Assembly: GCA_963675515.1 (NCBI GenBank)
Contig: OY776328.1
Location: 300,001 to 332,000, forward strand
Length of the DNA: 32,000 nucleotides
Source: Coprobacillaceae bacterium
GTDB lineage: Bacteria > Bacillota_I > Bacilli_A > Erysipelotrichales > Coprobacillaceae
Reading direction: 5' to 3'
Shown: piece by piece, positions 1 to 32,000 of the stretch
How the letters are laid out: every line of letters begins with the position of its first letter
Position numbering within the stretch: position 1 is the first letter of the stretch
Notes under the pieces: generated by a model
Seen by the model: only the letters and a program-made list of their open reading frames with translations
The model's database searches: none
What the model was told of the DNA's origin: nothing
Translations under genes and position numbers: made by a program

Positions 1-147
<147 letters not shown>

Positions 148-153
148 TATCAG

Positions 154-187
154 ACGCAGGAACGGTTCTTTCTCCTGCGTTTTTTTG
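154..187 (+). terminator. rho-independent terminator
   Basis: ACGCAGGA (154-161) pairs with TCCTGCGT (173-180), followed by T6 (181-186), just after the stop codon. Confidence 0.7.
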
Positions 188-395
188 AGCCTGATCGGGC
201 TTTTCTGGATGCTGATGGCAGCTGGGTTCAAGCATAGAAAAAACGGGATTGAAATGACCGGGTTAATTTAGATTAGAAAAAACTCCACATTACAAGTGTG
301 TTTTTGAAAGTGCTCAAGGAGCAATTGTTGGACAGACTGGGCTGATGGCCTAATTTAGGTAACAAAAAACAATTTTATTATCATGATAAAAGATT

Positions 396-424
396 TTGAA
401 ATTGTAAAACATTTATGCTATACT
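396..424 (+). promoter_or_regulatory. sigma-A-type promoter with extended -10
   Basis: TTGAAA (396-401), 17-nt spacer, TGcTATACT (416-424). It lies upstream of the YheO-like gene. Confidence 0.45.
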
Positions 425-443
425 CATGGCAAGGAGGCTGTTT

Positions 444-1106
444 ATGCACAAATTACTAGAACCATATGCAATGATAGTGAATTTCTTGGGTGCCGCTTTA
501 GGTGAGAACTACGAAATCGCGCTTCATGATTTGACTAATAAAGATGGGGCGATTGTTGCGATTTCCAACAATCACTTCTCAAAAAGGGAGGTTGGTGCCA
601 AAATGTCCAATCTGTCCCGACACTATATCGAAGATAGAGTCTATGAAAAACAGGATTATGTAAACAACTATAAGACCGTTGGTAATGACGGAAAACTGAT
701 GCGTTCTTCTTCGTATTTCATCCGCGAACCGGGGCGGGTTGAGCCGGTTGGAATGCTATGTATCAACGTTGACATTTCCGATTATGAATTCCTTAATACA
801 ACTTTGCGAAAAATGCTTGGAATTAAAGATGATGCTGATGTAGAATACAAGATGGATAACCCGGTAGAGGTTTTGACGACGTCACTGGACCAGATGGTTG
901 ACCAATACATCAAGTCTTGTCTCGAAGAGATGGGAATGCCTGGATATTTTTCTGCCAAGAGACTCAAGGTCGATGAAAAAATCAAGGTTGTTGAATACCT
1001 CAATGACCGCGGAACGTTCCAGATCAAAGGAGCGATCACTTTGGTTGCGACCCGGCTGGGAGTATCCGAACCTACCGTGTATCGGTATTTGAAAAAAGCA
1101 AGTTAG
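444..1106 (+). CDS. YheO-like transcriptional regulator (PAS-like sensor domain plus C-terminal HTH)
   Basis: LLEPYAMIVNFLGAALGENYEIALHDL... at the N-terminus and ...AITLVATRLGVSEPTVYRYLKK at the C-terminus are typical of the YheO/DauR-like family. I chose the start at ATG 444 because AGGAGG (432-437) sits 6 nt upstream. The track start at 426 has no SD. Confidence 0.7.
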   Translation: MHKLLEPYAMIVNFLGAALGENYEIALHDLTNKDGAIVAISNNHFSKREVGAKMSNLSRHYIEDRVYEKQDYVNNYKTVGNDGKLMRSSSYFIREPGRVEPVGMLCINVDISDYEFLNTTLRKMLGIKDDADVEYKMDNPVEVLTTSLDQMVDQYIKSCLEEMGMPGYFSAKRLKVDEKIKVVEYLNDRGTFQIKGAITLVATRLGVSEPTVYRYLKKAS

Positions 1107-1119
1107 AGGAGAATATTTA

Positions 1120-2760
1120 ATGAAAGATAATGTTTACGTTTCAGGGCACCGAAATCCCGACAGCGACAGTATTTGTTCGGCTATCAGCTATTCATATCTA
1201 TTGAACAAATTGGGGAAATACAATGCGATTCCTTGTCGTCTTGGAGAAGTTTCTCGGGAAACTGAATTTATCTTAAAGAATTTCAATCTGGAAGCACCGA
1301 TGTTGCTCAAGTCGGTGAAACAGACTGTCGAAGACCTGAATTACGACCGGGTTACTGTTTTTTCACGCGAGCTGACTTTGAAAACAGCCTGGTTCCTTCT
1401 AAAGGAAAGAGGTTTGCGTTCCGCTCCTGTTTTGGAGCAGGATGGCACTCTTGCCGGTCTTCTTTCCACTTCGAACATCATTGAAGGTTTCATGAATGAT
1501 TGGGATGCCAATGTATTGAAGGAAGCGAATACGCCGATTGCCAATGTGATCGACACTTTGGAAGCTGAGGTTCTTTACCTCAACGGGGAAATGGCCTTTG
1601 TGGAAGGTGCGGTCCATGTCGCTTCAATGCGTAAGGAAGAAGCACGCAAAAGAATCAATGAAAAAGACATCGTGATTATCGGCGGTGACCGTGATGATAC
1701 AGTGACTGCCCTGTTGGATTCAAAAATAAGCATGATAATCCTGACAGGAAATCTGAAAGTGAGCGACGAATTGTTGAAGAAGCTGGAAGATAAGAAAATA
1801 TCCGTATTGTCGACAAAACACAATACATATGACACGGCCCACCTTATCGTCCAATCAATTCCATTGTCATATGTTATGCTTACAGGGGATATCAAATCGT
1901 TTTCGATTGCGGACACTTTGGAATACATGAAAGAGGTTATGGCGGAAACCCGCTATCGCGCTTACCCGGTTGTTGACCTTGACAACCGCTGTCTGGGAGC
2001 TGTTTCCCGCTTTGCCCTTCTAAAAGGCTTGCGTAAAAAGGTCATCCTGGTCGACCATAACGAAAGAGGTCAATCGATTCCCGGAATTGAAGAAGCGGAT
2101 ATCCTTGAAATAATCGACCATCACCGCGTGGCTGATGTTCAGACCATGTCGCCTCTATATTTCAGAGGGGAACCGCTGGGATGCACCAACACAATCATCT
2201 ACAAGATGTATCAGGAAAACCAATTGGAGATTCCTCCCCATATCGCCGGAGTCATGCTTGGAGCGATCCTGTCTGATACCCTGATCTTCAAATCGCCTAC
2301 ATGCACGGCCAAGGACAAGGAAGTTGCCCTGAGACTGGCGGAAATCGCAGGTGTGGATGTGCAAAAATTCGGTATGGACATGTTCAAAGCCGGAACTTCA
2401 CTTGCTGGCAAGACTGTTGAGGAAATCTTCAATCAGGACATGAAGAAATTCACCGTTAATGACAACACTGTCGCTGTTGCCCAAGTTAATACCATGGATA
2501 TTGAAGGTTTCATGGATTATAAAGCTGACATGCTTGAATACATGAGTGATCTTTGCGAGCGCAATAACCTCAAATTCGCATTATTGCTGCTCACCGACGT
2601 AATCAACGGAAACAGTGAAATACTTGCTGCTGGAAGTCGCCAGGATTACATCGAGGCTGCCTTCGAGGTCAAATTGCATGACCATCAGGCAACCCTGACC
2701 GGTGTCGTATCCCGTAAAAAGCAAGTTGTTCCGCAACTTACAGCCGCACTGGTTCAATAA
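1120..2760 (+). CDS. ppaC: CBS-domain-containing family II (Mn-dependent) inorganic pyrophosphatase (DHH - CBS pair/DRTGG insert - DHHA2)
   Basis: DHH-family motifs are present: HRNPDSDS, VDHNE, IIDHHR and GAILSDTLIFKSPT. The 546-aa length with an inserted regulatory region fits CBS-PPases. The SD is GAGGAG upstream. Confidence 0.85.
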   Translation: MKDNVYVSGHRNPDSDSICSAISYSYLLNKLGKYNAIPCRLGEVSRETEFILKNFNLEAPMLLKSVKQTVEDLNYDRVTVFSRELTLKTAWFLLKERGLRSAPVLEQDGTLAGLLSTSNIIEGFMNDWDANVLKEANTPIANVIDTLEAEVLYLNGEMAFVEGAVHVASMRKEEARKRINEKDIVIIGGDRDDTVTALLDSKISMIILTGNLKVSDELLKKLEDKKISVLSTKHNTYDTAHLIVQSIPLSYVMLTGDIKSFSIADTLEYMKEVMAETRYRAYPVVDLDNRCLGAVSRFALLKGLRKKVILVDHNERGQSIPGIEEADILEIIDHHRVADVQTMSPLYFRGEPLGCTNTIIYKMYQENQLEIPPHIAGVMLGAILSDTLIFKSPTCTAKDKEVALRLAEIAGVDVQKFGMDMFKAGTSLAGKTVEEIFNQDMKKFTVNDNTVAVAQVNTMDIEGFMDYKADMLEYMSDLCERNNLKFALLLLTDVINGNSEILAAGSRQDYIEAAFEVKLHDHQATLTGVVSRKKQVVPQLTAALVQ

Positions 2761-3026
2761 TGAGGCTAGACAAGTTTTTAAAAGTTTCGCGAATCATCAA
2801 GCGGCGAACCCTGTCAAAGGAAATCACCGAGAGTGGCCGGGTAAAGGTGAATGACAAAGTCGCGAAACCATCGACAATCCTGAAAGTTGGCGACCGGATT
2901 GAAATCGAGTTTGGCCGGACCCTGCTGAGTGTTGAAGTGTGTGAATTGAAAGAACATGTGCTTAAACAAGACAGCGGTCTGCTTTATCGAATAATTGATG
3001 AAAAGAAGATTGAAAGAGAGAGCTAG
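2760..3026 (+). CDS. rqcP: S4-domain RNA-binding protein, RqcP/YabO (Hsp15-like) ribosome quality-control factor
   Basis: MRLDKFLKVSRIIKRRTLSKE...GRVKVNDKVAKPS is near-collinear with Bacillus YabO/RqcP, at 88 aa. There is a 1-nt overlap with the ppaC stop. Confidence 0.75.
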   Translation: MRLDKFLKVSRIIKRRTLSKEITESGRVKVNDKVAKPSTILKVGDRIEIEFGRTLLSVEVCELKEHVLKQDSGLLYRIIDEKKIERES

Positions 3027-3060
3027 CATCTCTCTTTTGTTTTTTGGAAAGGGGAATGGA

Positions 3061-3933
3061 ATGAATAAGACCAGAGGAATAATACTGATTATCTTGTCGG
3101 CTTTCGGTTTTGCCCTGATGGGCGTTTTCGTGAGATATGCCGGGGACATCCCGTCAATTCAAAAGAGCTTTTTTCGCAACCTGATCGCCTTTGTCGTATC
3201 GATGGTTTTTGTGGCCAAAACCCCGGGAAAGGTCAATGTGACCAAAAACGCCTGGTCCATCCTGATACTGCGGTCGCTGGCCGGAACGGCGGGAATAATC
3301 GCCAACTTTTACGCCCTGGATCACCTTATGATTGCGGATGCATCGATGCTCAACAAGCTCTCGCCGTTTTTTGTGCTGATTTTCTCTTTCTGGTTGCTAA
3401 AAGAAAAGCTGACATCATTCCAGATTGCAGTTGTCTGCGGTGCCTTTCTGGGAACCTTGCTGGTGGTCAAGCCGACTTTTTCTGGAATCGATCCTGGCAT
3501 GCTGGCAGGGCTGTTTGGGGGATTATGTGCGGGATTTGCCTATGCCATGGTCCGCAAGCTGGGGCTGCTTGGGGTCAAGGCGACATTCATCGTGATGTTC
3601 TTCTCTGGTTTTTCCTGTCTGGTGACTTTGCCTTATGTCTTGTTCGACTACACACCGATGACCTTTGCGCAGACCGGCAGTCTGCTGCTGGCGGGATTGG
3701 CGGCAACTATGGGTCAGTTTTGCATAACGATGGCCTACAAATTCGCCCCGGCCCGGGAGATTTCGGTATATGACTATTCGAACATCATATTCAGCGCGGT
3801 ACTGGGCTACCTGATCTTTGGCCAAGTCAGCGATCTTCTTAGCTGGATGGGTTACCTGGTGATAATTTTGATGGCAGTGTTGATGTATCTGTACAACAAT
3901 GGCTATATTGGTAAATATGATGGAAATAAATAA
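3061..3933 (+). CDS. EamA/DMT-superfamily transporter (10 TM)
   Basis: The protein is hydrophobic throughout and shows two EamA-like halves. The start was moved to ATG 3061 (MNKTRGIILIILSAFGF...), after a GGGGA-type SD and downstream of the rqcP stop. Confidence 0.75.
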   Translation: MNKTRGIILIILSAFGFALMGVFVRYAGDIPSIQKSFFRNLIAFVVSMVFVAKTPGKVNVTKNAWSILILRSLAGTAGIIANFYALDHLMIADASMLNKLSPFFVLIFSFWLLKEKLTSFQIAVVCGAFLGTLLVVKPTFSGIDPGMLAGLFGGLCAGFAYAMVRKLGLLGVKATFIVMFFSGFSCLVTLPYVLFDYTPMTFAQTGSLLLAGLAATMGQFCITMAYKFAPAREISVYDYSNIIFSAVLGYLIFGQVSDLLSWMGYLVIILMAVLMYLYNNGYIGKYDGNK

Positions 3934-3941
3934 CAATGTTA

Positions 3942-3970
3942 TTGTATTAGTTACCTAGCGGTGTTATAAT
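3942..3970 (+). promoter_or_regulatory. sigma-A-type promoter with extended -10
   Basis: TTGTAT (3942-3947), 17 nt, TGtTATAAT (3962-3970). Confidence 0.45.
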
Positions 3971-3990
3971 TTTTTCATGAGGTGATTGCA

Positions 3991-4296
3991 ATGACGGGGA
4001 AGAAAAAAGTTAAAATGGCCTTTAGAATTTCTGTGGCAGTTTTTAGTCTTGTAGTTGCGGGATTTTTATCTTATACCACAATCGTTAAAATCAATAATAC
4101 TTTGGCGATGCACAGTCAGCTAGGTGTGGTAACAAGCCAGAAAGAACAGCTTGAAACCCAAAAAGCAGCCTTGGAAGCCGAGATAGAAAAGCTTCAAGAC
4201 AGCAATTATCTTGCCAACTATGCCCGGGAGCATTACGTTTTTTTAAAAGACGGTGAGCGGGTATCGATAATTCCCAATGTCGATGAATCCGAGTAA
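3991..4296 (+). CDS. divIC: septum formation initiator family protein (DivIC/FtsB-like)
   Basis: It has an N-terminal TM (ISVAVFSLVVAGFLSY), a coiled coil (QKEQLETQKAALEAEIEKLQD), and the ...YLANYAREHYVFLKDGE motif. GAGGTGA (3979-3985) precedes ATG 3991. Confidence 0.65.
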   Translation: MTGKKKVKMAFRISVAVFSLVVAGFLSYTTIVKINNTLAMHSQLGVVTSQKEQLETQKAALEAEIEKLQDSNYLANYAREHYVFLKDGERVSIIPNVDESE

Positions 4297-4311
4297 TAGG
4301 GCCAATGAAGA

Positions 4312-4340
4312 ACCAACTTATGCAAGTAAGCTGGTTTTTT
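4312..4340 (+). terminator. rho-independent terminator
   Basis: ACCAACTTA (4312-4320) pairs with TAAGCTGGT (4327-4335, one G-U pair), followed by a T-run to 4340. Confidence 0.65.
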
Positions 4341-4366
4341 AATTTGTTTCATAATGTAAAATGACA

Positions 4367-4394
4367 ATGACAGTATCGGATAATGTGCTATAAT
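4367..4394 (+). promoter_or_regulatory. sigma-A-type promoter with extended -10
   Basis: ATGACA (4367-4372), 16 nt, TGcTATAAT (4386-4394). Confidence 0.4.
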
Positions 4395-4415
4395 TACCTA
4401 AAATGGAGGCTGATT

Positions 4416-5234
4416 ATGAAAAAAGTTATTTTTACCGATTTGGATGAAACGCTGTTGATAAATCACCATGTTCCTAATGAAAATCAGGAGGCTATCAGGA
4501 AAGCCAGGGAAAAAGGAGTCAAGGTCATCCCTTGCACCGGCCGGGCCTTTGGGATGATTAAGGAAATAACCCAGGAGATGGGGATAGATGGTGTTGAAGG
4601 GGAGTATGCGATCTGTTTCAATGGCGGTCTGATAATGGATCTTTCCAACGATTCGATTCTCCACTATCAGCCGATGTCTTTCGACCTGGTCAAGCCGGTA
4701 TTTGAAAATGGCATCGCCCATGGTTTGTGCATTCTGATTTTCGCATTGGATAAGGTATTTATCTTCAATCCGATTGAAAGCGAGATCAAACGGAAAATAG
4801 CCCAGAAGGCGGATTTTGAAGTTCTCGAAGTCGGAGATTTTGCGGGGCTTGAACAGCTGGAACTCTCAAAAATCCTATATGTCGATGAAGATAAACAGCA
4901 ACTGGACTTGGCCATAAATGATCTTGGAAAGGATGTTATTTCCAATGTGGAAATCTCATACTCATCAAACCGTTATGGCGAATTCAATCCCGCTGGAGTG
5001 AACAAGGGATGGGCGATCCATTATCTGTGTGAAAGACTTGGGGTAGCCATAGAAGATACGATCGGCGTGGGAGACAACTACAACGACATAAAAATGATTG
5101 AGGCAACCGGACTTGGCGTCTATATGGCTAATGCACCCCATGAACTGGCGATAAAAGGTGACTACGTGACAACCAGAAGATACGATGAGGGCGGGTTCGT
5201 TGAAGTGGTGGAGAAATTTATCCTCAATGATTGA
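4416..5234 (+). CDS. HAD-IIB (Cof-type) sugar-phosphate phosphatase
   Basis: The motifs are MKKVIFTDLDETLL (motif I DxD), TGR and GDNYNDIKM (motif IV). GGAGG lies 6 nt upstream of ATG 4416. Confidence 0.75.
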   Translation: MKKVIFTDLDETLLINHHVPNENQEAIRKAREKGVKVIPCTGRAFGMIKEITQEMGIDGVEGEYAICFNGGLIMDLSNDSILHYQPMSFDLVKPVFENGIAHGLCILIFALDKVFIFNPIESEIKRKIAQKADFEVLEVGDFAGLEQLELSKILYVDEDKQQLDLAINDLGKDVISNVEISYSSNRYGEFNPAGVNKGWAIHYLCERLGVAIEDTIGVGDNYNDIKMIEATGLGVYMANAPHELAIKGDYVTTRRYDEGGFVEVVEKFILND

Positions 5235-5883
5235 TTTTAAGACATTTATGGCTGCACAAAGCGGAGAGGCTTATTACCAGAGACTGATGGCCAATGTCGA
5301 GGCCGCCTATGAGTCAAACGTGATTTTCCCGCCACGGGACCAGGTTTATCGGGCCTTTGAGCTTTGCGATCTCCCTCAAGTCAGGGTTGTCATAATCGGG
5401 CAGGACCCATATCATGAAACTGGCCAGGCAAACGGATTGGCTTTCAGTGTGGATCAAGGCGCAAAGCTGCCGCCAAGCTTGCGCAATATCTATAAGGAGC
5501 TCTCGAGAGATCTAGGCTGTGAGGTTGTCAGCCATGGCGATCTGAGTCACTGGGCGGCCCAGGGGGTTTTGCTTATCAACAATGTGCTCACTGTCCAGCA
5601 GGGACTGGCCAACAGCCACTTTGACTTTGGCTGGCAGGAATTCACGGCCCGGATCATTAAAACTATCAATGAATCAAGCCATCCGGTCGTCTTCATACTG
5701 TGGGGCAAAAACGCCCAAAAGACCGCAAAAGATCTTGATAGGCGGCATTTGGTAATCGCATCCGCCCACCCGTCGCCACTTAGCGCCTACAGGGGGTTTT
5801 TCGGGTCACGGCCGTTCAGCCAGGCCAATGAATTTTTAAGGAAACATGATTTAGGAGAAATCGACTGGTGTTTAAAGAAATAA
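5227..5883 (+). CDS. ung: uracil-DNA glycosylase
   Basis: The motifs are VVIIGQDPYH, GLAFSV, LLINNVLTV and AHPSPLSA. The start at ATG 5227 overlaps the end of the HAD gene by 8 nt. Confidence 0.85.
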   Translation: MIDFKTFMAAQSGEAYYQRLMANVEAAYESNVIFPPRDQVYRAFELCDLPQVRVVIIGQDPYHETGQANGLAFSVDQGAKLPPSLRNIYKELSRDLGCEVVSHGDLSHWAAQGVLLINNVLTVQQGLANSHFDFGWQEFTARIIKTINESSHPVVFILWGKNAQKTAKDLDRRHLVIASAHPSPLSAYRGFFGSRPFSQANEFLRKHDLGEIDWCLKK

Positions 5884-7025
5884 CAGAAGCGTTGGACTAT
5901 ATTGAAAACAAAAGAATCAAAAGGACGCTGCAACAGTTCAAAGATACGCTAAAAAAATACGGGTTCGAGACGGGATATGACAACGTGATCCATATAACCG
6001 GAACGAATGGCAAAGGTTCGACTGCAAAATATCTTCAACTGATTTTGACCAATAACGGCTTTCGCACCGGGACATTCACATCCCCGTACTTAATCAGACA
6101 CAATGATCGGATATGCATCGATGGGGAAATGATTGATGATGCATCTTTGCTGGAAATAATCAACGGACTCCATGAACTGATTGAAACCGAAGGTTTGTCG
6201 ATGTTCGAGATTGACCTGCTTATATGTCTCAAGTGGTTTGAAAACAAGAATCTGGATTACCTGATTTTTGAGGCCGGAATCGGCGGACTTAACGACAAGA
6301 CCAATATCTTCGATTCGAATATCAGTGCCATCACCAATGTCGGTTTCGACCATCAGGATATGTTGGGTGAGACTCTTCAGGAGATATGCGGGCAGAAAAT
6401 GGGGATAATCCGTCCCGGTTCCACTTTTTTGACGACCGAGACCAACAGTGATCTTTTAGCGATGATGGAGTCGCGCTGCAGGGAACTCGACACCAGGTTT
6501 GTCAGGGTCGTCCGGTATGACCTGCAAATCGATGGGCAATTCATTCCCGTCAAGTTCGACCCGGCATACCAACAAGCCAATTGTGCATTGGCGCTGGCGA
6601 TTGCCAAGGAACTCATCCCGCTTGACATAGAACTTACAAAGAAGGCGATCGAAGCATTTTCACTGCCGCTCCATTTCGAGAAGATCGGCAAGTTCATTCT
6701 CGACGGCTCTCATAACCCGGCCGGAATTGCGGCGTTGGTCGAATCGATAGCCGGATTGAACAATGTGGCCTTCGTTTTTAGCGCCTTGGATGACAAGGAC
6801 AACGCCAAAATGCTGGAGTTACTAAACAATTATCCGGTATATGTAAGCAGTTTCCCTGACATAAGGCAAAAACCCAACAAATATGAAAATTTTACAAATA
6901 CTTTATCCAAAATATATGAAAAGTATGATACAATAATTCTTACAGGAAGCATTCATTTTGTTTCATATGCTAGAAGTTACTTGGGGGAAAAATTTCATGA
7001 GATTATTGACGAGGGAACAAACTAA
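5868..7025 (+). CDS. folC: folylpolyglutamate synthase/dihydrofolate synthase family (Mur ligase fold)
   Basis: The P-loop is HITGTNGKGST, with TSPYL and a DGSHNPAG-like motif. The GTG start at 5868 follows AGGAGA and overlaps the ung end. Confidence 0.75.
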   Translation: MFKEITEALDYIENKRIKRTLQQFKDTLKKYGFETGYDNVIHITGTNGKGSTAKYLQLILTNNGFRTGTFTSPYLIRHNDRICIDGEMIDDASLLEIINGLHELIETEGLSMFEIDLLICLKWFENKNLDYLIFEAGIGGLNDKTNIFDSNISAITNVGFDHQDMLGETLQEICGQKMGIIRPGSTFLTTETNSDLLAMMESRCRELDTRFVRVVRYDLQIDGQFIPVKFDPAYQQANCALALAIAKELIPLDIELTKKAIEAFSLPLHFEKIGKFILDGSHNPAGIAALVESIAGLNNVAFVFSALDDKDNAKMLELLNNYPVYVSSFPDIRQKPNKYENFTNTLSKIYEKYDTIILTGSIHFVSYARSYLGEKFHEIIDEGTN

Positions 7026-7045
7026 ATATTCATGGAGTTTTTGAG

Positions 7046-7073
7046 GTGTCTAAAATTGTTTAGACACTTTTTT
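7046..7073 (+). terminator. rho-independent terminator
   Basis: GTGTCTAAA (7046-7054) pairs with TTTAGACAC (7059-7067), followed by T6. Confidence 0.75.
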
Positions 7074-7109
7074 GTACATCAATTATAGCTGTGAAAATGA
7101 AGTAGACTG

Positions 7110-7139
7110 TGGTACAATTTATGTAAGTTAACGCTTACA
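7110..7139 (+). promoter_or_regulatory. extended -10 promoter element followed by a cre-like palindrome in the glgC leader
   Basis: TGgTACAAT (7110-7118). An inverted repeat TGTAAG (7122-7127) / CTTACA (7134-7139) encloses AGTTAACGCTTACA, an imperfect CcpA cre-like sequence. Confidence 0.35.
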
Positions 7140-7158
7140 ATTCAAGGAGGAGAATACT

Positions 7159-8286
7159 ATGGGTAAAGAAATTGTAGCAATGATTTTAGCAGGTGGCAGG
7201 GGAACCAGACTTAAAGCATTAACTGCTAATGTCGCTAAGCCGGCAGTGCATTTTGGGGGGAAGTATCGGATTATAGATTTTCCTTTAAGCAATTGTGCCA
7301 ATTCGGGGATTGATGTTGTTGGTGTGTTGACTCAGTATGAGTCGGTACTTTTGGGGACTTATGTCGGAGCAGGGACAAAATGGGGTCTTGACGGTAAACA
7401 GTCCCAAGCTGCGGTTTTGCCAGCACGTGAACGTGGCGGTGTCGGAGCTACGTGGTATGCGGGAACTGCGGATGCCATCTATCAGAATATCGGATTCCTC
7501 GATGAACAGTCACCGGAATACGTGCTGATTCTCTCAGGGGACCATATCTATAAAATGGATTATGACAAGATGCTCACAGCGCATAAGGAAAAGGGTGCCG
7601 ATTGCACCATCGCTGTTTTGAATGTATCATTGAAAGAGGCTAGCCGCTTTGGGATCATGAATACCAATCCGGATGGAACCATTTATGAGTTCGATGAAAA
7701 ACCGGCAAAGCCAAAATCGACTTTGGCATCAATGGGGATTTACATTTATACATATCAGGAACTGCGCAAATATCTGATCGAAGATGCCAAAGATGAAAAG
7801 TCGGCTCACGATTTCGGAATGAACATAATTCCAAACATGTTGGCGGACAACAAGAAATTGTACGCTTATGAATTCGACGGGTACTGGAAGGATGTCGGGA
7901 CAGTCGATTCGTTATGGGAAGCGAACATGGACTTGCTCGAAGATCATGAATTGGACTTGTACAACATCAATAATGATTGGAAAGTCTATACCGAAGACAC
8001 CTTGGCTAAACCGCAATATATCGGGGAAGACGCACAGATCTCAAATTCAATCATCAATCAGGGGTGCATGATTGAAGGAACCGTTACCGGATCAATCCTT
8101 TTTGGGGGAGTAAGCGTAGGTAAAGGTGCTATTGTTGAGGATTCGGTATTGATGCCAGGTGTCTTGGTTGAAGAGGGCAGCATCATCCGCAAGTCGATCA
8201 TCGATGAGGGTGTTGTCATCACGGAAAATACGAAAATCAACGAAGATGCTGTTGAAGTGGTGTTAGTATCTAACAGTGAAGGCTAG
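7159..8286 (+). CDS. glgC: glucose-1-phosphate adenylyltransferase
   Basis: [16 protein letters not shown]..., [15 protein letters not shown] and the C-terminal left-handed beta-helix repeats are present. The SD is AGGAGG. Confidence 0.9.
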
Positions 8287-8298
8287 GGGGAAATAATA

Positions 8299-9408
8299 AT
8301 GGCAAAAGTAATTGGAATTGTAAATTTGCACACATCTACGAGTTTTGACGGACTGACCGAAAGAAGGCCAAGCGCGTCGGTGAGCTTTCTGGGCCGCTAT
8401 GCCTTGATTGACTTCGTTTTGTCAAACATGTCTAACTCTAATATCGATACGGTCGGAGTGTTAATTCAGGAAAAACCAAGATCTTTGTTCAAGCACTTGG
8501 GTGGCGGTGATTCTTGGAACTTCAACTCGAAAGCCGGTGGGATTTCATTCCTATATAATGAGAAGTATGCGAATCATAAGAAATACAATCATGATTTGAA
8601 CAACCTGGAAGAAAACGTTCATTTCCTGGAGTCGGAAAACACGAAGTACGTGGTGATTGCTCCGGCTCATATCCTTACTACAATGAATTACGACGACATG
8701 ATCAATGCCCATGAAAAATCAGGGGCCCGCATCACAGTCGCTTACCAACATATAAACAATGGGGGAGAAACATTCATCGGAGCCCAAACGTTGAAAATCG
8801 AAGATGGCATAGTCAAGTCTTTTGCCGCAAACAAAGGGGTCAACAACGAATGCGACGTTTCCCTGGAGACTTACGTAATCAACAGGGACGCCCTGTATGA
8901 CATTATCCGTGATGCCAAGAAGGCTTCATCATTCTTCAAGCTCAAGGATGCACTGGCTTATTATGCGGCTGATAAAAAAATCCACGCCTACGAGTACCGT
9001 GGTTACGCGAGATATGTTGATTCACTTGAAAACTACTACAAAGTATCTTTGGAATTCCTGAATCTGGACATATCGTCTGCTGTTTTCAAATCGAACTGGC
9101 CTATCTACACCCTGACCAACGACACGCCTCCTGCCAAATATCTCAAAGACGCATCAGTCAAAAAATCGTTTATCGCCAATGGGGCGTTGATTGACGGAAC
9201 AGTGGAAAACAGCATCATCGGACGTGATGTGGTAATTGGCAAAGGTGCCATAGTCAAGAACTCGATAATCTTCACCGGTGCCAAAATCGCTCAAGGTGCG
9301 GTTGTTGTCAATACAATCATGGACAAACGGTCACAAGTTAAAATTCAAAAAGATCTGATCGGTGATCCACAGGCACCGCTCTATGTCAAAGAAGGGGATG
9401 TTGTTTAA
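8299..9408 (+). CDS. glgD: glucose-1-phosphate adenylyltransferase regulatory subunit GlgD
   Basis: It is a GlgC paralogue lacking the GGxGxRL motif (VIGIVNLHTS...RPSASVSFLGRYALIDFVLSNM) and lies between glgC and glgA, as in Bacillota. Confidence 0.85.
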   Translation: MAKVIGIVNLHTSTSFDGLTERRPSASVSFLGRYALIDFVLSNMSNSNIDTVGVLIQEKPRSLFKHLGGGDSWNFNSKAGGISFLYNEKYANHKKYNHDLNNLEENVHFLESENTKYVVIAPAHILTTMNYDDMINAHEKSGARITVAYQHINNGGETFIGAQTLKIEDGIVKSFAANKGVNNECDVSLETYVINRDALYDIIRDAKKASSFFKLKDALAYYAADKKIHAYEYRGYARYVDSLENYYKVSLEFLNLDISSAVFKSNWPIYTLTNDTPPAKYLKDASVKKSFIANGALIDGTVENSIIGRDVVIGKGAIVKNSIIFTGAKIAQGAVVVNTIMDKRSQVKIQKDLIGDPQAPLYVKEGDVV

Positions 9409-10835
9409 TGCGTGTTTTATTTGCAGCAAGCGAGGCCGTTCCTTTTATCAAATCGGGCGGTCTGGCTGACGTAATGGGTGCATTGCCCAAAGAATTGACA
9501 AAAAAAGGGGTTGAGACCCTGGTCGTATTGCCTAAATACAGCGACATGAAGATGGCGGATGAGTTGGAATATGTGACTTCATATGACATCTATATCGGTT
9601 GGCGCAAGGTATATTGCGGGATATTCAAGGCTGAGCTCTATGGGATAACCTATTACTTCATCGACAACGAAACCTACTTCCGCCGTCCTGGTCTTTATGG
9701 CTACCACGATGACAATGAACGCTTTGCCTTTTTCGATTTCGCGGTACTCGAGCTGATCAGCCATTTGGATCTTGGCATCGATGTGCTCCATCTTCATGAT
9801 TGGCAGACAGCTATGATAGCTATGGTCTACAAGGAAAGATACAGCTATTTTCCCGGATACGAGAATATCAAGATTGTGTTCACAATCCACAATATCGCCT
9901 TCCAGGGTAAATGCGATCCGAAACTGTTGACTGATCTTTTCAGTCTGGACAGCTATCTTTATTACAACGGGAATGCCCGTCATGATGATTGCCTTAACAT
10001 GATGAAAGCGGCGATTGTCTACAGTGATATCATCACAACCGTTTCTCCGACGTATGCCAAAGAGATACTGACACCTGAATATGGTGAAGGTTTGCACACT
10101 GTCCTTGAGCTGCGACGTTATGATCTGTATGGAATCCTTAACGGAATCGATTACGACATAAACGATCCGGAAACGGACAGCAGCCTTGTAGCCAATTTCA
10201 ACGCCGATAACTTCAGGGTTGAAAAAGTCAAAAACAAACTGGCTTTGCAAAAGGAAGTCGGTCTTGAACAAGACAGCAAGGTGCCTTTGATTGGCGTCGT
10301 GACCCGGCTGACCCGGCAAAAAGGACTTGACCTTATTCTCAACAAGCTTGAATTGCTTATGGAAGAGGAAGTCCAAGTCGTTATTCTTGGGGCTGGCGAC
10401 CAGGTGTATGAACAGGCACTAAAAGATATTGCCTGGAAATATGATGGCAAATTGTCGTTGCAGCTGAAATATGACTTCGGTCTTTCTTGCCGCATTTACG
10501 GCGGAACAGACATGTTCCTTATGCCTTCCTTGTTCGAACCGTGCGGGCTGTCTCAGATGATGGCGCTGCGCTATGGTTCGGTTCCGATTGTCCGGGAAAC
10601 GGGAGGGTTGAAAGATTCGGTCCCTGCCTACGATGATGAAAATCAGACTGGTCTTGGATTCTCGTTTGTGAATTTCAATGCTGAAGAAATGTATGACACT
10701 ATTCTTTATGCGCTTCATGTTTACTACAACGATCGTGAAGCCTTTGATGATCTGGTTGAGCGCGGCATGCTTGCCAAACTGGACTGGGAACATTCGGCCA
10801 TGGAATATTTGAAAATATACAAATCATTGCTCTAA
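9408..10835 (+). CDS. glgA: glycogen synthase (ADP-glucose type)
   Basis: MRVLFAASEAVPFIKSGGLADVMGALPKEL (KxGGL motif), HDWQTA, and PSLFEPCGLSQM are present. There is a 1-nt overlap with the glgD stop. Confidence 0.9.
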   Translation: MRVLFAASEAVPFIKSGGLADVMGALPKELTKKGVETLVVLPKYSDMKMADELEYVTSYDIYIGWRKVYCGIFKAELYGITYYFIDNETYFRRPGLYGYHDDNERFAFFDFAVLELISHLDLGIDVLHLHDWQTAMIAMVYKERYSYFPGYENIKIVFTIHNIAFQGKCDPKLLTDLFSLDSYLYYNGNARHDDCLNMMKAAIVYSDIITTVSPTYAKEILTPEYGEGLHTVLELRRYDLYGILNGIDYDINDPETDSSLVANFNADNFRVEKVKNKLALQKEVGLEQDSKVPLIGVVTRLTRQKGLDLILNKLELLMEEEVQVVILGAGDQVYEQALKDIAWKYDGKLSLQLKYDFGLSCRIYGGTDMFLMPSLFEPCGLSQMMALRYGSVPIVRETGGLKDSVPAYDDENQTGLGFSFVNFNAEEMYDTILYALHVYYNDREAFDDLVERGMLAKLDWEHSAMEYLKIYKSLL

Positions 10836-10841
10836 TCAATC

Positions 10842-10883
10842 AAATGCCGGCACGGCTTCTAAAAGTGCCGGCATTTGTGTTTT
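10842..10883 (+). terminator. rho-independent terminator
   Basis: A 12-bp stem, AAATGCCGGCAC (10842-10853) / GTGCCGGCATTT (10865-10876), is followed by GTGTTTT. Confidence 0.75.
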
Positions 10884-10926
10884 GAAGCAAAAAGTGCCGG
10901 TAATATCTGCCATTCACGTGAAATTG

Positions 10927-10955
10927 TTGCACTTAAGCGGTAATTTTAGTAAAAT
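10927..10955 (+). promoter_or_regulatory. sigma-A-type promoter
   Basis: TTGCAC (10927-10932), 17 nt, TAAAAT (10950-10955). Confidence 0.45.
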
Positions 10956-10973
10956 AGGAAAAGGAGGTTTCTT

Positions 10974-11486
10974 ATGAGAAGAATATTATTTTCGTTTTTG
11001 GGAGCAATAATTTTTTTAACCGGCTGTCAGTCTGACGAATTGTCTGATAACACGGTTAAAAATGGAATAGAATATCAAGTGAATGACAATATCTCTTTCT
11101 ATTATCCCGACACGTTTGAATTGAGCGGAGTCACAGGTGAAGAGGTTTCTTTTGCAAAAGATGATCAACAGATGTATTACCGGTCAATCGCGGATGATTC
11201 ACAAAATCAACTGGATGACCTGGATGAGCTTTATATCGGAACCCTTGAACAAAACGGAGCTGAAATAATCGATGTTTCAAAGCCGATAATCGCCAGTGGC
11301 CTTGACTGTTATTACATTACCGGAATCTACAGCGATGTCGCAATCCGTTTTAGCGAACTGGTCTATTTCACTTCATCGATGACCTATGTCTATGGCTATC
11401 GGGCTGCAAGCGATACATACAATGACAACAGTGATATTGTCCGGACATATTTGGAAACAATAGTAATTGATACAGGAGAAAAGTAA
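10974..11486 (+). CDS. hypothetical lipoprotein
   Basis: The signal peptide carries a lipobox, MRRILFSFLGAIIFLTGC. AGGAGG lies upstream. I recognise no other family. Confidence 0.6.
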   Translation: MRRILFSFLGAIIFLTGCQSDELSDNTVKNGIEYQVNDNISFYYPDTFELSGVTGEEVSFAKDDQQMYYRSIADDSQNQLDDLDELYIGTLEQNGAEIIDVSKPIIASGLDCYYITGIYSDVAIRFSELVYFTSSMTYVYGYRAASDTYNDNSDIVRTYLETIVIDTGEK

Positions 11487-12827
11487 ATGATTAAGTTGTT
11501 CAACAGTTTGACTAATCAAAAGGAAGAGTTCAAGCCAATCAGGGATAATGAGGTTTCGATATACGTTTGCGGGCCGACGGTTTACAATTACGTCCATATT
11601 GGAAATACACGCCCGATGATAATTTTTGATGTTTTAAGAAGGATGTTTGAATATTACGGCTATAAGGTCGTTTTTGTTTCCAATTTTACGGATGTCGATG
11701 ACAAGATAATCGCCGGAGCGAAAAATGAAGGAATCAGTGAAAAAGAACTGGCCGACAAATATATCAAGGCATATAACGAGGTCCGCGAGGCTTTGAACCT
11801 TGAGTTTCCGACGCATGCACCCCGCGTAACTGAAACGATGGATCAGATAATCGGATTCATCCAGGAGTTGATCGACTTGGGATATGGCTACGTCGTCGAC
11901 GGCGATGTCTATTTCCGGGTTGGCAAGGTTGCCGATTATGGTCAGCTGTCGAAAATCCAACTTGATGACCTCATAGCCGGCGCCAGCAATCGGGTAGACA
12001 ATGAAGACCAGAAGGAGTCACCGAGCGATTTTGCCCTGTGGAAAAAAACCGAAGACGGACTCAACTATGATTCGCCGTGGTCTAGGGGAAGACCTGGGTG
12101 GCACAGCGAGTGTGTGGTCATGATCAACGATATCTTTGACCAGGGAAAAATTGACATCCATGGCGGGGGGATGGATCTTAAATTCCCTCATCATGAAAAC
12201 GAGATTGCTCAGTCAATGGCGCTGCACCATCATCCCATTGCCCACATCTGGATGCATAACCAGATGATCAATATCAACAACGAGAAGATGTCCAAGTCCA
12301 AAGGAAATGTCCTCTGGGCCAAGGATCTTGTCAAACAGCTGGGCTGCAATGTATACAAATGGCTGATGCTCTCAAGTCATTATCGCAATCCTCTCAACTT
12401 CACTGACGAAGTGCTCAAGAATGTGCAAAAAGAAGTGGCGAAGGTTGAAAACGTGCTCAAGAGCACCAATCTTTATCTTCAGCTTCAGGGAAATGAAAAT
12501 CTTGATTTCGACCCTGAAAGAGTAAGCGTCATGGTTGGGGCACTGGCTGACGATTTGAACACATCGCTGGCACTGACAAGAATCCTGGATGTCGTCAAGG
12601 AACTCAATACTTCAACACGCCAGAAGGAAGTCGATGCAAACGAAGTCGCAAAATTGTTCAATACGCTAAAAAGAATGCTCGAGGTTTTGGGGTTCAAGAT
12701 CGAGCTGGGTGAACTTTCATCGGAAGATAAGGATTTATATCGGCGATGGAATGAAGCCAAAGGCATCAAGGATTTCGAAACCGCGGACAAATTGCGGATG
12801 GCACTGATTGAACGCGGGGTAATATGA
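11487..12827 (+). CDS. cysS: cysteine--tRNA ligase
   Basis: VYVCGPTVYNYVHIGNTRP (HIGH-type motif), KMSKS, and the WHSEC zinc-site region are present. The ATG directly abuts the lipoprotein stop. Confidence 0.9.
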   Translation: MIKLFNSLTNQKEEFKPIRDNEVSIYVCGPTVYNYVHIGNTRPMIIFDVLRRMFEYYGYKVVFVSNFTDVDDKIIAGAKNEGISEKELADKYIKAYNEVREALNLEFPTHAPRVTETMDQIIGFIQELIDLGYGYVVDGDVYFRVGKVADYGQLSKIQLDDLIAGASNRVDNEDQKESPSDFALWKKTEDGLNYDSPWSRGRPGWHSECVVMINDIFDQGKIDIHGGGMDLKFPHHENEIAQSMALHHHPIAHIWMHNQMININNEKMSKSKGNVLWAKDLVKQLGCNVYKWLMLSSHYRNPLNFTDEVLKNVQKEVAKVENVLKSTNLYLQLQGNENLDFDPERVSVMVGALADDLNTSLALTRILDVVKELNTSTRQKEVDANEVAKLFNTLKRMLEVLGFKIELGELSSEDKDLYRRWNEAKGIKDFETADKLRMALIERGVI

Positions 12828-13216
12828 TGGATCACAGTCTGAAAAATCCCCTGGTTTTGGCATATCTTGGCGACAGTGTGTTGGAAATGCATATCCGGAT
12901 GCATCTTATCGAGGATCAAAAAATAGGGAAAGTCAACCAGATGAACAAGATGGCATTGAACTATGTTTCGGCGGCCGCCCAACAGGAATTCATCAACCAC
13001 TTGCTCGCCCATGACTTGCTTGAGCCCCTGGAAAAACAGATATACCTGCGAGGTCGAAATCACAAAGAGGCCCGCTCCAAAAAGGGCAGCCATCACCATT
13101 CGACCGGGTTCGAGGCCATTCTGGGTTACCATCACCTCTGCAACAACGAACAAAGAATCCAGGAAATATTGGATCTTTATTATCATTATAATGATACAAA
13201 ATTGAGACGAATTTGA
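12824..13216 (+). CDS. mrnC: mini-ribonuclease III
   Basis: LAYLGDSVLEMHIRMHLI... and ...STGFEAILGY are present, at 130 aa. It overlaps cysS in an ATGA arrangement and holds the conserved position after cysS. Confidence 0.8.
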   Translation: MMDHSLKNPLVLAYLGDSVLEMHIRMHLIEDQKIGKVNQMNKMALNYVSAAAQQEFINHLLAHDLLEPLEKQIYLRGRNHKEARSKKGSHHHSTGFEAILGYHHLCNNEQRIQEILDLYYHYNDTKLRRI

Positions 13217-13236
13217 AAAACAGTTAAGGAAATAAT

Positions 13237-13953
13237 ATGAGACAATATATATATGGAAAAAACACCGTCGTGGAAGCGCTTAAATCAGGCGGAGTGACTA
13301 AGGTTTTTCTGGCTAACAATGACGAAAAAGTGATTAAATTATGCCAGGAAGCCAAGATCAAAGTTGAACCGATCACCAAGGATGGTGCATTCAAGCTGGT
13401 GGGCAAGGTCAACCATCAGGGTGTAATTGCCATCGGCAAAGAATATAACCTTTCCAGCGTCGAGGAGATTGTGGCAATCGGAAAGAAGAAGGAATATCCG
13501 CTCATCGTGTTGCTTGACGGCCTTGAGGATCCCCACAACCTGGGAGCGATTCTGAGATCTTGTGACGCGATGGATGTCGATGGTGTCATTATCGGCAAGA
13601 ATCGTTCGGTCGGTCTCAATGCCACCGTGGCAAAAGTATCGACAGGGGCAATCGATCATGTCAAAGTCGCAGCGGTCACCAATCTGGCAAGAACTCTTGA
13701 GGATTTGAAAAAGATTGGCTACTGGGTTGTCGGTCTTGACTTGCATGACTCGGTGGATTACCGCAAAGTTGATTACAAGATGCCCTGTGTGCTGGTAGTA
13801 GGTTCGGAAGGGAAGGGAATCTCCCGCCTGGTGAAAAAAAGCTGCGACCATAGCGTGGTCTTGCCCATGGTTGGGCACGTCAACTCGCTTAATGCGTCGG
13901 TGGCTACTGCCGTGATGCTATATCAGGTGCATAATTCCCGGAATCCGATTTAG
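13237..13953 (+). CDS. rlmB: 23S rRNA (guanosine-2'-O)-methyltransferase, TrmH family group 3 (RlmB/YacO)
   Basis: The SpoU motifs are LDGLEDPHNLGAILRSC, VVGSEGKGIS and SLNASVATAVMLY. Confidence 0.8.
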   Translation: MRQYIYGKNTVVEALKSGGVTKVFLANNDEKVIKLCQEAKIKVEPITKDGAFKLVGKVNHQGVIAIGKEYNLSSVEEIVAIGKKKEYPLIVLLDGLEDPHNLGAILRSCDAMDVDGVIIGKNRSVGLNATVAKVSTGAIDHVKVAAVTNLARTLEDLKKIGYWVVGLDLHDSVDYRKVDYKMPCVLVVGSEGKGISRLVKKSCDHSVVLPMVGHVNSLNASVATAVMLYQVHNSRNPI

Positions 13954-14085
13954 ATAAAACCGGTTAAATAAAATTACAGAAATTAGTCGCGTGGCCAACT
14001 GAGAGTTGCCCGCATCAAGGAAGATTCACAATAAAAAAGGAAAGCGAAGATATCCAGGAGGGTGATATCTTCATGAGGAAAAATA

Positions 14086-14679
14086 ATGAACTACTCGCTC
14101 GAAGAACTTTTATACTTGGCTAACCAGGGGTGTCCCTATGCATTTGATGCGTTCCATAAGGAAGTCCTGAAATTGGTTGATAATATGTATCGCTACGAGG
14201 CGATCAAGAGCAATATTTTCAAAAGTAAAAATTACAATGATTCAATCAATGTCGATATCAATGCGATTATCAAAGCGGCATACGGTTACCGCGATGATCG
14301 CAACTGCAGATTGAAGACATTTCTTTCGCGAGTTATTTCAAATAAAATAAAAACCTCTTTCCAGAAGGACATTAAAGAGAAAAAGGGCATGAGCAAGTAC
14401 GACTATGCCGAGTTGGAACAGTTCGTTCATCAGGCGGTTTTGTGCGCGCCCCAGAAAATATATGAGCCGGATTTCTATGTTGAGGTGACCAGTCAGATCA
14501 AGGATGCTTTGATTTTTGCCAAAGAAAACTGCTCAAAAACAGAAAACAGGATCCTGAGCCAAAAAGTTTATGGCTACAACATAGCGGAAATCGCCCAAGA
14601 CCTGAACAAACCGGCAAAGGCGGTTTACAACGGGGTTGACCGGATAAAGCAAAAAATGAAGCTTTTTAAAAAAGTTTGA
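14086..14679 (+). CDS. divergent sigma-70 family factor, SigH-like by position and pattern
   Basis: The C-terminal region-4 HTH is (YGYNIAEIAQDLNKPAKAVYNGVDRIKQKMK). The region-2/3-like stretch is (YRDDRNCRLKTFLSRVISNKIKTSFQKDIKEKK). It occupies the sigH slot between rlmB and rpmG-secE-nusG. GAGGAA lies 5 nt before the ATG. Confidence 0.55.
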   Translation: MNYSLEELLYLANQGCPYAFDAFHKEVLKLVDNMYRYEAIKSNIFKSKNYNDSINVDINAIIKAAYGYRDDRNCRLKTFLSRVISNKIKTSFQKDIKEKKGMSKYDYAELEQFVHQAVLCAPQKIYEPDFYVEVTSQIKDALIFAKENCSKTENRILSQKVYGYNIAEIAQDLNKPAKAVYNGVDRIKQKMKLFKKV

Positions 14680-14729
14680 CGGACAGCTGTTTTTATGATA
14701 ACCTTATCTAAGTTAGAAAGAGTGATAAA

Positions 14730-14879
14730 ATGAAAGAAAAAGTTATTTTGGTATGCAGCGAATGCCTTTCCCGCAACTATTCCATAACTAAAAACAAGAG
14801 AGTAAATGTCGAAAGACTTGAACTCCGCAAATATTGTAAAAAATGCGGGAAACATACGATTCACCGCGAAACCAAATAG
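14730..14879 (+). CDS. rpmG: 50S ribosomal protein L33 (49 aa, below the ORF-track cutoff)
   Basis: My translation is [49 protein letters not shown], with CxxC...CxxC zinc-ribbon cysteines. It lies immediately upstream of secE. Confidence 0.85.
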
Positions 14880-14888
14880 GAGAGAACT

Positions 14889-15077
14889 ATGAAAATTCGT
14901 GAATGGTTTAAGATCAAGGAAATCAGGACGCAAATCAAGAAAATTCATTGGTTGGAAAAAGACAAATTAGTCAAGAATTCAGGAATCGTAATCGGGTTTA
15001 CTTTTTTGATGGGGTTATTTTTCTACGCCAGTGATGGGATAATTGTGATAATTTTTAAAATGTTGGGGTTAAATTAA
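14889..15077 (+). CDS. secE: preprotein translocase subunit SecE
   Basis: It is 62 aa with a single C-terminal TM (GIVIGFTFLMGLFFYASDGIIVIIF), and has an EVRxE-like (EIRTQIKKIHW) N-terminus. It sits between rpmG and nusG. Confidence 0.8.
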   Translation: MKIREWFKIKEIRTQIKKIHWLEKDKLVKNSGIVIGFTFLMGLFFYASDGIIVIIFKMLGLN

Positions 15078-15078
15078 T

Positions 15079-15636
15079 ATGGCAGATATGAATGATGAAG
15101 GTAGACAATGGTATGTGGTCAATACATACTCTGGTCACGAATATAAAGTAAAAGAAAACATTGAAAAAAGAATAGAGTCCATGGGTCTTCAGGACATCCT
15201 GTTTCGGATAGTGGTTCCTGAACATGTGGAAACTGAAGTCAAAGATGGAAAGAAAGTAAATGTTTCAAAGACAATGTTCCCAGGTTACGTCCTGGTCGAA
15301 ATGATCATGACTGATGAAGCTTGGTACGTTGTCCGAAATACTCCAGGTGTTACCGGGTTTATCGGATCTTCGGGGGGAGGGGCAAAACCGTTCCCGTTGC
15401 AAAAATCCGAACTGGATCCGATTTTGAAGGCGATGAACATGACGCCGACATCATTTGAGATCGATTTTGCTCAAGGTGATGAGGTGCGAGTTGTGGCCGG
15501 ACCACTTAAGGATAAAGTTGGAAAAGTTGAATCGATTGACAGTGAAAAGGAAATTGCCAAGGTGTTGATTGACATTCTAGGTAACTTGAATATCGCAGAA
15601 ATCGAATTGGTTCAATTGGAAAAAGTTGATTATTAA
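15079..15636 (+). CDS. nusG: transcription termination/antitermination factor NusG
   Basis: The NGN domain is WYVVNTYSGHEYKVKENIE. The KOW motif is GDEVRVVAGPLKDKVGKVESID. Confidence 0.9.
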   Translation: MADMNDEGRQWYVVNTYSGHEYKVKENIEKRIESMGLQDILFRIVVPEHVETEVKDGKKVNVSKTMFPGYVLVEMIMTDEAWYVVRNTPGVTGFIGSSGGGAKPFPLQKSELDPILKAMNMTPTSFEIDFAQGDEVRVVAGPLKDKVGKVESIDSEKEIAKVLIDILGNLNIAEIELVQLEKVDY

Positions 15637-15641
15637 TCATC

Positions 15642-15671
15642 AGGCCAGCCTTGGAAGGGCTGCCTTTTTTT
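15642..15671 (+). terminator. rho-independent terminator
   Basis: AGGC(C)AGCC (15642-15650, one bulged C) pairs with GGCTGCCT (15658-15665), followed by T7. Confidence 0.65.
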
Positions 15672-15865
15672 GTTTCGGCACAAAAATGCGATTGTAACAA
15701 AGTCAAACCGCTATTGCCAAAAGGTGACTACAATTGGGTTATATGCAACAATTATCTAAAAAATCACACAATTCCCACATTCTCTTGAAACCTACTGGCA
15801 CCAACGGTTTTGGAGACGGCTGATTGAAAATATGCGATTATATGCCCTTTTTTTGATGGTTGGGG

Positions 15866-15894
15866 TTGCTTTAATTTTTTGTTTATTGTAGAAT
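15866..15894 (+). promoter_or_regulatory. candidate sigma-A-type promoter
   Basis: TTGCTT (15866-15871), 17 nt, TAGAAT (15889-15894). Confidence 0.35.
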
Positions 15895-15919
15895 TGTGTT
15901 TGAACTTTGGAGGTTTATT

Positions 15920-17326
15920 ATGTATAAATTAAAACATATCAAAGAATCAGTTATCACAAATATCAAAGAGCGCAAGGCGATGTTCATTCCGGCAGTTGCT
16001 GTTGCTTCCTTTGCTTTAGTGGGTTATGCGGCGGTTGACCGTGAAGCTCCGGTAATCGATTCCAACAATATTGAATTAGTTTACGGCCAAGAATTTTCGA
16101 CAAATTTAGTTGAAGTAAGTGACAATCATGATACCCGATCTGAATTGGATATCGTAGCCGATACAAGCTCATTAAATATTAATCAATTAGGTGAATACAC
16201 AATCAGGGTAACTGCAACAGACCAGTTTCAAAATGCGGTTACTAAGAATGTCCTCGTAAATGTAGTGGACAAAGAGGCTCCGCAATTACAAATCGTTGGC
16301 AGCCAAGTAGGTTATATGATCGAGGTCCCTGTAAAAGGATCGACAAATATTGCCGATTACATCAAAGCGACGGATGATGTCGATGGTGATGTCACTCCGT
16401 TCATTGAACAGTCGGCCCAATTGAGTACCAATGCATTAGGACTGCAGACAATAACCGTTCAAGTGGAAGACAGTTCAGGAAACCTTACTGACGAGACATT
16501 CTACTTCAATGTAATGGACACGGAAGCTCCTGAAGCTACTCTTTCAAATGGCGAGTCAATCACCTTGAATTATGGCGAAGACTTTGATCTGAAAAATTAT
16601 CTGACATTCAAAGATAATTTTGATGAAGATGTCGAAGTGACTGTTGAGGGAAGTGTCGATACCAAAAACGAAAATGATGTGCAGGAAATTACCGCAACAG
16701 CCATCGATTCTTCAGGCAATCAGACTGTCAATACCCTGACTTTCTCTGTCAAGGATACATCCGCACCGGAAATCAAATTGACAAAATCAAGTATCGATTT
16801 AGTCACTGGTGCAAGCATCAATACCAAGTCATATTTGGCGAGCGCAATTGACAACAAGGATGGGGATCTTACTTCAAAAGTTGAGATCTCAAGCATCGAC
16901 ACAAGCAGCGCTGGAACAAAAACCGTAACTTACACGGTGACCGACAGCGAAGGCAACAAGGCGCAAGCCACCTTGAAAGTCAATGTTTCTTCAATGGGAA
17001 GCAAGATTCTTTCGGTTGCCGCGACCAAACTGGGAGTTCCTTATGTATGGGGGGCGACCGGACCAAATTCATTTGACTGTTCGGGATTCACCCAGTGGGT
17101 ATATAACCAAGTGGGAATTTCGATTCCAAGAACGTCCTCATCCCAGATGGCAGCAGGAACAAAGGTATCAGTTTCTCAGGCCCGTCCAGGTGACTTGTTA
17201 TGGCGTGATGGCCATATTGCCATCTTTGTTGGAGGAGACACTTATATCCACGCACCGCATACCGGAGACGTTGTCCGTTATGCTACCGGAATAAGCTCTT
17301 TCACATACGCAATTCGTTTTTACTAA
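15920..17326 (+). CDS. membrane-anchored cell-wall hydrolase: four Ig-like (DUF5011-type) modules plus a C-terminal NlpC/P60 endopeptidase domain
   Basis: The N-terminal TM is (FIPAVAVASFALVGYAAV). Four modules of about 80 aa each begin D-x-E/S-A-P (DREAP, DKEAP, DTEAP, DTSAP). The C-terminus is GVPYVWGATGPNSFDCSGFTQWVY...GHIAIFVGGDTYIHAP (Cys/His catalytic pair). The start at ATG 15920 follows GGAGG. Confidence 0.8.
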   Translation: MYKLKHIKESVITNIKERKAMFIPAVAVASFALVGYAAVDREAPVIDSNNIELVYGQEFSTNLVEVSDNHDTRSELDIVADTSSLNINQLGEYTIRVTATDQFQNAVTKNVLVNVVDKEAPQLQIVGSQVGYMIEVPVKGSTNIADYIKATDDVDGDVTPFIEQSAQLSTNALGLQTITVQVEDSSGNLTDETFYFNVMDTEAPEATLSNGESITLNYGEDFDLKNYLTFKDNFDEDVEVTVEGSVDTKNENDVQEITATAIDSSGNQTVNTLTFSVKDTSAPEIKLTKSSIDLVTGASINTKSYLASAIDNKDGDLTSKVEISSIDTSSAGTKTVTYTVTDSEGNKAQATLKVNVSSMGSKILSVAATKLGVPYVWGATGPNSFDCSGFTQWVYNQVGISIPRTSSSQMAAGTKVSVSQARPGDLLWRDGHIAIFVGGDTYIHAPHTGDVVRYATGISSFTYAIRFY

Positions 17327-17330
17327 ACTA

Positions 17331-17357
17331 AAAGAGATTTGATATCTCTTTTTTTTA
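17331..17357 (+). terminator. rho-independent terminator
   Basis: AAAGAGAT (17331-17338) pairs with ATCTCTTT (17344-17351), followed by a T-run to 17357. Confidence 0.7.
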
Positions 17358-17369
17358 CGGAGGGAAAGA

Positions 17370-18164
17370 ATGGGTCAGAAGTATTTTTTCTTTGATATTG
17401 ACGGAACGCTGGTTGATTTCAATGCCGGCATCGACAAAATCACACCAACTACCATCGAGGCGCTTAATGAATTGAAAAGCCGCAACCATCAGTTGCTCGT
17501 CGCAACAGGCCGCAGCATCTGCTTCATCCCCGATTTTGTCAAGGATTATGATTTCAATGGTTTTGTCACGTGCAACGGGGCCTATGTCGAATTGCATGGC
17601 AAATCATTGTACAAGGCAGTAATCGCCCAGGAAGCGATAAAAGAGGTTATCGATTTTTGCGACAACACCTTAAGCAATTACTATTTCGAGTCGAGGGATT
17701 CGATATACATCAGGGATTCCGGTGACCCGATGCATCAAAAGTTCATTGAGGAATGGTCTATGGATGCGAACATTTGTGTCGACAGTTTTGATTATGGACA
17801 GATTGAAACGTATATCGGCATGCTGGTGTGCCGCACTCCAGAAATACTCGAGCAGGCAAAACAAAGCCTGGCTTGCCATTTCGATGTCCAGCCCCATGTC
17901 CATGGGTGTTCTTGCGATTTGACTTTGAAAGGGGAATCTAAAGGCAAAGGGATTGAGATGCTCTGTGCCCACCTGAACGTGGATATAACCAACACGGTTG
18001 CCTTTGGCGATGCTCACAATGACTATGAGATGATTTCCAGTGTCGGATTGGGAATTGTAATGGGCAATGGAGTCAGCGCGCTTAAAAAGATCGGAGACTA
18101 TACAACTCTTTCGGTGAGTGATGAAGGTATTTTTCACGCATTAAGGGATCATAAATTTATCTAA
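17370..18164 (+). CDS. HAD-IIB (Cof-type) phosphatase, second paralogue
   Basis: YFFFDIDGTLV (DxD), ATGR, and FGDAHNDYEM are present. GGAGGG lies upstream. Confidence 0.75.
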   Translation: MGQKYFFFDIDGTLVDFNAGIDKITPTTIEALNELKSRNHQLLVATGRSICFIPDFVKDYDFNGFVTCNGAYVELHGKSLYKAVIAQEAIKEVIDFCDNTLSNYYFESRDSIYIRDSGDPMHQKFIEEWSMDANICVDSFDYGQIETYIGMLVCRTPEILEQAKQSLACHFDVQPHVHGCSCDLTLKGESKGKGIEMLCAHLNVDITNTVAFGDAHNDYEMISSVGLGIVMGNGVSALKKIGDYTTLSVSDEGIFHALRDHKFI

Positions 18165-18220
18165 CTCTTGAATATTTCGATTAATGTGATAATATGTTTC
18201 TAAGAGATATTTGCGAGAAT

Positions 18221-18253
18221 AAAGCCGCATTGTTCTTAGTCGGCGGCTTTTTG
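18221..18253 (+). terminator. terminator-like hairpin (first of two in tandem)
   Basis: AAAGCCGC (18221-18228) pairs with GCGGCTTT (18243-18250), followed by TTT. The loop is rather long. Confidence 0.5.
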
Positions 18254-18257
18254 AAAA

Positions 18258-18293
18258 GACCATGAAATTGCAGTTTGCAATTGGTCTTTTTTT
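18258..18293 (+). terminator. rho-independent terminator (second in tandem)
   Basis: GACC-[ATGA bulge]-AATTGCA (18258-18272) pairs with TGCAATT-GGTC (18276-18286), followed by T7 (18287-18293). Confidence 0.6.
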
Positions 18294-18439
18294 GTTTAAA
18301 TCCAAGTGCGCTTTTTCTTGTGAAGGAGGCGGAATATGATTGAAGAAAACTTGGAAAAACACCGCAAGTAAGGCAGTTACTTGTATTTTTTGTTGGGATT
18401 TTCGCTAATCTGAAAGTTATCATTTTGGGGATTTCGCAA

Positions 18440-18453
18440 TGAAAACGTTAACA
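18440..18453 (+). promoter_or_regulatory. catabolite-responsive element (cre, CcpA operator) candidate upstream of adhE
   Basis: TGAAAACGTTAACA fits every specified position of TGWNANCGNTNWCA. With the flanking A it also fits WTGNAANCGNWNNCW. Confidence 0.5.
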
Positions 18454-18486
18454 TTGAAACTTTGTGAAATTTTTTCCGAATAATGC

Positions 18487-18515
18487 TTGTAATCAAAAGG
18501 TTAACCATGTATACT
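18487..18515 (+). promoter_or_regulatory. sigma-A-type promoter of adhE
   Basis: TTGTAA (18487-18492), 17 nt, TATACT (18510-18515), about 48 nt upstream of the adhE ATG. Confidence 0.5.
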
Positions 18516-18562
18516 AGCGTTGTAAATTAAATATTTCACAAATAAATTGGAGGAAACAATTA

Positions 18563-21226
18563 ATGGCAGAAAAGAAAGTTGCTAAAAACGAAGTTGAAGC
18601 GACGCCAGTAGCTCCTACTGAAGCTGAAACTGACGCGCATATCGATGGTCTTGTAACTAAGGCATTACAAGCATTGAAAGAATTTGAATCATTTACTCAA
18701 GAACAAGTTGACCACATCGTGGCTAAATGCTCTGTTGCTGGGTTGGATGCTCATGGTATCTTGGCTGAAGCTGCAGTAAAAGAAACCGGTCGTGGTGTTT
18801 TTGAAGATAAAGCAGTTAAAAACTTGTTCGCTTGCGAATATGTTACATCTAACTTGCGTCATACAAAAACTGTAGGTATCATTTCTGAAGATCCAATCAC
18901 TGGAATCACTGAAATTGCTGAACCAGTTGGTGTTGTATGTGGTATCGTACCAACTACAAACCCTACTTCTACAACAATCTTCAAATGCTTGATCGCATTA
19001 AAGACAAGAAACCCAATCATCTTCTCTTTCCACCCTTCAGCCCATGAATGTTCTAAACAAGCTGCAATCGTGATCAGAGATGCGGCAATCGCTGCAGGTG
19101 CTCCTGAAAACTGTATCCAATGGTTGGAAATCAAATCAATGTATGCAACTGGGGCAATCATGAACCACCCAGGGATCGCAACTATCCTGGCAACTGGTGG
19201 TAACGCGATGGTTAAAGCCGCTTACTCATGTGGGAAACCTGCATTGGGTGTTGGGGCCGGTAACGTTCCTGCTTATGTTGAAAAAACTGCTATTATCAAA
19301 CGCGCTGCAAACGATATCTTCTTATCAAAAGCATTTGATAACGGGATGATCTGTGCTTCTGAACAAGCTGCAATCGTAGACCAAGAAATCTATGATGAAT
19401 TCAAAGCTGAAATCGGAAGATACCCAGTTCACTTCGCTAACGCAAAAGAAAAGAAATTATTGGAAAAATTCATGTTCGGTGTTGAGAGTGGTGCTCAAAA
19501 CGTTGATGCTGCCAAATTGAATGCCGCTGTTGTTGGTAAGCCTGCTGCTTGGATCGCTGAACAAGCTGGATTCACTGTTCCTGCTGAAACTCAAGTTATC
19601 GTTGCTGAATGTAACGAAGTTGGTCCTAACGAACCATTGACTCGTGAAAAATTATCTCCAGTATTGGCTATGTTGAAATCTGCTTCAACTGAAGAAGGTA
19701 TCGAATTGGCTGGTCAAATGGTTGAATTCAACGGTTTGGGTCACTCGGCTGCAATCCACACAGAAGATCACGATATCACTGTAAGATTCGGTAAAAGATG
19801 TAAAGCTATCCGTATTATTGAAAATGCTCCTTCTACGTTCGGTGGAATCGGTTCAGTTTATAATGCCTTCATCCCATCATTGACTTTAGGATGTGGTTCT
19901 TATGGACACAACTCAGTTTCTAACAACGTAAGTGCGGTAAACTTACTCAATATTAAAAGAATCGGGAGACGTAACAATAATATGCAATGGGTTAAACTTC
20001 CACCAAAAATTTATTTCGAAAGAAACTCTATCCAATATCTAAAAGACATGAAAGATATGGAAAAATGTATGATCGTAACTGACAAAGCTATGTACAACTT
20101 AGGTTACGTACAAAAAATCGAAGACGTTATCCGTCGTCGTAACAACAAAGTAGACATCGAATTATTCTTCGAAGTTGAACCGGATCCATCTTTGGAAACA
20201 GTATACAAAGGTGTTGAGACCATGAGAAACTTCGCTCCTGATTGCATTATCGCATTAGGTGGTGGTTCTTCAATGGATGCTGCTAAAATCATGTGGTTAT
20301 TATACGAAAACCCAACTGTGGTATTCGATGACCTGAAACAAAAATTCATGGATATCCGTAAACGTGCATTCAAATTCCCTGAATTAGGTAAAAAAGCGAA
20401 AATGATCTGTATCCCAACAACTTCAGGTACAGGTTCAGAAGTGACTCCTTTCGCGGTAATCACTGACAAAGCTGAAAACAAAAAATACCCATTGGCTGAC
20501 TACGCGTTGACTCCAACAGTAGCTATCGTTGACCCTGAGTTCGTTGCGACTTTACCAAAAGCAGTAGCTGCCGACACTGGTATCGACGTATTGACACATG
20601 CGGTTGAAGCATACGTTTCAATCCTGGCATCAGATTTCACTGATGGATGGGCTAAACAATCAATCAAAATGATCTTCGATTACTTGGAAGAATCAGTAAA
20701 CCAAGCAACTCCAATTTCTCGTGAAAAAATGCATAATGCTGCGACTATCGCTGGTATGGCATTCGCTAATGCTTTCTTAGGTGTCAACCACTCATTGGCT
20801 CATAAAATTGGTGGGGAATTCCACGTACCTCACGGTCGTACAAACGGTATCTTGTTGCCACACGTAATCCGTTACAACGGTACCATCCCTACTAAATTAA
20901 ACATCTGGCCAAAAATCGAAAACTATAAAGCTGATGTTAAATACATGGAATTGGCTCAATTGATCGGTCTGAATCCAAAAACTCCTGCTGAAGGTGTTGC
21001 AATGTTCGCTGACGCATGTGAAGAATTATGTGCAAAAGTCGGATTGGCTTGCAACTTCGAATCTCAAGGAATCTCTAAAGAAGCTTGGACAGAAGCTAAA
21101 CACCGTATCGCGATGAACGCATACGAAGATCAATGTACACCTTGTAACCCAAGAATGCCTTTGATCAATGACATGGAAAACATGTTGGAATCTGTTTACA
21201 GCTACAAAAGCAAATTTTTTAAATAA
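18563..21226 (+). CDS. adhE: bifunctional acetaldehyde-CoA dehydrogenase / iron-dependent alcohol dehydrogenase
   Basis: It is 887 aa. The N-terminal ALDH domain contains (IVPTTNPTST, catalytic MICASEQ). The C-terminal Fe-ADH domain contains (GGGSSMDAAK, HAVEAY, NHSLAHKIGG..H). The SD is GGAGG. Confidence 0.92.
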   Translation: MAEKKVAKNEVEATPVAPTEAETDAHIDGLVTKALQALKEFESFTQEQVDHIVAKCSVAGLDAHGILAEAAVKETGRGVFEDKAVKNLFACEYVTSNLRHTKTVGIISEDPITGITEIAEPVGVVCGIVPTTNPTSTTIFKCLIALKTRNPIIFSFHPSAHECSKQAAIVIRDAAIAAGAPENCIQWLEIKSMYATGAIMNHPGIATILATGGNAMVKAAYSCGKPALGVGAGNVPAYVEKTAIIKRAANDIFLSKAFDNGMICASEQAAIVDQEIYDEFKAEIGRYPVHFANAKEKKLLEKFMFGVESGAQNVDAAKLNAAVVGKPAAWIAEQAGFTVPAETQVIVAECNEVGPNEPLTREKLSPVLAMLKSASTEEGIELAGQMVEFNGLGHSAAIHTEDHDITVRFGKRCKAIRIIENAPSTFGGIGSVYNAFIPSLTLGCGSYGHNSVSNNVSAVNLLNIKRIGRRNNNMQWVKLPPKIYFERNSIQYLKDMKDMEKCMIVTDKAMYNLGYVQKIEDVIRRRNNKVDIELFFEVEPDPSLETVYKGVETMRNFAPDCIIALGGGSSMDAAKIMWLLYENPTVVFDDLKQKFMDIRKRAFKFPELGKKAKMICIPTTSGTGSEVTPFAVITDKAENKKYPLADYALTPTVAIVDPEFVATLPKAVAADTGIDVLTHAVEAYVSILASDFTDGWAKQSIKMIFDYLEESVNQATPISREKMHNAATIAGMAFANAFLGVNHSLAHKIGGEFHVPHGRTNGILLPHVIRYNGTIPTKLNIWPKIENYKADVKYMELAQLIGLNPKTPAEGVAMFADACEELCAKVGLACNFESQGISKEAWTEAKHRIAMNAYEDQCTPCNPRMPLINDMENMLESVYSYKSKFFK

Positions 21227-21235
21227 TAACGACTG

Positions 21236-21260
21236 ACCCGGGATATTCTCGGGTTTTTTA
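21236..21260 (+). terminator. rho-independent terminator
   Basis: ACCCGGG (21236-21242) pairs with CTCGGGT (21248-21254, one G-U pair), followed by T6. Confidence 0.7.
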
Positions 21261-21436
21261 ATGCAGTTTTTCATGTTATAGTTTAAACAGGAGATTGATC
21301 TTGGAATGTGGGAAAATCCCACGGGATTGTCAAAAATATCGGGAAATGTTCCATCATGACAGTTTGCCATAATTCAGTCATATTTTACCTATATCATATG
21401 ATTGAAAATAAGATAAGCGAATTTGTGGAGGTATCT

Positions 21437-22483
21437 ATGAAAATTGTAATAAAGATGTTGGTTGACCTGACGATGATGGTCATGTTTCTGTTTTTGATGT
21501 TCGGGTACGAACTCTCTCCTTTGTACCATGAGGTTTTGGGGATAGGTATTGGAGTTGTTTTCCTGATCCATGTTTTGTTGAACCTGAAAGCTACAAAGGG
21601 GATATTGGGGTCGCTGGTTGCCGGAAGGCTCAAAGGTACGACAAAGGCCAATGCCATATTGGATGTCGTGCTTTTGGTCATGATGCCCCTGGACATCATC
21701 AGCGGCCTGCTGGATTCCAAGTTCATAATATACAGTCCTTATAATTCCCTTATCTCAACGGCTCATCACGCCTTTTCTTGGGTTGTCTTGGCAATCATTG
21801 CGGGGCACCTCTATCTCCACCGGAATTACTTGAAGGCTGCCATAAAATCAAAATTCCTGCGTGGCAGACAGTCAAAAGGCAACGCGTTGGCATTGATGGG
21901 ACTTGTTGCGATAGTCGGCGGAGTGCTGTTCAATTCATTCATGCTAGTGTTGAACATCAATGATGGTTCGCTCGATTCGACAGTCAGCAGTAATGATGAC
22001 GATGATGACGATTCAAGCGGAACAGCCCAGGACAATGGGGGCGCCAGCACAGTGACGCTCGATAATTATCTTTCATCATTGCGCTGTGATGGCTGTGGCC
22101 GTCACTGCTCGCTGGCATCGCCTCAGTGTGGCATTGGCGAAGACCAGGCGGATCAGGCTACCCTTGAGTATGAGAGTCTCTATGGCCAAAGCGAAAGCGA
22201 TACAACCGACGAATCGCAGTCAACAACTGATGACTCAACATCGGGATCCAGCGAAAGCGATCAGCCGGCAACTGACGGAGGCGTAACCGACACTGCAATG
22301 ACCCTTAATGAATATCTTAAAGGTTTCAACTGCGATGGCTGCGGTCGTCGCTGTTCACTGGCCAATCCCAAATGTGGCATTGGGGAAAACCAGGCGGATC
22401 AGGCAACCTTGGATTATGAGAGCCTTTATGGACAAGAGGACTCAGGCAATACGAGTCTTGTGGCTGCAACATTCTCCAACTGA
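21437..22483 (+). CDS. five-TM His-rich membrane protein (DUF4405-like, putative cytochrome-b-like) fused to acidic linkers and two tandem Cx2Cx3Cx6C modules
   Basis: GGAGG (21426-21430) precedes ATG 21437. There are five hydrophobic segments, with His in or at the edge of TM segments (LYHEV, FLIHVL, STAHHAF, AGHLYLH). The C-terminal half holds two 45-aa repeats, each with CDGCGR(H/R)CSLxxPxCGIG. The family assignment is from memory of DUF4405 features and was not searched. Confidence 0.6.
   Translation: MKIVIKMLVDLTMMVMFLFLMFGYELSPLYHEVLGIGIGVVFLIHVLLNLKATKGILGSLVAGRLKGTTKANAILDVVLLVMMPLDIISGLLDSKFIIYSPYNSLISTAHHAFSWVVLAIIAGHLYLHRNYLKAAIKSKFLRGRQSKGNALALMGLVAIVGGVLFNSFMLVLNINDGSLDSTVSSNDDDDDDSSGTAQDNGGASTVTLDNYLSSLRCDGCGRHCSLASPQCGIGEDQADQATLEYESLYGQSESDTTDESQSTTDDSTSGSSESDQPATDGGVTDTAMTLNEYLKGFNCDGCGRRCSLANPKCGIGENQADQATLDYESLYGQEDSGNTSLVAATFSN
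22055..22189 (+). repeat. intragenic repeat copy 1 (Cys4 module)
   Basis: TLDNYLSSLRCDGCGRHCSLASPQCGIGEDQADQATLEYESLYGQ. By hand alignment to copy 2, 100 of 135 nt and 34 of 45 aa are identical. Confidence 0.85.
22301..22435 (+). repeat. intragenic repeat copy 2 (Cys4 module)
   Basis: TLNEYLKGFNCDGCGRRCSLANPKCGIGENQADQATLDYESLYGQ. It lies 246 nt (82 codons) downstream of copy 1. Confidence 0.85.
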
Positions 22484-22536
22484 TAATTATTCACAAATTG
22501 TCATCTCAAAAATGTTATAATGAAATCAACCTAAGA

Positions 22537-22569
22537 CTTTAAGTAAGTTTTAGGTTTTAATGTTAATAA
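22537..22569 (+). promoter_or_regulatory. 20-bp direct-repeat box plus extended -10 upstream of the response-regulator gene
   Basis: CTTTAAGTAAGTTTTAGGTT (22537-22556), 4 nt, TGtTAATAA (22561-22569). It is the twin of the element at 24517-24549. Confidence 0.4.
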
Positions 22570-22586
22570 TTAATTGGGGTGATAAT

Positions 22587-23264
22587 ATGAGGATTTTATT
22601 GGCTGAAGATGAACGCGATATCGCAAACGTGTTGCAGGTGGTATTGAAACGTAATAACTATGAGGTTGATTGGGTAAGCAATGGAGTTGATTTTGTGGAC
22701 TATATCGACACCGGAAATTATGATCTGGCTGTTTTGGATATAATGATGCCAAAGATGGACGGAATAAGCGCTTTGAAGATCATCAGGGAAAAGGGATTTG
22801 AAATTCCGGTCATCTTGCTGACTGCAAAAAGCGAGGTCGATGACAAGGTTAATGGGCTTGATTCAGGCAGCGACGATTATCTTACCAAGCCATTCGCAAC
22901 CAAAGAGCTGCTGGCCAGGATCAGGATGCTTCTGCGAAGGAATAAAACGACAGTCGACAATGAGCTTACCTATGGAAATATAGTCCTGTCACGGGTAACT
23001 TATTTGCTTAAGGGTCCAAAGCGGGAGTTCAAGCTGGCATCCAAAGAGTTCCAATTGCTCGAATTGCTGCTCCAGCAACCTGGAGCGGTCATTTCCACAG
23101 AAATGTTCATGGACAAGGTATGGGGATACCAGAGCGAAAGTGAAATCAATGTGGTCTGGACGCATATCTCGTACATCCGGAAGAAATTGAGGGAAATCGG
23201 ATCGAATGTGGTAATAAAGGCGTCACGGGGTGCGGGTTATTTTCTGGAGGTAAGCGATGATTAA
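22587..23264 (+). CDS. OmpR/PhoB-family response regulator
   Basis: MRILLAEDERDIANVL, the acceptor region LAVLDIMMPKMDG, LLTAK, and a C-terminal winged helix (...VWTHISYIRKKL...SRGAGYFLE) are present. The start at ATG 22587 follows GGGGTGA. Confidence 0.85.
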   Translation: MRILLAEDERDIANVLQVVLKRNNYEVDWVSNGVDFVDYIDTGNYDLAVLDIMMPKMDGISALKIIREKGFEIPVILLTAKSEVDDKVNGLDSGSDDYLTKPFATKELLARIRMLLRRNKTTVDNELTYGNIVLSRVTYLLKGPKREFKLASKEFQLLELLLQQPGAVISTEMFMDKVWGYQSESEINVVWTHISYIRKKLREIGSNVVIKASRGAGYFLEVSDD

Positions 23265-24489
23265 AAGACTGCAGCGCCGATTCATCCTTATTGCCTTGAT
23301 ATCGGTGTCGGTCGTCTTCGTCGTCATAATGGGCACTTTGCTTATAAGCGATTACGTGAACATTGTCGAAAAGGCAGACAATTCGATAGACCTTATTTAT
23401 TCGGCGGGCGACATGCTAAAAGCCGACCTGTCAGACCGGACGACAATAAAGAAGCCGCCTACTGACGATTTGGATGGCAGCTATGATTTCAGGGGACCTG
23501 AGGGGATTTTTTCTTCCCGATTCTTCATCGTTACCCTTAACGATGGGGTCGTCAGTGATGTCAATGTCGACAATATCTCGGCTATAGACCAGGCGAGTGC
23601 AAGTGCAATGGCGTTGGAAGTGATTGACAATGACAGCGGCGTCTATGACAATTATCGGTATAAGGTATTTGATGATGGGTCGAGTCTGACGGTCGTCTTC
23701 ATCGATACCTTTATGGAAATGCAGTCTTTCTATGACTTTCTGACCAATACCGCCATAATGGGTGGCTTTGGACTTGGGATGTTCATCATAATCGCGTGGT
23801 TCCTGTCAAAGATGGCAATAAGACCTTTGGTGGAATCGATCGAAAAGCAAAAGCAGTTCATCACCAATGCTTCCCACGAACTGAAGACACCATTGACTGT
23901 TATTTCCGCCAACAATGAAATGATCGAGCTCGATTATGGAGAGAACAACTGGTCGCAAGGCATCGAGAGGCAGGTTGCCAAGATGAACAAGCTTACGAAT
24001 TCGCTGGTGACCCTGGCCCGGCTCGACGAACAGAATTATCATGTCGAACTCAAAGATGTCTCCTTGAACGAACTTGTCCGGGAAGTTGCGGAGGATTATC
24101 GCGATCTGGCCTTGGTTGAAAATAAGACTTTTGAATGCGAGCTGGATCCGGTAGTGCTAAAGGGAAATGGCGAACTGCTATCCCAGCTTGTCTCCATATT
24201 GCTTGACAATGCGCTGAAGTACTCAAACGGCAATGGTTGGATCAGGATCCGCCTTTCAGGGGGCAAGCGGAGACGTCTTATCGTTGAAAACAGCGTGGCT
24301 GAAATCACTTCAGGAAATCATGACGAAGTGTTCGAACGATTCACCCGGCTGGAACAGTCACGCAACTCAAGTCTTGGTGGATATGGAGTCGGGCTGGCCA
24401 TTGCCAAGTCAATTGTGAACAGGCATCATGGCAAAATCAGGGCATACAGCAATGACAGCAACACTTTCACCATCATGGTTGAATTCTGA
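23257..24489 (+). CDS. sensor histidine kinase (two TM, extracytoplasmic loop of about 140 aa, HisKA + HATPase_c)
   Basis: The H-box is NASHELKTPL, the N-box LLDNALKYS, and the G-box GGYGVGLAIAKSIV. Its start overlaps the end of the regulator gene by 8 nt (23257-23264, ATGATTAA). Confidence 0.85.
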   Translation: MIKRLQRRFILIALISVSVVFVVIMGTLLISDYVNIVEKADNSIDLIYSAGDMLKADLSDRTTIKKPPTDDLDGSYDFRGPEGIFSSRFFIVTLNDGVVSDVNVDNISAIDQASASAMALEVIDNDSGVYDNYRYKVFDDGSSLTVVFIDTFMEMQSFYDFLTNTAIMGGFGLGMFIIIAWFLSKMAIRPLVESIEKQKQFITNASHELKTPLTVISANNEMIELDYGENNWSQGIERQVAKMNKLTNSLVTLARLDEQNYHVELKDVSLNELVREVAEDYRDLALVENKTFECELDPVVLKGNGELLSQLVSILLDNALKYSNGNGWIRIRLSGGKRRRLIVENSVAEITSGNHDEVFERFTRLEQSRNSSLGGYGVGLAIAKSIVNRHHGKIRAYSNDSNTFTIMVEF

Positions 24490-24490
24490 T

Positions 24491-24514
24491 AACGGCTTTT
24501 GCCGTTTTTTTTAA
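24491..24514 (+). terminator. rho-independent terminator
   Basis: AACGGC (24491-24496) pairs with GCCGTT (24501-24506), followed by T8. Confidence 0.75.
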
Positions 24515-24516
24515 TC

Positions 24517-24549
24517 CTTAAAGTACGTTTAAAGTTGTATTGGTAAATT
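24517..24549 (+). promoter_or_regulatory. 20-bp direct-repeat box plus extended -10 upstream of the VTC-domain gene
   Basis: CTTAAAGTACGTTTAAAGTT (24517-24536), 4 nt, TGgTAAATT (24541-24549). 16 of 20 box positions match the element at 22537-22556. Confidence 0.4.
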
Positions 24550-24571
24550 GATATTGTAAGGAGTGTAAAAA

Positions 24572-25318
24572 ATGGCAAATGACAAATTTGAACGTCTGGA
24601 ATTCAAATATCTGATTACCAGATCCCAACAAAAAAGACTTTTTGATAAATTCCCGGAATCTGTTAAAATGGATGCCTACGGCCACACCGAGATTTACAAT
24701 CTATATTTTGACACCGATGATTTCCGACTGATCCGCAGTTCAATCGAGAAACCGGTCTACAAGGAAAAATTGCGAGTGCGATCATATGGCCGGGCAAACA
24801 TGAAAGAACCGGTTTATATCGAACTTAAGAAGAAGTACAAAGGCATCGTTTACAAGCGGAGGATAGAAGAAGCCCAAGATGAGGCGCTGACTGCCTTGAT
24901 AACCAAAAACATCGACTGTGACAATCAGATAGGACGGGAGATCGACTATTTCACCAAATATTACCAGACATTGCGTCCGCGGATGTTTATCGGTTATACA
25001 AGGGATGCCTATTGCGACCAAAAAAATCCGGAATTGCGGATCACCTTTGACTCCGATATTAAATATCGCCTCGACAATCTGACCCTGGATTGCAAAAATG
25101 AGGGTGATCAACTGATTGATGGAGATCATGTCCTGATGGAAATCAAAATAATGGGGGCGTTTCCTTTGTGGCTTTCAGTTGCCCTGTCCCAGTTGGCGAT
25201 CACCAAGTCAAGTTTTTCCAAATATGGCAATGCCTACAAGTCGTGTCTGGCAACCGGACGCATCAACATTAAGATAAATAATAACTATGGAAAACAAGGA
25301 GTAATGACTTATGCTTGA
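24572..25318 (+). CDS. VTC-domain protein (CYTH-like triphosphate-tunnel fold; annotated in databases as polyphosphate polymerase domain-containing)
   Basis: The N-terminus is FERLEFKYLI. Alternating charged strand motifs are present: KLRVRSY, YIELKKKY, VYKRRIE, LRITFDSD and VLMEIKI. The SD is AAGGAG. Confidence 0.7.
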   Translation: MANDKFERLEFKYLITRSQQKRLFDKFPESVKMDAYGHTEIYNLYFDTDDFRLIRSSIEKPVYKEKLRVRSYGRANMKEPVYIELKKKYKGIVYKRRIEEAQDEALTALITKNIDCDNQIGREIDYFTKYYQTLRPRMFIGYTRDAYCDQKNPELRITFDSDIKYRLDNLTLDCKNEGDQLIDGDHVLMEIKIMGAFPLWLSVALSQLAITKSSFSKYGNAYKSCLATGRINIKINNNYGKQGVMTYA

Positions 25319-26003
25319 TTCAATAATCGAACAGCTGACATCGACAACGACATCACAGATCACATTGTCATCTTTTCTAAGCTGCATGGTGGCGGCCATG
25401 ATCATCGGGCTTGTGATAGCCAAAATTTACGAATATAAGAACAACTATAACAAGGGATTTGTGATCACCCTGGCAATGCTTCCGTCAATTGTGACATTGG
25501 TCATAATGATGGTCAACGGCAATATCGGTACGGGGGTGGCTGTCGCCGGGGCGTTTTCCCTGGTAAGATTCCGCTCCCAGCCTGGAAGTGCCCGGGAAAT
25601 TAATGCGATATTTTTCACAATGGCCACCGGACTTGCGACCGGTATGGGGTATCTTCTCATAGCGGTGCTCTTTACTGCTGTCATGGCTATCTTCAATATG
25701 GTGCTGGTCAGCAGTTCATTCGGTGAAGCCGGTGAAAATATCACCAAAAAGGAAATCCGGATCACGATCCCTGAAGACCTGGACTATGAAAATGTGTTCA
25801 ACGACCTGTTTGAAGAGGCGACAAGAAATTACCGGCTGGTCGAAGTCAAGACAACGAATATGGGCAGCCTGTTCAAGTTGCGATACGAGGTGGAGTTCAA
25901 AGCCGGAGCAAACGAAAAGGATTTTATCGACAGCCTTCGTTGCCGAAACGGTAATCTGGAAATATCAAGCTCCTATTCACGCTCGGCAATCACAGAATTA
26001 TAA
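25311..26003 (+). CDS. DUF4956-type membrane protein with a C-terminal soluble alpha/beta domain
   Basis: It has four to five TM segments including GVAVAGAFSLVRFRSQPGSAREI and FFTMATGLATGMGY, and a soluble tail of about 80 aa. There is an 8-nt overlap with the VTC gene (translational coupling). The family call is from memory. Confidence 0.6.
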   Translation: MLDSIIEQLTSTTTSQITLSSFLSCMVAAMIIGLVIAKIYEYKNNYNKGFVITLAMLPSIVTLVIMMVNGNIGTGVAVAGAFSLVRFRSQPGSAREINAIFFTMATGLATGMGYLLIAVLFTAVMAIFNMVLVSSSFGEAGENITKKEIRITIPEDLDYENVFNDLFEEATRNYRLVEVKTTNMGSLFKLRYEVEFKAGANEKDFIDSLRCRNGNLEISSSYSRSAITEL

Positions 26004-26004
26004 T

Positions 26005-26026
26005 ACGGCGTTATGCCGTTTTTTTG
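26005..26026 (+). terminator. rho-independent terminator
   Basis: ACGGC (26005-26009) pairs with GCCGT (26015-26019), followed by T7. Confidence 0.7.
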
Positions 26027-26106
26027 ATTCTGTTTTTTAACAAGATGCTTCATTTTTAACTGAGAATATGGTTTAATTAAACTAGGTGAAGTTGAGGTGG
26101 ACTGGT

Positions 26107-26895
26107 ATGAATGTTCTGGTAGCTTGCTCAAATCCGGTCAGGATCAAAGATGAATATTTTCTTGGTAGCTTGGGAAAGATGTTGGAAGGTGAAATAATCA
26201 TAAGCGCCTATCTTTCAAGTGAAGATGCCAAGGCTAAAGCAGACGAATTGAATCATTATTTCGAAATTGATGCCCCCAATATATTTGATATCAGCGGCGG
26301 CGATCTTGCCAATGGGGTATTGCCATATCTGGATTTTCAGATTATCGCCAATTCAGCTTCCGTTTTTCATGGCTACAGTGATTTGACTACGGTGATCAAC
26401 GCGATCTATTCCCAGACAAATAAGCGGTCCTGGTATTACCAGGTGAGGTTTTCTGGCTATTACCCCGAGATACTGGAGCGGGTAATGGACAATACCGGGA
26501 GCCTGGATGTCGAATTTGTCCAAGGCCGTGAAATGGATGGAATTGCAATCGGAGGGAATATCCGTTGTTTTTTGAAACTGGCAGGAACCAGATATTTGCC
26601 AAATTTTACAGGTCATATTCTCTTTTTGGAAGCCTACAGCACCGAAAAATATCAGCTTATGACGATGATCAGCCAACTTGAACAGATGGGCGCCTTTGAA
26701 CGGATCGCCGGCCTGGTTTTAGGGACGTTCACCAGGATCGAACAAGTCGAGGGTTATGGATGGCTGGTCGGAGAATTCAAGAAGCATTGCGACAAGCCGA
26801 TTGCGATTACCAGGGATTTTGGGCACCATCAGTCTTCAAAGGGATTCCTGGTTGGCGGGCATTATAAATTTGATAGGAATTCATTTCGGGATTGA
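26107..26895 (+). CDS. LD-carboxypeptidase (peptidase S66, LdcA/MccF-like)
   Basis: The Ser-Glu-His triad context is FHGYSDLTTV, ILFLEAY and DFGHH. The start at ATG 26107 follows GAGGTGG. At 262 aa it is somewhat short for the family. Confidence 0.7.
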   Translation: MNVLVACSNPVRIKDEYFLGSLGKMLEGEIIISAYLSSEDAKAKADELNHYFEIDAPNIFDISGGDLANGVLPYLDFQIIANSASVFHGYSDLTTVINAIYSQTNKRSWYYQVRFSGYYPEILERVMDNTGSLDVEFVQGREMDGIAIGGNIRCFLKLAGTRYLPNFTGHILFLEAYSTEKYQLMTMISQLEQMGAFERIAGLVLGTFTRIEQVEGYGWLVGEFKKHCDKPIAITRDFGHHQSSKGFLVGGHYKFDRNSFRD

Positions 26896-26971
26896 TATCT
26901 TCTATTGATGTTGCAGGTGATTATCGCGGGCCGCTATGGCCAAAATAATTTCCAATAAGGTCAATATCTTC

Positions 26972-28684
<1,713 letters not shown>

Positions 28685-28707
28685 AATTTCATATTCAAAT
28701 TCATAAA

Positions 28708-28737
28708 AGTATGGAATATCTTTGCCATACTTTTTTT
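28708..28737 (+). terminator. rho-independent terminator
   Basis: AGTATGG (28708-28714) pairs with CCATACT (28725-28731), followed by T7. Confidence 0.7.
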
Positions 28738-28781
28738 AAATTGATATTTATGTTAAAATGGAAAAGATAGAGGTGAGTGGA

Positions 28782-29261
28782 ATGTACCGGATTGGACAAT
28801 CGATTGATATCCACCAATTGGTGCCCGGACGCGACCTTATACTGGGCGGTGTCCGAATTGAAAATGACCTGGGACTATTAGGCCACAGCGATGCCGATGT
28901 GCTTTTGCATGCCATAATCGAAAGTGTCATCGGAGCCCTGGGGCTGGGTGATATCGGCAAGCACTTCAGTGACCGTGACCCCCAATACAAAGGGATTTCT
29001 TCACTGGTCCTGTTGGAACATTGTTACAGGCTGATGGATGAAAATGGCTACCAGATAAGCAATCTTGACAGCATCATCATCATTGAAAGGCCCAAAATGG
29101 CACCACACATCGATCAAATGCGTGAAAATGTCGCAAAACACTTGCACTGTGACCTGAATGCGGTGAACATCAAAGCCACTCGTGGTGAGAAAATGGGATT
29201 CGTAGGTCATGGCGAAGGGGCGGTTGCCCAAGCTGTGGTTTTGTTAAAGAGGAAGGATTAG
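28782..29261 (+). CDS. ispF: 2-C-methyl-D-erythritol 2,4-cyclodiphosphate synthase
   Basis: [23 protein letters not shown] and GDIGKHF are present. The start at ATG 28782 follows GAGGTGA. Confidence 0.85.
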
Positions 29262-29263
29262 AA

Positions 29264-30697
29264 ATGGAAAGAGTCAGAGTAAGATATGCCCCAAGCCCAA
29301 CGGGACATTTACATATTGGAGGTGCGCGTACCGCACTGTTTAACTATTTGTTCGCAAAACATCATGGCGGAGACTTCATTTTCCGTCTCGAGGACACCGA
29401 TGTGGCGAGAAACATCGAAGGTGGCGAAGCCAGCCAGTTGAAAAACCTGGAGTGGCTGGGTATTGTTCCTGACGAATCGCCTTTCAAACCGGTGGAAAAA
29501 TATGCACCTTATCGCCAGATGGAAAGATTGGATATCTACAAGGAATTCATCGATTTCCTGCTGGAAAAAGGATATGCCTACAAGTGTTTTTGCACCCCTG
29601 AGGAACTTGAAGAAGAACATGAACGTCAAGTTGCCAGCGGGATTGCGCCGATGTATAACCGCAAGTGCGCTAATTTGACACCCGAACAGGTCAAGGCAAA
29701 TGAAGATGCAGGCATGCCGTATACGGTAAGGGTCAAGGTTCCGGAAAACAAAGTTTACGAGTTTGAGGACATGATCCGCTCCAAGGTAAGCTTCGAATCA
29801 AAAGATATCGGTGACTGGGTGATCCAAAAAGCCAATGGAATCCCAACCTATAACTTTGCGGTAGTGGTCGACGACCATACCATGGAAATTTCTCACGTAT
29901 TCAGAGGTGAAGAACATCTTTCGAACACACCTAAGCAAATAATGATTTTTGAAATGCTCGGATGGGAAGCGCCGAAATATGGACATATGACGCTGATTGT
30001 CAATGAGAACCGAAAGAAATTGTCAAAACGTGACGAAACGATCATGCAGTTCGTTTCCCAATACAGGGAAGAGGGTTATCTTCCTGATGCCATGTTCAAC
30101 TTCATGGCACTTTTGGGATGGTCGCCAGAAGGTGAGCAGGAAATCTTCACAAAAGAAGAGCTGATCGCTGCCTTTGATGAAAAACGACTTTCAAAATCAC
30201 CATCGATGTTCGACAAGGAAAAATTGATCTGGGTCAACAACCGCTATATCAAGGAAAGAAGTCTTGAAGATGTTGTCGCTTTATGTCAGCCGTTCCTGCA
30301 AGAGGCATATGACCTTTCAGGTAAAACACAAGAATGGATTGAGATGCTTGTAAGTGTCTACCATGACCAGCTTTCATATGGCAAGGAAATTGTGAACTTG
30401 ACTTCACTGTTCTTCAAAGATGACTTGCAATTGGATCCTGAAGCTCAAGAATTCATGCAAGACGAGTCGATTCCCAACACTTTGGCGGTATTCGCAAAAC
30501 AGATTGAAGCAATTGAAGATTTCACTCGTGACAATATTCAGGCTGCAATCAAGGCGACACAAAAAGAAGCCAAGGTTAAAGGCAAGATGCTTTTCATGCC
30601 ACTTAGAATCGCGACAACTGGAATTATGCACGGTCCGGATCTGGCCAGCTCCATTGCTTTGATTGGCAAAGAAAAGGTATTGGACCGTTTGAAATAA
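29264..30697 (+). CDS. gltX: glutamate--tRNA ligase
   Basis: [20 protein letters not shown] (HIGH) and KLSKR are present. It begins 2 nt after ispF. Confidence 0.9.
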
Positions 30698-30755
30698 AAG
30701 GAAAGTAGGATTACTTTTCTTTTTTAGCAGGGTGATTTTGAAAGGGGCGGGAGCG

Positions 30756-31571
30756 ATGAAAAATAAGATAATTGCAGCAGTTATTGCTTTTTTTATAATT
30801 GTTTCCGCTTCTTTGATCGTCCTGGCGTTCAACCTGGATCCGATCAGTCTGAAAAAAGAGACATTCGTTTTTCAGTATGGCGAGCCCATACCGCAGGAGG
30901 TTTATGAATACGCAAACGGCTCCAACGAGGTTTTGGATCTTTCGACTTTGGATCTCTCGCACGTCAAAGATGATATCGGTTCCTATCCGGCAAGTCTTAT
31001 TTACTACAATAAGACTTATGAATTCACAATCAAGATCGTGGATACCACTCACCCGGTTGCGGTGTTGAAACAGGTGCAGGTGAATATCGAGCCTGGCGAC
31101 ATGTTGACGGCCAGTGATCTTGTTGAGGTTACCGACAATTCAAGCTTCACGGCCTACTTCATCCTTGAAGACGGCTCAACCAGCGAAACCCAGACCTTCA
31201 ATGAAGTCGGGTCATATGTGGAAAACATCGTTGTCATCGATGCGTCGCAGAATGAATCGGCCAAGTTGCGAATCAAGATTGTGGTCCGCTATAACAATGA
31301 TATCCCGACCTTGACGGGAGTCGAGGACCTTGAAATCTATTTGGGCAAGGAGTTTGATCCGTTTGCGGGAGTAAAGGCGACCGATGGCATAGGCAATGAC
31401 ATCACCGACGATATAGTTATTTTGAAAAACAACGTAAATACCCAAAGTATCGGAGTCTACACAGTCATATATAAGATCACCAATGACCAGGGCAACACAA
31501 TCCAGGTCAACCGAACCGTTACGGTGATAGAAAATCCAGGGGTACTGGATTCGATGGAAAACAGAAATTGA
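30756..31571 (+). CDS. membrane-anchored surface protein with Ig-like (DUF5011-type) modules
   Basis: The N-terminal TM is (IIAAVIAFFIIVSASLIVLAF). The modules resemble those of the 15920-17326 protein (YGExxP..., LVEVTDN, GxYxxxxxxxDxxGN...V.V). No catalytic domain is recognisable. Confidence 0.6.
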   Translation: MKNKIIAAVIAFFIIVSASLIVLAFNLDPISLKKETFVFQYGEPIPQEVYEYANGSNEVLDLSTLDLSHVKDDIGSYPASLIYYNKTYEFTIKIVDTTHPVAVLKQVQVNIEPGDMLTASDLVEVTDNSSFTAYFILEDGSTSETQTFNEVGSYVENIVVIDASQNESAKLRIKIVVRYNNDIPTLTGVEDLEIYLGKEFDPFAGVKATDGIGNDITDDIVILKNNVNTQSIGVYTVIYKITNDQGNTIQVNRTVTVIENPGVLDSMENRN

Positions 31572-31576
31572 TAAAA

Positions 31577-31626
31577 AAAGACGAATCAGTGAAGATAAAT
31601 TCTTCATCAATTCGTCTTTGTTTTTT
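31577..31626. terminator. bidirectional rho-independent terminator between convergent genes
   Basis: AAAGACGAAT (31577-31586) pairs with ATTCGTCTTT (31610-31619), with an inner TGAAGA/TCTTCA pairing. It is flanked by an A-run (31573-31579) and a T-run (31621-31626). Confidence 0.7.
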
Positions 31627-32000
31627 ATAGTCCTGAATCTCCGTAGTTTTTAAGAACGCGGGCACTAGGATCGTCAACATCGCAGTTTTCCCATTCTTTG
31701 TTTGGCATCCAGAAATCTTTGATCCATACGTCTTTGCCAGGGTAATAGGATTCAAAGATATCGCGGTACAGAAGCGATTCCTTGGTGAAAGGAGTGTGGG
31801 TTGGGTATTTAACACCCGCATTCTCAAGATCCTCATCGCTGTATTGCTCTTGGGCATATTCTTTAAGGTAGTCCACCATTGAGTGACCCACGGCATCGGA
31901 GAATGCTGCCTTTTCTCTGAATAGAATCTCATCAGGAAGGTACCCGGTACCTTCAAAGGCGTGGCGCAGCAGGTATTTACCCTTGTTGTAAGTGTTCATT
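31625..32000 (-). CDS. asnB: 3' end of asparagine synthase (glutamine-hydrolysing); the 5' part lies outside the window
   Basis: The reverse-strand ORF is open to the window edge. The translation ...KYLLRHAFEGTGYLPDEILFREKAAFSDAVGH...KESLLYRDIFESYYPG... matches the conserved AsnB C-terminal region. Confidence 0.8.
   Translation of the reverse strand, partial: MNTYNKGKYLLRHAFEGTGYLPDEILFREKAAFSDAVGHSMVDYLKEYAQEQYSDEDLENAGVKYPTHTPFTKESLLYRDIFESYYPGKDVWIKDFWMPNKEWENCDVDDPSARVLKNYGDSGL

Follow-up and report, generated by a model that had tools for sequence, protein, structure and literature searches.

A two-component system, a CiaR-type promoter box and a VTC–DUF4956 gene pair: a conserved bacterial module with a candidate polyphosphate polymerase

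The described systems closest to the locus considered here are the VTC complex of yeast, the hydrolytic CYTH enzymes, the CiaRH system of Streptococcus with BAS0540/0541 of B. anthracis, the Gram-positive pel operons and NELoc-2 of C. perfringens; to our knowledge, the function of bacterial VTC-domain proteins has in no case been established biochemically. Vtc4p was the sole polyphosphate maker among the tunnel enzymes assayed in PMC4641920, and Vtc4 has basic residues at the positions where CYTH-type hydrolases have four glutamates that form an acidic patch for binding a second metal (PMC4641920). The repeat and spacing reported below have been documented in identical form for CiaR (PMC3091779) and for BAS0540 (PMC4938410), and htrA is a member of the CiaR regulon (cited in PMC4938410); the CiaR literature examined makes no mention of VTC–DUF4956 as a target. 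Beside Gram-positive pel operons, accessory cotH, polyphosphate polymerase (VTC), DUF4956 and DUF4832 genes occur (10.1101/768473), while NELoc-2 contains pairs of VTC and 'tubulin-like' genes with CotH (PMC2879425). A preliminary description of the present locus had held that no VTC–DUF4956 pair has an experimentally defined function; our literature search agrees, having found no functional or experimental study of the pair or of the four-gene module described here.

The DNA analysed, hereafter the window, comprises 32,000 nt of a Coprobacillaceae bacterium (GCA_963675515.1, contig OY776328.1, positions 300,001–332,000, forward strand). The five open reading frames of the block, all on the + strand, were reproduced as they had first been placed, including the 8-nt overlaps of the regulator and kinase genes and, separately, of the VTC and DUF4956 genes. 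The hairpins and T-runs said to flank the block were likewise found. The features are as follows.

21235–21262, +: intrinsic adhE terminator, bounding the block on its upstream side (hairpin 21235–21255; 9-bp stem with 5 G–C pairs, then a T-run)
21437–22483, +: gene 1, open reading frame with five predicted transmembrane helices, an acidic linker and two Cys4 modules
22528–22556, +: weak hairpin separating gene 1 from the regulator gene (stem of 12 bp, just 3 of them G–C, and a poor T-run)
22538–22554, +: CiaR-type direct repeat TTTAAG-TAAGT-TTTAGG upstream of the regulator gene (strict match; external matrix 22.2 bits)
22564–22570, +: putative −10 element TAATAAT, read from the sequence, 9–10 nt past the repeat
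22587–23264, +: OmpR-family response regulator, 225 aa (Response_reg 5.7e-32, Trans_reg_C 4e-22)
23257–24489, +: sensor histidine kinase, 410 aa (Pfam HisKA and HATPase_c)
24491–24514, +: strong intrinsic terminator, end of the regulator–kinase operon (hairpin 24491–24506; 6-bp stem with 4 G–C pairs, then T8)
24518–24534, +: CiaR-type direct repeat TTAAAG-TACGT-TTAAAG upstream of VTC (strict match; external matrix 18.0 bits)
24544–24549, +: putative −10 element TAAATT, read from the sequence, 9 nt past the repeat
24558–24563, +: ribosome-binding site AAGGAG of the VTC gene, read from the sequence
24572–25318, +: soluble VTC-domain (triphosphate tunnel) protein, 248 aa (Pfam VTC 1.7e-37)
25311–26003, +: DUF4956 membrane protein, 230 aa (Pfam DUF4956 5.3e-16, 59.2 bits, cut-off 30.6)
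26005–26026, +: intrinsic terminator, end of the VTC–DUF4956 operon (hairpin 26005–26019; 6-bp stem with 4 G–C pairs, then T7)

The block is not a single operon, since it contains internal terminator-like hairpins, a strong one at 24491–24506 and a weak one at 22528–22556. There are three transcription units: gene 1, the regulator–kinase operon and the VTC–DUF4956 operon, the last beginning immediately past the kinase terminator. The weak hairpin, whose 5′ arm is a third, inverted half-site of the promoter box, may be a leaky terminator. Of the earlier characterization as an accessory block without mobile elements, only the second part holds: no mobile-element gene is apparent among the open reading frames of 17000–30000, but an accessory island inserted here is contradicted by relatives with VTC identities as low as 59%, which retain the gene order from adhE to pyrG, and by the normal composition of the block (G+C of 0.41–0.49, close to the 0.39–0.46 of the flanks).

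A four-gene module, made up of the regulator, the kinase, VTC and DUF4956, is conserved across Clostridia and Erysipelotrichia and is common in gut Firmicutes. A DUF4956 gene lies directly 3′ of VTC in 74 of 80 loci, and the orthologous regulator–kinase pair adjoins VTC in 30 of the 47 well-flanked loci, in three different arrangements. Regulators adjoining VTC in other genomes are 40–59% identical to the present one, which reaches no NCBIfam equivalog at its cut-off; the Pfam domains of regulator and kinase agree with the initial assignment of both. In the kinase, two transmembrane segments flank an extracytoplasmic domain of about 135 aa, followed by HisKA and HATPase_c. Its full-length tblastn matches to VTC-adjacent kinases elsewhere show 29–39% identity, and the sensor domain alone retrieves 22 VTC-adjacent kinases beyond the close relatives (E < 1e-3). 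In most other genomes the third gene of the VTC operon encodes an extracytoplasmic lipoprotein (Cthe_2159 profile, 3e-94), and the gene for this beta-helix lipoprotein is adjacent in 39 of the 47 well-flanked loci. The window has no Cthe_2159 gene, an absence that had escaped the preliminary description. The pel and NELoc-2 loci share with the module the VTC–DUF4956 pair and accompanying extracytoplasmic or surface functions (10.1101/768473; PMC2879425); however, the window lacks CotH, DUF4832 and pel, and the present subfamily is accompanied by a two-component system with a CiaR box and, as a rule, by the Cthe_2159 lipoprotein.

A shared promoter box had already been proposed to tie the two-component system to the VTC operon, and footprinting over dozens of genomes agrees. 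Its identity as a CiaR-type TTTAAG-N5-TTTAAG repeat had been overlooked. The strict pattern occurs twice in the 32-kb window, far beyond the chance expectation of 0.08, and a matrix trained on 23 sites, all from unrelated genomes, finds exactly these two matches, upstream of the regulator gene and of VTC; by either search the window holds no further box. Of 77 other loci, 34 have an equivalent box upstream of their VTC gene. The matrix has 80 matches in the 1.07 Mb of related loci; 65 of them fall in the 250 bp preceding VTC or the regulator gene next to it, and several of the remaining ones precede divergent Cthe_2159 genes. At the regulator gene, the spacing of the repeat to TAATAAT agrees with that in related loci and is that of CiaR promoters (PMC3091779). 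The repeat at 22538–22554 is a predicted autoregulation site, and that at 24518–24534 a predicted activation site that would substitute for a −35 element. We consider it very probable that the regulator, through this box, controls both its own operon and VTC–DUF4956.

The likeness to CiaRH and BAS0540/0541 comprises the (N)TTAAG-N5-TTTAAG repeat about 10 nt upstream of the −10 element, the box that precedes the operon of the system itself, the kinase with two transmembrane segments around an extracytoplasmic domain and, in related genomes, a box at protease and peptidoglycan-hydrolase genes. The regulator is, however, only 38% identical to S. pneumoniae CiaR, an ordinary level among OmpR-family paralogues, and is likened to CiaR rather than assigned as its orthologue; in a comparison by eye it matches 7 of 13 positions of the CiaR recognition helix (printed in PMC3091779). 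The CiaR-dependent small RNAs of streptococci are not seen here, as the window holds no box beyond the two described.

The description of the VTC gene product as a VTC/CYTH-like tunnel-fold protein is upheld by a Pfam VTC score of 129.7 bits (cut-off 23), as against a weak CYTH match of 17.8 bits (3.2e-3), and the family profile matches the catalytic domain of yeast Vtc4 (3g3q) with an E-value of 2.4e-7. The residues invariant in the family are R8, E10, K12, R68, R70, K86, K95, R97, Y142, R144, E190, K192, S216 and K217. In the alignment, R8/K12, R68/R70, K86, K95/R97 and Y142/R144 pair with Vtc4 R196/K200, R264/R266, K281, K294/R296 and Y359/R361, respectively; this conservation of tunnel residues covers the alignable N-terminal two thirds, and no counterparts of the C-terminal catalytic residues E426 and K458 could be aligned by sequence. 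By these comparisons the protein resembles the polymerase Vtc4 more closely than the hydrolytic CYTH proteins and is a candidate polyphosphate polymerase, a role for which we judge the chances to be evenly balanced. With yeast the module also shares the pairing of a soluble catalytic domain with a small multi-pass membrane protein. In contrast to the yeast complex of Vtc4 with the Vtc1/2/3 channel, the bacterial protein has neither SPX nor a fused DUF202 transmembrane domain, and its membrane partner is a DUF4956 protein without detectable DUF202 similarity.

Alternatively, the VTC protein may be a tripolyphosphatase, polyphosphatase or NTPase, like most characterized bacterial tunnel enzymes, in which case the operon would consume or remodel phosphoanhydrides under stress, with DUF4956 as a regulator or anchor. 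Like the CYTH hydrolases C. thermocellum TTM, E. coli YgiF and AtTTM3, it belongs to the beta-tunnel superfamily and has x-E-x-K on the first strand. Its invariant E10 occupies the position of a metal-binding, acidic-patch glutamate of the hydrolytic enzymes, where Vtc4 has a threonine, and both the weak CYTH match and the singular behaviour of Vtc4p in the assays of PMC4641920 would fit this explanation. However, the protein is basic at two or more acidic-patch positions (R8 and K192, equivalent to AtTTM3 E2 and E171), as is Vtc4, its VTC score is far better than its CYTH score, and it has invariant counterparts for all of Vtc4 R264, R266, K281, K294 and R296. A hydrolase appears rather unlikely.

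The DUF4956 assignment and its gene overlap were also confirmed. An AF2 model of the protein (mean pLDDT 76.5) shows five transmembrane helices and a C-terminal beta-alpha-beta-beta-alpha-beta domain with weak matches to ACT/ferredoxin-like folds; the transmembrane part found no match among solved structures in the fold search. R86, R88, R210 and R212 are invariant. Similarity to the Vtc1-type DUF202 channel was not significant (E 0.92).

Our best reading, which we hold with about even confidence, is that of a polyphosphate polymerase that is induced by an envelope signal and has a membrane partner. The extracytoplasmic domain of the kinase would sense a signal, most likely related to the cell envelope, and the kinase would phosphorylate the regulator. 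The latter would then bind the TTWARG-N5-TTWARG direct repeat 9–10 nt upstream of the −10 element and, as a −35-replacing activator like streptococcal CiaR, rather than as a repressor, would switch on its own operon and VTC–DUF4956. The VTC protein, a triphosphate-tunnel enzyme with a tunnel lined like that of Vtc4, would dock on DUF4956 and, on the inner side of the membrane, use a nucleoside triphosphate to make polyphosphate. Synthesis of polyphosphate may equally well prove right or wrong. DUF4956 may provide for outward passage of the chain, or it may anchor and control the enzyme. The continuation of the operon with an extracytoplasmic Cthe_2159 lipoprotein gene in most genomes suggests a product at or beyond the membrane; since this gene motivated the idea of export, its absence from the window counts against it, and translocation seems possible but doubtful.

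It may also be that the locus belongs to a CiaRH-like envelope or secretion-stress regulon, in which VTC–DUF4956 would be one membrane-associated stress effector with a purpose other than polyphosphate export, for example altered surface charge or cation binding, or MgtC-type modulation of ATP and phosphate balance. Among the genes that follow the box in related loci are those for PcsB-like M23 peptidases, HlyD/ABC and ABC-2 transporters and a trypsin-like protease. In 4 of 80 loci the two-component genes have an HtrA-like neighbour, recalling the htrA of the CiaR regulon. The layout of transmembrane helices plus ACT-like domain in the DUF4956 model is also that of MgtC, but homology to MgtC is not significant (E 0.32; hhalign probability 0.3). 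Moreover, it is VTC–DUF4956 rather than the proteases that constantly accompanies the two-component system, and this explanation overlaps the induced-polymerase reading rather than excluding it. We regard it as improbable.

Gene 1 looks like a di-haem cytochrome-b-like relative of DUF4405: its five transmembrane helices and two histidine pairs (H31/H45 and H110/H124, each spaced by 14 residues) suggest a di-haem cytochrome b of the DUF4405/Ni_hydr_CYTB clan. Beyond the acidic linker, the C-terminus carries two C-x2-C-x3-C-x6-C modules, predicted to be extracellular, which matched no described family in Pfam and NCBIfam profile searches. The DUF4405-like domain originally ascribed to it stands through the distant homologues P0126 and P0127, which exceed the DUF4405 cut-off and carry the same Cys4 module; gene 1 itself has no DUF4405 match in the Pfam search and is sub-threshold for Ni_hydr_CYTB (22.9 bits, cut-off 30.1; 8.3e-5). 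The AF2 model (pLDDT 70–85 in the transmembrane region, <50 in the tail) has cytochrome b561, STEAP4, Dcytb and FdnI as best fold matches, none significant (all E ≥ 0.5). The helical membrane bundle with histidine pairs 14 residues apart is shared with DUF4405, prokaryotic cytochrome b561 and ferric-reductase di-haem proteins, whereas the scores below Pfam cut-offs and the external Cys4 modules set gene 1 apart.

Only seven homologues of gene 1 are detectable, five in syntenic close relatives, in all of which it adjoins the module, and two, distant, in unrelated contexts; the histidines and cysteines are invariant among them. The proposal that the five genes form one signal-controlled system, with gene 1 feeding a redox or metal signal into the kinase or the VTC machinery, would suit this adjacency, the read-through that the weak hairpin could permit and a redox-active membrane protein with di-haem histidine pattern and external Cys4 modules, but we consider it very improbable, as homologues are rare and none occurs in the 80 other VTC loci, neither the strict pattern nor the external matrix places a box upstream of gene 1, and the adjacency, confined to one syntenic lineage, counts as a single observation. 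The neighbourhood survey thus replaces the claimed co-conservation of all five genes with that of the four-gene module, of which gene 1 is a lineage-specific neighbour.

The unit that matters in this part of the window is a four-gene module, in which a regulator-kinase pair and a VTC-DUF4956 pair are wired together by CiaR-type boxes, in a minimal version that does without a Cthe_2159 beta-helix lipoprotein. The preliminary description had joined these four genes with the membrane protein gene that precedes them (gene 1) into a single five-gene system. As an observation this stands, since all five plus-strand open reading frames were found as claimed and their overlaps and domains were confirmed; as an interpretation it stands in part, gene 1 falling outside the module. 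The features of the block of five genes are as follows:

21235-21255, plus strand: terminator-like hairpin with T-run, closing adhE
21437-22483, plus strand: gene 1, DUF4405-like membrane protein with Cys4 modules
22528-22556, plus strand: weak A+T-rich hairpin 3′ of gene 1
22587-23264, plus strand: response regulator
23257-24489, plus strand: histidine kinase
24491-24506, plus strand: strong terminator directly 3′ of the kinase gene, with T8
24572-25318, plus strand: VTC protein
25311-26003, plus strand: DUF4956 membrane protein
26005-26019, plus strand: terminator-like hairpin with T-run, closing the last gene (DUF4956)

In view of the two internal hairpins, the strong one behind the kinase gene and the weak one behind gene 1, the block is best read as three transcription units and not as one. 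The weak hairpin arises where a third, inverted half-site (AACCTAAG) pairs with the regulator box, namely with its second half-site; the hairpin could be a leaky terminator, an extra element for regulator binding, or both. Pfam profile searches confirmed the receiver and winged-helix domains of the regulator (Response_reg and Trans_reg_C), the HisKA and HATPase_c domains of the kinase, and the VTC and DUF4956 domains, while none of the five proteins reached an NCBIfam equivalog cut-off. The adjacent regulator and kinase genes overlap by 8 nt, as do those for VTC and DUF4956.

Several other readings of the block fare poorly. Meaningful PADLOC matches, as a defence system would call for, are absent, and no Rfam family occurs in the window. 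A mobile island is ruled out by a G+C content resembling that of the flanks and by conserved synteny: close relatives (Erysipelotrichaceae metagenome bins whose VTC proteins are 71% and 59% identical) keep the entire neighbourhood in the order adhE, gene 1, regulator, kinase, VTC, DUF4956, LD-carboxypeptidase, pyrG. The block is therefore resident and no recent insertion. Bact_surface_Ig-like repeat proteins are encoded in the flanks both in the window (15896-17326) and in the retrieved VTC locus L001 (14183-14998); the former ends in an NlpC/P60 peptidase, as judged by Pfam from its syntenic counterpart in L001. Together with the LD-carboxypeptidase gene directly 3′ of the module (26086-26895), these proteins make the chromosomal surroundings rich in cell-wall functions.

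The wiring of the module was traced through its promoters. A direct repeat followed by a −10-like hexamer recurs 5′ of VTC when the 130 nt upstream of the gene are listed for all loci. Scanning the 32-kb window for the strict pattern TTWARG-N5-TTWARG gave exactly two matches (22538-22554 and 24518-24534), where 0.08 would be expected; the pattern is conserved elsewhere as well, which bears out the shared promoter box said to link the two-component system to the VTC operon. Indeed, 24 of 77 related loci carry the strict pattern at most 200 nt upstream of VTC, with 16 occurrences elsewhere in 1.03 Mb. A weight matrix was trained on 23 sites, with the window and its close relatives left out, and matched the window at the two boxes alone (22.2 and 18.0 bits). 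Over 1.07 Mb of loci the same matrix gave 80 matches, 51 of them upstream of VTC and 14 upstream of the adjoining regulator gene; the 23 training loci are circular evidence in this count, independent evidence coming from the sites 5′ of the regulator genes, from those of the window and from another 11 VTC loci. The two window boxes are followed, after 9-10 nt, by TAATAAT (regulator) and TAAATT (VTC). Predicted transcription starts lie near 22576 for the regulator operon, as this geometry implies, and near 24556 for the VTC operon; the start of the regulator gene is accordingly placed at ATG 22587, not at ATG 22560. The predicted regulatory architecture, that of a CiaR-box-wired module, is well supported.

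Several of the remaining 15 matrix matches lie 5′ of divergently transcribed Cthe_2159 genes. Boxes were also found at two PcsB-like M23 peptidase genes accompanied by an HlyD/ABC system, at an ABC-2 transporter and at a trypsin-like protease heading a VTC operon. Such sites are located, among the retrieved VTC loci, in L036 at 11287 (+) and 2831 (−), in L011 at 2591 (+), and, all on the minus strand, in L039 at 7903, L062 at 1538, L066 at 2046 and L075 at 6338. The high-scoring boxes of other genomes thereby outline a putative envelope-oriented regulon.

The experimentally defined operator of streptococcal CiaR is TTTAAG-N5-TTTAAG (consensus NTTAAG-N5-TTTAAG), situated 10 nt upstream of the −10 element (PMC3091779), and in Bacillus anthracis the homologue BAS0540 recognizes this repeat too, its own upstream region being among the sites bound (PMC4938410). 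Repeat and spacing are common to the streptococcal promoters and the window, the window sites being in silico predictions. The window regulator is 38% identical (BLASTP) to Streptococcus pneumoniae CiaR (CIAR_STRR6, a reference confirmed by exact look-up), an identity no higher than that to other OmpR-family models. Since 38% is ordinary for OmpR-family paralogues, what we claim is a CiaR-like mode of action and not orthology. In 4 of 80 loci the two-component genes have an HtrA-like protease gene as a neighbour; these neighbours and the boxed peptidoglycan-hydrolase genes would fit a part in envelope stress resembling that of CiaRH. The results carry the range of the CiaR-type operator far past streptococci and bacilli and indicate a conserved target for such regulators.

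The composition of the module emerges from a survey of 80 loci from other species, mainly Lachnospiraceae, Oscillospiraceae and Ruminococcaceae, whose VTC proteins are 44-52% identical to that of the window. In 74 of these loci DUF4956 lies directly 3′ of VTC. Adjacency of two-component and Cthe_2159 genes was counted in the 47 loci whose flanks were long enough; 30 of the 47 adjoin a regulator-kinase pair related to that of the window, placed divergently (16), upstream on the same strand (10) or downstream (4). The neighbouring regulators are 40-59% identical to the window's, and alignments of the kinases run from end to end; moreover, 22 of the adjoining kinases were retrieved by the extracytoplasmic sensor domain alone, so they constitute one family and are not arbitrary neighbours. 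The supposed joint conservation of the block thus holds for VTC, DUF4956 and the two-component genes but fails for gene 1, no homologue of which was detected in any of the 80 loci. Clustering of neighbouring open reading frames revealed a usual third operon gene, encoding a Cthe_2159 beta-helix lipoprotein of about 600 residues (3e-94), adjacent in 39 of the 47 loci. No such gene is present in the window, and the minimal four-gene version was seen in the window's lineage and in Acetoanaerobium noterae. A search of a plasmid collection gave four matches, all unannotated. VTC-DUF4956 is followed by a regulator-kinase pair on an Enterococcus faecalis plasmid of 98 kb (LR962858.1, record positions 55388-56062), the regulator being 34% identical and the kinase matching in its core alone; a host amenable to genetics can thus carry variants of the module on a plasmid.

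The VTC protein passes PF09359 with 129.7 bits (cut-off 23), its residues 8-224 covering model positions 2-233 of 235, as against 17.8 bits for CYTH, the family of the hydrolytic tunnel enzymes. At E ≤ 1e-5 the protein has over 7,600 relatives, mostly annotated as 'polyphosphate polymerase domain-containing protein'. No Vtc4 chain was found with the single sequence, and a profile built from 18 members of the family matched the catalytic domain of yeast Vtc4 (3g3q_A) with an E-value of 2.4e-7 over profile positions 3-170. In the resulting alignment the invariant residues R8/K12, R68/R70, K86, K95/R97 and Y142/R144 correspond to Vtc4 R196/K200, R264/R266, K281, K294/R296 and Y359/R361, so that all Vtc4 tunnel residues in the N-terminal two thirds have invariant counterparts in the bacterial family (the Vtc4 numbers being counted from the alignment, with reference to Hothorn et al. 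2009). A profile of the C-terminal half aligned to no Vtc4 chain; E190-x-K192 and S216-K217, likewise invariant, are plausible equivalents of Vtc4 E426 and K458.

In hydrolytic tunnel enzymes four glutamates form an acidic patch that serves a second metal; Vtc4p has basic residues in its place, along which the growing chain is guided, K458 being the catalytic lysine (PMC4641920). In the bacterial family the first strand carries R-x-E-x-K, and E-x-K follows further on. Three patch positions could be mapped, two with Vtc4-like basic residues (R8 and K192) and one with an acidic residue as in the hydrolases (E10). With its shared tunnel residues and two basic patch positions the protein is nearer to the polymerase than to the hydrolases, even though E10 is kept, and polyphosphate synthesis appears plausible on these sequence grounds. 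In the Vtc4 type, SPX and DUF202 transmembrane domains accompany the tunnel domain within one polypeptide or complex, whereas the 248-residue protein of the window is a VTC domain alone.

Its partner passes PF16316 (59.2 bits; cut-off 30.6) and belongs to a family of 5,498 clusters at 50% identity (E ≤ 1e-3). The AF2 model (pLDDT 76.5) has five helices followed by a beta-alpha-beta-beta-alpha-beta domain; in a Foldseek search of the PDB this C-terminal domain alone was matched, weakly, by ACT/ferredoxin-like folds (E > 0.01). Among the invariant positions are those of G-rich helices, the stretch R86-F-R88-S, predicted to lie where a helix ends on the cytoplasmic side, and, within the soluble domain, R210/R212/N213/G214/N215. 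A Vtc1-type DUF202 identity was rejected, the permissive Pfam E-value of 0.92 being at noise level. MgtC/YhiD (PF02308) shares the general layout of transmembrane helices and an ACT-like domain, but no significant similarity was obtained (Pfam E 0.32; hhalign probability against E. coli YhiD 0.3). Translational coupling and near-universal adjacency argue for a complex of the VTC and DUF4956 proteins, and we hypothesize that the latter may act as a channel; export of polyphosphate by the pair is speculative. Two metagenomic single open reading frames, P0311 and P0371, unite an incomplete VTC domain with an incomplete DUF4956 domain; because the two break off where they meet, a deletion or assembly artefact is more probable than a natural fusion.

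To our knowledge, polyphosphate synthesis in bacteria is credited to PPK1 and PPK2, and the VTC polymerase is held to be a eukaryotic invention. A 2023 review maps VTC across eukaryotes only (PMC10657179). Our literature search, in which subscription journals were thinly covered, found no functional study of bacterial VTC-DUF4956. Mentions were incidental, as accessory genes beside Gram-positive pel operons (10.1101/768473), within C. perfringens NELoc-2 (PMC2879425) and as entries in transcriptome tables. We regard the module as a putative bacterial form of the VTC polymerase that has other partners and is controlled by a CiaR-like regulator. A bolder reading, which we consider rather unlikely, is that of a third, PPK-independent polyphosphate route in gut Firmicutes. 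A soluble Vtc4-like polymerase would dock on DUF4956 and make polyphosphate at the membrane, VTC-DUF4956, as a two-gene counterpart of the eukaryotic VTC machine, would deliver it to the cell surface, the Cthe_2159 lipoprotein would in most lineages handle the polymer outside the cell, and a CiaRH-like envelope sensor would induce the whole system. In thousands of Firmicute genomes a Vtc4-like tunnel protein is tightly coupled with a DUF4956 membrane protein; the conserved regulator, defined operator sequence, likely third partner and minimal four-gene version, which are new here, make the question of bacterial VTC polyphosphate directly testable.

Gene 1, by contrast with the module, is an unrelated lineage-specific neighbour. 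Besides its absence from the surveyed loci, its distant DUF4405-Cys4 relatives lie in unrelated gene contexts, and neither the strict pattern nor the matrix scan of the window placed a box 5′ of it, which together set it outside the conserved module. In Pfam its protein scored 22.9 bits for Ni_hydr_CYTB, below the cut-off of 30.1, and had no DUF4405 match at E < 0.01. A search of 5.8 billion proteins returned seven homologues, five from close relatives and two distant ones that pass the DUF4405 cut-off (P0127, 55.1 bits; P0126, 30.1 bits) and end in the same C-terminal Cys4 module. H31, H45, H110, H124, H128 and the four cysteines of C-x2-C-x3-C-x6-C are invariant. With this conservation and with homologues passing DUF4405, the preliminary account of the protein was a reasonable one. 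In the AF2 model, which is poor overall (pLDDT 54) and usable in its membrane part alone, H31/H45 and H110/H124, 14 residues apart in each pair, fall on predicted helices 2 and 4. A 14-residue spacing is classical for the haem ligands of di-haem cytochrome b, and with four predicted haem-ligand histidines on two helices the protein looks like a putative member of this class; the best PDB fold matches, none of them significant, were cytochrome b561, STEAP4, Dcytb and FdnI.

By the positive-inside rule, the acidic linker and the Cys4 modules (residues 207-252 and 287-336) would lie outside the cell. The module, with the motif Y-L-x4-C-x-G-C-x-R-x-C-S-L-x2-P-x-C-x2-G-x2-Q-A, matched no Pfam or NCBIfam family. 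Four close homologues have one copy, while the window and locus L004 have two, at differing positions; in distant DUF4405 proteins, too, it is C-terminal. It looks like an undescribed small extracytoplasmic domain, possibly metal- or disulfide-binding, on a di-haem membrane protein. Finally, the public gene 1 protein (P0121, 391 residues) begins at GTG 21308; since all homologues start with MKIV, that is at ATG 21437, with a GGAGG ribosome-binding site ahead of it, the deposited protein probably carries 43 residues too many.

Follow-up and report, generated by a model that had tools for sequence, protein, structure and literature searches.

Can a small membrane protein of a gut bacterium pass electrons to a cysteine-rich domain that it holds outside the cell? 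The question is raised by an open reading frame in a 32,000-nucleotide stretch of the genome of a Coprobacillaceae bacterium (GCA_963675515.1, contig OY776328.1, positions 300,001 to 332,000; hereafter, the window; all features below are on the plus strand). A sequence-only reading of the window proposed that the product of this gene is a His-rich, DUF4405-like membrane domain fused to two tandem extracytoplasmic Cx2Cx3Cx6C modules, and that it may act as a transmembrane electron conduit feeding extracellular metal or disulfide centres. We found that what this reading described in the sequence is real, down to the details, while its interpretation is supported only in part.

The open reading frame at 21437-22483, stop codon included, translates to 348 amino acids. 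The ATG at 21437 is the real start: all homologues begin with MKIVIKML, and a ribosome-binding site, GGAGG, lies at 21427-21431, ending 5 nt before the ATG, whereas the longer reading from a GTG at 21308 is only mechanical. Upstream, a terminator-like hairpin followed by a T-run at 21235-21255, after adhE, separates the gene from adhE transcription; the hairpin is conserved in three related loci (L009, L001 and L002). A direct repeat, GCCATAATTCA / GTCATATTT, with an 11-bp period is located at 21366-21385. It is conserved in four related loci and, by inference, is a candidate binding site for an OmpR-type regulator. We searched for a regulator motif shared between the promoters of this gene, of the neighbouring two-component system and of the VTC operon described below, but the repeat is unique in the window to the upstream region of this gene. 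Rfam scans of the window and of 16 related loci revealed no riboswitch or leader upstream of any family member.

Five hydrophobic helices were seen both by hydropathy analysis and in an AlphaFold2 (AF2) model, and His residues are present at positions 31, 45, 110, 111, 124 and 128, as the sequence-only reading described. TM1 (21455-21511, about residues 7-25) runs from inside to outside and contains D10, which is 92% conserved. TM2 (21527-21586, about residues 31-50) carries H31 and E32 on the outer side and H45 and N49 on the inner side, and is followed by a basic cytoplasmic loop 2 (KATKG...RLKGTTK, 21587-21649). TM3 (21650-21715, about residues 72-93) precedes TM4 (21755-21820, about residues 107-128), which carries H110 on the outer side and H124 and H128 on the inner side and is followed by a basic cytoplasmic loop 4 (RNYLKAAIKSKFLRGRQSKG, 21821-21883). 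TM5 (21884-21955, about residues 150-173) takes the chain to the outside. In 109 relatives, H31, H110 and H124 are 100% conserved, H45 and E32 99%, H128 97% and N49 95%. H31/H45 on TM2 and H110/H124 on TM4, the proposed haem ligands, are each 14 residues apart, which is a textbook di-haem arrangement and corresponds to the four conserved, centrally placed His residues of DUF4405 (PF14358) cytochromes.

We next asked whether the membrane domain belongs to a known family. The window protein itself has no Pfam DUF4405 hit, a point on which the sequence-only reading needs correction; its only match to a membrane cytochrome family is a sub-threshold one to Ni_hydr_CYTB (PF01292; 22.9 bits against a cut-off of 30.1, E 8.3e-5), which is consistent with membership of the cytochrome-b561 clan but not of that family. 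The link to DUF4405 comes through homologues. Out of seven aligned members, two (P0006 and P0007) pass the DUF4405 cut-off, at best E 1.1e-14, and these two align with the window protein over its whole length at E 1.6e-18 and 3.1e-12. Three other module-bearing relatives (P0008, P0114 and P0128) pass at 37-41 bits against a cut-off of 26.7, P0008 scoring 41 bits. All seven aligned members give weak Ni_hydr_CYTB hits and three give weak Ferric_reduct hits. The assignment of the window protein to DUF4405 therefore rests on transitive homology, and the Pfam comparison on its own leaves it undecided. An AF2 model of the full-length protein built from seven sequences was poor (pLDDT 55) and was used only as a weak indication of the fold; its best PDB matches are cytochrome b561, the quinol:fumarate reductase haem subunit, STEAP and Dcytb, all at non-significant E-values. 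Haem b has been found in a purified Oscillospiraceae DUF4405 protein and in FezC, a DUF4405-like cytochrome of the ferrosome (PMC11334425, 2024), so this half of the protein, read as a diverged DUF4405 / cytochrome-b561-clan domain, is of a type already known; haem binding by the window protein was not assayed. As with the DUF4405 cytochromes, the presumed role is transmembrane electron transfer to an extracytoplasmic partner, and the proteins are found mainly in Firmicutes.

The C-terminal half consists of an acidic, Ser/Thr-rich disordered tether 1 (21956-22054, including SSNDDDDDDSS), module copy 1 (22055-22189, residues 207-251, with Cys217, 220, 224 and 231), an acidic tether 2 (SESDTTDESQSTTDDSTSGSSESD..., 22190-22300) and module copy 2 (22301-22435, residues 289-333, with Cys299, 302, 306 and 313). 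Tether 1 is modelled at pLDDT below 50, and family linkers are S/T/E/D-rich, are 58 amino acids long on average and contain no Cys or Trp. The two 45-residue repeats share exactly 34 of 45 amino acids and 100 of 135 nucleotides. Nei-Gojobori analysis gives dS 1.13, dN 0.19 and dN/dS 0.17, in agreement with the proposal that the duplication is old and kept under purifying selection. The pattern C..C...C......C occurs only twice in the six-frame translation of the whole window, both times in this open reading frame. The closest relatives (55-66% identical) carry one module, to which copy 2 is positionally orthologous, so copy 1 is a lineage-specific addition. Tandem duplication is not the norm in the family: among 154 proteins scanned, 124 have one copy, 26 have two and four have three.

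The sequence-only reading had stated that its idea would be undercut if the Cys residues were not conserved in homologues, and that its novelty would vanish if the module matched a known domain. On both points the outcome was favorable. A 54-position profile of the module, run against 1.84 billion proteins, finds 519 representative proteins at E<=1e-3 (at least 519 clusters at 50% identity) and 258 at E<=1e-10. Across 186 HMM-defined copies, Cys1, Cys2 and Cys4 are present in 186 and Cys3 in 184, with Tyr in the other two. Leu+9, Pro+12 and Gly+17 are also near-invariant, and the family can be described by the motif YLxxLxCxGCxxxC(S/P)LxxPxCxxGxxQAxxAxxxY in an extracytoplasmic position; both window copies match the profile. 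Pfam and NCBIfam scans of the whole protein, of the isolated module and of ten diverse relatives found no model that covers the module. PDB sequence profiles built from 8-sequence and 92-sequence alignments gave no hit at E<=10. AF2 models copy 2 at pLDDT 94.8 as a short helix, a 15-residue Cys loop and a long helix, and Foldseek searches of this model against PDB and BFVD gave nothing significant. Full-text literature searches for the motif spacing and for DUF3079 (see below) found nothing relevant. A word-index search with the 92-sequence module alignment, to which such short queries are unsuited, returned only three short proteins. A search for related loci with a narrow alignment gave five usable genome loci and two spurious matches in non-coding frames of high-GC proteobacteria, which were discarded, and a metagenome scan gave two short, weak loci, which were not used.

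Known Cys-based motifs were compared with the module one by one. Ferredoxin-type 4Fe-4S domains have a Cx2Cx2Cx3CP motif; the spacing here is different, there is no Fer4 hit on the window protein, and one relative gives only noise-level hits (E 0.15-0.9). Rubredoxin and zinc-ribbon or treble-clef knuckles likewise have four Cys within a short loop, and the first Cys pair of the module, CxxCG, resembles a rubredoxin or zinc knuckle; the last Cys sits at the N-terminus of a helix in the AF2 secondary structure. However, the module has one CxxC rather than two, is predicted to be helical rather than built on a beta-hairpin, is extracytoplasmic and has no PDB match. A haem c site (CxxCH) was considered and rejected, since the residue after the second Cys is Gly, Ser, His or Pro, with His in only 11% of copies. 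A recurrent sub-threshold hit to DUF3079 (PF11278), a family of small Cys-rich proteobacterial proteins of unknown function, aligns profile positions 16-37 exactly over the Cys4 stretch, which makes the same Cys spacing likely. The scores are 12-19 bits against a gathering score of 27 and are confined to that stretch, and the taxa differ. A remote relationship is possible but was not established: a tblastn search of plasmids with the module consensus found no match, and no DUF3079 sequences were obtained for a profile-profile test.

The proposed N-in/C-out topology is supported by several observations. Over 109 relatives, the mean net charge is +2.9 for the N-terminus, +5.4 for loop 2, +4.4 for loop 4 and about 0 for loops 1 and 3. 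In 51 of 153 module-bearing proteins, a further TM helix, (D/E)(Y/F)xPIMGLYIAGT(H/Y)Y, followed by a K/R-rich tail, is present after the module(s). Stand-alone module proteins carry the module after a lipoprotein signal (P0036) or an N-terminal anchor. Every architecture places the module outside the cell. The reverse arrangement, with cytoplasmic modules binding Fe-S or zinc and feeding electrons into the cytochrome, could be considered because compact Cys4 motifs can bind [4Fe-4S] clusters, which are assembled in the cytoplasm, and because the published DUF4405 model has six TM helices, which would put its C-terminus inside (PMC11334425). The window protein has five helices and lacks the sixth, which, where present, follows the module and is itself followed by the K/R tail, and the tethers are of the S/T/D/E-rich type typical of exported linkers. 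We regard reversed topology as very unlikely.

In order to see what the gene may work with, we examined its neighbors. Downstream are an OmpR-type response regulator (22587-23264, 225 amino acids from the ATG at 22587) and a sensor histidine kinase (23257-24489) with two TM helices and an extracytoplasmic loop of about 130 amino acids, followed by a terminator at 24491-24506. Next are a VTC-domain (polyphosphate-polymerase-like) protein (24572-25318) and an overlapping gene for a DUF4956 membrane protein (25311-26003), with a terminator at 26005-26019. VTC, DUF4956 and a two-component system lie next to a Cys4-module gene in three of 12 independent neighborhoods, namely in the window lineage, in an Oscillospiraceae locus (L012) and in a further locus (L026), with component identities between lineages of only 27-47%; a Cthe_2159 lipoprotein is sometimes present as well. 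The other nine neighborhoods show no VTC/DUF4956 link and no obvious redox partner. No apbE gene and no FMN-bind or Flavodoxin_4 partner was found in the window or in any of the independent loci examined, so the flavinylation-associated setting of other DUF4405 proteins was not observed here.

In L026, a stand-alone gene encoding an anchor, two Cys4 modules and a TM helix overlaps the start of a gene for a NapH-like Fer4_5 polyferredoxin. This is the one verified locus of its type; two further such pairs probably share contigs, as judged from the identical source and size of the contigs. P0236, a 37%-identical relative of that NapH-like protein, carries a TM helix, an S/T-rich linker and FMN_bind instead; the layout of membrane electron carrier, TM helix, S/T-rich linker and small exported redox domain is the same. 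Among 28 relatives of the L026 NapH-like protein, no NapH-like/Cys4 fusion was found. NapH-like (PF12801) and DUF4405 proteins are described conduits for extracytosolic FMN-bind domains (PMC8238504, PMC11334425), and the placement of the Cys4 module, fused to a DUF4405 cytochrome or encoded next to a NapH-like protein, resembles that of the flavinylated domain. The NapH-like carrier uses Fe-S clusters rather than haems and is unrelated to the DUF4405 domain, and the FMN-bind domain is a flavoprotein that needs ApbE, while the Cys4 module has no flavinylation motif. The claim of the sequence-only reading that a conduit feeding extracellular centres would be an unusual architecture thus overstates the case, since DUF4405, MsrQ-like, PepSY-like and NapH-like proteins paired with FMN-bind domains form an established class (PMC8238504, PMC11334425). 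What is new is the Cys4 module in that position. MsrQ/MsrP, eukaryotic cytochrome b561/Dcytb and STEAP also use di-haem or haem-containing helical bundles to move electrons across a membrane to an outside metal ion or partner enzyme, but the similarity in sequence and structure is weak and below significance, none of them has a tethered Cys4 domain, and the donor and acceptor are not known here.

We consider it somewhat more likely than not that the gene encodes a five-helix, two-haem b-type membrane cytochrome of the DUF4405 / cytochrome-b561 clan that supplies electrons to the modules. In this view, H45 and H124 would hold a haem near the cytoplasmic face and H31 and H110 a second haem near the outer face; electrons from a quinol or a cytoplasmic reductant would pass through both and be handed to the Cys4 domains, of which this species has two, each on a long acidic disordered tether. 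The domain would most likely hold a metal-thiolate centre, either mononuclear Fe or Zn or a small Fe-S cluster, and would act as the mobile extracytoplasmic electron-transfer or metal-handling site, filling the slot that the FMN-bind domain fills in other DUF4405 and NapH-like systems. A ligand role for four invariant Cys is favored by the fact that Firmicutes generally exclude Cys from exported proteins and that anaerobes often lack disulfide-forming machinery. The recurrent neighbors suggest that the electrons or metal serve an envelope process linked to exported polyphosphate. The architecture, the His and Cys conservation, the consistency of the topology, the confidently predicted module fold and the gene neighborhoods were shown in our analysis, whereas haem binding by this particular protein, the direction of electron flow, the nature of the cofactor and the final acceptor are inferences. 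There is no cofactor evidence for either the protein or the module, and the Cys geometry was not measured in the model. In addition, a Sec- or YidC-exported domain cannot receive a cytoplasmically assembled Fe-S cluster, so any cluster would have to self-assemble outside; tethers of 20-120 residues put the module far from the outer haem unless it docks back onto the membrane domain; and many host lineages are anaerobes that may lack quinones or haem synthesis, which was not examined.

Three other roles for the four Cys appear unlikely but possible. The first is transient capture of a thiophilic ion such as Fe, Cu or As(III), which the conduit would reduce or the module would hand to a transporter or to exported polyphosphate, making the protein a metal reductase or metallochaperone. 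Relatives of both conduit types are metal reductases: FezC is related to DUF4405 (PMC11334425), the weak Ferric_reduct hits and the non-significant STEAP and Dcytb matches point the same way, and CcoG, a Fer4_5-family protein, is a cupric reductase. An ArsR/SmtB-type regulator lies directly upstream in one locus (L025; 53.7 bits against a cut-off of 55), and polyphosphate, to which the VTC/DUF4956 neighbors point, is a strong metal chelator. On the other hand, the high AF2 confidence and the invariant hydrophobic core suggest a rigid, permanently folded knuckle, more typical of a fixed metal site, no transporter gene is a conserved neighbor, and the ArsR hit is a single borderline case.

The second, slightly less likely, is a thiol-disulfide relay, in which C1-C2 (as CxxC) and C3-C4 would form two redox-active disulfides and the module would be the mobile thiol-exchange arm, the cytochrome oxidising exported thiols, as DsbB and VKOR do with quinone, or reducing exported disulfides. 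A CxxC pair plus a second Cys pair is reminiscent of the DsbB loops; DsbB, VKOR and DsbD-CcdA likewise couple a membrane redox protein to exported Cys pairs, but the proposed cofactors here are haems and there is no significant similarity to these systems. The best structural match of the module is the periplasmic thiol-oxidoreductase domain of CcmH (2hl7), a three-helix bundle with an LRCxxC active site, but the match is not significant (E=4.7, probability 0.12, TM-score 0.52 normalised to the query and 0.34 normalised to the target) and the module does not qualify as a CcmH-type protein. In a Treponema locus (L013), a thioredoxin-like gene of the MTH895/ArsE family overlaps the 3' end of the gene (72 bits against a cut-off of 62). 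However, both partner types, the b haems and the NapH-like Fe-S clusters, are one-electron carriers, there is no thioredoxin-like or DsbB fold, the two copies with Tyr in place of Cys3 would be left with an unpaired Cys, and the hosts are mostly anaerobic Firmicutes, which tend to avoid exported disulfides.

The third, and the least likely of these, is a redox-inert structural Zn(Cys)4 knuckle that would mediate protein-protein contact, dimerisation or binding to a cell-envelope polymer or polyphosphate, possibly signalling to the adjacent histidine kinase, with the cytochrome working independently. Small Cys4 domains are most often zinc sites, a two-component system is adjacent in three lineages, and basic residues are conserved around the Cys loop (K/R at +5 in 95% of copies and H/R at +6 in 83%). 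A purely structural role does not explain the selective association with two unrelated electron carriers, and in most loci there is no kinase nearby. Whether the Cys4 centre binds a metal, binds an Fe-S cluster or forms disulfides was not tested here.

A more far-reaching possibility, which we consider unlikely but which would be of much interest if true, is that the Cys4 module is a previously unrecognised, flavin-independent class of extracytoplasmic electron-transfer or metal-handling domain in anaerobic Firmicutes and their neighbors, able to plug into at least two unrelated conduits, the DUF4405 haem proteins and the NapH-like Fe-S proteins. Together with a two-component system, a VTC polyphosphate-polymerase-like protein, DUF4956 and Cthe_2159, it would form an envelope system that redox-cycles a metal, most plausibly iron, on exported polyphosphate, an extracellular counterpart of the ferrosome cytochrome FezC.

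The family is currently annotated only as "DUF4405 domain-containing" or "hypothetical" protein, so a domain model could be added to the databases directly, and a 45-residue domain that can be expressed alone and examined for metal content and redox behaviour would be an easy experimental handle. The recurrent link to bacterial VTC/DUF4956 genes, which are uncharacterised polyphosphate-polymerase-like systems, touches an open problem, since a recent preprint reports PPK-independent extracellular polyphosphate in the Bacillus cereus group with no known synthase (PMC13484657). How Gram-positive anaerobes move electrons beyond the membrane is an active question, and the extracytoplasmic carriers recognised so far are flavinylated FMN-bind domains and multihaem cytochromes. 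A third exported module, Cys-based, found in hundreds of protein clusters and attached to the same families of membrane conduit, would widen that picture.

The ORF at 21437-22483 (+), which lies in the 2.88-Mb genome of an uncultured member of the Erysipelotrichaceae, is real and encodes a protein of 348 aa. Automatic ORF calling extends it to a GTG at 21308. However, all homologues start at MKIVIKML, and a GGAGG sequence is located 5 nt upstream of the ATG at 21437, so the start codon chosen in the sequence-only reading is the right one. Both hydropathy analysis and the AF2 model give five TM helices. The two repeats lie exactly where the sequence-only reading had placed them and share 34/45 residues and 100/135 nucleotides, with dS of 1.13, dN of 0.19 and dN/dS of 0.17, i.e., the duplication is old and has been kept under purifying selection, as had been deduced. 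The Cx2Cx3Cx6C pattern was not found anywhere else in the six-frame translation of the window. What had been observed from the sequence alone held up, while the accompanying interpretation, a transmembrane electron conduit feeding extracellular metal or disulfide centres, received only partial support; the nature of the centre is inferred.

The window protein itself falls below the Pfam thresholds, with only a Ni_hydr_CYTB match of 22.9 bits (the cut-off being 30.1). Its full-length homologues P0006 and P0007, and many other module-bearing relatives, do pass the DUF4405 (PF14358) threshold; all members give weak cytochrome-b561 hits, and three give weak Ferric_reduct hits. We aligned the N-terminal domains of 109 module-bearing proteins. 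As can be seen from this alignment, H31, H110 and H124 are invariant, H45 and E32 are 99% conserved, H128 is 97%, N49 is 95% and D10 is 92% conserved. H31 and H45 on TM2 and H110 and H124 on TM4 are each 14 residues apart, which is the classic geometry for two bis-His b haems, one near each membrane face. The best PDB neighbours of the low-confidence full-length model are cytochrome b561, the di-haem subunit of quinol:fumarate reductase, STEAP and Dcytb, though none of these matches is significant. In a 2024 study, an Oscillospiraceae DUF4405 protein and the related ferrosome protein FezC were purified with haem b and proposed to be transmembrane electron carriers (PMC11334425). The membrane half is therefore a diverged representative of an already known type of protein. 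Its membership of the DUF4405 clan rests on transitive homology and His conservation; it fails the Pfam threshold itself.

Across the same 109 proteins, the N-terminus, loop 2 and loop 4 carry mean net charges of +2.9, +5.4 and +4.4, respectively, while loops 1 and 3 are neutral. By the positive-inside rule, TM5 exits to the outside. Three independent observations agree with this assignment, and we consider the reversed topology, with the C-terminal half in the cytoplasm, very unlikely. First, 51 of 153 module-bearing representatives (P0007, P0012, P0024, P0027 and others) have a further conserved TM helix, (D/E)(Y/F)xPIMGLYIAGT(H/Y)Y, after the module(s), followed by a K/R-rich tail, so that in these proteins the module sits in an outer loop between two helices. 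This helix probably corresponds to TM6 of the published six-helix DUF4405 model, and the window protein and its close relatives have lost it. The helix follows the module(s) both in the DUF4405 fusions and in stand-alone proteins, and module plus helix behaves like a mobile cassette; the conserved His/Tyr of the helix is unexplained. Second, there are stand-alone module proteins, of which one, P0036, has a lipoprotein signal (lipobox LTGC), while others have a conserved N-terminal anchor or an N-terminal anchor plus the C-terminal helix. Third, the tethers are S/T/E/D-rich, average 58 residues and contain no Cys or Trp.

We next searched 1.84 billion representative proteins with a profile built from eight copies of the Cys4 module, which retrieved 519 hits at E<=1e-3 and 258 at E<=1e-10. 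Among the 154 proteins scanned, 124 carry one copy, 26 carry two and 4 carry three. The consensus is (P)(T/S)L(E/D)(E/D)YL(G/S)xLxC(T)GC(G)(K/R)(H)C(S/P)LxxPxCxxGxxQAxxAxxEYxxxYG. Lack of conservation of the Cys residues in homologues had been set out beforehand as an outcome that would undercut the redox reading. On the contrary, in 186 HMM-defined copies Cys1, Cys2, Cys4, Leu+9 and Gly+17 are invariant, and Cys3 is replaced only twice, in both cases by Tyr (CTGCSKHYPL in copy 1 of P0024 and CEGCPRRYSL in P0140), with all other invariant positions kept. Since Tyr can act as a ligand to Fe(III), these replacements may bear on the identity of the cofactor. Family members were also found on two MAG contigs labelled Muribaculaceae (Bacteroidota), L010 and L011, with AT-rich, Firmicute-looking sequences; either the module occurs outside Firmicutes or the contigs are mis-binned. 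In the close relatives of the window protein (55-66% identity) there is one module, with which the second copy of the window protein aligns, whereas the first copy lies in an insertion.

A match of the module to a known domain had likewise been named in advance, as the result that would remove its novelty. No Pfam or NCBIfam model covers the module, and the only recurrent signal is a sub-threshold DUF3079 hit that lies exactly over the Cys stretch. No PDB sequence match was obtained, and a literature search on the Cys spacing found nothing. Named members, for example those of Eubacterium aggregans and E. barkeri, are annotated only as "DUF4405 domain-containing protein" or "hypothetical protein". 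With a 92-sequence alignment, AF2 gives a confident model (pLDDT 94.8) that consists of a short helix, a 15-residue Cys loop with a beta-bridge and a long helix beginning right after Cys4. Foldseek searches of PDB and BFVD with this model returned nothing significant. The module is therefore a real, widespread and uncurated domain without a solved relative in the sequence and structure libraries searched here, and it is not a member of any described family that we could test: the tests for ferredoxin, rubredoxin or zinc ribbon, DUF3079 and CcmH all came out negative.

In the window, the gene is its own transcription unit: a terminator-like hairpin follows adhE, and a weak AT-rich hairpin follows the gene. 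A direct repeat with an 11-bp period (GCCATAATTCA / GTCATATTT) is located at 21366-21385, about 50 nt upstream of the start codon. The repeat is conserved in four related loci and unique in the window; it looks like an OmpR/PhoB-type regulator site, but it was not found upstream of the neighbouring two-component or VTC operons. Downstream of the gene, at 22587-26003, lie an operon of an OmpR-type response regulator (RR) and a histidine kinase (HK), followed by a VTC-DUF4956 operon. This order is kept in three related Erysipelotrichaceae contigs. The window also holds a family-II (DHH/DHHA2) pyrophosphatase with CBS and DRTGG inserts and a glgC-glgD-glgA glycogen operon (1120-2760 and 7159-10835). 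These are ordinary housekeeping genes, mentioned only because pyrophosphatase and polyphosphate genes share the window.

The same partners recur with distant family members. The Oscillospiraceae locus L012 reads HK, RR, VTC, DUF4956, Cthe_2159 lipoprotein, DUF4405-Cys4 and NAGPA, and the metagenomic locus L026 reads RR, HK, VTC, DUF4956, Cthe_2159, a stand-alone "anchor - 2x Cys4 - TM" protein and a NapH-like Fer4_5 polyferredoxin. Component identities between the three lineages are only 27-47%. The cluster of an OmpR-type two-component system, a VTC-domain (polyphosphate-polymerase-like) protein and a DUF4956 membrane protein (188-3627 in L012 and 2110-7819 in L026) is conserved across three distant lineages, two of which also have the Cthe_2159 beta-helix lipoprotein. 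The system is uncharacterised in bacteria. It could be a candidate for the PPK-independent extracellular polyphosphate reported in the Bacillus cereus group (PMC13484657), although that paper states that B. cereus has no VTC4 homologue.

The association is seen in three of twelve independent neighbourhoods, which for a gene family present about once per genome is very unlikely by chance (a rough estimate is about 1e-5, assuming one VTC locus per roughly 2500 genes). The other nine neighbourhoods are unrelated. In Treponema locus L013, a thioredoxin-like MTH895/ArsE-family gene (6098-6559) overlaps the 3′ end of the family member, and in another locus, L025, an ArsR/SmtB-type metalloregulator gene (6343-6669) lies directly upstream. 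Each is a single case that hints at thiol, metal or metalloid chemistry. A thiol-disulfide relay and a transient metal capture and reduction site were both considered as alternative functions of the module; either is possible, but we regard both as unlikely. In locus L019, a fluoride riboswitch (Rfam RF01734, 44 bits) at 7663-7743 (-) lies upstream of the Na+/H+ exchanger gene that diverges from the three-module family member P0011; it belongs to this neighbouring gene and not to the cytochrome gene.

L026 is the most informative locus, since the DUF4405 cytochrome is absent there and a different membrane electron carrier takes its place beside the module. At 8001-9748 of L026 (also at 129-1876 of locus L027), the stand-alone "anchor - 2x Cys4 - TM" gene overlaps the start of the NapH/MauN-like Fer4_5 polyferredoxin gene. 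Relatives of this NapH-like protein add further support. Two of them, P0225 and P0227, probably share contigs with two other stand-alone Cys4x2 proteins, P0033 and P0035, as judged by contigs of identical size (6688 and 14534) and source; adjacency of the genes was not verified. A 37%-identical relative, P0236, has the layout NapH-like, TM, S/T-rich linker, FMN_bind. NapH-like and DUF4405 proteins are exactly the conduits that the literature pairs with exported FMN-bind domains (PMC8238504; PMC11334425). On this evidence, the Cys4 module occupies the architectural slot of the flavinylated domain. No apbE or FMN_bind gene was seen in any Cys4 locus.

The protein is inferred to work like the DUF4405, NapH-like and MsrQ-like extracytosolic electron-transfer systems; however, it lacks TM6 and the flavinylation partners. 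The conduit is known, whereas the exported module is new. In the best-supported reading, which we hold to be somewhat more likely than not, electrons cross the membrane through the two b haems and reach a tethered Cys4 centre outside, which then reduces, oxidises or handles something in the envelope. While the architecture is defined and the domain is widespread and its fold confidently predicted, no cofactor evidence has been obtained, and the nature of the centre is a matter of inference. Four points argue for a metal-thiolate site (Fe(Cys)4, Zn or a self-assembling small Fe-S cluster) rather than structural disulfides: the presence of four invariant Cys in an exported Firmicute domain, the CxxCG first knuckle, the rigid, confidently predicted loop and the exclusive association with one-electron carriers. 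An inert zinc knuckle used for binding or signalling is a further alternative, which we regard as unlikely. FezC, a DUF4405-like protein, is thought to redox-cycle iron in ferrosomes, and by analogy, iron handling on exported polyphosphate is the most interesting possibility, though for now an unlikely one. The link to VTC/DUF4956 suggests that the target process involves polyphosphate made at or exported through the membrane.
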